DNA of 64,000 nucleotides, taken from NCBI RefSeq assembly GCF_004010195.1, contig NC_057759.1, forward strand, positions 1,347,212-1,411,211, in the 5' to 3' direction. The DNA is from Chiloscyllium plagiosum (lineage: Eukaryota). The notes under the pieces are model-generated. The model was not told the origin of the DNA and did no database searches. It saw only the letters and a list, made by a program, of their open reading frames with translations. Below are positions 1 to 64,000 of the stretch, one piece after another (positions within the stretch are counted from its first letter, which is position 1; the number at the start of each line of letters is the position of its first letter). The translations under genes and the position numbers were made by a program.

Positions 1-500
1 ATATCCATTACCTCATCCTATATAATAGATTTTAACAGTTTCCCTATAGACGTGAAGTTAATTGATCTGCAGTTCTCCACATTGTTTTCTTTCATTCGTA
101 AATGGTTGGATCACGTTTACTACCTTCTAGTCATTCAAAGTGGCTTCCAACTGTATAGGGTGCAAAGGGAAATGAAATACATTCATCGACAGTGCATTTA
201 GTACATCTGTTGTTGCTTTTTGTTTCCTGGCATTTTGATGTACATCTGGTCCGTCAGACTTAACAATGCTCTATCCAACTAGATTTTCAAGTGCTACGTT
301 GTTACGGATATGAACTGGCTTTATGTCCATAGTTCCACAATTCTCAAGTTTTGACTCTTGGATATTTTTGGAATCTTCCACCATGAAGACAGTTCCAAAG
401 TAACTGGTTGGTTTTTATAAAATTCGTTCTTATCCACAGTAAATACCCCGTCCCCATTACAAATTTCCACGTTTAACTTTGCTTTTATTTTGGAACAAAG
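1..500 (-). mobile_element. Old CR1-type LINE RT fragment
   Basis: Minus strand resembles the NYRPISLTS..GKLL.SII.DEV region; heavily decayed. Confidence 0.6.
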
Positions 501-504
501 TGAG

Positions 505-1735
505 CACTGCATATGCTGGAGATCAGAGTTGAGAGTGTGGTGCTGAAAAAAACACAGCAGTTTAGGCAGCATCCGAGGAGCGGGAGAATCGACGTTTCGG
601 TAAAAAGAAAGACCTTCATCACGAATATGTGTTGTGAGCTGAGGGGGTGGAGAGATAAATGGGAGTGGGCTGATGCTTGGAGGAAGGTAGCTGAGAGTGC
701 GATAGGCAGATGGAGGTGGGGTTATCGTGATAAGTCGGAGAGAAGAGTTGAGGTGTTAGGTGGGAAGGAAGATGGGCAGGTAGGAGAGGTCACGAGGGTG
801 GTACTGAGTTAGAAGGTTGGAACTGGGAGAAGGTGGAGGAGAGGAACTGAGGACACTAATGAAATCCGCATTGATGCCGTATGGAAGATGAGATGTTCTT
901 CCTCCAGGCATCGGGTGATTAGGGTGTGGCAATGGATGAGGCCCAGCACCTGCTAGCCCTTGACAGAGTGATAGGGGGAGTTAAAGCATTCGGCCTCGGG
1001 CAGTGAGGTTGGTTATTGCAGGTGTGCCAGAGAAGCTCCCCGAAGCGCTGTGCAAGTCAGCATCCTGTTTCCCCAGTGGCGAGAAGTCCACATCAGGAGC
1101 AACGGATACAGTAAATGGCATGTGTGGAAGTGCAGGTAAACCTCTGATGGATGTGGAAGGCTCCTTTGAGGCCTTGGATGGAGGTGAGAGGGGAGTTGTG
1201 GGCGCAGGTTTTGCAATTCCTGCAGTGGAAGTGAAAGGTGCCGAAAGCATGTGGCGATTGGTAGGGGGCTTGGACCTGACAAAAGAGTTGTGAATTCAAT
1301 GGTCTTTACTGAAAGTGGTTGGGGTGGGGAGGGACATATATCTGTTGTGGTGGCATGTGTTTGTCGGTAGTTGAAATGGCAGAGGATGATGCGATGTACA
1401 TCGAGTTTGGTGGGGTGGTCAATGATGCTATCCAGCGCATTTCATTCACTTCCCGCATCTTATCCCTCGAAACCCATCCCTTGAAACCCACCCCTCCAAT
1501 CGCACAAGGACGGAACTCCCTTGGTCCTCACCTTCCACCCCATCAACTCCGTATATGTCGCATCATCCTCCATCATCCTGCACCATTTCCACGACCTACA
1601 AAACGACCCCATCGCTAGAGATATATTTCCCTCTCCACCCATATCCGTTGTCCATAAAGATCATTCCCTCCATAACCTACTTGTCAGATCCACAGCCGCC
1701 ACCAAACTACCCTCCCCTCCCAGCACCAGACTCTG
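505..1735 (-). mobile_element. Penelope-like element 3' part with internal inversion
   Basis: 505-~1400 on - carries the terminus, 3' region and GIY-YIG (RNCKTCAH..., IYCIRCS); ~1420-1735 on + carries LVLTFHPIN...DPIARDIFPSPP. Homologous to 18950-19947. Confidence 0.85.
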
Positions 1736-1739
1736 AATC

Positions 1740-2530
1740 TTTCGTTTATTTTGTTTTCTTTGAAATGTAGATCGTAGATTTAGGTAATCTTTGTCTTTCC
1801 TGGTTTTGCATTTGTGTTCTCCTTTCGATTTATCAGTTTCATGGCCATCATTTTTTGAGGGTAAATTTCTCAGCGTTCTCAGGTGTCCATAATATCTGGA
1901 ATTCTTCTGAAGCTGCTTCCTTTTAGTTAACACAATCTTTAATTTCTTAAGTTAAACATTGGGTTTCACCTTCCCGTTCTTTGGTGTATGTTCCTTAGAG
2001 ATACATACTTTTTTTCAAACTTTGCAGTATTTATATTTCTATAAATAACAATCATTGTTTATCTGCTAAGAAATCTTGTTTTGTGCTTTCCCTATTGTTA
2101 GCTTGACACTCTCACCTCTGGGCTTCCATGATGTTTGACCATAATGGCCAAAAATTCTATGTTGTATGTCGATGCCATATAAAATGCAAGGTATTGTTTT
2201 CACTATTTCTCAAAAGCTGCTTCAGAGCAAGGTTATTAATTAGTTCTTCTGATCACACAGCAACAAATCCGAAATAACCAGCTCTCTCGTTTAGTTCACT
2301 AAATACTCTTCAACCTACTCAGAGACATTTATGGAATTTAGTTTCCACAACATTTGCAGTCACTTAGTTAAGTTTAGATGACAATAGAGATCATCCAATT
2401 TTACTGCAGCACCCATAATACTTGCAAATCTAATTTCCAGAGCATATGATGCACAAAATCTGAGCTACAGTTTGGATTAGATATACATTGCACTGAAGTG
2501 TCCTTCTCCTTGCTATTTGTAAGCTTCACC
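1740..2530 (-). mobile_element. Old CR1-type LINE fragment (endonuclease region)
   Basis: Weak similarity to the decayed CR1 segment at ~30050-30790. Confidence 0.4.
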
Positions 2531-2619
2531 CAAACTGAATTTGTCGGACATGGTAAGTTGCATTATGAGTGATAGACCTGGACAAGACATTCGTTGAGGC
2601 TCACTTCGAAGCTGAGATG

Positions 2620-3130
2620 ATCTGAAGAAATCTCCAGAAAATCAGGATAATATCAATAACCATAGTCACTCTGCCATAATCAGTGTCACCTCTGCTCCCT
2701 CACACTCACTGTATGTCTGTTATCGTACCTACCCCTGAACAATGCTCATGCTCAAGCACTTTCCCCATTGAGTACACCCTCTTTCCTTCAGTCTCTCTTT
2801 CGCCTAAATATTACTGCCCATACTAATAACACTGCATGGATTCAACACTGTGGATTGACTCCGTCCAGCCACATCACCATTCCCGTAGCAATCGACACCA
2901 GTGCTAACCGCAGGGTCATCCACTCTCACCCTCACTCCCTCCATCCCTTTCTCCCAGTCCGGAGGAAGCAGCCTGTAATAAGACAGAAAGAGCCAAGCGA
3001 GTGGTGGAGTGCCCTGCAACGTTCCCTCACCCCCGCTATGTAAGGGTGGGGAAGCTGGCAGAGGTTGGAGAGGACGGGAATGACCTATGTGGAGATTCTG
3101 AAACATTCACGTCCCATCAACTGAGTAAGG
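2620..3130 (+). mobile_element. Possible decayed Harbinger-associated Myb/SANT gene fragment
   Basis: After a CTCCCAG acceptor-like site, frameshifted EAACNKTERAK/GGVP.../LTP/YVRVGKLAEVGEDGNDLCGDSE resembles the recalled AHN.RER.KTGGG.P...LTP.EE motif. Confidence 0.35.
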
Positions 3131-3246
3131 AGCAATGTTCAGTGCCTTCAATTTCATAACACCAGTTACAGCTTTGCAAACTGAAAATAAACCTCTATCT
3201 GTACTCTTTGTTTCATGTTAGTGACAGCTTCACTGTTCCTCTGTCA

Positions 3247-3496
3247 GAAACGACAAAACTGCAGATGCTGGAATCCAAAATAGACAGGCAGGAGGCTGGA
3301 AGAACATAGCAAGCCAGGCAGCATCAGGTGGTGGAGAAACCGACATTTCGGGTGTAACCCGTCTTCAGGGCTCAGAAAATGGAGAAGTTGACGTTTTGCT
3401 TCTCTTCCTTCTTCATGAGCTGATGAACATTACATGCAAAACTTCAACTTCTCTACCTCCTGATGCTGCCTAGCTTGCTGTGTTCTTCCGGTCTTC
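3247..3496. mobile_element. Inverted pair of Penelope-derived termini (older hairpin)
   Basis: GGAAGAACATAGCAAGCCAGGCAGCATCAGG is mirrored by CCTGATGCTGCCTAGCTTGCTGTGTTCTTCC. Confidence 0.75.
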
Positions 3497-3703
3497 GAGC
3501 AGAAAGTGAGGACTGCAGATGCTGGAGATCAGAGCTGAAAATGTGTTGTTGGAAAAGCGCAGCAGGTCAGGCAGCATCCAAGGAACAGGAGAATCGACGT
3601 TTCGGGCATAAGCCTGAAGAAGGGCTTATGCCCAAAACGTCGATTCTCCTGTTCCTTGGATGCTGCCTGACCTGCTGCGCTTTTCCAGCAACACATTTTC
3701 AGC
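3497..3703. mobile_element. Palindromic Penelope-derived mini-element with 13-bp flanking direct repeats
   Basis: Near-perfect ~85-bp arms around 3615-3620; TCTTCCGGTCTTC at 3484-3496 and 3704-3716. Confidence 0.85.
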
Positions 3704-3710
3704 TCTTCCG

Positions 3711-4860
3711 GTCTTCTGTCTGGATCATGTCGGCGACACCAGAAGAAATACATAACAAAAGCAGAGGTTAAAACAAAGGTGAGTCAGCTTTTCCATTATT
3801 TGTCAATTATATCTGCATACCACTTCTATCAGGCAGATCATGACTTCTTTCAGTCTTCTAACACAAGCCATTCGTATTCGGGTCACTCCCAGAACTTTGC
3901 TGCCTTTACATTGGTGTCATTCTTTGGACATATTGAGCAAATTGGGCCAGCTTCCTCTTGCGGTGGGTGGCATGCTTTATTAACGTTACTCTGATTCCCG
4001 AGATGGCCCCTGGTTTTGGATGGCTCAGGCCACTCATCTGCATGATATCACCTACGAAGACTGGATGCTCCATTTTCAAAATAAGGAAAGGTTTGTAATG
4101 AGGGGTATGCTGGGGGTAATCAGAAGACATTATGGGCTCAGTGGATATTCTGGAATAACATCCCCGTCCCTCATCGCTATCAATGTCATCCCCATCTTCA
4201 AACAGGGTCGGTGTAGGCTCGGGATTCTGAATAAAACGCAAGTTCTTTATTACAGCATTGTTGCTTTAACCCTTTTTTATATTACTCAGCCTCAGTGGCC
4301 TTACACTGTTTCTCCTGTGCCCTTCGTTTTTCATCTACACTTTCATCTACACATTCTTTTATCTTCTCCCAACTTTTGGGTGTTCCACCTGCTGTACCCA
4401 TCTATCACCCAATCACATGCATAATTCCTTCAACTGGCCAGTAAGTATCTTTTCATTTACTGTTGGCTTTATACTTCAATTCTCTAATTAATAATTAATC
4501 AATGCAGCCCTGCTTCAAATTAACCATGAGGCAAAGCCACACATCACTGTCAATGTGGTAAGGTACAAACTCAATCGATCTTTGCCAATTAATTCTGATT
4601 ATGTGTGATTCAGGGCTAATGCAATCGGTTCTTTTTCTGTAAAAAAAAATAACTAAGAGAATCATTATATCTAATTGAGAGATGGAAAAGTAACAAGTGA
4701 CTAAGACATTTTAAAAGCCATCAATGTAAACTGGGAACTCATTTATTCAAAATTCGATTTGAAAATGTAAAATGTGTACAGTTTCCATCTCGAAAACCAT
4801 CAGAATAGCCTGGCTCTAGTCACTTTATTTAAATCCCAGATTAGGTACCTTTAGCGGTTC
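3711..4860 (-). mobile_element. gag: Second ERV-A leader/gag fragment
   Basis: Colinear, diverged match to ~24105-25200 (shared TGTCTGGATCATGTC, TTTGGACATATTGAGCAAATT, GGATGGCTCAGGCC, ATTTATTCAAAATTC). Confidence 0.85.
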
Positions 4861-5381
4861 TGACCAGTCACTGCTCATTTACACTGTTAAAGGCTGAGAA
4901 ATGACTGCAGCTGCATCAGAGGTATTGTCTACTCACATGGTAACAAAACATTTCAAATGCACAAATAATGGCCGAATTCAAAGACACACGTATTAACAAT
5001 AAGATATTAAGTTTTGCTATGCGATTTTCAGAACACAATGTTCAATCAATAGTTCAATTCTCAGTGAGGGAGGGAAATTGATACGGAATAAAGCTACAAC
5101 TGGCACTCCATAGTCACCAATGAGATGCAGCAGTCTTAAAAGGAAACAATCGAGTCCGAAACAACAACAAAAGAAATTCCGCCAGTACGATTTTCTGAGG
5201 ACAATATTGTTGTTTGGGTTATTTTGGATCTGTCTTTATACTTTCAGTTCAAATTTTATTTACTAAATTCTATAAGATTTATGTAATTCCTCCACTAAAT
5301 GAGCAAATGTTAAAGTCTGATGTGATTTTCCTCAATGATAGGTTTGGATTATTATTGAAAAAATTTGAACAGATACCTGCT

Positions 5382-5600
5382 GAGTCAATAGTGTGGTGCT
5401 GGAAAAGCACAGCAGGTTAGGCTGCATCGGAGGAGCAGAAGAATGGATGTTTCAGGCATAAGCCCTTCTTCAGGAATGAGCAAGGACTTATGCCCAAAAC
5501 GCTGATTCTCCTTCTCCTCGGATGCTGCCTGACTGCTGTGTTTTTCCAGCACCACACTCTCGACTCTGATCTCCAGCATCTGCATTCCTCACTTTCTTCT
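5382..5600. mobile_element. Palindromic Penelope-derived mini-element
   Basis: Inverted arms GTGTGGTGCTGGAAAAGCACAGCAG... / ...TTTTCCAGCACCACAC; same family as 3497-3703. Confidence 0.8.
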
Positions 5601-5914
5601 AGGCACCGGCTGACGCGAGGATTTAGAGTGCTACCAATTTTACTTCCTTTAGTCAAATCTTTAATTAGTCCAATGAGGTGAAAGTGGGTGAAATTGATCT
5701 TTGGCAGTGGCATGAAATTATGGGAGACTTGAGAGCTGTTTATACTGGTGTCAAATTATAATGTCGTCTTCCTCCATATTAAATTGATTTGAATTTAAAT
5801 ATAATTGGCTTTCATGGAAATATAAAATGTGACTGGCTAGAAATTGACAGTAGAGCAGTTGTGGTTAATATTTCATAAATATTAACCTTTTTGACAAAAT
5901 TTGCATTTCATAAT

Positions 5915-6290
5915 TACTGATGGTTCGTGAAAACCCCTTAAAGAAATTATCTTAATTTACCAAAGTGGAAACTAAATTAGAAACACTCACAGAACTTGAG
6001 CTCCAGGGAGCAAAACACAAATAGTCAATCACCATCAAGCAAATTTTCATTCAAACCAGATCACAAAGAGTGAAACTTTCTGCAAGCTGCAGGGAATCAG
6101 CGCTGAGTCAGAGTCACTCTCCCTCTCTTCTCGCACGCATGTGCACACAGACAGACAGACAGACAGACAGACACACACACACACACACACACACACACGA
6201 AACATTCTGCAGGCTGCAGGGAATCAGCACTGAGTCAGAGTCTCTCTCCCTCTGACTCACAAACACACACGTACACACGAACATTTTCCA
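5915..6290. repeat. Diverged direct copy of 7853-8080 with (GACA)n(CA)n and an internal 50-bp duplication
   Basis: Shared AAATTATCTTAA...CTCCAGGGAGCAA.ACACAAATA.TCAATCACCA.CAAGCAAAT; 6078-6128 repeats at 6205-6253. Confidence 0.8.
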
Positions 6291-7650
6291 AAGTTCTTCC
6301 TATCTCAGTTTGAAGCTTCTGTTTATTCCTTGCTTTTAAGGATAATGAGGTACTCACGTTCCTGAACAGTAGATGTTAGGGAGTTTAGCCTCATAAATCT
6401 TGCCTGTGACATAGAGCAGCTTAAGTATGTGGGCAAACTCTAACTAACTCTCAGCTGTTCCATTTGCAATTCTAGCAATATTTTCATGGCAAATTATTCG
6501 AACCTCTGCATTAGTCTGCGACCTAACATCAGGACCCCCGTCACCTATAATATCAGTGAATTCAAATCTCCTAAAGCCAACAGTCGTTCCGTGGTTCCTT
6601 CTTCAAAGGCTCTAATCCACTTCCCTGCACCCTCATGTATATTAGACAATGCATTTCTCAGCCCCCTCCAGATCATTGGTTCCCCAGGGAATATGTACTG
6701 ATAGTCATCCCACCGATTCAACACCCCCCCCAACACCACCACCACCACCACTATTATATGAGCAAATGCATCATTCTTTTTGATTTTGGATGCTCTTTCT
6801 CCCAGCTATAATCCTCATCCAGGGATTCCTCTTGAGAATCCTGACCCTGATTCCATCCCCAACTCATCCCATCTGTCTCCTGCTGATTCCGGTGGCCCCC
6901 CCACTGTACACACTGTCCTTCTACCTTTCGCCCCTTCCATGGGTCATTCTCCCTCTGACCCCGTTCAATACTCCTTTTACTATTTGTGTTCTCTTACTGC
7001 CCGCAGTAACCTGTGTTTCTCCTCCAAATTCTCTATTTTTATTTTTGATTTTTTACACTTCCGCCCGTAACATCTTTCTCTCATTCGGTCTTTCCATGAT
7101 CAACCCCTTCACTTACAGCCTTTTTTCGTTTGCTTTATCTTTCTCGTCATCTTCCTCAACCAATGAAATTTCTCCTCCTGTTTCCACGGTTCCCTTTGCC
7201 AAAATACATTGATTTGCGTTTTCTGTGTTTGATTAGGGAGGGGGTCTTTCTAGCTTGGATACAAAGGAAGTTTGTCTTCCTGACCTTCAGTTTCAACAGG
7301 CTGCTGTTATTGTTCTTTGGCAGGCTGCCTTTTCACTATAGGTGCCTGGTATACTCTTGTCGGTTTTTATCCCTCACCTCTGAAAGGTTTTAATATTGCT
7401 ATCTCCTGTTCCCTTTTCAGATTCGTCTTAAAATAACCATCTTTTGGCTTGTGATTTTTATTTAATCCTTCCATTTCATCATACTTATTTTTATCAAAAG
7501 AGCCTGATTTTGGCCACTTAATTAATAAGTTCTTAGCTTTTTTTTTTCTAATTTCTGAGAGATCGTCACGATGGCATGTTCTGATACAGGGAATTTTTAC
7601 AAAAAAAACTTCAACTGCAGTTCCTTTATTCGTCTTGACAATTGTTTCAG
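6290..7650 (-). pseudogene. gag: gag remnant of a different ERV family (B)
   Basis: Read across frameshifts: MA-like KWPK/SGSFDKNKYDEMEGLNKNHKPKD...KREQEIAILNL; LERPPP* (7233-7246, PPPY late domain with Y>stop); CA-like IPWGTNDLEG/LRNALSNIHEGAGKWIRAFEEGTTERLLALGDL. Resembles fish class I ERV Gag (recalled). Confidence 0.7.
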
Positions 7651-8084
7651 TCCAGCTAATCTATTTCCTCTATGTTCCCTGTTCATTTCCCTTTGCCGTA
7701 CAAGTCCGGTTGTGCCTCGTCAATTATTATGAGTATTCCCTAACTCTACAGAATGTAATTGTCCCTTAGCAATTAGTCAGTCCCTAAACTTTCTTGGTGT
7801 TCTGTCTCTGCAGAGCCCTACTATTCTGGTGCAGTGTCTGCAGAACTTACTAATCACTGATGCTTCCTTAAAAACCCATAAAAAATTATCTTAAATTTCC
7901 AAATTTCAAATTAAAATCAAAACATTCCCGGATCTCGATCTCCAGGGAGCAAGACACAAATATTCAATCACCAACAAGCAAATGTGCATTCAAGCCAGAT
8001 TACAAAGGGCTAAACTCAGAGTCTCTCTCCCTCTCTGTCTCAAACACACACACACACACGTACACATACACACACACACACAAG

Positions 8085-8350
8085 CATACTGTCCTGTCTG
8101 TGCAGACCCTCGTGAATGGCAGGCAGTATCCACAGCAATTTACTAACAGTACACTGTCCTGTACGTGCAGACTCTGGCGATCGACAAAACGGTATACATG
8201 GGAACATACTAACACAACACTACACTGCTCTGCCCGAGCAGACCCTCATGACGAGCGAGGGAGTATCCACAGGGACTTACTGACACTACAATGCCTGTGC
8301 AGACACTTGCGACTGGAGAGGCGGTATTCACAGGGACTTAATAACACCAC
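8085..8350. repeat. Degenerate ~60-70 bp tandem repeat, about 4 copies (probable ERV-B leader)
   Basis: Recurring TACTAACA..ACACTG...GTGCAGAC.CT...GTATCCACAGGGACT. Confidence 0.75.
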
Positions 8351-8689
8351 GTGGAATTTTATATCAGACAATTTCGATTTTCTATTCCTACTTACTCCAC
8401 GACACAGTTTTCTTGACCAATCCCCTGAGTCTCCTCAAGTTTCAATTTCTTACCAGACTCTGGTTCTTTGGATTGGAAAAGATTGTCTGCACTTTTCTGT
8501 CCCCGATGACCTCTGTCACGCAACAGAATTTAATCTGAATTATCAGCAAAACCCTTATCGCTTTTTCTGGGTGGCCAGTCCTTATTGTGTCAGGCTCGGA
8601 AAGGTCGCCATGGACCGGTAATTGTCCTTGGGCTGCCGCCTCCTTTGCGTAGGGTTTTTGCAGACACTGCAGGCAACACTAATTCTGCT

Positions 8690-9110
8690 GTGGTTGATAG
8701 CACCTTTTAGGAAGGACCAGAGGCCGCAGAGAATTCCTCAAGATTTTAAGCTTTTATTTGCAAACAAAAGCTGTGGCCATCAGAGCAGTCAACCCTGAAA
8801 GCCCGCAAGCAGTGAGAATACGCTCATATTTGTGTTGTTCTAGAAGCCACGCCCTATCCTCGTTACATTAGTATAACCAGTCGCACTAAACCTACATTAT
8901 AGCCCCATAACCATTCACATTCTGCCACAATTGTCTTTTCGATTGCTGCAGACCTTCACCTTTTGTGCCGTGATCATTTTTCTTCACCTTTTGTGACATG
9001 AAAGGCTGCAGTCATGCAAGGCTGACTCGAGCACGTACCCTCGATCTTGCACTTACGCAACATCCCAACATGTATTACTTTGTAGTTATAGATTCATATT
9101 CGCCATATCA
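8690..9110 (-). mobile_element. Candidate 5' LTR of ERV-B
   Basis: Lies upstream of the ERV-B leader; on - begins TGATATG, has a GGGCGTGGC box and AATAAA (8753-8758), and is followed by only a weak PBS-like sequence. Confidence 0.35.
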
Positions 9111-9439
9111 TCATTCCCAAGAATTTTGAATGCATCGATAAGATCAACTCATTCTTCCAAATTCCAAAGTGTACATGTAGGACTGATCAACTCAATCTCT
9201 CGTATTGAGACAGATCCCTCCGTACTTGTTATCAGTATCTTCTCTGATCTGTCTCCAATTCCAACATATTTTTCCTTAAATAAGGGGCCAAACCCCTCAC
9301 AGTTTGCCAGCTGTGATCTTACTTGTATAGTTTTAGCGAAACGTCCACCAGAATCAACAACATCAGAAAGAGCGCCAGTTAGGTTTTCTCATCTCAATAT
9401 GTCAAACACAACATAGAGTCTGTAGCATAGCAAATTATT

Positions 9440-9782
9440 AAATCATAGAAAATGTTAGGATGGAAAGAGGTCATTTGGACCTGCAAGTCAACATTGACTC
9501 TCCAAAGAGCATCCTACCTTGACTCACCTCCCGACCCTGTCCCATAGCCCTGCATTTATCATGGCTAATCCACCGAATCTGCACAACTCCTGAACACTGC
9601 GGACAATTTATCTCGACTAATCCCTACCCGTGTTTAGATTGTCGGACGAAACTGGAGAACCCAGAGGAAAACCACTCTGAAAGCAGGAGAATATGCAAAC
9701 TCTCCGCAGGATGTCACCTAAGGTTGGAATTAAACCTGGTCCCTCGTGCAGTGAGGCAGCAGTGCTGATCGCTGTTCCACAA
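9440..9782 (-). mobile_element. tRNA-derived SINE with CR1-type tail
   Basis: Minus-strand head ...AGCACTGCTGCCTCACTGCACGAGGGACCAGGTTTAATTCC and body GTTTGCATATTCTCC; same family as 29620 and 46612. Confidence 0.75.
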
Positions 9783-10589
9783 CTATTAGGAGAGGAATGG
9801 TTGAGTATCAACAGGAGATATTTGTGCATGATCCAATTAGTTCATGAGAGAGCGGAAGGACAAAGATTTAAACACATTTCTGTCAATGAGATTGTTTCAT
9901 TGGTGCTTGGAATGGACCATGTGAAGACAGTGAACAAAGGAACGATTGAAACCAGGATCATAATTAATCTGAAGAGATTGAATAATTGGATTTTTTTTTA
10001 GTGCAACAGCATGTTGGACCATTAGATGCAATGTTGATGGTGATTGCTGGGAATAGGTAGCTTACCAACTGACAGAGAGGGTTTATAGATGTTTATAAAT
10101 ATTAAATTTGAAGGTATCATAGCTTGGTATGCCAACTACCCTTCCCAAGATCTCAAGAAACTACAGAAAGTCATGAACACAGCCCAGTCCATCATGAAAA
10201 CAACGCTTCCATGCAAATACTCTGCCTTGGTGACGATGCTGAGGTTTGAAGAGATGGATTTGGTCCCTTTTTGAAGAGAAGCAAAGGCAAAGGTGCGACC
10301 AGTCTATCAGAGCCACTAGAGTAACAGCTTCTGAGTCCTTAGATGGATGTAGCCAGCTCTCAAACTAAGATTTCTACAATGCTTTTCGTTTAGATTTAAT
10401 CTAATGCTGTTGTGGGCTTGAAGAAGTGTAAGTTATTTTTTCCCTCCCTCAATGCCTTTGAGATGGTATGTACGTGGGTGTTGGGATGTATTTATGTGTA
10501 TCTGAGAGAGAGTGCGCGTATGAGAGAGGGACTGCCTGAGTGTGTTCATATGTGAAGGTGTGTGCGTGCGTGGGTGTGTGTGTGAGAGC

Positions 10590-10710
10590 GACTGCATTGT
10601 ATAATAGGGTCACCTGTAGTGTGACATGAATTCAAGGTCCTGGCTGAGGCCACCCTCATGGGTAACGAACTTGGCTATCAGCGTCTGTTCAGTCACTCTG
10701 CACTGATAGT
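10590..10710 (-). mobile_element. Penelope ORF C-terminal fragment (second family)
   Basis: Minus strand RVTEQTLIAKFVTHEGGLSQDLEFMSHYR. Confidence 0.55.
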
Positions 10711-12039
10711 TCAAAGGCAGCTCGGGGTGAAAAATAGATTCTGGTCCAGCTAGAGGTGGCAACAACTCAGGAAACACATTATTAAAAAGGTAGCATGGAT
10801 GGGATCATGCAGGGAGATGCGACATTGAATTTCTCAGCATTTGAACACAGTGCCATATAGGAGATTCATTTTTCAGTAATTGTCAGCTGAGAAATAATAC
10901 AGCCGTATCCTACACATTTCAACAAAGAGAGCTCACTATTGGAATAGATTATCCATCCTTTTTAATGCATCACTATTAGATATTGCTGATGATTTCGGGA
11001 AAATTTGTAAACAAGTTTCATAGGAACAAGAGGAGGCCATTCAGCACTTCTCGCCTGTTCCTTCACACAAAAAGATCGTGGCTGATCTGGGGCCTCACTC
11101 CTTTTGTCTGCCTTGAACCCATACCCCTTCATACCCTTTCATACACTTTAATTCATCAAAAATGTCTTTCTCAGATTTAAATTGAACAATTAAATTGGTG
11201 TAGAATGACGTTTGAAGAAGATAATCCCAACACCATAATTCTTCTCGTGTCCACGTTCTCTTCCTTTCCTCATCTACCGGCGATCCTCCCAGCTATTCCA
11301 GCCTGATAAAAAAAAACGGTGCCGACCTTGTCGGCGTGGTCGTGGGCCATTCGTCACCCTTCATCAGCTGCCTGCAACCTCAGGCATTCTCCAGTTTAAC
11401 CACACTCCATCTGGCTTGGGTGGTGAGGGTGGGGTGTTGAGGGCGATATTAAAAAAAACGTTCACAGTTGACCGGCCCGCAGACCGACAAGATGCCGCGC
11501 TGGGAGGGGGAATCTCTCCTATCCCCCTCTACCTCCTCCCCCCTTACCCCAAACCACCATCCTGATCCTTGGGAACATACACAGTCCACGCTCACTCGGC
11601 GCTTTTTCTTTCCGCGAGTCCCAGCATCATTTTATCTTCAGACCCTCCTCCTCATGCCCCGCACGAGATGGCAGTTAATGGCCACCTCGTGCCCCAATTC
11701 ACCGTTGCCAGCTGCATCAGGGTAAAACTGTTTAAGAGGGAGAAACAAAAGGGCCATCTCCGGGCCTGGTCGAACAGATTAATTAAAATATTAATATAAA
11801 TACACGGACAGAGAGGTGGAAGTGAACAAGAAATTGTTCGACAGCACATCAAGATCAAAGGCTAGTTTTCCAAAGGACCTTTGCCCTGGACGCAAAACAG
11901 TGACTCCTCTCTCTCTCTCTCTCTCTATCTCTATCTGTCTACACCCGCCTCCGCACAGATGCTGACAGGTCTGAAGTAAAAGAAAGTTCCTCGGTGGTGA
12001 GTCCTAGTTCTGGAACCTATTAAGGTTCGGTTGGCAGAT

Positions 12040-13562
12040 GAATGACAGCGTGATAAAGTGTGGGAAGTTATGCAATGGTATGAGAAAAATAGAGGCTTAG
12101 GCTGTTTTCTAAATGGCAAAAGGTTTCCGAAATCTGATGTACAAGGGGACTTGGGAGTCCAAGTTCAGGACTCAGGAAAAAGACATTTTTTTTCGAACCC
12201 AATATTGAGATACAGGCTATGAGATTCAACGGGATTGAGGTTAAAAAGGAGATGTTACCGGTTCTGGAAAGAGTAAAAATAGATAAGTGTCCTCGGCCGG
12301 ATGGGATTTATCCTAGTATTCTCTGGGAAGCTAGGGAGGAGATTGCAGAGGCTTTGATTTTAATGTTTCTGTCGTAATTGTCAACATGAATAGTGCCAGA
12401 AGACTGGAGGATTGCAAATGGTATCTCCTCATTCAATTAGGGGACGAGAGACAACTCTGAGAGGAAGGTTTGAGGTGATTCCCATTTGAAGGAGTAACAG
12501 CGATGCAGAGTAATGGGCTAATGGTAGTGTAGAAGAGCAGAGAGATCTCGGTGTCCATGTACATAGATCCCTGAAAGTTGTGACTCAGGTTGTTAGGTTT
12601 ATTAAGAAGGCGTATAGTATGTTACCTTTTATTGGTTGAGCGTTTGAGTTTCGGAGGCATGAGGTTATGTTGCAGCTTTACAAAACTCTGGTGCTGCCAC
12701 ACTTGGGGTATTGTGTGCAGTTCTGGTCGCCACATTATGCGAAGGATGTGGAAGTACTGAAAAGAGTGCGGAAGAGGTTTACCAGGATGTCGCTTGGTCT
12801 CGAGGGAAGATCTTATGAGAAAAGGCTCAGGGACTTTAAGATGTTTTTGTTCGAGAGAAGAAGGTTAAAAGGTGACTTAGCAAATAGAACTTAGAACAAC
12901 ACAATGCAGAACAGGCCCTTCGGCTCTCGATGTTGCGCCGATCTGTAAACTATTCTCAGCTTGTCCCTCTACGCTATCCCATCATCATCCATGTGCTTGT
13001 CCAAAGATTGTTTAAAACTCCGTAATGTGACTACATTGACTGGTATGGCATTCCATGCCCTTACCACTCTGCGTAAAGAACCTGCTTCTGCCATCTGTCT
13101 TAAATCTATCACCCCTCACTTTGTAGTTATGACCCCTCGTATAAGCTGACGTCATCATCCTAGGAAAAAGACTTTCACTGTCTACCTTATCTAATCCTCT
13201 GATCATCTTGTATGTCTCTATCAAATCCCCTCTTAGGCTTCTCCTTTCCAATGTGAACAGACCCAAGCCTCCCAGCCTTTCCTCATAAGACCTTCCCTCC
13301 ATACCAGGCAACAGTTCCCTTTAGACCATGTAACTTGATAGAACATTGAAGGTGATCAGAGGATAAGATAGGGCGTATAAGAGAGCTTTTTTCCTCGAAT
13401 AGTGTTGGCAAGCACGAGGCGATATAGTTTTAAATTGAGGGTTGATAGATATAGGATCGATGTCAGAGGTACGTTCTTTACTCAGAGGGTAGTAACAGCA
13501 TGAAATATCCTGCCTGCAACAGTAGTAGACTCGCCAACATTCAGGGCATTTAAATGGTCATT

Positions 13563-13604
<42 letters not shown>

Positions 13605-13715
13605 ATGATCACAGATTAGTGTTGGTTGGATGAGGTTGAAATTGGTTTCACTGGTTGGTGCAACATCGACGGCTGAAGGGCCTGTACTGCGCTGTTACGT
13701 TCGATGTTCTCTTCA
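12040..13715 (+). mobile_element. CR1 LINE fragments with an antisense CR1 3' end nested at ~12885-13315
   Basis: DKCPRPDGIYPSILWE; LQLYKTLVLPHLGYCVQFWSPHY; nested minus ORF GLFTLERRSLRGDLIETYKMIRGLD. Confidence 0.9.
13565..13602. repeat. (AT)n microsatellite
   Basis: 19 AT units, perfect. Confidence 0.95.
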
Positions 13716-14695
13716 GGTTAACAGGTAGGTTCCGTTGGCAGTTAGCAAGGGAAATGTCATGTTATCATTGATTTCGAGAGGGATAGAATACATGAGCAGA
13801 GATGTACTGCTGGGGCTGCATAAGACTCTGGTCAGACCAGACTTCCCGTATCCTCCTAAGATCTGCGACGACTCTCTTCCCTGGTTATTGCATTGTCAAT
13901 TTGTGTGTCATCTGCAAAATCTGAAGTGCTGTCCTGTTAATTTCGAACTCCAGTTCATTTATATTGAAGAGGGAAAAGTAGTCTTGTTGACATGAACTCG
14001 TGTAGGATCGTGCACAGTAGCTCCCTCCAGTATGGAAGATTCATAATCTCTTCACTGTGTTCTGGCTCTGAGCTAATGTTGTATACATTCTGCTACAGAC
14101 ACATTAATCCCATGACTCATCCCAATTAAAATTTGATATATTCTCGCATCAAAGTGAAAGAATTGGACCTCGGCATTTCCATTTGTACAGTGCCCCCATC
14201 AGTCTTCATAGCATCCATATGATTGAGGTGAGTCAATTTTCCCAGCACCCTCCCTTGTCACATATAACACAGCGTTAGATATACAATAAAGCTGTCACTA
14301 ATCTGCACCTTTGTAAAGCTTAGGCAAATAGAGAATGGGGTTCGATATAATATAAAGCTCTGTCTGCATTGCATTTTTTTCAAATTCCCAGATCTATTTC
14401 AGCATTCAGTTAGATATTGATTAAATTACCCCAGACCATTCTGTCCCATCAAACTGTAGCCTAGATTTTCCTTCTACCAAAGTTCAAACAGCTGGGACGT
14501 TCTGAATAAATTTGCCTACATGACCCAGAATACCAAAATGGTCAAATCTGCAGGAACACAAGCCGATATCAATGAAAAATAGTCCTCATTTTATTAGGAA
14601 TAAAATAACAGGAACCTTCAATACTAAACCTACTGCCCGTCATCCTCTTTGACTCCTGAAGCTTCCAATACTTCTCCACTCTCTTGTAGACGTAT

Positions 14696-14930
14696 GCTGA
14701 AAAATTTGTTGCTGGAAAAGCGCAGCAGGTCAGGCATCATCCAAGGAGCAGGAGAATTGACGTTTCGGGCATAAGCCCTTCTTCAGGAATCAGGAATCGA
14801 TTCCTGAAGAAGGGTTTATGCCCGAAACGACGATTCTCCTGTTCCTTGGATGCTGCCTGACCTGCTGAGCTTTTCCAGCAACACATTTTTCAGCTCTGAT
14901 CTCCAGCATCTGCAGTCCTCACTTTCTCTT
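14696..14930. mobile_element. Palindromic Penelope-derived mini-element with hammerhead cores in both arms
   Basis: ~95-bp inverted arms centred near 14795. Confidence 0.85.
14755..14790 (-). ncRNA. Minimal hammerhead ribozyme motif
   Basis: Minus strand ATTC-CTGAAGA-A-GGGC-TTAT-GCCC-GAAA-CG-TC-AATT: intact CUGANGA/GAAA/UH core, 4-bp stem II, palindromic ACGU in place of stem III; stem I weak. Confidence 0.6.
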
Positions 14931-15914
14931 TTCTTCCTGGTAGATTTATACAGATGCTCCCTCTCTGGGTCCTTAAACTGTTGTTTTCCTTTCTCTCACT
15001 GGATAGTCAGCTGATCTCTGCTTCTCGTCATGCTGGTATCCGCTGATGGCCTCCAGAGAATTTGAAAATCATTCAGCAGAGTCCAAGAGTAAGGTCTGTA
15101 GGTAAACGTTGTTTTTATACCTTTTGGAACTTCCTATACTTCTGGCCAATAAGGGAGATACTCTCAATAGTTTGAAGCAAGAGTCAATCACTTAGATACC
15201 ATGCTATAACAGAACTTGGAGCCTTTCTGTCTGGGCTATCATTTGTTTAGTGGATACGTTGTTGGGGTACGTTTGTCCAGATTAATTTTTGCCTTTTTCA
15301 TTATGCTAATGACATTAGCACCCGGTTGCCATGCTTGCACCGTGCCTAGTCTGTGTGTTTTGTGATATTAGGGTCTTTGGCGATTGTACTCAGCATCCCT
15401 TGTTGTTTGGCCAAGTTAGCAATCTATCTGTGTTTCAGCAGGCAGGATGCTGCTGCAAAACACACTCAGGGCAGATAGATCACAGGTTTAGATGCAGAGT
15501 ACGTATCCCTTGACACCTTATCCATCTGAAACTCCCAGAATAGGTGGAGATGGTGTTAGTTACAGAGTACAGATCTGTACCATTAAACAGTCCGAGGTCA
15601 GTGACAGCTCTGATTAGATAGAGAGTAAATCTCCTCTGCACTGAACCCAACAAACACATCCAGGATACATAACGCTTTTTTTGAGACAGTGTAAAGCTGC
15701 TTCGATGATGTGACAATCAAAACTTTGAAGGGCAGGTATAATCTCACTTTAAGCCATCCCCTTCTGACACCACTATCCCGACACATGCACATCCGATCTC
15801 GACTGTGTTTAACATTATCACAAAGGACAGACATACTCCACAAATTCAACAAGTTCTTTGTTCGATTCTCGTTGTTCTGTTCTAATTCCCAATCAAATTC
15901 CTGACAGTAACTAT

Positions 15915-16445
15915 ACAGGAGTACACGAAGGTTTACCAGATTGATTCCTGGGATGACAGTGCTGTGCACTCGGAGATATTAAATGTGTTGATATTATTAT
16001 CACGGGAGATGAGAAGAATGAGAGGTATCTCATAAAAACCTATATAAATGTAACAGGGCTAGACAGGTTAGATAGAGGAAGGATGTTCATGATGGTGTGA
16101 GGGAGGGGAAGGGTTGGTTTTGGGAGCGTGGAGGGGAGTCCAGAATCAGGCATAATAGTTTTATAATTAGGGGTAAACCTTTCAGGATTGAGATGAGGAG
16201 AAATTACCTCACCTGGAAAGTGTCGGTCCAGTTGAATTCACTACCACATAAAGCAATTGAGGCCAAAACATTAGGTTTTCAAGAAGGAGGTATAAGTAAT
16301 GCTTGTGGCTGAAGGGATCAAGCGATATTAGGGGAAAGGGCAGGATAAAGGAATTGGGTGGATAATCAGCCATGATCATATAGCGTGGAGGAGACTCGAG
16401 GGGTCAAATGGCCCTGCATTGCTTCTGTCTTCTGTGTTTCTATTT
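15915..16445 (+). mobile_element. CR1 LINE 3' fragment
   Basis: RRFTRLIPGM; IRGKPFRIEMRRNYLT; tail GACTCGAGGGGTCAAATGGCC. Confidence 0.8.
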
Positions 16446-16899
16446 ACACATGGTCAAAGTTGCAACTATTTCGACACAATGTTATGATCCCGGCTGATAG
16501 CAATTGAACAGAAAGATTCGAGAGTAAAATCTGGCTTGATAGACCATAAATTTCTTTTTTTTAAATTTAACTTGTTGGTCACTGAACACATTTATGATGA
16601 CACTGCTAATGCTATTTGACCACAATAAATTATTTCATCCATTTTAAAAAAGAACAAAATGTATATGACAAGTTAGAAATCTTAACATAACATTGCAATA
16701 GTTGTAGACCAGACTAAACTCCTCGACAAATATAACAAGCAGATATTTAGAGGCAAGAGTATGGTGCTGCCTTCTGGATGTTATTTGATTGATTATACTA
16801 CTCGGATTTATGCAAAACAGACTTTATTCTTAACGTACAGTGACAATACAAGCAAAAGAAAAAAGAATTAAAATAACTAAATTCTATTTGAAAACTCGA

Positions 16900-17380
16900 T
16901 CTGCCATCCTCACCTGGGCTGACCTACATATGGCTCCAGATCCGCAGCAATATGGTTGATTCTAACTTGATTTCTGAAATAGCCTAGCAAGCCATTCTTT
17001 TGTACCAATAGCTACAAAGTTTCAAAGAAATGAAACCAGACGTATCACCTGTCATCAGATTTGCTCCAGAATATTTGAAACAGCACAGTCGAACATGTAA
17101 AGTTTTCCTCACTAAGATTCTGAGGCCAGTGCCAACATTTGGAGAGCAGTCTCATGGACCAGTCAACTAACAGCCTGATATCGTCAAACTCATAGAATCA
17201 TACCTTACAGTCAACGTCCCAAACACCAATATCACCATTCCTGGATATGTCCTGTCTCAGCAAAAGGACAGAACCAGCAGACGTGGCGGTACCATGATAT
17301 ACAAAGAGGATGGGATTGCTTTGTGAATCCTCAAAGTTGACTGCAGACCCCATGGATTCGTATGAGCCCAGCTTTAATAT
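16900..17380 (+). mobile_element. LINE 5'/AP-endonuclease fragment abutting the ERV LTR
   Basis: QPDIVKLIESYLTVNVPNTNITIPGYVLSQQKDRTSRRGG. Confidence 0.7.
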
Positions 17381-17388
17381 GGTGGTGC

Positions 17389-17908
17389 TGATGAAATTAA
17401 TTAAGCAGTTGGTGAGTCACTCGCAGCAGTTCAACTTTGGGAATCAATAAATCAAGATACACAAACCTTGAGTTATTGACTGTTTATTCATGAGCTTACG
17501 CAGAGAGACAGTTGACCTAATGGTCACTAGTCACTCTGCCGAGATACAGAGAGTTGCATGATTATATAGGTTACAATCATTTCACAATTAACAAACTGTG
17601 ATTTTAAGTATAATGAGCAGGTTAGGCACTTTGCCCAGTCACAAGACTCAGTCACGTAGTGTCTGGACAATGTTGGTTAGTAGCTGATAAGCAAGTGTCA
17701 GTATACAATCTGTTCTTACTATAGAAGCGCATTTCCAAGCTGGGAAAGGATTCGTTCATCAGGCATCAGTACAGCTGCAGAACCAACCAACTCACTGAGC
17801 CTGGAAAAGTACGAACTTAACAAGCAGGCTCTAATATGAGAATCCAAAATGATTTCCAGACTTTTAATGTGCGACAAAATGACTGCTTTGGATCTAAAAT
17901 TTCCTACA
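17389..17908 (-). mobile_element. ERV-A 3' LTR (~520 bp) preceded by polypurine tract
   Basis: On -: purine run GAAAAGACAAAAAAGGAAA, then TGTAGGAAATT...TATATAA (~17563-17569)...AATAAA (17483-17488)...AATTTCATCA. TG...CA ends with imperfect terminal inverted repeats. Confidence 0.75.
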
Positions 17909-18152
17909 AATGTTTCCTTTTTTGTCTTTTCACCAAATCGGGGTACGTTCAGATGAACGAGCAAAAGCAGGGACATACAGGCCCCAGGTGGGCTATCGGG
18001 TAATGGGGGTTTAGAGTCGTCCAGGTAACTGTCAGAGTCAGGATCACCAAGATCGAGAGAGTAGGAGTCAATCAAATCACCATCTGGTGGGGAAGTGTCA
18101 TAAACAGGAAGCTGTAAAGGCTGAGAAGAAACAGGGGTATTTGTCTCAGCAT

Positions 18153-19947
18153 GCTCCTGCCCCACTGAACTCATTTCTACCTACCTCTACACTGTCCTAT
18201 CCCCCCCAGTCCAGGAAATTCCCACATACCCATGCCCTCCATCTCCTTCAAGACATCAGTTTCCCCGACCCCAACGCCTCATCTTCACCATGGATATCCA
18301 GTCCCTCTACACCTCTATCCACCATGACCAGGGTCTCCAAGCCCTTCGTGTCTTCCTCTCCCGACGTCCCCACAGTACCCTTCCAACGACACACTCATTC
18401 GTTTGGCCGAACTGGTCCTCACCCTTAACAATTTCTCCTTTGAATCCTCCCACATCCTCCAGACCAAACGGGTAGCCATGGGCACCTGTATGGGCCCCAG
18501 CTCTGCCTGTCTCTTTGTTGGCTACCTAGAACAGTCCATCTTCCATAATTACACCGACACCACTCCCCACTCTTCCTCCGCTATATTGATGACTGCATTG
18601 GCGCCACCTCGTGCTCCTGCGAGGAGGATGAGCAATTCATCAACTTCACCAACACATTCCACCCTGACCTTAAATTTACCTGGACCATCTCTGACACCTC
18701 CCACCCCTTCCTGGATCTCTCCATTTCCATTAATGATGACCGAATTGACACCGACATTTTTTACAAACCCACCGACTCCCACAGCTACCTGGATTACACC
18801 TCTTCCCACCCTACCTCATGCAAAAATGCCATCCCGTATTCCCATCTCCTCCGCCTCCGCCGTATCCACTCCCAGAAGGACCATTTCCACCACAGAACAC
18901 ACCAGATGGCCTCCTTCTTTAGAGACAGCAATTTCCCTTTCCACGTGGTTAAAGATGCCCTCCAATGCATCTCGTCCTCATCCCACACCTCTGCCCTCAG
19001 ACCCCACCCGTCCAACCGTAACAAGGACGGAATGCCCCTGGTGCTCACCTTCCACCCTACCAACCTTCGCATAAACCGAATCATCCACCGACATTTCCGC
19101 TACTTCCAAATGGACCCCACCACCAGAAATATATTTCCCTCCCCACCTGCAAACACCGTTCCCTCCTTGACTACCTGGTCAGGTCCACACCCCCCTCCAA
19201 CCCACCCTCCCGTCCTGGCATCTTCCCCTGCCACCACAGGAATTGCAAAACCTGCGCCCACACCTCCTCCCTCACCTCCATCCAATGCCATAAAGGAGCC
19301 TTCCACATCCATCAAAGTTTTACCCGCACATCCACCAATATCATTTATTGCATCCGTTGCTCCCAATGCAGTCTCCTCTACATTGAGGAGACTAGACACC
19401 TCCTAGCAGAGCGCTTTAGGGAACATCTCCGGGACACCCGCACCAATCAACTACACCGCCTATGGCCCAACATTTCAACTCCCCCTCCCACTCTGCCGAG
19501 GACATAGAGGTCCTGGGCCTCCTTCACCACCGCTCCCTCACCACCCGACCCCTGGAGGAAGAACGTCTCATCTTCTGCCTCGGAACACTTCAACCCCAGG
19601 GCATCAATGTGGACTTCAACAGTTTCCTAATTTCCCCTTCCCCCACCTCACCCCAGTTCCAAACTTCCAGTTCAGCACTGTCCCCATGACTTGTCCTACC
19701 TGCCTATCTTCTTTTCCACCTATCCACTCTACCTCCTCCCTGACCTATCACCTTCACCCCCTCCCACACTCACCTATTGTACTCTATGATATTTTCTCCC
19801 CATCCCCATCCTCTTCTCATTTATCTCTCCACCCTTCAGGCACACTGCCTGTATTCTTGATGAAAGGCTTTTGCCAGAAACGTCGATTTTACTGCTCTTC
19901 GGATGCTGCCTGATCTGCTGTGCTTTTCCAGCACCACTAATCCATAT
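18153..19947 (+). mobile_element. 5'-truncated Penelope-like retroelement (RT and GIY-YIG endonuclease) inserted in the ERV env tail
   Basis: MDIQSLYTSI, VAMGTCMGPS, FRYIDD, NCKTC and IYCIRCSQCSLLYIEET (GIY-YIG); pyrimidine-rich 3' region with hammerhead-like core at ~19858-19887; flanked by TCAGCAT at 18146-18152 and 19948-19954 (candidate TSD). Confidence 0.9.
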
Positions 19948-19954
19948 TCAGCAT

Positions 19955-20288
19955 CAGTGGGGAGCAAAAACGGGCACAGCATTGTTTGTGGAAAATAATG
20001 CTAAGAGAGAGCAAAATAAAAATCAACGAGAACCATATAGTCTCTGCAGGAGTGTAGAAACCCATAGGCCAAGCAAACAACTCATCCAAGTCCTAAAATC
20101 CCAATGGGCTTTAGTGTCATGTAGGGAGGAGGCCGCATTGTGAATATGTGCGGCAATGTTCGTAATGTTCTCACTGGAGTCAGGGATGGAGTTACAGCAG
20201 TCAGATCCAATAATGACGCAAGTACATCCGTTATCAGCCAAGCGGTAGACGAAAGCCATGCATTTTTGGAGAGAAATGGTCCAGACAA
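19955..20288 (-). pseudogene. env: ERV-A env TM remnant (immunosuppressive domain, CX6CC, membrane anchor)
   Basis: TISLQKCMAFVYRLADNGCTCVIIGSDCCNSIPDSSENITNIAAHI, compared with the consensus LQNRMALDYLLA..GG.C......CC.YIPD; CX6CC at 20194-20220. Anchor FSLIFILLSLSIIF-HKQCCARFC follows a frameshift. Confidence 0.9.
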
Positions 20289-20289
20289 G

Positions 20290-21984
20290 CAAGGACTTAA
20301 TGACATCACAGGCTCTAAAAAGAGACAGTGCAAGATAGCAGGCAATGGTGCATCCCTCCCAGATAGTCTCAACGCCTTCTATACTCGCTTTGAGCAGAAT
20401 GTCGGCGGAGAGGTAACACCTATTTTGACAAGTCCTGACGAATCTTTCCCAAGAGCCACTGCATCAGAAATCAGATCAGTTTTTCTTCCTGTGAATCCAA
20501 GGAAAGCGATCGGACCAGGCAGAGTACCAGACTGTACACTCAAAATATGTGTAGATCAACTCGTAGAGGTCTTCCCGGACATCTTCAAACTCTCCCTGCA
20601 GCAGGCCACTGCCCTGTCTGTTTCAAGAGGACCAACATCATCCCTGTGCCTAAGAAGGCTGATACAGCATGTCTCAATGACTATCGCTCAGTGGCCCTAA
20701 CTCAGTGGTCAGGAACTGCTTTGAAACGCTGGTCATGGCATTAATCAACTCCAGACTCCCTACTATTGTCGACGCATTCCAATTTGCCTGTTGGTCCAAG
20801 AGATCCACGTCAGATGCCATATCTCTTGCCTTTCACCCCTCCCTAGAACATCTTGACACCAAGAACAGCGATGTAAAAATCCTTCTCATTAATTACGGTT
20901 CACACTATTACACAATTATCCCCTCGAGTCTGATTACTAAACTTAGTGATGTCGGACTAAGTCCCACTCTTTGCAAGTGGATCTTCAGTTTCCTGACCCA
21001 CAGACCACAATCAGTGAAAATTGGGGGCTATATTTCATCCTCACTAACATTCAACACTGGAGACCCTCAGGTGTGCGTACTCAGCATCCTACTGTTGTCA
21101 CTGTATACCCATGGCTGCGTCGCCAAATACCAGACGAATGCCATTTGCAAGCTTGCTGATACACCACCATTGTCAGTCGAATCTCAGATGGCAACGAAAC
21201 AAAATACAGACGGGAGGTGGAAGACCTGGAAAAATAGTGAACAGAGAATAACTTAGCTCTCAATGCCAGCAAAACCAAATAACTCATTTTTTTTCCTTTC
21301 AGCGGGATGTTACTCATGCCCCCCTACACATTAACAGCACAGAGCTGGTTCGAGTGGAGTGTGTTAAGCTCCTGGGAGTGGTCATCAACAACAAGCATTC
21401 TTAGAATCTTCATGTGGATGCAATGGCGAAAAGGCCCAACAACGTCTCTTCTTCCTCAGGCAGCTGAGAAAATTTGGCATGACAGCAAATACCCTTGCCA
21501 ACTTTTATAGGTGCCTCATCGAGAGCATTGTGTCTGGTTGTATCAATACCTGGTATGGAATCTGCATTATTCAAGATAGGAGACGGTTACGGAGAGTAGT
21601 GAACTCGGCCCAGACAATCACGAAGGCCATCCTCCCATCTATAGAATCCATCTCCCAGGCCCCCAGTGAAGGATAGGCTGCCAGCATTCTCAAAGATCCA
21701 TCTCACTCTGGCAAAGATTTTCTACAACCTCTACCATCGGGAAAAGGTACAGAGGCCTGAACGCATGCACCAGCCGGTTTCTACTCTACTGTTGTTAGAA
21801 TACTGAATAGACTCACAAACTCTTAGCATTTACCTGTACCTGTGTTTTTGATTTTTGCCGCTGTTTACCTTTTATTTACTTATCTATGCTATTTAACTAT
21901 GTGATCTGCCTGTATTTCTCGTAAGACAAAGCTTTCACTGTGCGTCAGTACACGTGGCAATAAGTTCAATTCAATTAGATTCAG
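20290..21984 (+). mobile_element. 5'-truncated Rex1/Babar-type LINE inserted in ERV env
   Basis: QGLNDITG...LPDSLNAFYTRFE, NPRKAIGP, IIPVPKK..ACLNDYRSVALT, NFYRCLIESIVSGCINTWYG, RRRLRRVVNSAQTI; ends in an AATTC/ATTCA-type repeat tail. Confidence 0.85.
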
Positions 21985-22036
21985 TCCCAATGCTTCCATA
22001 TGCTTCCTGTAATGGGGCGACCAGAACTGTACACAA

Positions 22037-22660
22037 TGGGACAAAAGGACAACGTAACTTTAATAAAAACAGCCAGTCCAGGAGGTAGGCAGCCAGGGGT
22101 AGGCCTTTTGCCCCCAAATGAAATCACTGCCAACAAATGATTGCATTGGGTCCCAGTCTAAAAGGTGGCAAAAGAGGAATTATTGGCAGTCTTGTTGGAA
22201 ACACAGTGATTAATTATGCTTCTGTCCACAGTATAGCGGTAAACAGACAAAGAAAGGAGGATGTAGTGAAGGCATTTAATGAATCCAGCTTGCTATTCTG
22301 AAAGATGGTTGCTTTTAGTACTTCCTAGGGATGTACTCTTGGCCGTGGCAATGGTAAGGAACAAGCATGAGAGCTTATGCTGATTGCCAATGGATTTTGT
22401 AACAGCAGCACAACGACCCTGATGCAACTACGATTCATTACAGCAGGGTCAGATTCATTAAAAGGTATGGATCTCAGAAGGATCCCTCCCTTGGAATAGA
22501 TTAGAATATGGGCACAATCCCAGCAGCTAGAGCGCTTTAACTTATGTGCTTAAAGGGTATGCCATGTAAAGAAAGCTGTTGAAATGTAATTCTGTTTTGT
22601 TAGAGGCCACTAGGCTGTCCACACTGCACAAGATCAAACTGAGCCATTCATAGAGAAGGC
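22037..22660 (-). pseudogene. env: ERV-A env SU remnant
   Basis: NSFLYMAY.../SSCWDCAHILIYSKGGILLRSIPFNESD (CXXC at 22514-22525) and DFIWGQKAYPWLPTSWTGCFY*SYVV, matching the gamma-type env CWxC and CG..AY..LP..WTG.CYL motifs. Confidence 0.85.
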
Positions 22661-22699
22661 TGATTATGTGTCTCTGACGGTGTTCCTACAGGGTAGCGC

Positions 22700-23710
22700 T
22701 CTTCTGCATTGCGTCCGGTGCGCCCATGCGGCTGCCCCATGACTTTGCTGAATGGGTGACCAGCAGGACTAGGAACGGGCCTTTCCAACTCGGCTCCAAT
22801 TTGCCCCGTTCCTAATTCTTAGGTTTGACGCGCATGTGAAGTAAACTTTGAAGACTTTTGGTTAACTGATGCAAATATTTCCCACTCGTTCAATACTATA
22901 GTGGCAGCTGTATCAGTTATTGGTATAATTTTGTCTCATCTGCGAAATGCATCTACTATTATTAGACAATATTCATAACAATGTGCGCGAGGTACTTGTA
23001 TATAAACAAGTTGTAAACAAGTAAAAAGACCCACCAGGCAAGGCATTGGTTAATAACTGCAGGGCATCCCTCTTACAGCATGTGTCGTGTCTGCATATAA
23101 ATTGAACACACTTCAGCTCTTTTCCTCGCTCGTTTCTGGAAATCTGAGTGCCCCCAAGTTTGTAGTAGAGTATTAACCATTCCCTCTTGGCCCAGGTATG
23201 TACAAATATGCACATAATCCACTAAAACAGGCAGCAGCAAAGAAGGAAAACAAACTTGTCCAGCAGGGGTCATCCACATTTTGGTTTGAATATCCTATTT
23301 TAGTTCATAGCTTGTGCCCTTCAGCAGGGAGCTTCTCCTGTAATTTATGTACCTTACTCAAGTCGGGCATACTTCTCCTCATATTATCTCTATCCGCATT
23401 TTACTGGGGACCCAAAAGGACAAGAGGTTTGAGGTGTAAGGCTCCCTGCTTGGCAGCAGCATTTACCTGCTCATTCCTTCGGAGGCTTTATCACTTGCTT
23501 CAGCGTGAGCCGAACATCTTGATAACTGCCTGATTGATTGGACAAAACAGCATTACTATTATGCTTCCACGTGAAGGTTAAACATCCTTTATGTTCTCAC
23601 AAGGCTCCGTAATCGTGGTTACACCATAATCACAACGACGAATCACTGCACATTAGCAGATTTTCCTTTTGATAGGATGCAAGCATGTCGATCCCCACTT
23701 TAGCTCCAAG
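22700..23710 (-). pseudogene. pol: ERV-A pol remnant (RNase H and partial integrase; protease and RT absent)
   Basis: Read across frameshifts: RNase H ACILSKGKSANVCSDS..YGV.HDYGAL*EHKGCLT and AVIK/CSAHAEASDKASEG/NEQVNAAAKQGA; integrase HHCC-like VHICTYLGQEGM...CSIY; core start FTCLQLVYIQVPRAHCYEYCLIIVDAFRR*; C-terminal KLEPSWKGPFLVLLVT (22761-22800). Confidence 0.88.
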
Positions 23711-23719
23711 GTAACATTA

Positions 23720-24950
23720 ACGACACATCATTCCCCAATGGCCACATTTCCACAGTTAAAGAATTGGTCAGCCATTTGTCCTTAGGGGATTTCGCTGTCT
23801 TTTTCTTTGTCTCAAAGTTGTAATACTGGGGCCGGCATGTCCCCATTTCTAGGGTACCCTTGGGAAAGGTTTGCTCAGTAGTGTTCGCTGGTTTGGCATT
23901 TGAGGTAGGTTCCACTTCCAGTGGGTATTCTGGTCCCAATCAACACTGTCAGGGCTGGCACATGACATTGGGATCGCGAGGGCACTGGACATAATCGGTT
24001 TTACTTGTAACTTGCATCCTGGTTCAGTCTGCTTCCGGCCATCCCAAAAGAAAACCACTGCTCACCTTATTTGTGAAAGGAAATTCCTCAACTAGTTCAT
24101 GTTGTTTGTCTGGATCATGTCAGTGACTCCAGGAGGAAAACATTGCAAAGCATGGGGTTAAACAAAGGTAAATTAGCTTGTCGATTACTTTTTTCAATTG
24201 TGGGCTATATACCATCTCCATCAGACAGATGCTCAATGGTTTCCGTCTTATAACACAAGCCATTCATATTCAGGCTACTCCCAGAATTTTATTGCGTTTA
24301 TATCTGCATACTCCTTTGGACATATTGAGCAAATTAGACCGCTACGTTCTTATGGTCAGGGGCATGCTTCATTAATATTACTCTAATTCCCAGGATGGCT
24401 CCTGGTTTAGGATGGCTCAGGCCGCTCAACCTCATTATATTGGCAATAAGGACTGGCTACTTCATTTTCAAAAGTGGAAAGGTTTGTAATATGGAGTGTG
24501 TGATAGGGACAATCAGGAGATGTTAGTGGATCAGCGGGTATCCAGGAATAAACCCCCATCCTACTGCCCTATCAGTATCATCCCCATCCTCAAATAGGGT
24601 CGATATGCCAGCCATAGGTTCCAGATTCCGAGTAGAATCTAAGTTTCTTATTTTACAGCGTTGTTGTTTTAACCCGGTTTGTATCTTCCTCAGCCTTAGT
24701 AGTGCCACACTGTTTCTCATGTTCCTTTTTTTTCATCTACCAATTCGCAGCCAGCTATTAACATCTCCCACCTTTTGGGAGTTCCATCTGCTGTACATGC
24801 CTCTATACCCCAATCCCATGTAGAATTCTTTCAAATGGGCAGTAAGGTATCTTTCCATTCTTCAATTAGCAAAAAATTAACACAACCATGCTTCAAATTA
24901 ACCACGAGGCAATGGGACAAGTCACTGGCAATGCGTGAAGGAATAAAACC
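23720..24950 (-). pseudogene. gag: ERV-A gag remnant (putative MA, partial CA, CCHC knuckle)
   Basis: CA C-terminal-like LFNPMLCNVF/PPGVTDMIQTNNMN*LRNFLSQIR*AVVFFW; zinc knuckle remnant (C>F)FNCGNV/GHWGMMCR at ~23721-23766. Confidence 0.75.
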
Positions 24951-27104
24951 AAGCAATCCTGACAATTAATTCCGATTTTGTGAGTCAGGGCTAATACAAT
25001 TGGTTCTTAAAAATAATAACTTATATATAATTCAGAGGTGGAAATTGAACAAGTGACTAAAATATTTTAAAAGGCATCAATATAAACTGGAAATTCATTT
25101 ATTCAAAATTCAATATTTAAAATGGAAAATGTGCAAAGTTTCCAACTCTGAAAACCATTATAATTACCTGGTTCTAGTCCCTTAATTTAAATCCCACATT
25201 ATGTTTCTTAAGCCCTGGACAACTTCAAAATAACATCCTAACTGCAAGAAGGCAAGCGTTCTAAACACGTCCGAACCACCCAATCCACATATGATGCAGA
25301 CTTCAGACGTTTAAATACTAGACCCCTTAAGTCCATCTGTTCTACAATGCTCCCAAAAGCCTACATTTTAATTGCATATGTCTTGCCTTTGTTTAAAATC
25401 TCGAATTTTCCAAATTAGACTCAAACTTCAACTCTTCAGTCTATTGAGCGAAGATATATTTCTAATCATAGATGACCCTTTTCACTGTCCACAATACCAA
25501 TAGGTTTGGTGTCAGCTGCAGCGTTACTAAGCATGTTTTCTATATCCTCATCGAAATCACTTGTATAAAGGATAAACTGAAGTGGACTCAGCGCCCATCA
25601 CTGTGGAGCAGCACTGGTCAAAGGCTTTCAGTCCAAAAACAGAACCCTCCATTTTTCTGGAAAAAAATCTTTATTTTGGGAATACTATTCATAACAAATC
25701 ACGATTTGTTCAATTTCACAACGTGCCCCTACTAAAATACGATCTCACATATTTTCATTTCAGTAGGAAGTCAGTGTTTCTTTCAGTAATTAAATGATTT
25801 CAGTGAGAGTTTGTTTAAATTGTAACCCACTGCTTCATTCAACCACAAGTTTAATTTGAATAGAATGTGGAGGAGGTGGTGAACAACATCATGGATGTTA
25901 GATATTTGTGTCCCTGAAAAAGAAAGCAGGATTTTCTTCGTAATTGTTCTGTAGCATACAATCTCGTTTATCAGGGATTACAGGAGTAATTCATTTTGTA
26001 AAATCGTAACGTGGGAATACAAAATGGGAGAATCAGGCAAATTACAGTGTTAACGTTGCACGTTGAATTGTCATCAATAAGTTATCTGGTGCCAAATGCA
26101 CACTGTTGTACATGTGTAGTTTGCAAAATTCAGAAGAGTTTCTTTTCAGATTGAATTAAAATAAGCCTTCTAATGCAGGTTTCAAGGGGAATTGCTCATC
26201 CAACAACATGCACTGCAGTTCCATGACCACTCAGCAGAGGAATTCAGACAATTAATTGACACAGGGGAAATTAAAACCTGATCTTACAAATATGATATAA
26301 CAATAAGCCTTCATGCGAATACCGACTTTGGCAGGGGTGTCCTGATTAGGGAGGTTATCTCATCAAGAACTCCTTGACTAGCAGCACTTATTGATGATTG
26401 ACAAAGAAAGAACAATTCTCGTCAGGCAAATGAGTGTCTGATCATCAGATGTGAAGGAAGACCGAAGGAAGAGTTCCCTAACGAGACAAACATGAGAACG
26501 CAAGATTTCAAAACAGGATTAGGACATTCTACTCATGAAGCCTGTTCCTTTTTTGAATCGTGGCTGGTATATGTTTCCAACCCGTTCGCTTGCCTTCTCC
26601 CCATAACGCTTGAACCCATTTGTCATATGCAAATTACCAAAACCTACTTTTGTTTCAGAGAGTTGCTAAGCAATTTCACAAACACTGGAACAGTTAGTTA
26701 GTTCAACTGCATACAGTAAGCAAAATATGATTCTCAGGTCAGCAAATTAAGTCTCACAATGCAATCTGGCCCTTATCAAATCACTGGTGCAGTTTACCTA
26801 TCATGTCAATCAATGATTTCTGAATCTAGTTCTGCCGACTGTTTGATTCTTATGCAATGTTTTTGTATGAAGTTTTGCTACTGACGTATCCTGGAAATGA
26901 ATTCTCATACAAGTTTTTGATTCTCCAAGACAAAAGCATAAAATTAGTGATGATTCTTTTGTTCACTTCATTGACTAGTCATCTCGAGGCATCAAGTCTA
27001 CAGCTTGCTCTCATATAAGAGGTTATTCGCCTGTTAATTGTTACATTTAGTACTAAATGTCTGTTGAAGCGCAGATTTTGTTGCAATTAAACCTCAGGGT
27101 TTTC

Positions 27105-27195
27105 CTTGAAGGGCTTTTGCCCGAAACGTCAATTTTGCTGCTCGTCGGATGCTGCCTGAATTGCTGTGCTCTTCCAGCACCACTGTTCCAGAATC
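27105..27195 (+). mobile_element. Solo Penelope terminus
   Basis: TGAAGGGCTTTTGCCCGAAACGTC...GGATGCTGCCTGAATTGCTGTGCTCTTCCAGCACCAC, as at 19860-19945. Confidence 0.75.
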
Positions 27196-27914
27196 TTATT
27201 TAACTGTTTGATATGAGGCATCAGGTTAACAAACATTGTTACTTGGTCTGTCACAGAAAGCAGCTTGTTTATCTTGTTTCCCATAAGTAGCCAATTGCAT
27301 TGAATTGCCTAAAAGACTTTTCCTTGCCCCTTAGCAGTTTATTTCAAAAAGGGTTGCTTTTGGCATTTTATCGCACACTGCTTTTCATTCGGCGACTTCT
27401 TATGAAATTTGATAATCAATCAAATGTTGAAACAATTACTTAAACTTCATTGCATATCGAAAACAAAATGAGACCCTCAAGCAATCAAATCAAGCCTTTC
27501 AGTCTTAGCTATTGCCCTTTAAATACTGAATTTTATGTATGATTCCAACCAACAGTGCCTATCTCTAAATGTAAAATGATAGAACCTCGCACAGTGATTC
27601 TCTCCAGCGTTTTGCTGTCGGAGAATCATCTATTTGAGGTTTTATACAAACTTCCGCTTTCAGGTCTATGGAGCTACATGAGAGATAATCATTGAGATTA
27701 TTTCACCCAAACAATAAAATGCACTTTCAAAGTCCTCAATCCTTTCTTCCCTGTCAGAAGTAAAGTTCCAGCTTCTTAAAATAATTGTGCGACTTGGGCA
27801 CTTTTGTTTGGCCAGCATTTCTTGCGCATCCCTAATTGCCCTTGAGAAGGTGGTGAGCTGCCTCTTGACTCACTGCAGTCTACCGGCTGTGTGATGTCCA
27901 CATAATGACGTAGG

Positions 27915-30900
27915 AAGATAAGAACTAGGAGCAGGAGGAGACCATTTGGTCCTTTGAGAATGCGCTGCCATGCAATAAGATCATGGCTGATCTTTTCGTG
28001 GACGCAGTCCTGTGCACTCTCACCGTATCTATTAATTCCTTTATTGTTGAAAAAATATCTCTTAGTTTTAAAATCATTTATTGAAGAAGCGTCAACTACT
28101 TCAATGGGCAAGGAATTCCGCAGATTTAAAACCCTCTGGGTGAAGAAGTTCCTTCTGAAACCAGTCCTCATTTTTCTCTCCCTAATATTGAGACCATGTA
28201 CTCTTGTCCTAATTGTATATTCCAATGGAAACCTCCTCTCTATTTCAATGTAATCGACTCCCTTCATAATTGTATGTGTTTATATCCTCCCCTTTCTTCC
28301 AAATTCCAAGAATTATAATCCCAGTCTACTCAATTTCTCCTCATAAGTTAACACACTCAACTCCAGAATGAACGGAGTAAACATTCTCTGTATCCCGTCT
28401 GGTGCCAGTACATTATTTCTCAAGTAAGGAGATCTAAAATTCTCGCACTGCTCCAGGTGTGGTGTCAACAGTACCCTGCACAGCTGCAACATAACCGCTC
28501 TGTTTCTAAACTTAAAACTTTAGCAATGAAGGATAAAATTCCATTGGCCTTCCTAATTCCTTGTTGTCTATGCAGAACAACCCTCTGAGCTTCATGCACA
28601 AGGACACCGAGGTCCTCCTGTATGGCAGCATATTGCAACATTCTACCTTTTATTTCATCATTTATTTTACCGTTACTCTGACCAAAATGGGTGACTTCAC
28701 ATTTATTAACATTGTGTTCCATCAGCCTGATCTTTGCCCATTCACGTAATGCATCTATGTTCCTCTGCAATTTTTACAGTTCTCTGCACACTTTGGAGTA
28801 CTACTCTGCTTAGTACCTTCTGCAAACCTTGACGCAATACACGTGCTACCCAACTCCAAATCATCTGTATACATTATAGATAATTGCCGGGTCAACACTG
28901 ATCCCTGAGTCACACCACTAGTTACAGATTTTTCCCCATTTTTTTCTTCCTATTCGTCAACCAATCTTCTTTCCATTTTAATACTTTACCCTTAACGCCA
29001 TGCACCCTTATCTTATGCAGCAGTCTTTTGTCTGACAACTTATCGAATGCTTTTGGGAAATCTGGGTACACCACATCCACTGGGTACCCATTGTCCAAAT
29101 TGTTCTTAATATCTTTACAGACTTACAGAAGATTTGCTATGCATGATATGCCTTTCCTGAACACATGTTGTGTCTGCCAATGGGAAAATTTCTATCTAGA
29201 TGCCTTGCTACATCTTCCTTAATAGTAGACTGAAGCATTTTCCACACTACAGAGGTTAAGCTAACCTGTCGATAATCCTCCATTTTTTGTCTAACTCCCC
29301 TTTTAAACAGTGGCATCACATTTGCTGTTTTCCAAGCTATTGGAACTGTCCCATTGTCTCCAGCGAATTTTGGAAAATTACCAAAAGTGCACTTGTTATT
29401 TCTCCCGCCATCTCCTTTAGTACATTGGGATGCATTCCATCAGGGCCAGGGGGACTATTTATCATCAGCTCCGTTAGCTTGCTCAACGCTACGTCTTCCG
29501 AAATAACGCTTGTTTCAATGTCCTTACCTGCTGTCGTCTTTTGTCATTTACTGGTATGTTAGTAGTGTCCTATGAAGACTGATACAAAATGCCTACTAAA
29601 TCCCTAGGCCATTTCATCATATGGCTCAGTGGTTAGCACTGCTGTCTCACAGTGCCAGGGATGTGGGTTCAATTCACACATCGGGCAACTGTCTGTGTGG
29701 AGTTTCCACATTTTCGCCGTGTCTGCGTGGGCTTCCTTTTGGTGCTTTGGTTTCCTCCCACAGTCTAACGATGTGCAGGTTAGGTGAATTGATCATGCTA
29801 AATTGCCCATAGCGATAGGTGCATTAGTCAGGGGTACATGTTGGGGAGTGGGTCTGGGCAGGTTGTTCTTTGGAGGGTCGGTGTGGACTTGTTGGGCCAA
29901 AGGGCCTGTATCCACACTGCAGGCAATCTAATCTAATCACATTACATAACTAAATGTCCCCCCAATCTCTAAATCACCAATATTTACATTAGCCAGACTT
30001 TTCATTTTATTTATTTAGAGCAACTTTTCTATCTGTCTTTATATTCTCTGCTTGTAATTTTTAATGTTCTATCTTACTTTTCTTTATAGCTCATTTTGTG
30101 GTTTTTATGTTGACATTTAAAGATATACAAATCTTCTAATTCTGTTCTTCTTGGCCACTTCCTATGTCTTCTCTTTCAATATGACAGCCTATCTTATTTC
30201 CTTAGACACCCATGACAGATTATCTTTTTTCTTTACAGTCCATCCTTTTCACTGGAATATACTTTTCCTGAGCACGTTGAAACATTGTTTGAAAGTCCTC
30301 CACTGCTCATCAACTGTCCCACTATAAAATCTATGTTTCCAGTCTACTTTAGCCAAGTCCTCCCTATTTCAATTCTAGTCTCCTTTGTTTAAACACAGAA
30401 CACTAGCGTTGGATTTTATCTTCAGACGCTCCATCTGTATTCTAAATTCAACCATAATGTGATCGCTCCTTCCAAGCTGATCCCCAATGATGAGGTCATT
30501 AATTATTCCTGTCTTATTATACAGGACCGGATCTATGTTATCTTGCTCCCTTGTCGTTCCATTACATAATCCTCAAAAGTCTATCACAGATACAGTCAAC
30601 GGATTCATCCTCAAGACTACCCTGGATGACAAAATGACATGTATCTTAAAATCCCCAAAAATAATCGCCATGCCATTTCTTACAAGCATGAGTTATTTCT
30701 TTATTTATTGCCCGTCCCATTGTGTTGTTAATACTTGGCGGCCTATAGACTACGCCTATCTTAGAATTTCTAATTTCCACCCAAAATTAATGCAGACTTA
30801 TTCTCCATAGAACCTATATCATCTCTGACAACCACCCTGATGTCAGCATTGGATATCAAAGTTGCACCACCTCCCTAACCTTCCTGTCTCTCCTTCCAGA

Positions 30901-31870
30901 TATTAAACTCCCAGTCGTGACGATCCTGTAACCATTTGTACTGAATGGCTACTTAATCATATTCATTCACAATGGTTTGTGTCATTACCCCATCGACCTC
31001 ATTATGAATATGACGAGCATTCACGTAAAGTGTCTTTATGCTAGTTTTACTTACAACATCCCTCATAACGTCTCCTGAATTATCCTTCATTTTTTGCTTC
31101 TTCCATAGTCTGTTTTAACCCTTCTGCCTACATGCTAACCTTCTGCTTACCTATTGTCTTTAACATCATGTTCCTCTCGGTTTCCCTTTCCTACCCCTCT
31201 CCCCACCCCCCCACCCCACCCCGACTCACTAGTTCAAAGTCCTAATGACCAAGCTATTTATTGCTTTCCGTAGAACATTGCTTCCACGTCGGTTCAGGGG
31301 GAGACAATCCCAGCGGTACCATTTCACCGGTTCCAAAACTAATGCCAATGTCCTATGAAACAAAACCCCTCTTACCAACACCACACCCTTAGCCACATAA
31401 TTAATTCCTTAATTTATTTTATCCATAAACCAATTTGCACGTGACTCTGGCAGTAATCTGAAGATTATGACCCGTGAGGATCTGTTTCGTTCCTACTGCT
31501 TGATAATCCCCAAATAGGTCCTCCTTTCGAACCTTGCCAAGGTTGTTTTTCCCAGTGTGGATGAAAACAACGAGATTGTCATCCTCCTGCTCCAATATCC
31601 TTTCAAACCGGTCAGAGATGTCCAGCACACTGGTACTCGGCAGGCAGCACACCATGCGTGACTCCTGATGCAAAATGCAAAGGAGACCATTTATCGCCCT
31701 AATTATAGAATCTTCCATAATACCACTTCCGTTTTTTCTCCACACCCCCCACCCCCTCCATGGACTTCCTCATGCACACAGGGAGGAAGCATATCATACC
31801 TGTTGGACAAGAACAAGCGTTGAGGCTCCTCCATACCTGATCTCAGGATCTCCCGAGCCCTGTTTCCCTG
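27915..31870 (-). mobile_element. Long decayed CR1 LINE (ORF1 esterase-like to 3' tail)
   Basis: ORF1 EDSIIR...SRMVCCLP...VVFIHTGKNNLG; RT PLFKRG..DYRQVSLTSVV; NVNKCEVTHFG; RRNFFTQRVLNL. Confidence 0.9.
29620..29938 (+). mobile_element. tRNA-derived SINE inserted in CR1
   Basis: A box TGGCTCAGTGG, B box GGTTCAATTC, tail (AATCT)n. Confidence 0.88.
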
Positions 31871-31919
31871 ATCACGAACTGAATTCCAAATACCATATGT
31901 GTCAATATACCATTAAGTA

Positions 31920-33190
31920 GGGAATTGCAGGATTTTGACCCAGTGACTGTGAATGAGCAGTGAATATTCCCAAGTCATAATGGTCTTTGTGTTGCAGGTG
32001 AATCTGAAAGTGGTGATGTTCCCATTATTTGCTGCCCTTGTCCTCCTGAATGAAAATGTTTGGAACATCTGAGAATATTCAGTGAATTTCTGAATTGCAT
32101 TTTGTAGATTTTATATCCAGCTGCTGCAGAGCATTGGTTGGTGATGTTAAGATATGCATGGATGTCATTCCAATAAAGCGGACTGCTTTGTTCTAGACAG
32201 TTTCAAGCTTCTTTAGTGTTGGAGCTGTACCCATGAGGAAGTCATCCATCAGACTCGTGAATTATGCCTTGCATTGTTAGGGAGGTGGGATTCAGGACGT
32301 AAGTTAGTCGAGCAGTATCCCTGGCTTCTGACTTGCCCTTTAGTCTCTGTGTTTATTTCACTACTCCAGTTTAGTTTCTGTTCAATGGAAGCCACTCGGT
32401 TGTTGATAGTCAGGTTTTCAGTTATCGTAACACCATTGACTGTAAAGTAGCAATGGTTAGATTTTCTCTTGTTGGTAATAGGCATTTGTGTAGTGTGAAT
32501 GTTACTTGTCACTTGTCAAATCATTTAGTATTTGCAGATGCACCTCTTCATTATCTAACGAGTCGTGAATTGTTCTGAACATTCTCCAATTATTGGCAAC
32601 ATCCACACGTGTGACCTTAAGATAGAGGGAAGGCCATTGATGAAGCAGTTGAAGATTTATTTCTCTTGAGTCAATCATGGGATGAGGGCATCGCCAGGTT
32701 TGGCAGGTTTGGGATGAGGGCGTCGCCAGGACGAGACCAGGTTTGGCAGTTTACTTCCCTCAAGGATATCAATGAATCGGATGGGTGTTTTTACCACAAG
32801 AAAAAAAGTCGATTCATGGTCATTAGATTCGTAATTCTAGATACATATTGAATTCAGATTCCACCATCTGCTGTGCCGGGATTACTAACCAGGTCCTCAA
32901 TGGATTGTTTGGATTTTGTGATAAACAATCCAGTGATCAAACCACTGCGCCATCATTCCCCCATTGTTGGAATTGGACACTACTGTGAGGACCTCGGACA
33001 GAGATATCGTGGCGCTGAGATGACTGACCTGCAGCAAACATAATCATCTTCCTATGTGCTAGGTATGACTCAAACTATCGGAGAATTTTCTCCCCGATGC
33101 CCATTGATTCCAGTTTTACTAAAACTTCTTAATGCCATACTCGATCGAACGCAGACTTTATTTCAACGGCTGTCACTCACCTCACCCCAC
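31920..33190 (-). mobile_element. Decayed LINE RT fragments with a nested SINE piece (~32720-32955)
   Basis: TITENLTINNRVASIEQKLNWSSEINT; related pieces at ~27790-27900 and ~38800-39190. Confidence 0.6.
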
Positions 33191-35872
33191 ATTCGGCATT
33201 GGACTTGCTGTTTGAAGTGACTACTTTCCATAAGTAACTTCTTAATATTTTCAGCAGGATAATCACTTGTCCTTGTTGCATGCCAGTGACAAAGCAAATA
33301 TTCAGGCAATTCTGTTCATGCACCTTCAAATCATTATTTTGATAAGTACGGGTAATTAGCACTAATCTCCTGTGCATGTTCATCTCTTTGTTGCTTAGAG
33401 TGTTATTCCAGGCAAATCTTCAAACCATGAGCAGTTTTTAAAGTTAAGAAGTTTACCATGTTACATTCCATCCTCTTTATTCACTATTTTAAATATGATG
33501 AATAGATCAGAATATAACTGGTCATTTCCCACCACTTTGGTGCATACGCAAGCATAGTTGCTTCACCATGTATATTTTGAAAATTCAGAGTTTATTTATG
33601 AGTTACAGATATGCACAAACAATAATGAACCAACGAGCGACACAAGAATGATCAGCAAATGAAATATAAAAATAATAGTCATGGAAGAATTCATAAACCT
33701 GCTCGACTAATAAATATGCCAAAATGGCAATAAATGTTACTGTGAATGAACACTGCGTTCTATTCTTAACATAACCATGTCTTAACATAACAAATTCCCA
33801 TTTTCTGTGTTGCACGTATTTCAGTAACCAATGGCGAAACATGGTTGCAGAAAATCTCGATCTTCACAAACTAATGATAACAACAAGATAAAAAATAACG
33901 ATATAAACATGTTATGATAAGCATGTGTACAATGTAACCAGAAGTGTCTTCGTGAATCCGTGTGGGTCACAACAGTAGGTCAGACGCCATTCTCTTCTTC
34001 ACGGTGAACAACGCAGAAGTCTATGCATTAAACCAGCACGGCAAATTGCAGTTTGCATACAGGTTAATATGACAACAATGTATAATTCTACAAATAACCA
34101 AATGTCAACGCGCATGGACTGAGAGTATTCGGAGATGTGTGCACTCACAGATTCATCCATTAGAATTACTTGGAAAAAGGAAGAGAATTTGTTTTCATTA
34201 ACAATCGCACAGAATTTCAGATCACACTCCCATTTGCATCATAACAAGGAACCAAAGAAATGATAGTTACGAGAAGCATGGTTAATGCATGCACGAATAC
34301 CTTCTTATCGAATTGATATAGTTTGTTCTGAAACTCTCGGGTATTCAGTTACGAACATCGTTTCCAGAAACTTTCCCTGATTTATGAAAGAAATCATTCA
34401 AGATGCTGTTCAATCGAGAAATTTACACGGTCATAGGGGAAACAAAAACAAGAGTTCGGAAGTTTGATTGGAGATACTGCAGTCCTTTACGTTAAAAAAA
34501 GTTTCTACAGTCAATGGCCTAGACAGCTGTGTTATAAGTTTTCGATTAAATCAATTAACTCTTCTACTTAAAGGTATGTTAGCTACAATGAATGATTATA
34601 CTAAACTGAGCAGTCAGATTGTCACTTCAAGTAAAATCTTAATGCGTTAAGGTGAGGAAGAAAAATGGGGACTGATGATGTTTTGGAAAAAAACCGGAAT
34701 AGGTTTGGATTCGGGATAGCCTATATGTCCAGATAATAATCCGTTAACTGTTACATATGTTAAAAGTTTTCGAGGGACCCAAAATACAATATGGGTTAGA
34801 GTTAGGATGGTTTTCTTATGCAGTAGAAAAGAAGGGAGAATTTTGAGGACATCACTTATGGAATGAGAACAGACTTAAGTCTATTCTTTATACTGATTAT
34901 ATCTAGACGATTGGACAATCCAGACGTAGTTTCTATGTTAGCGGTAGTGAGTTATTTAACTGTACTCTCCAAGTTCAAATACCAAATGAGAAAATACACA
35001 TACAGTTTGATGTACAGGTGAGGGATTATTCTGTTCATTACATCTTTAACTAATACCAGAATGTGCATTTCCACTGAACAATAGATTACTGCTGCTCACT
35101 TCGTACATTACTTAATAAAGTCAGCATTACAATTCCAGTTATCAGCTTTTGAAGTTATCTGAATTTTGAAAGCAAAGAAAAAAATAGATTCTGCTCTTAT
35201 TTTTAATTTAAATATTACAAAGATCTTAACTCAGAATATCGATCCTCCAAAAATTGTACTGATCAATCTTCTTGCCTGTGGAATATTGTATTCCATAACT
35301 TCGATATGATTATAGCTCCAAAAACACGTTCACCCAGGCGCTCTTAATTTAGCAGAATAAAAAAAGGGTTCAAAACTTAGATTTATTCATCTTTATTCCC
35401 CCTCTCTCTCTCGCACTTCTCACATGAAAAAGGCAATTGATTGGGATTAGAGTGTGGCTTTCACTAAATTTCCTTTTCAGTCCCCCTCAATGTATAGTGC
35501 ATCAGAAAAGCTCGTTGCACAACGCTGATACACCGGAGATGAGCCTTAGCCCTTCCTGTTGTTTACTCCATCGGTAACACAAAATAGTTGCAAATTCTGG
35601 CGTTTGCTCATATCACTTTGCAAAACACCTCGGTTATGACCTTATTCCCCTTGTGCTGATTTACGTTATTGAACTTTCGTTTTTTTTAAATAAAACAAAA
35701 TTACATTGGTTTAGTAACAGACTGATGTAAGTGGACACAGGGCACTTTCATTAAAATATTGCAGAGGTATGCCCGGTTGGGATTGACATAATTCCCCATC
35801 CTGAGGTGAACAGCATGCGTTTTCGCCCTAAACCGATGGCTAATTTGGACACCCCGATTTTCACTGGGGTTT

Positions 35873-36116
35873 ACAAAGTTAAAAATCACACAACACCATT
35901 TTATAGTCCAACAGGTTTACTTGGACGCACTAGCTTTCAGAGCGCTGCTCTTTCATCCGGTGGTTGTGGAGAATAAGATTGTAAGAGGCAGGAAAATATT
36001 ATTTCCTCCAATCTTATTCTCCACAAACACCTGATGAAGAAGCAACACTCTGAAAGCTAGTGCTTCCAAGTAAACCTGTTGGACTATAACCCGGTGTTGT
36101 GTGAATTTTAATTTTG
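35873..36116. mobile_element. Palindromic mini-element of a second Penelope terminus family
   Basis: Arms 35873-35981 and 36009-36116 are reverse complements; each has a hammerhead-like core. Confidence 0.85.
36028..36062 (+). ncRNA. Minimal hammerhead ribozyme motif (stem II decayed)
   Basis: CAC-CTGATGA-AGAAGCAACACTCT-GAAA-GC-TA-GTG with stem I CAC/GTG. The mirror copy (35928-35962, -) has a perfect stem II AGAGC-AGC-GCTCT but a CGGATGA core mutation. Confidence 0.6.
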
Positions 36117-37578
36117 CTCGCTAATTGGAATTGTCCCTTTACTCCCATAATTTCTAAACGTGTCACAAAGCACAGACAATCTTTCTCTGCTTAAAAGCTG
36201 TGACCTCAAGGCTGAAATTTCTCGTTGGTACTTGGAAATTTCAGCATTCAGCTCTTGTTGCTCTAGCTGTGCATGATGCAATGCGCTAACTGCTGCCTGG
36301 ACATCATTGTTTTTGTTCATCCTTATTAATTTCTGACTGCTGAACCTGTCTCTGTGCGTTCTCTGCCTTCCTTAACTAAAGTTTGATAAGGAACTATCAA
36401 ACTATCGTATACTTATTGCCCATCTGTTCTGAAGAAGACACACACACCGTGCCAGGATATCGGGTAATGATGACAGTATGACGTTTAGATCTGTCGTTGT
36501 GGTGTTATCAATAAGGATCCAGATGTTCCAGGTCTCAATACTCATTCAGTTTTGTGGGAGATTAGGGTGGCAGATGCCTTTGTTTGCTTTGGTTTTCAAA
36601 ACAACAAGCACACAGTCGCAACATTCTGAGGTCTTGAACAACTAGCAAGACAATTCGAAATGATTTGAGACCAGTTTCAGTTTTATAAATCTGCTGGGTT
36701 TGTTTGATCAATGACGAGGTGGAGAGTGTGTCTATTGTTTGAAATTTTTGCGGGGTTGGATAGAAAAGCCTGTGAGGAGGCTGTCCAAAAGGTTCTTTTG
36801 TTTCTGAAATGCCATCTTGTGAACACAGAGATTAACTTGGTTCTTCTGGATGAGTGTCTCTTAGATCTTCTGAATATCACTTTTTTCTGAGCGTGCTTTG
36901 TCTGCCAAGACCAGAAGAGGAACTGCTCTTTTTTGGCATTGCACCTAAGGTCCAAATCATAGAAAATTTCATGCATGATCTGTTCATTCTCGCTCCACTG
37001 ACAAAAGCCCCTTGGATGAAATATTTATTCCAGTTGACAACCTCAATAAGTTATTTTTCATGATAGACCATTAATGCATTTTATAGAGAAGCCCTGTTGG
37101 AAGATCTTGTTATTTAAAATAGACACAGAATAGATTCATCATCTGAACAACTGAGCAATTTATGTTTAATTCATGTTATTCCCTTTGCGTAGTTGTGTTT
37201 GTGCGACAGAACACTCCACCAGGCTCCCATGTATCACAAAATAGTCAGTTTTTTTTCCCCAATATTATGGTAGTTTAAAGAATTCCCCAATATTTTCCAA
37301 CTTCAGAATGTTGCATGTGGAGTAGTCCCTCTGCTCTTTCAAATAGGGCAGAATATTTCAAAACGTTGAAATTCTTCCTCTGTCGAAGGAAGATTGAAAA
37401 ATTATAGCCATGTCCACCAGTTCTCCCACCAGTGACCGTCATTCTTCCCATCCAATTCGGATTGATATTCAGGCTCATTGTGATGTTGAATGGGATTAAC
37501 TGAACTATTTGTTCAGTGACTGTGATTAATGCCAGTCTCCGTGGATCATTCTTATGGCACTGCAGAACTTCCCTCTTC

Positions 37579-37586
37579 TATTAAAA
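37579..37586 (+). promoter_or_regulatory. Candidate TATA-like box of the GPCR gene
   Basis: TATTAAAA starting 43 nt upstream of ATG 37622; positional argument only. Confidence 0.35.
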
Positions 37587-37621
37587 GGGAAAGCGAGAAC
37601 AATTCCCCAATTGTTCCAACA

Positions 37622-37799
37622 ATGAATCGTAAGGTGAGAACAATAGACTGGAATGTTATGATCATGAACAAAACTTTATCGCAGGGTCTTCATTATCTTT
37701 CATTTTATAAAAGGCTGACATTAACAATGCGGATACAAGCAATTCTTTATGTAATTCAGGCAGCTTACTATCCCGTCCTGGTTTTTGTCGGGATCCCTG
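37622..37799 (+). CDS. GPR139-like: GPR139-like class A GPCR, coding exon 1 (N-terminus and first half of TM1)
   Basis: ORF MNRKVRTIDWNVMIMNKT...IQAAYYPVLVFVGIP ends at a canonical donor CCTG|GTAAGT (intron starts 37800, phase 1). Start is uncertain: in-frame ATGs at 37529, 37622 and later; 37622 is preferred because of a TATA-like box about 40 nt upstream. Confidence 0.85.
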
Positions 37800-40700
37800 G
37801 TAAGTCTTTGATTTCATTTACTCATTCTATAGAGAATGTTTAACTTCATTATTGTTCTTCCCGTTCAAGTCTTATGTTCAATCTAAAGATTTGGCTTCTA
37901 TCACAGTTAAAATCTATGCTCCTTGTCCACAAATTGAAGTTCCTCCTACCTTTGCATCTGAAATCACATAATGCTCTATGTCTCTGATTCCTTGCTGATT
38001 TCAATATATATGCTTATCCACCGGAGCTAGACAAATCGTGTTCATATATAAACGCCGATCTATTACATCTCTAATCTTAGAATTCTGCCTAATGTCACTG
38101 TCATTAGATCATCTATCGCTGAAATGTTCTCAGTGCTGGTGCTAGCCTATTCTGTTTGTAAAGCGAGACCCAATACTTCCAATGTGGTGTCGGCCATTCT
38201 TCACATGCCCCCTCATAAACCAGAGCCTCTGCAAAATTCTGTTCACTTTATCACAAATTTCGTTTACCCATTATTACGATACTCACCGTTTTACAATGAT
38301 TCTCGCAATAATTCTGGTTTAATGTATTCAACTATCATATATCCCTCAAAATTATAAGTGTTCTAAGGACTTGCATAATTCTGGACCAAAAGGACATCTG
38401 TCCTTCTGCGTTTTATTGCATTTGGATATTAATTGTTTCAGTGTTTGTGCTTTGTCTTGAATGTGAAGTAAATATGTCAAATGCTCCTGACCTCTGGCTG
38501 TGAACTTTATCCTGAAAGATAACGTATCCCCACCAACCACAACAATCTTCCTCTCTGCCAGATAACACTGTTTCTCCTGATTCCCTTTGACTCCCATTCT
38601 TCTCAGGCTTGATACCTTATTCGCTTAAATGCTGCCTTGAAGTCCATATTAGGGATTCTTCTCTCATCACTTCAGTTATATGGTTTTCAGATAGTTTAGT
38701 GATATCTGTAATTGATTTTGTTTCATAACGTTTTGGTGGCGTGAACATTGATAGCTAGACTACGATATATAGCTAATCTCGTAATGCCACGAGAACATAC
38801 GGATTGCAGTGAGAGAAGAACGTTTTAATGTTCCTGAATGCTGTTGGAGCTGCAGTCCCTCTCGCCAGCAGAAACTATTCCATCACACTACCAACTTGCA
38901 TCTTGCAGATGGTGGACCGTCATAGGAGGATTAGAAGGTGAAGCAATCCTCATGGATTTTTAGAATCTGAACTGTGATTGTCACCGCTGTATGATGTCTA
39001 GTAAAGTTCAATTTCTGGCCAATGGGAACCCCCAGAAGTTTGATAATCCGGCATTCAGCAATGGTTAACCTTGGGACGGGAAGTTCACTCTTGTTACAGA
39101 TTGTCGTTACGTGACGGTTGTGTGTACTGACAGTTATTTGCCTCTTACCAGCTCAGATTTGAATGCTTTCGCGGCTTTGCAGCATATGGACACACATTAG
39201 AAAAGTCTTCACTCACCACTTACGATTCATGCATTTTGTAAGTATAGACTTACCGACAGGACATGACAGGTATTGATCACATAAAATCTTTGGCCTGATC
39301 ACGTCTCTAATTTTTAATGCTTCCTATTACCAATTTCATCAAATCACCCATCTCCAAATCTTTCTCAATGTAACTGATAACATATTCCATTAGTAAACCC
39401 AGAATGAAGGCTTCCAATGTTGTCTCAGCCATTCTCTACTTTGCATTCCCATAAAACTATTTCGGTATCTGAGGATCTGTGAGTGGTGCAGAACTTTGTG
39501 CAACCATCACTGAATATTCCTCCACTGCTGTGCCCAGTGCACAAACCTATGATTTCATACAATGCTGTCCATTAGTTCATTTGGCTGACCTTCAACAAGT
39601 GCAAAAATCTTTCTACATGCGAGGTATGATTCCAGTCATGGCAGACTTTTTCAGAGATTCCTATTAATAATGTCAAGAGCCAAGTTGCCTTGGTAAATCA
39701 TAAACAGAGTGACTGAATGTGTTATTGCTGAAGAAGAGCCACTTGATCACACTGTCGACCTCCATTCTATTGTTTTACTCATGACTAAATGTAAACTGAT
39801 GTGAGGGAAATTGTCCAAGTTAGAGTTATTCTCAGCTTTGAAGAGAGGACATATAGGGAGATTTCAAATATTATAAGGTAGATTGCAGTGTACTAACTAC
39901 GCCGAAGAAGATTGGCATGTGCATGCCTACTGTCAAATACTAAAACTTGAATATGTTTGCTACAACGTTGTCGGGTCCCAGAGTAAGCAATACCTGCAGT
40001 ATTTCGTTGATATCTTGTGTAGTGAATTAAATTATTTCAAGACTGGCATCTGTAATACCAGGAAAAGACCGAAATAGATCACCAACTAGGCACTTTTCTT
40101 GAATTCTTTTCTATTATTGCGCTGTCCTTTGTACTAATTTTCAGAGTTCATTCTTCATTGACCATTTGATGATTTGCTGATAAGGGTTCAAATACCCGCA
40201 TTTATACTCAACACACATATCTGTATTCTCCAAGACTGCAGAGTTTCTATTAATTCTATTGCTTTTGCAATCTTTTTGGTTTATGTTATTTGTCCATTCC
40301 ACTCATTTTCATCCAAATATGTGTACGTTTTAGATCCACGAATTTACTAGCTCATTGTTCGACAAGCCGGGTGGACTTGGCCTGCTCCTGCACATTTAAT
40401 TGAATCTGGCTCAGTCCTTGTCTTCATGCTAAATTTAATGTGGAGTATATGCCAAATGATGAAGCAAATATTGCAGTGGATTATCACTTTGCTGATGTTG
40501 ATGGTTCAGAGCGCATCGTGAAAGTCCAGGTTTTAATTGATTTATCTGTTTGAAGTTTGTCCCATTTCGCACAGTGATGTTGCTACATAACACAATGCAG
40601 GGCTTTTATCAGTGTAATGACTTCATCTTCGCAAGGAACGTGTTGTATTCACTGCTACAGGTCCTATCGTGGTGCCATGCTTTTGCAACAGGTCGATTGG

Positions 40701-41889
40701 TGGGAACGAGTTCAAGTAGATTTTTCTACCTTTTTGTTTCCCTCACCACGTCCTGCAGCATCAATTGAGCAGCCATGTGTGCTAGAGTTCGTCCAGTTCA
40801 GTCAGTAGTAGTCTATTGGACATTGACGTGATGGTCGTTGAAGTATCACATCTGGAAAGAACTCTCTACACGTTAGTACATTTTTGCAAAAACTTTGCAG
40901 AGAATTGGGACGATAAAGTCGAATGTGCTGAGTACTAGATATGAGACAGAAAGCAGTGTGTGCAGTGTGAGAGAGAGAGAGACAGAGGGAGTGGGACAGG
41001 GAGATGATATATGCGCTCCTAGTCTCCCTAAGTGACAAATATTGTTTACTTGAGGAATTCCAGCTCAGAGTTGACGAGCTGGAGTCTGATTTTCAAATGC
41101 TGCAACACATCAGAGAGCCGGAGAGTAATCTGGATGCTATGTTCTGGAGGTTAAGAACATAAAATATGGCAAATTATGATGAACAGGATGTTGTGTCGAG
41201 AAGTAAGGCAGATGGACTGGATCATATTGATTGAATAATGGCATCTGTGATTCTGTGCACATCAGGATGGGGTTGAGGTGAATCACCGACTGGACATTTC
41301 CAGCTGAAGATAGTGTAAATATTTCAACTTTGTACTTTCAAGTGATGCACTGAGTTCTCCCATTCTTGAAAGCATTTTTGAAACATCCACCTCTAGTGAG
41401 TTGTTTCATAGCACATTCCCATTCACGATTGGGTGTCAGGCACTGAAAATTAAATAGAAAGTTCTGAAGAACCACCAACAGATCTGGCAGTACCTGTGGA
41501 AACGGAGAAAGGAAATGGCTTTTTTTGAATTCAGTGTGACTTTCTTCAGGACTGAAATTGATGTGAAGTAAGTTTTGTAATCTGGACAAAATTGGTGGAG
41601 GGATGCTGGGAGCAGAGATATGGAGGCCCGGTGGATAATAGTATTTGATCGACTACATAGGAGGTCTTGTCAGACAGATGGGTGCTTTTGAATAAAGATG
41701 ATCTCAGTTGGTTGAATGGCTGATTTACAACGTAGATGATGCCAACAGTAGTGGCTCAATCGTGCACTGACTGACTTTGCTACGAAGGTTCCTCTGTTTC
41801 CACATCTCACCTTGCGACAGCTGTGAAGACTCTCATTTTAAGTCCGCACATACGAGCCGTTATTATACTGTCCTGTTCTTTATTCTTTG

Positions 41890-42700
41890 AATGGCTTAAT
41901 CGGGGCTTTTGACAGACTGGACAAAGGCCTTTGACAGATTTGATCGGGGGATTCCTGATTATGCATATATGTTTGGCAGATCAAATCAGGCCTTTGTCAC
42001 TTTGATAAACTAGTTGGAATCTTTCGTCAGACCACAAAGTGCCTTGGTTAGACCGGATAGGAGGAGCTAATAGGAACATTTGACAAATGTGTTGGGGCAT
42101 TTGTCGGACATTCTGGGTCTTTTGACATACCGGATAGGAGACTTTGTCAAGGCGAACTGGGTTATGACTGTGCAGACAGAGAACATTTATAGATGTGTTG
42201 GTTCCTTGCAGAGTCAGGTTTGGGCCCTCCAACAGACCACATAGAAGCATTTTTTTTCTGAATGGCATAGCAGTTCTGAACAACATGGATGGGGGGCATT
42301 GATATAACATGCAAGGTACTTGACTGGATTCAATTGGGGCCTTTGTCAGAGCATGCAGAACTATTGGTTGACGGAGTGAGGCTACTGTTGATGCATCAGG
42401 CTGGACAGTGGTCTTGGATGGAGCAGATGGTGACATTTTACGAAGGAATTGAGGCCTTCTAAAGACCATGTAAGAGCCATTGACAGATCGGATATGCACT
42501 TTTGTCAGAGTGGATAGGGGCCATTCATGGCCTTTCTCGCTGGATCATTGCCTTTACTGAGAGTATATGGACATTTGTCAGGTTGGATCAGTCATTTGAA
42601 AAAGCAGATAGCCTATTTCATAGCCACTTCGGGGCCTTTATCGGATAGAAAAGGAACTTTGTCAGGTCGCAAAAGGTCCTTTGGCAGTCCAGACTAAATG
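41890..42700. repeat. Degenerate ~21-22 bp minisatellite
   Basis: Recurring GGCCTTTG(T/A)CAGACTGGATAG-like units. Confidence 0.7.
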
Positions 42701-44840
42701 GACAGGATGAGGGTGGGGTGGGGCCTATTGCTCATGAAGCAGGATGAAAGTGGGGAATGAAACCTGCTGTATAAGGAATGGGATGGGATTTGGGACACAA
42801 CCTGTTGCTAGGGAAACAGGTTGGGAATGAGAGAGGAATATGTTGCTTGGGTAAGAAAATTGGAATGTGAATTGCAGTTGATGCTGATGGAATGCATCGG
42901 GTGTGGATCGGAGACAGTTGCTTGTGGAACAAAATAGGAGTACGACAGTAGTAAGGAGCGGATTTGGGGCCTGTTCTTAATAGAAATGGATATACGTGAT
43001 GCTGATGCGTGTTGCTAACAAAGCAGGATGAGAAAGAGGGTGGATGATATTGCTCATGGAGAAGTATGGGATTTGGGATGGACCCTGTTACTAATGGAAC
43101 AGGGTAGGAGTGGGGAATGCACCTTGTGTTCGATGCAATAAAAAAGTAGTGGCACTGGAGACTGTTGTCAATGTTGCTATGAGAACGCACCCTTTTGCCA
43201 GGAAACAGGATGGGAATCAGAATGGAGTCTGCTGATGGGTGAACAGGATTGGAGAAGGAAGAAATCCTTTTGCAAATGGAGTAGGACAGGAATGGAGGAA
43301 GAGCCTGTTACTAGAGAACCTAATGGTCGGCAATTGGGCCTGTTGCTGGGGCAACTGGATAGAGTGGGCATGAAAACTGATATTATTTGAACAGAATTTG
43401 AACAGAATTATTTGAACAGAGTTAGGATTGGTTAGTTAGTAAAGTAACTGTATGAGAAGGTTTGGAGCTTGTTGCTCAAAGTAAAATAAGGTATGGTTTC
43501 GGATCCGTTGCTAATGCAGCAGGACGAAATTGGGAGTGGAGCCTTTTGCTTCCAAAGCAAGATGACAGTGGAGTTGGAATATGTTGCTCGGGGTACACAA
43601 TGTGATTGGGGATGGAGGCTGTTGCTGTTAGAATAGAATGGAAATGGTGTAAGATCCTGTTGCGAGGAGAGCAGGTTAGAAGTCGGATTGGAAAGGGGTT
43701 TTAGGAAATAAAGAAAGGAATGAAGTGGATCGTGTTGCTAACAGAACACAATAGGTGATGTGATGGAGCCTGTTACTGATGAAACAGGATGGAAGTTGAA
43801 GCAAATATCGTTGGTCGCAGAACAAGATGAGTGTGGGAATCACGGCTGTTGATAATGGAAACGAATGGGACCGGGGCTGAATCCTCTTGTTAGGGAGCAG
43901 AATGGGAGTTGGAATTAAGCCTGTTACCAGGATGACATAATGGGAGTGGCTGTGGACCCATTGTTAACAAACAAGATGGGAGTTAGAATGGATGCCTTTT
44001 ATGAGGGGCACAGGAATATATTCAGGATTGAGTCTGTAGCTGATGGAACGGGAAGGGTATAGGTTTGAAGTCTGTTGTGGAATCAATGCAACGGCAAGAA
44101 GTCTGTTGCCCGGAGTTCAGGATAGTTGTGGAAGTAGGGTATTTTGCTAATGAAACCGGATGGCAGTAAAGTTGGGTACTGTTGCCAGAGATGCAGACAC
44201 GGAGTTGGATTTTTGTCTATCTCTAGGATAACAGAATGATAATGAAGTACTTAACTATTGGGGCTCAAATGAAGTGGGGTGACGGCTATTGTTAATGGAA
44301 CAGGATGGAGTGAGGGTGACACTTGTTGTTAGTGTAACAATTTTGGGGTGTGACAGGTTCTTGTTGTTCGTGGAAGAGGATGGCAGAGTCTGATGGAGAC
44401 TGTTGTTTGGTAACATGTTTTCGAGTGCTGATGGATGTTGTTGTAAGGGAAGCAACATGCCAATGGGGTTGCAATGGGAAAAGGGCAAAGGTTGGGCTGA
44501 AACTTGTTTTTGGGGAATGAATGGAGAATGCTGACGGAAGAATTTGTTAATGGAATTAGGGAAGTGGTAATGAATTTATTGTGAGGGGAAGTGAATGGGT
44601 GTGGGGTTGGACTCTGTTGTAAGGTGAACAGGAAGGGACTCGTGATGGAGCATAACAAGAGAATGCTCAGGAAGTGAGGATGGAGCCTGTTGCTAATGGA
44701 ACAGAATTATAGTGGGAATGGGGCATTTTTCTTAGGTGAAAACAATGTGATTATGGATGGTGACTGTTGCTGAGAGAAAGGATGAGAGAGTGGTTAGAGA
44801 ATTTCGCTTGGGAAGTCGGATGGGAGCAGAGTGGGAACAT
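42700..44840. repeat. Degenerate ~37-38 bp G-rich minisatellite
   Basis: Approximate consensus GCCTGTTGCTAATGGAACAGGATGGGAGTGGGGATGGA. Confidence 0.85.
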
Positions 44841-46611
44841 ATTATTATTTCTCCTCGTCTTCATGTGTTCCATACTGTTACGATTAAGACAGCTACTCCT
44901 GGTCATAGCTAACAGTATCCTGGGCCCGAATGGTGGCTAGATTTGCCTGTGTACCAGTACTGCGCAGTTGTATGGCTTCCTTATGTTCTTGGAATCAGGT
45001 ATAAGCTTATAAATAACTTGCCACTGTTTTTGTAAAAACGGCTGGAATGGGTTTTACTATTTTTTTTTATCTCTTCACATGACTTTTTTTTCTTAAGGGC
45101 TGTATGATCTCTTCGTTTTCCTCTGGAACTGGACTAACAGGCTGATTAACTTCATGTTGTTCCAGTGGAATAGTTTTAAGAGGCTGAATGATCCCCTTCG
45201 GTTGCTGTGTAAAGGTTTACTATTCTCAGTAAGCATTATCTGTTCCTGTGAAGCAGAATCAATGGGTTGAATGAGCCCCCTCTCTGCATTAGAAACTGTG
45301 TAGAAAAGATGAATGGGTACGTTATAAAATTTAGTTAGTCTAAATGACTACCACCTCTTCCACTCTATCAGGCTTGAGAGGCTGAATGACCTCCTCCTGT
45401 TCCTCCATAGTAGGATGGAGAGGCAGAATGAACTCAACCTGTCCTTTTGTGATATACACGAGTGGCTGAACGCTCTCCTTATGACGCCCTGTAAGAAGCC
45501 AAAAGGCCGAATGACCTACTCTTGTTCCTCTGTAACAGACTGGAGTAACTGAATGACCTTCACATGTTCCCTTTTAATGGACTCGAAAGGCTGAATGACC
45601 TCTTCCTCCATTTCTGTAAGAGACATGACAGGCTGAATTACTTCCTCCAGTTTCCCTATAACAGACATGACAGCCTTATAAACTTTCACTTCTTCCTATG
45701 TAACAGTCTTGACAGACTGAATTATCTCATCCTTATCCATGTAAAAGTCTCAACAAGCTGAATGGCCTTCTCTTGCGCCTGTATCAAAAACCCAAGACGG
45801 TAAATGGCGTCTTCATGTTCTGCTGTTACAGACACAAGAATGGCCTAATCCTGTTCTCCCGTGACAGACTCGAATGGCTGAATGCCTTTCCACATTCCCC
45901 CTAAATAGTCAGGACAGGCTGAATGACCTATTCCTGTTCGTCAGTAAAAAGCACGAGAATCTGAATGACTTCCTCATGTTCTCCTGTAGCAGACTCAACA
46001 AGCTGCATAACCCACTTTATTCCCCGTAACAGACTCAAGAGACAGAATGACTTCCTTGCTTCCCCTTGTAACAGACTCAACATACTGCACGACAAGTCCT
46101 GTTCCTGTGTAACAGATCCAAGAGGCTGAATGACCTCTCCCTGTTTCTCTATAACAGTCTGAAGAGCAGGAATGATCTCCTCTTTCCCCATATTTGATTT
46201 CAAAGATTGGATTACGCCCGCCTGTTCCCATGGAACAGACTCATGAAGCTGAAAGCCTTCTGTTCCTCTGTTGCAGACTCGTGAGGCTGAATGGCCTCTT
46301 CCTGTTCCTTTGCAACACGATCGAGCGGCTGAATAATCTCGTTTTGTAACAGCCTGGAGAATAGGAATGATCTCATCCTGTCCCTCTGTATGAGAGGGGA
46401 AAGGGTAAATGACATCCTGCTGAAGCAATGTAAGGCACTGAGAAGCTGAATGGCCTCCTGATATGTCTCTGTAATTGACCCGAAGGGTGAATGATATCTT
46501 CATAATCGTTTGTTACAGAAACGGATGGCTCAATGATTTCCTTCTGTTCCCCTGTAAAATACTCAGGCTGAAAGACCAACTCTGTTCGTGTCTAACAGCT
46601 TTTGTTCAGAG

Positions 46612-46901
46612 TAGATTAGATTAGTTTCCCTACAGTGTGGAAACCAGTCCGCACCGACCCTCCAAAGTGTAACCCACCCACGCCCATCTTCGTCTGATTA
46701 ATGCACCTAACACTATGGCAATTTAACATGGCCAATTCACCTGACCTGCATATCTTTAGACTGTGGGAGGAAACCGGAGCAAACCCACGCAGACACGGGG
46801 AGAATGTGCAAACTCCATAGAGACAGTTGCCCAAGGTTGGAATTGAACCCAGGACCTTGGTCCTATGTGGCGGCAGTGCTAACCACTGAGCCACCGTGCC
46901 A
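46612..46901 (-). mobile_element. tRNA-derived SINE inserted in the minisatellite
   Basis: Minus strand GGCACGGTGGCTCAGTGGTTAGCACTG...GGGTTCAATTCC; AATCT tail. Confidence 0.9.
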
Positions 46902-47074
46902 CCTTTGTGCCAGCTTTGTAGGTCAAAATGACCCCTTGCTTTGAAAGTGGCTCCAGAGGCTGAATGACTTCCTTCTGTTCCCCTATAACAGACTCGCTTC
47001 TTGAAAGGCCTCATCCTGTTCAGACGGAACTGGCTTGAGAGGCTGAATAACCTTTTCCAGTTAAAACAAAGAAG

Positions 47075-47400
47075 ACGAAAAAAATTGCAGATGTTAGAAA
47101 TCAGAAACATAATAGGTGTTCCTGGAAACCCTCAACAGGTCTGGCAGCAACTCTGGGGAGAACTAAAAACAAAACATTCTGGATATTACACCGGGTCAGG
47201 CAGAATCCATGGAGAGAAAGCAGGGCTAACGTTCCGAGTCATTATGACTCTTCTTCACAGCTGACGTGAAATATGGAGAGGGCAGCATTTAATCAGCGTT
47301 AACATTTCCCGTCCACTGAGGTCACTGGACCTGAAATGTTAACTCTGTTAGACCTGATACATTATTTCAGCAATTTTGTTTGTTTCTCATATTCTCCAGT
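47075..47400. mobile_element. Penelope-type termini, partly inverted
   Basis: TTGCAGATGTTAGAAATCAGAAAC...; degenerate hammerhead-like cores at ~47228-47262 (-) and ~47315-47346 (+). Confidence 0.55.
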
Positions 47401-47909
47401 TCATATTTAACAGGATCGTGAGGTTGAATACCCTCATTGTGTCCATCTATAACAAACTCAACATGCTGAATGATCTTCTGCTGTTAGTCACTTACAGACA
47501 CGCGAGGCTGAATGTCTTCCACCTGTTCCTCTGTAATAGGGCCAACAGGCTCAGTGACTTTCTCTTTTGCTGTATTCAATTGCAATACCGTTATATCTAA
47601 CTTAATCCACGCATTTTCTAACTCAATCCACTCCATTTCAAACTGCAGGATGGAATGTATTTGCTAAGGTCACTGGTCCCTCGGGTTTCAATCACCTTAA
47701 GTCCCTAATTACGTCTGTCTCATTACAAATATAGAAGTGGCTGTTGGCAAGTACGCTCGACCCAAACTGCTTTGAAAACAATCTCATGGAGATTTCACGG
47801 ATTCATTTTTCTTGGGATCCGCAACCAGCCGATGTTTTTTCCAGCACACTTGCATATTGAAATCCGCAACGATTATTACGGTTATGTCTTTCTCAGACGC
47901 CATTTCTTT

Positions 47910-50900
47910 CTCATAACATAAGGCCATATGACAAAGAAGCAAAAATTAGGTCATTCAGCCTCACGAGTCTAATACACCATTCAGACATGGTGCATAAGTT
48001 TCTCAACTCCCATTCTCTCGCTTTTTCCTGTAAACTTTGATTCCCTCGACAATCAAGTACCGATCTATATTATTCTTAAATTTACTCAACAATCTGGCTC
48101 TCCAGCCTTCTGTGGCAAGACATTCCTCAGTTTCACCACTCTCTGGCTGAAGAAGTTTCTCCTTATCTCCGTTCTAAAAGATTTTTCCTTTACTCTTAGG
48201 CTGTGCCCGTGGTCCTATCTCTCTCATCAATGGAAACGTCTTCCCAAAATCCATCCTTGTTCAGACCATTCAGTATTCAGAATGTTACAATTAGATGCCC
48301 CTCATTCTTCTAAACTCCATCGAATGGAGACACAAAGCCCTCAAACGTTTCTTAAGCTTCTCGTTCCTGAGACCTTCCTCGTGAACCCCTTCTGAAAAGG
48401 CAACAGGACCAGTATTCTTCCTTGAGATTAGGGGCCCAAATTGCACACAATAATCCAAATGTGGTCTGACAAGAGTGTTATAGTGCCTCAGAAGCACATG
48501 TTGCTTTTATATTCAAATCCTATGGGGATAATCGCCATTATTGCATTTCCCTTCCTAACTACTGACACAACCAACACGTTTACCTTAAGTGAATCCTGGA
48601 CTCGAACTCCCAAACCTCGTTGCATTCAGACTTCTGAATTTTCACCCCCTTTGGGAAAATAGTACATGCCTTTATTCTTTCGACCAAAGTGCATAATTTC
48701 ACGCTTTCCCAATTTGTATTCCATGTGCCACTTCTTTTCCGGCTGTCTTAACTTCTCCAAATCCTTCTTCCGCCTCCCCAGCTCCTCAATGCTACCTGTC
48801 GCTCTACATATCTTTGTATTGTCTGCAAAATTTGGCAGAATGCCGTCAGTTCCTTCATCTAGGTCGTTACTTTATAAAGTGAAAGATCGTGTTTCCAACA
48901 CTTAGCCTTGCGGATCACCACTTGTCACCAGCTGCCATCCTGAAAAGAAACTTTTTATCCCACTCTCTGCTTTGTGCCAAACAGCCAAGCTTTTAACCAT
49001 GCTATCATGTTGCCTCTAACAGCACGGACCCTTATCTTACTCAGTAGCCTCCTGTGTGTCAAGTTGTCAAATGCTTTCTTAAAGTCCAGGTAGTTAACAT
49101 CGATTGGCTCTCCTTGGTCTAACCTGCTTATTATTTCCTCAGATAATTTGAGCAGGCTTATCTGGCATGATTTTCCCGTAGTGAAACCGTGCTGACTTTG
49201 CCCCATTTTACCGTACATTCCCAAATGTTCAGAAATCTCATCATTCACAATGGATTCAAGGACCTTAACAAAAACCGATGTTAGGTTAATAATATCTGTA
49301 ATTTTCTGTCTTTTGCCCTACACCCCTTTTAAAGAAGAGTGTCATGTTATCTATTTTTGCACTGCTCTGGATCCCTCACTAATTTCATTGATTCTTGAAA
49401 AATCACAACCTGCGCCTCCCCTATCTGTTCAGTTATCTCCCTGACAACTCTGAGATGTAGTGCATGTGGTCCAAGTAATTTAGCCATCTTCAGGCAGTTT
49501 CTCTAGCAAGTTTTCACTGGTGATGGTCACCATACTCAGCTTTGCCTCCTCATTCTCTCGAAACTTTGGGATATTAATTGTGTCTTCCTCAGTGAAGATT
49601 GATACATCGTAATTGTTCCGTTTCTCAGCCATTTCCTTTTCACTGTTAGTATTTCTCCAGCATCATTTCCAGCAGCCAAAAGAAAGAACAAAGAGCAAAG
49701 AAAAATACAGGACAGGAACAGGCCGTTTGGGCCCTCCAAGCCTGTGCCAATGCTGATCTTCTGCCTAAAGGTACTACCTATTTTCGATGGTTGTGTGTCC
49801 CTCTGCTACGTGACTATTTATGTATCCATCTAGGTACATCTTAAATGATGCTATCGTGTCCGGCTCTACCACCTCCGCTGGTAACGCGTTCCAGGCACCC
49901 ACCACACTCTGTGCAAAGAACTGCCGTGCATATCTCCCTTCACCTCTTCCCCTCTCACTTTTAACTCGTGACCCTAATAATTGAGTCTCACACTCTAAGC
50001 AAAAAGCTGGTTTCTATCCATCCTGTCTGTACCGTTTCTGGTTTTGTCGATCGCAGTCTAGTCCCCACTCTACCCCACCCCCAAATACCGTATTTGTCAT
50101 CGAAATAATCAAAATTCTTTCAAACTCTTTTCACAGCTAGCACCCTCTATAACAGGCAACATTTTGGTGCTCCTTCTTTGCACCCTCTCCAAAGCATCCA
50201 CAACCTTATGGTAATGTCACGATGAGAAATGTACGCCTATTTCATATGTGACCAAACCAAAGTCCTAAAGAACTGTAACATGACCTGCCAATTGTTGTAC
50301 TCAATAAACCATCGGATGAAGCAAAGTCTGTCGCATGCCTTCTTGACAACTCTATCGACCTGCATTGTCACCTTCGGATTACAATGGGCCTGAACACCCA
50401 AATCTCTCTAAGCATGAATTTTCTCCAGTGCGTTTCATTTCCCGTGTAGTTTGCTCTTGAATGGGATCTTCCAAAATGTATCACCTCGCATTTGCCCGGT
50501 AGAACTGCATCTGCCATTTCTCAAACTAACTCTCCAATCCATACATGACAGTCCCCTTCACTATCTGCTACTCCACCAAATTAGTGTCATCTGCAAATTT
50601 TGTAGTGATACCACCTATAATTTCCTCCAGATAATTCATGTAAATCACAAACAACAGTGGTCCCAGCACAGTTTTGCATTTAGAAAAACTCCATTCCACT
50701 ACTACTCTACATGTCCTTTTGCCCAGTCAGTTCTATATCCATCCAGCTAGGACATTCTGGACCGCATGCGACTTCACTTTCTCCATCAGCCTACCATGCA
50801 GAACCTTACAATGTGCCTGAATGAAGTTCTTGTATATGACATCTATATCCCTTCCCTCATCGATCAATTTTGTCACTTCCTCAAATAATTCTATAAAGTC

Positions 50901-52460
50901 GGTAAGACATTACTTTCCCTGCACAATACTATGTTGCCTACCACAGTAAAACTCATTTTCTTCCAAATCTAAATAGATTCTATCTCTCAGTATCTTCTCC
51001 AGTAGCTTCTCTACCACAGATGTCAGGCTCCCCGGTATATAATTTCCTGATTATCTTTGCTGCACGTCTTAAACAAGAGGACAGCATCAGAAGTTCTCCA
51101 GTCTTCCAGGACCTCACCCATATTCAAGGATGCTATAAAGGCATCTGTTAATGATCCACCTATTTCCTCTCTCGTTTCCCTCAGGAATCTGGGATAGATC
51201 CCATTCAGACCTGGGGACTTGTCCATCTTAATGCCTTTTAGAATACCCAACACTTCCTACCTCCTTATGCTGACTTGACCAAGAGTGATCATATATCTAT
51301 CCCCAACCTCAAATTTCTTCATTTCTCTCTCAGTGAATACCGAGGCAAAGTACACGTTAAAAGCTGCACCAATTTTCATGACTCCATGGTTAACTTCCCT
51401 CCTTTAAGTGGGCTAAATCTTCCTCACTTTTGCCTTTGCATCGTCATTATAAACCGAAAGGAACTCTTACAGTCTTCCTCTACATGACTGGCTAGCTTAC
51501 CTTCATATTTAATTTTCTCCCTCCTTATTGCTTTTTGTTTTGTTTCCCCACTTTCGGCCTTAGTAAGCTTCCCAATCCTCTGGCTTCCCACTCCCTTTGA
51601 AAAACAGAAGATTGGAAAACTAACAAAAACCAACAGAGAACAAAAAAAGGGAAATAAGGGGGTAGAAGATTAAATATGACTGGAAGGTAGCAAGTAATGA
51701 ATGTCCTGGTTCATTTTTATTCCACATTCCGAGTATTGTTAGGAGGTCCATGCAACATGCCTTTCTTTTTTTTTGCATTCTTCAATTTCACTTACACACG
51801 CCTTCCCACACTGTCGATCGATTTATTTCATTTCTTATGAACAAGGAAACTTCCACCCGTCTGCCTGTCATTGAATTTGGAAGGGTGTTCTTGGATATTT
51901 ATTTCTTATCCCTGATGCCTTTGAAGCCTAGTCTCTGCGATAGACATAGCATTGTATCTGCCAATTTCAATCTACACCAGACGCTCATATGCCTCCTTTT
52001 GTATTCGATGTGGATTTCAGTCCAATACCCTCAGTCCTGTGTTGTCTCCATTCCCCCTTCCTTTCGTAGATGTTCCCTTATTTGTTATGCCTGAAGATAC
52101 ACTTCTGTCCCTTTCCATACTCACTGTCTTGTTACTTGTAATTGAAACTAATAAACACATCCATCCCCAACCCCTTTAAACTAGTTTACAGTCACTGTGA
52201 TCACCCTGTCCAACTTTACCGCTGAGATCCTGATCCCAGATCGGTTCAGGTAAAGTCTGCCTCAGTGATACAATTCCTTTCTATACCAACTCTAATGCAA
52301 AAGTCATACGAAATGCAACCACTACTTCATGCACTACATTTTTAGCCACGCATTCACATCCTCGTTGTCTAATTCCTATGTCAATTTGCACATAGCTCAG
52401 ATATTGATCCAAGGATAATAACACTTAAAGTCGTACTCCTTCATTTTGTGCCGAGTTATT
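47910..52460 (-). mobile_element. Stacked and nested CR1 LINE segments
   Basis: YNTLVRPHLDYCVQF; SQHGFTTGKSC...YLDFKKAFD; second 3' tail at ~49690-49745; DKSPGLNGIYPRFLRE. Confidence 0.88.
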
Positions 52461-53441
52461 ACCGAAACAGATCCTCTTGTTTCATTTTATTTACAATTAG
52501 CGTAGTAAGTAATTGCTGCGATGGATTAAATGCAATCACTTGACTCAAATGAAATAATTAGCCATACTAAATGTAAGTGGACATCGATAAAAATAAAATA
52601 AGGACACGTTTTTGATTAGTCGATGTAAAATACTTCTAAAATGACATGAAAGTGGAAAGCTGAACAACTTTATTGTTTGGTGAGTCCATCCTCGCGAAAA
52701 TTACTCCTGCGCCGAGGCTTGGAGAAAACCAGTGTGAATAAATGCCCGAGTCCTGTCCTCTCAGAGACAAGGACCCAGGGTTTGAATGACAGTCATTTCT
52801 ATAATACGGTTCGCAGGACACAATCAAATCAGCCACAATATTTTTGAATGGTAGAGCACGTTTAAAGGGCTGAATCGCCTCATGATGCACCTGAGTCGTA
52901 TGTTCATGTAGTCTTGAAAAAGAAAAATTGACTCTGCTGTTGTTTGTGTGTGACTCAATGGGATGGACAGGCTTTTCCTGACACTAGGAATTGCCTCAAA
53001 TATTCTGCAGAATATTCCATAACTGATATTACCCAAAATGTTCCATAACCAACATTACTCAGAATATTCCTCAATGAATATTTTCCATAACATTATAAAG
53101 CTGATTCTATTGTTGAAAGGCGGGACATCAGTTAATTGAATAAAAGTTAAGATACCAAGGGAAAAGACCCCCTTCCAGAACACAACGTTTCCAAATCCCC
53201 ATGCAGTAAAAGGCCTGAATATGTTTTCCTTGCATTTATATTTCTTCACCACAAAGGATCAGCCAGAATATAGATTAAAACAGATAAATGTTCAAACTCA
53301 GTTTGTTGTCAAGAAAATAGGGAAAGAATCCTTCAGGATAATAACATTTTCACTCTCCAACAAAGGAACTGTAAAGAATTGCCTTATGTCAGCGCTTGAG
53401 AGATGACTGCAGAGGATCTTTCTCGACATTACCATTTCTCA

Positions 53442-53464
53442 TGTGTGTGTGTGTGTGTGTGTGT
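53442..53464. repeat. (TG)n microsatellite about 145 nt upstream of the GPCR acceptor
   Basis: Direct reading. Confidence 0.9.
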
Positions 53465-53608
53465 TTGTGTTTGGCAAAGGACCGTTACATTTTGTTGAAC
53501 TAACGCAGACCTTCCTCTTTCATTTGAAAATCTCAAATGTCCTCAATCAAAGTGTTTTTTTTTTCACTCCAGGCTGAGACATAATTTGTTTATTTTCCTT
53601 CCTTGCAG

Positions 53609-54504
53609 TTAACATAATCACGATCTTCGTTCTGATATATAAAAATTGTGGATTGTCTACATGTGTGAGTCGATACCTGGTGGCCATGGCAGTGGCGGAT
53701 CTACTAATTGTTATCATTGACCTCACATTGAGACACATTCCAATCGTTTATCGGGAAAAGTTTTATTTCCTCTATTCCATCCCAGTGTGTAATATCCACG
53801 CAGTTCTGCTTTATGCAGCCACTGACTGTTCTGTCTGGTTCACTGTTTCTTTCACCTTTGATCGATTTGTGGCCATTTGTTGCCAGAAGCTGAAAAGTAA
53901 ATATTGCACAGAGAAAATGGCGTCTGTAGTTCTGGGAACAGTGACTGTGCTGAGCAGTTTGAAGAACATTTTCTGGTATTTTATGCTCACAGGTTCATAT
54001 TGGCTGGTGAACTACCCCTGGTTTTGTGCTGTTACTTTCGGTTCTTATGATTCTCACGTCTGGGTCATAATCGAGTTCCTCCACCATATTCTAACACCAA
54101 CTCTTCCATTTCTCCTAATTCTGTTGCTCAATATTTTCACCGTCAGATACATTGTAGTGACAAGCAGAGCCCGCAGGAGACTCCAGGCTCACAGCAATAG
54201 AGATTCTCGAGGAGACACGGAAATGAAGAGCCGAAGAAAATCCATCATTTTACTGATTGTACTGTCGGCCAATTTCATCCTTTCGTGGTCAATGTTAATG
54301 GTGTTTTCCATATGGAACCGAATGTATTTGTTTGGATACGAGTCTTTGTACCTACATCGCTTTGTGCAGGAAATAGGTTACATGTTGCAGCTCCTCAGTT
54401 GCTGTACAAACACTGCGATTTATGCTGTCACCCAGACCAAGTTCAGACAGCAGCTGAAGAATGTGCTTAAATGCTCTTTAACCCAAATGAATCAATACAT
54501 CTGA
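53609..54504 (+). CDS. GPR139-like: GPR139-like class A GPCR, coding exon 2 (end of TM1 to TM7 and C-tail)
   Basis: Polypyrimidine tract plus TTGCAG acceptor at 53608; G|TT restores the frame (GIP-V-NIITIFVL). Motifs: TM2 YLVAMAVADLL, TM3 CNIH...FTFDRFVAIC, ECL2 PWFC, TM5 PFLLILLLN, TM7 LLSCCTNTAIY, helix 8 KFRQQL; TGA at 54502-54504. Spliced product is 357 aa from ATG 37622, with no stops or frameshifts. Confidence 0.92.
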
Positions 54505-55104
54505 TTCACTAATTGATCAGTCAACCCTGGAATTTATCGTTTCATTTTAAATTTACTGCAATGAGGCAATCTGTCACTATGAGAACAGATTGTGTGCAGT
54601 TCATGTTTGGCCAATATTTAATGCACAGATTTTGGAAACACATTTCAATTTTCCCTCGACTCGGGGGCCAGTGGGAAAAGGTAACATTTCACATACTGTA
54701 TCTTTAACTTCAGTTTGGAGAGATTATAAAATGTTCATAAATATGTGATAATCTGCAGGACAAAGTATTTTTTGTTTTGAGTTTATGTTTAAAAAACTGA
54801 GCTGGAAAGAGACAGACCCAGCACCAAGTGCTGGTTCTCGGGGAAAAAAGAGAGGAACAGGCTGAGCTCAGGATTTGGTTTTACTAACTCTGATCTTGTT
54901 TATACCTCTGATGACACAAAATTCAGGTTCGCACTTCACATCTCCCTCCCCCCCATTCTCCCACGGACAGTGAGAATCTCCTTCTTTCCCACTCTCCTAC
55001 TTCGAACCCCTTCTGATTATATCATTTTCATTGATTATCCTTCCAACACCCAGTCTCCTTCAGACATTCACCTAGGTAAAAACAATGACTGCAGTTGCTC
55101 GAAA

Positions 55105-55230
55105 CCAGATTCTGGATTAGCGGTGCTGGAAAAGCACAACAGTTCAGGCAGCATCCGAGGAGCAGTTAAAATCTGCTCCTCGGATCCTGCCTGAACTGCT
55201 GTGCTTTTCCAGCACCACCAATCCAGAATT
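55105..55230. mobile_element. Palindromic Penelope-derived mini-element lacking the hammerhead centre
   Basis: ~55-bp inverted arms around TTAAAAT at 55166-55172. Confidence 0.8.
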
Positions 55231-56544
55231 CAGACATTTACCGTCAAACACTCTATCGCCCTGCCATTCTGTATCTCTCCCAATGTCCTCAATACTTCTC
55301 TTTCGTTGAAATGTTCATATCGTTCTTTCCTCTACTTTCTCTTCAGAATTTTCCGCACGTTCTCCCTCCCTCTGTTCTCCTGCCTTCATAACTCCTTTCC
55401 CACTTTGTCTCTACTCTTCTGTTCTCTCTTTCCTTAGCCATCATTACTTCCTTTCTCTCTCATTTTCCCTCTCTCGCTATCTCTCTCCCTCTTGCCCCCT
55501 CTCCTTTTCTTCTCTCTGACTGTGCGTTCTGATAGCCCTGTGGATTGGGAACCCTGCTCTGCTAACTCAATTATTTTTCTTCAGGGGACCGGACTCCAAT
55601 GTGGGAAGGACGGAGCCTTGCATTCCACTTAATTTACTCACTGACCTTGAGAGTTATGCACACTCCCTCTGGTAAATCAGAGCGGGTTTATCCATCATGA
55701 AAACGTGTGTGTGTGTGCGCCTATGAATAAGTGTCTGCATGAGTCCATGTATATCTGTCTTTGACTCTAATAGCTGCACGTTTATATTGGTTTGTTTGTG
55801 TGTCTGTGTTTGTTTCTATGTCTGTGCATTTCTACTTTTCTCATTTATCTCATTCTGTCTATCTCTACTTCTGTGTGTGTACATCTGTTTATGTGTGTGT
55901 CTATCTATGTTTGCATGTATCTTTGTGTCTGCGTTTCTGTGCAACGGTGGGCCGTGTTGTTTTAGGGCTGAATCCATTGAAATGGGGCTTAATGCCTCAA
56001 TCTCTCTTTTTCTGCTTCTCGGTCTCTCTGTCTGTCTTCTCTTTCTCTCTCAATCTGTTTTCCTCTTGCATTTAAAATGATGCTGTGCTATCCTCTACTG
56101 GACTCCATACACCACTGCAAAGTAAGCAGTTTTTGTTCGAGATGAAATTAAAGCATCTGAATGTCGCACGTTGCGTAGTTGATTAGTTCTTCAAAGAATG
56201 AGTTTGGAGATACAAAACAGTTTTGTTCATCCTTTGCGATGATGTGCCGAAGAAATGTGCGGAAGGAAATGAGTGTGCCTAATGTCGAATCCCTCCCCCT
56301 TTTGGGTCCATTTAAGGACCTTCAAATGCTTTCTGACAGCGTTGTCACGGTGGGAGACCCAGCAAGTTGTATACAGGCAAACAGAGAGAGTGCGCTATGG
56401 ACAACAAAAGACAATAGCAGTGTCAAAAAGCGAGGACTCCGAGGGCCCGCTGAGTTGAATAGCTCCCGGCACTGCAACTACAAATTAACTGTTTTCTATT
56501 TTTCTGGTTGCAAATTAACAAAGGTAACAAATACTGAGAAAACA

Positions 56545-56642
56545 ATGACTGCAAATGCTGGAGATCCGAGTCTAAACGTGTGACGCTGGAAAAGTGTCCG
56601 AGGAAGAGGAAAGTCGACGTTTTGGGCACACACCCTTCATCA
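56545..56642 (-). mobile_element. Solo Penelope terminus
   Basis: Minus strand TTGATGAAGGGTGTGTGCCCAAAACGTCGAC...TCTCCAGCATTTGCAGTC. Confidence 0.7.
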
Positions 56643-56899
56643 ATTTTAAGTCCCACTGACTCTGAACGCAAGCGGTAATGTGATGAAATTCCTGCTGAGC
56701 CTCTGAACTTGCACCCACTTTAATATTGGCTCTATTTAATTTATCCGACCTCTCTTCAGACGTCCATCTGAAATTAATCACTGCAGCTTTCTGAGCGTAT
56801 CAGTAGACTGCCGTGTGTCTGTCCACTTCACTAGTCTGCCGGGTTCTCTCGGTATTGGCTCGTATTCTCTGTATCCTTCTGAATCAGTCCATAAAAATA

Positions 56900-57510
56900 A
56901 ACTGACAGATGCAGCAGACCTTCATAAGAAGAGGATTTGAGTTCAGAAATCTTACTGCAGTGATACAGGTCCTTGGTCAATCCATACCTTGAGTACTCTG
57001 TGCTGGTTTGGTCTTCACACCTAAGAAAGCACATCCTTATCATAAAGGGAGTGCAGTTCAGTACACTGCTGGCACGAATGTAGTGCTCTAACTGAAATAT
57101 ATAAAAATCTAATAGTGCTAAAAACACGAGATAGAAACAGATTGTTTCCCCTGGTACGGAATTCTCGATGCAAATTCCACAGTCTTATGAAATGGAATAA
57201 GCTTTTCCAAACAGAGGCTAAGAGAACTTTCTTCACTCAGAGGATGGTTAATGTATGGAATTCTCGACTACAGAAAGTTGTGTAGGCCAAACATTCAGGA
57301 AATGCATTGTTTATTTCAATATTACTGTTCTAGTTGGAATTTACCCTACGGAAGGGGAATATTATTATTGGGTCAGCAAGTGAGGGCTGAGATATGGAGA
57401 GGAAATGGTGTTGAGATAGGGGTTCAGGCATGATCATATCAAATGTTGGAATGTGTTCAAAGAGTGAATAGCCTTTTCCTGCTTCTAAGTTCTGCGTTTC
57501 TTTCGTTTTA
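56900..57510 (+). mobile_element. CR1 LINE 3' fragment
   Basis: RSLVNPYLEYSVLVWSSHLRKHILIIKGVQ; KRTFFTQRMVNVWNS. Confidence 0.8.
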
Positions 57511-58569
57511 ATGTTCTCCTGAAAGCAGAACATATTTAAATTCAGTCTAAGGATAGATGTGACTGATTGTATTCCTGGCGTTGCCTCAGTAAAGCAGTCA
57601 CAGCAATGTATTTCTTACTCCTCATGACCAATCCTTTTGAAATAAAAGCCGACAGTCCATGGACCTTCCTAACTCTTGGATGCCCCTATATTTTGACATG
57701 CGATGTGACTTGCACAGAAAGAAAACCAAATCCCTCTAAATGAACTAGTAAGTAGCAGTGTCTGCCCGCATAGTGGGCAATTATTCAGAAGTCAAAAGGG
57801 AATTGACAGAAAAAAATACTGGGAGAAGTAGGGGGAGTGGAAAATATTCGATTGCTCTTTCAAAGAGTATATCTAAATGAGTCGAATAGACACGTCTGGT
57901 GCTGCATCATTCCGTGATTCTATCTTTGCCCATTTCAACTATATATTTTCACATCTTCACACACTTACTTCGGGTACAGTTTCTGAATGAAAGAGAACTC
58001 TGAACATTAGGAATTCCCTCAACATTTTCACACTGTTCTCTTCAGATGGAATGAGTGTCAAGAGAACGAGAAGCCAGGAAGGACCAGACATTGCATAAGA
58101 GAAAGGTTTCGCCTAATGGTGGGGTCAAGGAGTTCTCTTCCACTTGAGAGGCTGTCGCACATCCTCCAGAAAGTTATAGCCAGTTAGCGTAAAGTGCACA
58201 ATTTGAGTAAAAGTGACTCAAGACATGAAATTTATCTGATGGTCATAAAGAGAAAAACTGGCACTCAATGTCCTTGGGGGAGATACTTGCATTTCAGCCA
58301 GTCACTGCGACACTGAACGCCTTCATAGTAAGTGAGAAATTGACATTTATTTAAAAAAACGTTGAAACACTTAGTGTATCCTAAACATATTTACAGGTAA
58401 TCAATAAGTTTTAAATTTGGCACAGTATTATTAAAGTGATGGGAAGTTAATTTCTCCCCGTAGATGCGACCGAACACATCACAACCACCCCACCAAATAC
58501 AACCGTCACGTATTTTGATGGCGTCACTCACAACGTCAACGGCGGTCACATGACCAGCACCCACCTCCA

Positions 58570-60272
58570 GAGCGTGTCTCCAGCTCCACACCAGGACCCA
58601 GCTGAGGATGAATGGTTAGTCCTCACTAAAAGCCTTACCTTCATACCACTATGTCGCCATGTCACTGAATTCTGTGTGCGCTGCCCCTACTTTACTTCCA
58701 CCGCCCCCATCTCCATGTTTCCTTTTTCAATCATGACTCCCATCCTCCCTCCAAAGACCCATTCTCCTGCCTCCAACATACACCATCCTATTGGACACCC
58801 ATTTCAGGCCTCGTATGCTCTCTCATCCTCTTTATCTCCATTTGCCGTTACGACATTGACTGCCTCAATCTGTCTGAGCCTCTGACCCGATCCAACTTCT
58901 CACCATCGCAACACAGCACGCCCATCTCTCTACTCCAACCCCAACAGCACCATCAAACCAGTGGACAAAGTGGGTGCACAGTCATAGTATTTCGCACCGA
59001 TTCTACCTCGTCGAAGCCAGATGCCAAAGTGCTGTCACCTCCTCCTACTGAACCCTCGACCATGACCCCTCCTCTCATCATGAAGCCTTCATATTCCAAA
59101 CTATCCACAACTTCATCAATTCAGGGGATCTCCCATCCACAGCCTCAAACCTCATAGTTCCCTAACCCTGTACTGCAGGTTCTATGTTTTATCCACATTT
59201 CACAAAGCTGAGTACCCAGTTGGCCGATTGTCTCTACCTGCTCCGAACCAACGAAATTGTTACCACGTATCTCGATTCTATCCTGTCCCCTTTGGTCCAC
59301 GAGCACCCCACTTGTATCCGGGACACCACTCACAACCTGCATGTCCTCCATAACTTTCAATTCCCCGGCCTCCAATGCCTCATCCTCTTCATGGACATCC
59401 AGTTCCTTTATACCTCTAGCCCCATGAGGAAGACATAAACGCCGTCCATTTCTTCCTTTCCCCCGACCAATCCAGTCCCCTTCCACCGACACATTCATTC
59501 AATTGGTGGAACTAATTCTCCTTGCAATGCACCCACTTCTGATAAACCAGAAGGCTGGCTATGGGTACTCACGTGTGTCCCAGCTATGCATGTCGCTGCG
59601 TAGGATTCACATAAAAAGGTCCTCTTCCATAGCTCCACCGGCACAATTCGCCATCTTTTCCTCCATTACATTGATCACTGCATCGGTGCTGCCTCCTGCA
59701 CCCACGAGAAGCTTGAACAGTTCATCCACTACGCCAACACGTCCCACCCAGACCTCAAATTTACTTGAACCATCTTGTCTCCTCCCTCTGCATCCTGGAC
59801 CTGTCTATCATCGTCTCTGACAAATGACTCAACACTGATGCCTATTTCAAACACACCTGCAAACTCGAAGAGGAACATCTCATCATCTGCCTTGGGAGTC
59901 TACAACTACAACCTTGATTTCACTAGTGTCTAAAACTATCTCCCCGCCCCCGCACCCTATCCCAGATTTAACCCGCTGATTCAGTTCAACCCTCTTGGCC
60001 TGACATGCCTGTCGAACCTCCTTCTCACCTATCCACTCCAAATGTACCACCGACCTGTACTTAATAATTTCCTACCTTCTCCCAACTATTACCATTGCAC
60101 CTTCTTTTCCCGAGCACCAGCCTCTCCCTCTTATTTAATTCTTATACCCCTTCCTCCTATGTTGACATGCTGATACCTTGCTCCTCAGATGCTGCGTGAT
60201 CTGCTGTGCCTTTTCCACCTCCATACTTCATTGATGTTGATTCTCCAGCATATGCAGTCCTCACTATCTCCT
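58570..60272 (+). mobile_element. Decayed Penelope-like element, GIY-YIG region deleted
   Basis: EDEWLVLTKSLTFIPL; TYLDSILSPLV; LFMDIQFLYTS; LHYIDHCIG; jumps to KLEEEHLIICLG and the 3' terminus. Confidence 0.8.
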
Positions 60273-61479
60273 AGCGCAGCAGTTACTACTCACTCGAAAA
60301 TGATATTGAGGAGATGATCTTCGAATTTACTGATGCTTAAGACGTTTGGGATGCTTCATTTCTATATGTTCTGCAAAGTGAGCTATGCCAATCGGATAGG
60401 AGACTCGCACTCAAAGTCAGTGATAGGCAAGATGGGGACATGGATTATGAAATACCATTCTATGATTATGCTTCTATTGGAACTATAAAGTTGTAACTGT
60501 GGCCATATCCTCTTCTGATCTTCTTTCCATACCTGTGAATAAAATGAATATAGTGACAACTTAAACCAACACAGTTGAAGCGCACATTAGAGAAGGTGAT
60601 CCATTTAACCAATTTTAGTCACAGACGAAGGAGTGCATGAACTATCGGCCAAGGTTTATTTTTTCGCCTTTTTGTGTACAGTGGCAAGACAGTGGAAAAG
60701 ACCTATAAATGACAAAATAAAGCACTTCATCTTCTAATTTATGGAGGGTCCTCCTCCATAAACAGGGAGCGTATTAGTGATACAAGAACAGAAGAAAAAG
60801 TGATTAGAAGCAGGAAACTTTTAAATAAATGTTCTGATTCTTTTAAGCTGCTTTCTGTGACAGCACTAAGGTTCCTCTATCAGATCAGAAATATTCCACA
60901 AGAAGGTGCGTCACCTGAGTTAATGAATGGCGAACCATGCTCCCACGAATGGAGCTGTTTCTAAGTATCATTGAGTAACTAACAGAAACAAACAGAGTAA
61001 ACCTCTCTTTTAAAGAAATAAGCTATTGTTCTATCATATAGATATTTCCATCCTCTAAAACACGTATAGAAAGCAGGGGAGTAGAAACAACAGGAAACAT
61101 GTCCTTGTTCCCGAACTGCAGACAGATCAACATTCTATTTCCATCTATCTTGGCCAGACCTGGAAGTACTGAAAAAACAGTGTAGAACAGAGGAGAACTT
61201 CAGTGGGTCTGCCAGAATCTGTGGACAGAGGGACAGAGTAACTGGTGTAGTACTAGTCGAGTACGCATTACAAATGAAAATCTTAGAAATGTTTTTACAT
61301 ATCGGATGGACACAAAAAGAGGTGTACAGAGAAAGTTGGTGTACATAATCAGTCAAAAACAAAAACGTAGGAGAGAGTAATAAATGAAAATTAAGCTACG
61401 AAAGTGGAAGAATGGGTTGATTTATAAAGAACAATTAAAATAGGAAATAAATAATGGAAGATGGTGTAAATATTGTATT

Positions 61480-62770
61480 GTTTGCAGTAAGATGATGCTT
61501 CACAAATTTGTTAGAGTTCTTTGAAGAAGTGAACAGAGATGTTGGCGAGGGCAGGGCGGCAGAAATATTGATTTCAGTAAGTCCTTTGGTAAAGTTGCAC
61601 ATGGTCGGCTGCCCTGGACGACTAGTCACATGGAATCCGGGGGAGCTTGCAAGTTGGACAGATAACTCCCTTGACGGTCGAAAGCAGAGGTAATAGTTGA
61701 AGGATGTTTGTCGTACGATTTAGGATGTTGTGAAGCTTGAAATGGTTTAAAAATATTCACACGAATGTTGCCAGGGTAGAGGGATTTGAGCTACAGGAAG
61801 AAGCTAAATAGGCTGGGGTTGTTTTTTCCTGGAGCGTTGGCGGCTGAAGGATGTCCTTATAGCGGTCTATAAAATCATGAGGGACATGGATAGTGTAAAT
61901 AGACAAGGTATTTTCCCTAGGTTGAGGTAGTCCAGAACTAGGGAGCATAGGTTAAGCGTGAGAGGGAAAAACGGACCAAAGGGGCAACTTTTTAAAGCAG
62001 CAGATGGTGCGTGTATGGAATGAGCTGCCAGAGGGAGTGGTGGAGTCTGGTGCAGTTACAACGTTTAATAGCCATTTTGATATGAGTATGAATAAGAAGA
62101 GTTTAGAGGTATATGGTCAAGATGCTGACAAATGGGACTAAATTAGGTTAGGATACCTGGTCGGCATGGACGAGTTGGCTATGTTGCAGTTGTAAAGGAC
62201 GTTGGTGAGGCCGTACTTGTAGTACTGTGTTCAGTTTTGGTCACGTTGCTATGGGAAGGATGTTATTAAACTGGAAAGCGTGTAGAAGAAACTAACAAGG
62301 ATATTGGAATAACTCAACATTCTGAGTTATAGGGAGAGGTTGAACAATCAATAACTATTTTGTTTCGAGCGTAGGAGACTGAGGTAGGATCGCACAGAGG
62401 TATATATAACTGTGAGAGGCATTGAAAGGGTGAATGCACTCAGTATTTTCCCCAAGGTTGGGGAACTGAGAACTGGCAGGCATCTGTTTAATGTTAGCAT
62501 GGAAAGAATAAAAGTGAACTCGAGGAGGATTTTTTTTACACAAAGTATGGTACATATGTGGAATGATCTGCTGGCAGAATTGATTAGGTGATTACATTAA
62601 CAATATTTAAAGGCATTTGGACAAATATATGGAGATGGAAGTTCGGGAAGGATAAGGGACAAGTGCAGGGAAATGTGCTTAGCGTTGAAGGATATTTCAG
62701 TCAGCATGAAAGAGTTTGGGGCAAAGGGCCTGTCTCCGTGCTGCAGGACTCTGTGACTCTTCGACTCCTT
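61480..62770 (+). mobile_element. CR1 LINE fragments (two 3' ends in tandem)
   Basis: TNLLEFFEEV; LFFLERWRLKDVLIAVYKIMRDMD; RTLVRPYL*YCVQFWS. Confidence 0.85.
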
Positions 62771-63919
62771 GACTCGATGATATCAGCAGTCATTCTTCGA
62801 AGGTTTGCAGATTCTAGACTTAGCTTTCACAATGTCTTCTCGTATGATTGCCTCACTAACTTAAAGAACAATCTGGCGAACAACTGTTTAAGTGAATCAA
62901 ATCTATCCTTTGTTGAATATTAAGAGAAAAAAATGTTAATCCAAATAATCTTTCACTGCAGTTCTATAAAAATGGCTCAAGGTATTGTTAATCTTGTCAC
63001 TCAAACCATCTTTTGGTTTTCTTTGGCAATTAGTTGAGTAATTGAGTTCCTTTGTATTTCATCATGCTTTGGAGTTGATCTCTGAACTTCGATTGTATAC
63101 AAGGTAAATAAATGTCTTCGTGTAGGAACTTAAATTCATCAGGATGCATTCGGATTGTTGAAGGATATATTCAGTATCACTGTAATCTGTCGGAGTTATA
63201 TTATAATAAACAAATTCAATAAAATACTGTTAAGACACGGGGTAAACTCTCTTGCATGTTTTAAAGCAGCAACACAGAAGAGATTTATCCCGTGCAGTAA
63301 TCTGCGAAATTTTGATAGGCCATAACTAGTTAAAGTAAGACTTAACGACTTTAACAGAGAATAATTAACTAGCAATTATTTATAACTCATTTCTCGAACC
63401 TATCCTTTACCTTCCTATTCTGCAATACTAGTCTGACGAAACTCCTGATTAAGTTTTACAAAATACAACTTCTTATCTCAAAACCAGGCAGCTTTCTGTT
63501 CTTCTCTGTATTCCGGTTTTCTTTTCTTTGGAGATTTTACATCACAGGTTATTGATCGATAAAGGTACCTTTAAGATAATTTTTTTTGGGCTGGCAATTC
63601 TCCTCCAACTGTTCAACTTTCTCTGGTCTAATGCCCCAAAGCATCGGATTGTGTCATTGCCTTTTAAGATTGTCAATATACTAAATTAAAATTGGATTGG
63701 AGTTTGGCATTTTTGGAGTTATAATTTAACTGATTGGCCTAATTAAAATCTGTTTTTGTCTGCAAACAAAGAGTTACCGTAGCTATTCCAGTAACGGGAC
63801 AACACGTTATGTTGTATCATATTGAGAACGCTTGGTGTTTTCACTGCTAGATTTTAACGCTCTTAAAGTAACAGTAACCCCAATCTTCATAACACCACCC
63901 CCCCCCTTAAGAAAGGCCT

Positions 63920-64000
63920 GGCACGGTGGCTCAGTAGATAGCACTGCTGCCTCACATCACTAGGGACCCGGGTCGAATTCTAGCCTCAAATGACCGTCTG
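63920..64000 (+). mobile_element. tRNA-derived SINE head, cut by the window edge
   Basis: GGCACGGTGGCTCAGTAGATAGCACTGCTGCCTCAC...GGGTCGAATTC. Confidence 0.8.

Follow-up and report, generated by a model that had tools for sequence, protein, structure and literature searches.

Is the decayed element at positions 17389..25213 of the 64,000-nucleotide stretch of DNA analyzed here (the window) a retrovirus, of what kind, and how much of it survives? A preliminary description had proposed an env-bearing class I endogenous retrovirus (ERV), reconstructable from fragments, with gag, RNase H, integrase, env, polypurine tract (PPT), and LTR in that order on the minus strand. We conclude that the locus is a dead provirus, a class I ERV with a gamma-type envelope in what is likely a shark genome, and we give this joint reading a probability of about 0.9. 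The minus-strand order RNase H, integrase, env, purine tract, and LTR is confirmed, and deletions, insertions, and multiple related copies are demonstrated, but gag drops out of the proposed order; and although the retrovirus is real, roughly half of the provirus is gone and only about 4.3 kb of viral sequence remain to be reconstructed.

Structure of the locus

The features, in the order in which the minus strand is read, are as follows.

23720..25213, minus strand: probable 5′ leader and shortened gag remnant, putatively gag from its position
23720..23760, minus strand: putative CCHC zinc knuckle, degenerate, frameshifted, first Cys lost (position only)
23434..23687, minus strand: RNase H, C-terminal ~60% (profile positions 58-152 of 152)
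22885..23330, minus strand: integrase N-terminal zinc-binding region and start of the catalytic core (profile scores, alignments)
22694..22885, minus strand: integrase C-terminal domain with GPF motif (MLVIN_C, profile score)
22038..22690, minus strand: env putative signal peptide and SU, with N-terminal CWxC (tblastn map, SU scoring)
20290..22037, plus strand: high-copy LINE insertion (Pfam ALKBH8_N, E 2.4e-9; read depth hundreds to thousands)
19948..20292, minus strand: env TM with immunosuppressive domain (ISD), CX6CC, HR2, and membrane anchor (homology)
18153..19947, plus strand: 5′-truncated Penelope-like retroelement (GIY-YIG, RT motif, depth, junctions)
17909..18152, minus strand: env cytoplasmic tail or 3′ untranslated part, and PPT (read from sequence)
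17389..17908, minus strand: 3′ LTR, 520 bp, TG..CA, with imperfect terminal inverted repeats
3717..4855, minus strand: another fragment of this family, separate from the first and limited to leader and gag part (74% identity)

Both insertions named in the preliminary description are real. The LINE at 20290..22037, which we take to be Rex1/L2-like, has a CR1-like piece of ~50 bp at 21987-22037 within its interval, and ~70 env codons are lost at its site. The Penelope-like insert has a GIY-YIG match below cut-off (E 0.018), an RT motif in the ORF at 18549-19406, and a read depth above 7000; a direct repeat of 7 bp lies on either side (19954-19948 and 18152-18146), and the interval 18153-19954 of the earlier description comprises the insert plus one copy of the 7-bp duplication.

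The proposed PPT and TG..CA LTR are borne out: a purine tract at about 17932-17911 lies between env and an LTR (17908-17389) carrying TATATA at 17568 and AATAAA at 17488, with a read depth of 52-58 across 17414-17720. The env tail runs into the PPT and LTR with no cyclin-like gene between env and LTR; depth over the tail and PPT region (17909..18152) is low-copy, resembling that of SU, and a Pfam scan of 17389-18200 returned no matches. At the other end the ERV is cut at about 25213, adjoining a fragment that from its motifs is presumably CR1-like. No second LTR copy, 5′ LTR, or convincing primer binding site was found in the window, which has no tRNA genes, nor was any target-site duplication of the ERV found; with neither 5′ LTR nor target-site duplication, a single integration event is not demonstrable for this locus.

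Missing from this copy are i) the 5′ LTR, protease (PR), reverse transcriptase (RT), and first part of RNase H; and ii) 123-141 codons of the integrase core and ~70 env codons. No accessory genes were seen. None of the surviving genes has kept its catalytic or fusion core whole, and the copy would yield nothing functional today. The earlier reading had overlooked that PR, RT, the 5′ LTR, the greater part of the integrase core, and the cleavage and fusion region of env are absent.

A gamma-type envelope

In PMC9967133 (presumably Hogan and Johnson 2023), a gamma-type Env is recognized by an ISD directly followed by CX6CC in TM, by CXXC in SU, and by a furin site, fusion peptide, and HR1 ahead of the ISD. 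Such motifs also arise by chance, CX6CC 12 times and CWxC 9 times in the six frames, so the retroviral call rests on homology rather than on motifs. The profile matches to which the preliminary description had looked did not materialize: in Pfam the window's own TM piece has no TLV_coat match and its RNase H and integrase-core pieces no RNase_H or rve match, and in a direct scan of the window's frames none of the viral pieces exceeded a curated cut-off, the only relevant matches being MLVIN_C, ALKBH8_N, and a weak GIY-YIG.

Homology nevertheless bears out the env that had been described with CWxC, ISD, CX6CC, and anchor. The SU frame (22598-22048), although broken by stops and frameshifts, scores 104 bits (67/160 identical) with P0041, an ERV envelope of Chiloscyllium punctatum, against a null of 17.7±2.3, as measured on a stretch outside the search query. 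The best 5 of 58 proteins are P0041, P0008, P0026, P0004, and P0035, four of them named chondrichthyan envelopes, while 11 exogenous gamma-type reference envelopes reach 19-30.5 bits; and the CWxC near 22520 aligns with the same motif in P0041, P0008, and P0026, providing the CXXC of gamma-type SU.

The TM frame (20292-20026, minus strand) has its ISD directly before CX6CC, as in gamma-type envelopes, and a hydrophobic anchor follows. It matches 100 proteins at E<=1e-3 (best 1.7e-13), and TLV_coat is present in all 30 of the TM-matching proteins scanned; its PDB matches (E 0.004 at best) are chains of the filovirus GP/GP2 and syncytin-1 types. Word-indexed protein searches with the TM and integrase frames scored 0 of 21 and 0 of 96 candidates. 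The furin site, fusion peptide, and HR1 (~70 codons) were found neither in the LINE interval nor elsewhere in the window, and because close homologs possess these codons we read them as deleted in this copy. Of 23 envelopes looked up, 12 are named and 7 of those are chondrichthyan, consistent with the cartilaginous-fish origin suggested earlier.

Polymerase and gag remnants

RNase H, integrase, and gag fared differently. Specifically, i) the RNase H remnant reaches 31.0 bits with a class I profile of 41 sequences, the best of 92 tiles (others 14.5±1.7), but is at background on an 8-sequence profile (16.4 versus 14.5±1.8); ii) the integrase N-terminal region, core start, and C-terminal GPF domain score 47.6, 41.5, and 37.6 bits, with 45 other tiles at or below 22.6, but the HHCC motif reported with them keeps only 2 of its 4 ligands in alignments; and iii) the claimed gag CCHC is split by a frameshift, lacks its first cysteine, and at ~23760-23720 falls outside the top 8 of 92 tiles for a knuckle profile. 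Pfam MLVIN_C matches the integrase C-terminal domain at E 2.8e-5, below the curated gathering cut-off. The integrase core ends abruptly at ~22885, the deletion of 123-141 codons being measured against class I references and profiles. RNase H begins ~35 nt past the knuckle, so that ~710 pol codons are gone (PR, RT, connection, and the first RNase H catalytic motifs); profiles of PR, RT core, and thumb/connection stay at background level throughout the window. A PDB sequence search with the integrase pieces found nothing relevant, and the N-terminal frame of integrase, searched in an atlas, pointed to an Integrase_H2C2 cluster (0.90, low recognition), which we treat as a lead only.

For gag, neither references compared with both copies in the window nor profiles revealed a homolog clearly above null. 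Comparisons with 8, 3, and 1 references in three rounds stayed within ~3 SD of null (best 23.5 versus 18.4±1.8); the L002 gag knuckle does find its best local match at 23720..23760, yet at null score. Searches of the PDB with the second copy's putative gag frame and of the atlas with the gag frame returned nothing relevant and no result, respectively, and the third-position excess between the two gag copies is weak (45/160 versus 33/158 and 34/157).

Placement within the retroviruses

TM and SU homology, pol profiles, and trees support assignment to a class I ERV with gamma-type Env, as the preliminary description had it. The window's pol scores up to 84 bits, the best of 116 proteins (null 19.5±2.6); RNase H-integrase profiles give ~112-113 bits for anamniote class I, 43 for gamma, 28.5 for foamy, and about 16 for the null, the anamniote profile being built from more sequences than the gamma or foamy profiles. 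In three RNase H-integrase trees, from all of which the poorly aligned P0186, P0188, and P0190 were excluded, the window groups with class I (support 96/87, 100/97, and 99/99), although the frameshift-crossing readings were guided by class I profiles, which biases the tree towards class I; AU tests reject placement outside class I in one of three column sets (p 0.12, 0.043, and 0.14). Within class I the window sits on a long branch emerging from an open polytomy. The epsilon affinity suggested earlier finds no echo in env, which is unrelated to the epsilon-layout reference, and for pol the AU test rejects joining neither epsilon (p 0.29) nor gamma (p 0.13), even though the window lies outside the gamma clade in all three trees.

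Copies, decay, and the origin of the shortened form

The family is multicopy. Within the window, 24107-25213 is 74% identical to 3717-4855 (K2P 0.248), and just 3 of the 26 indels between these two copies are multiples of three; pol has accumulated 6 stops and 8-9 frameshifts within ~320-330 codons. In two DNA runs, depth is 25-57 over gag/pol bins, equal in 24107-25213 and pol, but 4.5-10 over env-only bins, about fivefold shallower, and 1.3-2.6 in the flanking end bin. Read mapping, in which reads of the LINE and Penelope inserts predominate, indicates that other copies carry internal skips of their own.

An infectious ancestor from the fish class I radiation probably colonized the germ line and multiplied there to at least tens of copies, of which those bearing env are likely a minority. 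Shortening could have come about after insertion or, through template jumps whose products an intact helper then copied, during replication; neutral decay would have followed.

A possible though doubtful refinement, compatible with the dead-provirus reading, is that the PR/RT-less layout marks a non-autonomous subfamily multiplied by an intact helper. The gag/RNase H junction bin shows no collapse in depth (29-31, its neighbors having 36 and 43-46), but bins of 307 bp do not distinguish reads spanning the knuckle/RNase H junction, and the second copy in the window ends before that junction. That PR/RT-less derivatives do arise is evident from L005, a class I element with two LTRs, an intact env, and a single intact ORF of 1049 aa without PR and RT core, whose cluster includes a full Pol (P0238); its junction differs from the window's. 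The internal skips of other copies also fit, each of its own kind, but here the integrase core and env are cut too, with no sign of selection for retained proteins. We regard as speculative, and rather unlikely in its entirety, the fuller proposal of an uncatalogued shark class I lineage in which a helper-dependent form lacking PR and RT, its nucleocapsid end joined mid-RNase H, was the most copied, env-bearing copies were a minority, and the whole was one of a wider RT-less, env-keeping set like L005.

The shallower env bins might instead mean that pieces of two unrelated ERV families, a common one supplying gag-pol and a rarer one env and LTR, lie adjacent or recombined after insertion, and Chen et al. 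2021 describe env-pol recombination as frequent in anamniote ERVs; we consider this improbable, however, as the end of integrase at ~22694 is followed directly, with normal spacing and no change of strand, by the env signal and SU, and a pattern in which most copies lose env has been reported (cited in Chen et al. 2021). It is more improbable still that the pol part is Gypsy-type or class III (foamy or snakehead-type) with a borrowed gamma-type env: combinations of a class III ERV with a class I env have been reported (Chen et al. 2021; PMC8278194), and AU failed to reject placement outside class I in two of three tests, but foamy references score 15.5-28 bits and L023 20.5, near null, where class I pol from fish and amphibians reaches 66-84, Gypsy-like matches are at null, and an MLVIN_C match is present. 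Finally, despite a TM frame free of stops over 89 codons, we can hardly credit a host-co-opted, working env, given the stops and frameshifts in SU, the missing cleavage and fusion region, the two insertions splitting env, and, more weakly, zero depth over two env-only bins in one single-cell RNA run (2/100 sampled, from a 3′-biased library).

Comparison with known retroviruses

The dead provirus is one further fossil from the cartilaginous-fish record of class I retroviruses bearing a gamma-type envelope, and exemplifies copies that escape RT-based surveys and ORF callers. A specialist would find no surprise in it and no long-standing question opened, the copy being too decayed for placement within class I; were the RT-less layout the amplified form, the find would be of somewhat greater importance, attesting to helper-dependent spread in a basal vertebrate. 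A literature search, with subscription papers and preprint supplements outside its reach, found no description of the window's ERV family.

Its kind, however, is already catalogued in cartilaginous fishes, and the earlier view that these ERVs are sparsely catalogued is weakened: Chen et al. 2021 (10.1101/2021.11.23.469661) describe ERVs with gamma-type env in 6 cartilaginous fishes, with copy numbers above 500 in 3 of them. Those elements share with the window class I pol, a TM with ISD and CX6CC, and multiple copies; unlike them, as there described, the window copy lacks PR, RT, integrase core, fusion peptide, and 5′ LTR. The nearest named env (XP_072421847, P0041, C. punctatum) is 42% identical over SU and 47.5% over TM. 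Elephant shark CmiERV lineages II and III (Han 2015, PMC4422223) are likewise described as env-bearing, chondrichthyan, and on the class I side, but are defined on Pol and include complete proviruses.

Epsilonretroviruses (L045, L043, and L044) share class I pol, the window's RNase H-integrase scoring 41.5-46.5 bits against them, below the 66-84 of other class I pols from fish and amphibians; neither CX6CC nor TLV_coat occurs in their env, for which the window offers no match, L045 env being at null versus both window env parts. The 12.7-kb L045 record also carries Cyclin_N, a retroviral cyclin, and no such gene follows the window's env. Gammaretroviruses (L008-L019) have in common with the window a gamma-type TM, the MLVIN_C domain, and apparently a single knuckle, yet score 27-50 bits with its pol and 19-30.5 with its SU. 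Internally deleted, helper-dependent ERV derivatives are familiar from the ETn and IAP deletion forms of the mouse. L005, a metagenome contig, has lost the PR/RT core and kept the env side and LTR, as has the window, but retains intact integrase and env.

Structure and preservation of the locus

Judged from the window sequence, public homologues, and one read-mapping analysis, the locus is a real but ordinary ERV relic. Along the minus strand, 25213 to 17389, it consists of a probable leader and gag remnant, a partial RNase H, three integrase pieces, and the env surface part (SU), followed by a LINE insert, the env transmembrane part (TM), a Penelope-like insert, the env tail, a purine tract (PPT), and an LTR. 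Without the insertions the viral sequence comes to about 4.3 kb, as against about 8 to 13 kb in the complete reference elements compared, and no functional enzyme or fusogen can be made from this copy.

22760-22037, minus strand: env SU as scored, frameshift-aware alignment to envelopes
20290-22037: LINE insertion (ALKBH8_N, E 2.4e-9), occupying the site of env loss
20292-20026, minus strand: env TM open frame, stop-free, immunosuppressive domain (ISD) then CX6CC
17908-17389, minus strand: 3′ LTR, 520 bp, TG..CA, imperfect terminal inverted repeat, TATATA at 17568, AATAAA at 17488
3717-4855: second copy, leader and gag part (74% identity, K2P 0.248)

The retroviral order proposed in the preliminary description stands for RNase H, integrase, env, PPT, and TG..CA LTR, but its gag and CCHC are unconfirmed by homology or profile. 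The PPT and LTR were correctly called, the LTR lying immediately after the purine tract; no 5′ LTR was found in the window. Related copies skip 17596-17787 in the LTR (one contig) and 24149-24245 (one contig and 12 reads), so LTR and gag-region length differ within the family.

The LINE insert is presumably Rex1/L2-like, with a CR1-like piece of about 50 bp at 21987-22037. The Penelope-like insert has a weak GIY-YIG match, a read depth above 7000, and a 7-bp direct repeat on both sides. Short near-perfect palindromes lie at 3531-3706, 5382-5566, 14696-14894, 35874-36116, and 55109-55229, most of which share an arm with 19856-19942, where the Penelope-like element ends, and 42783-47561 holds degenerate tandem arrays (repeat units of roughly 38 and 42 bp) with a strong GC-skew switch.

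Gag and pol

The gag CCHC did not survive scrutiny: the knuckle is frameshifted, has lost its first cysteine, and does not rank among the eight best of 92 tiles. Comparison of the window with gag references gave scores close to or at null, and Atlas and PDB searches with the gag-region frame found nothing. Gag identity of the leader-side region is thus not confirmed; the region is nonetheless part of a repeat family, because it has a second copy at 3717-4855 and a read depth equal to that of pol. Of the 26 indels between the two copies, 3 are in frame; the second copy terminates at a palindromic insertion at 3531-3706.

For pol, the best frameshift-aware score among 116 RNase H-integrase proteins was 84 bits (null 19.5±2.6), with 6 stops and 8-9 frameshifts across about 320-330 aligned codons. 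An 8-sequence Pol profile recovered the integrase N-terminus (47.6 bits), core start (41.5), and C-terminal domain (37.6), the other 45 tiles scoring at most 22.6; protease, RT core, thumb/connection, both RNase H halves, and the remaining integrase core were at background on this profile. The claimed RNase H, although invisible there, emerged in part with a 41-sequence profile, which placed the C-terminal 60% of the domain at 23687-23434 (31.0 bits, top of 92 tiles; other tiles 14.5±1.7). Since this remnant begins about 35 nt past the putative knuckle, roughly 710 pol codons are missing; even were the knuckle call wrong, gag plus protease and RT would not fit into 25213-23687. The integrase claim holds for the GPF domain (Pfam MLVIN_C, E 2.8e-5, below its cut-off) and for the N-terminal part by score, but alignments keep only 2 of the 4 HHCC ligands and the core is mostly absent: it is short by 123-141 codons at about 22885, a deletion that removes the region of catalytic residues 2 and 3.

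Envelope

The gamma-type marks reported earlier, ISD then CX6CC, are present in the TM frame, which matches 100 proteins at E≤1e-3 and 6 at E≤1e-10 (best 1.7e-13, 49% identity). TLV_coat scored above cut-off in all 30 TM-matching proteins scanned, but Pfam gave no match in the window's own frame. A PDB search with this frame returned 38 matches at E≤10, comprising filovirus-type glycoproteins, a related GP2 ectodomain, and syncytin-1 (best E 0.004).

SU, a stretch never used as a search query, was aligned with 58 proteins; the best was a Chiloscyllium punctatum ERV env (P0041, XP_072421847) at 104 bits (null 17.7±2.3), with 67/160 identities, 3 stops, and 2 frameshifts, followed by P0008 (96), P0026 (85.5), P0004 (62.5), and P0035 (59.5), while 11 exogenous gamma-type references scored 19-30.5 bits. 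Twelve of 23 envelopes looked up (three of them chosen after SU scores were known) were named: 7 chondrichthyan, 4 bony fish, and 1 alligator. Homologue mapping stops SU near 22048 and resumes with TM near 20286; about 70 codons, comprising the furin site, fusion peptide, and HR1, are gone and were not found in the LINE insert or the rest of the window.

Copy number and expression

Two DNA runs (1.9 Gb from each, 80% threshold) put the flanking end bin at a depth of 1.3-2.6, env-only bins at 4.5-10, gag/pol bins at 25-57, and most of the LTR at 52-58. These depths correspond to tens of related copies or more; if the host genome is 3-4.5 Gb, as we assume, there are about 50-120 gag/pol copies. 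Compared with gag/pol, the env parts are either scarcer across the family or more diverged. In one single-cell RNA run, which is weak evidence, depth stayed below 1 for gag/pol bins and was 0 in the two env-only bins.

Placement among retroviruses

With reference groups labelled by Pfam from one example per group, pol reached 112 bits on a profile of 27 class I sequences (anamniote or unnamed), 43 on one of 11 gamma sequences, and 28.5 on one of 5 foamy sequences (null about 16); single references gave 69 (L001), 66 (L005, a metagenome contig), 27-50 (gamma), 41.5-46.5 (L043-L045, epsilon layout), 20.5 (L023), and 15.5-28 (foamy). The phylogeny agreed with class I, all three trees placing the ERV there on a long branch outside the gamma clade, but neither an epsilon nor a gamma sister, nor any other, was supported. 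Joining gamma was not rejected by AU tests (p 0.41, 0.12, 0.13), nor was joining epsilon (p 0.29); placement outside class I (p 0.12, 0.043, 0.14) was rejected in one of three sets. Class I profiles guided the frameshift-crossing readings, a bias reduced in one tree only, built from 149 columns where two guides agreed.

Origin and relation to known elements

An infectious class I retrovirus with a gamma-type Env likely colonised the germ line of an ancestral shark, where it multiplied. Internal segments went missing from this copy, either in the course of helper-dependent copying or once it had inserted, and later retroelement insertions and decay followed. That the family's amplified form is an RT-less subfamily seems to us rather unlikely. 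Such elements do have a parallel: L005:2690-7673 is a two-LTR class I element with intact env, whose intact 1049-aa ORF continues in frame from a gag-like N-terminus into RT thumb/connection, RNase H, and integrase, and in which Pfam matched no knuckle, RVP, or RVT_1 (RT core). Its closest database match, P0102, belongs to a 90% cluster that includes a full Pol (P0238). RT-less, env-intact derivatives thus arise in fish class I families, and L005 is a young one, possibly still expressing integrase and env; its deletion junction is not the one in the window ERV. In zebrafish, more than 2,000 ERV-like elements without RT are reported (PMC8672886).

Both L002:142-4670 and L003 have env ahead of a same-strand, CCHC-bearing gag-like ORF, an order that could come from tandem proviruses or an LTR-collapsed assembly. 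In Salmo, Oncorhynchus, and Salvelinus, a gamma-type env of 430-457 aa (P0020 cluster, P0241-P0247) groups into a single 90% cluster, pointing to an envelope gene retained by the host and possibly already described (PMC12813294).

A literature search found no description of this ERV family; Dfam and Repbase lay outside the comparison, and the supplements of Chen et al. may hold the lineage. Membership in the genus Epsilonretrovirus was rejected: the epsilon-layout reference L045 carries a cyclin gene, which the window ERV lacks, and an unrelated env that does not match it. PMC9967133, the source of the gamma-type Env definition, describes such Envs in many fish ERVs and exogenous epsilonretroviruses without them. 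Elephant shark ERVs form three lineages (Han 2015, PMC4422223), and cartilaginous-fish ERVs are spread throughout the tree (Xu et al. 2018, PMC6001957). Chen et al. (2021, bioRxiv 10.1101/2021.11.23.469661) document 25,498 ERVs with a gamma-type env across 37 species, among them 6 cartilaginous fishes, 3 with more than 500 copies, together with Pol clades both epsilon-related and gamma-related and orthologous ERVs in Chiloscyllium; the window ERV is a further example of this already known kind.
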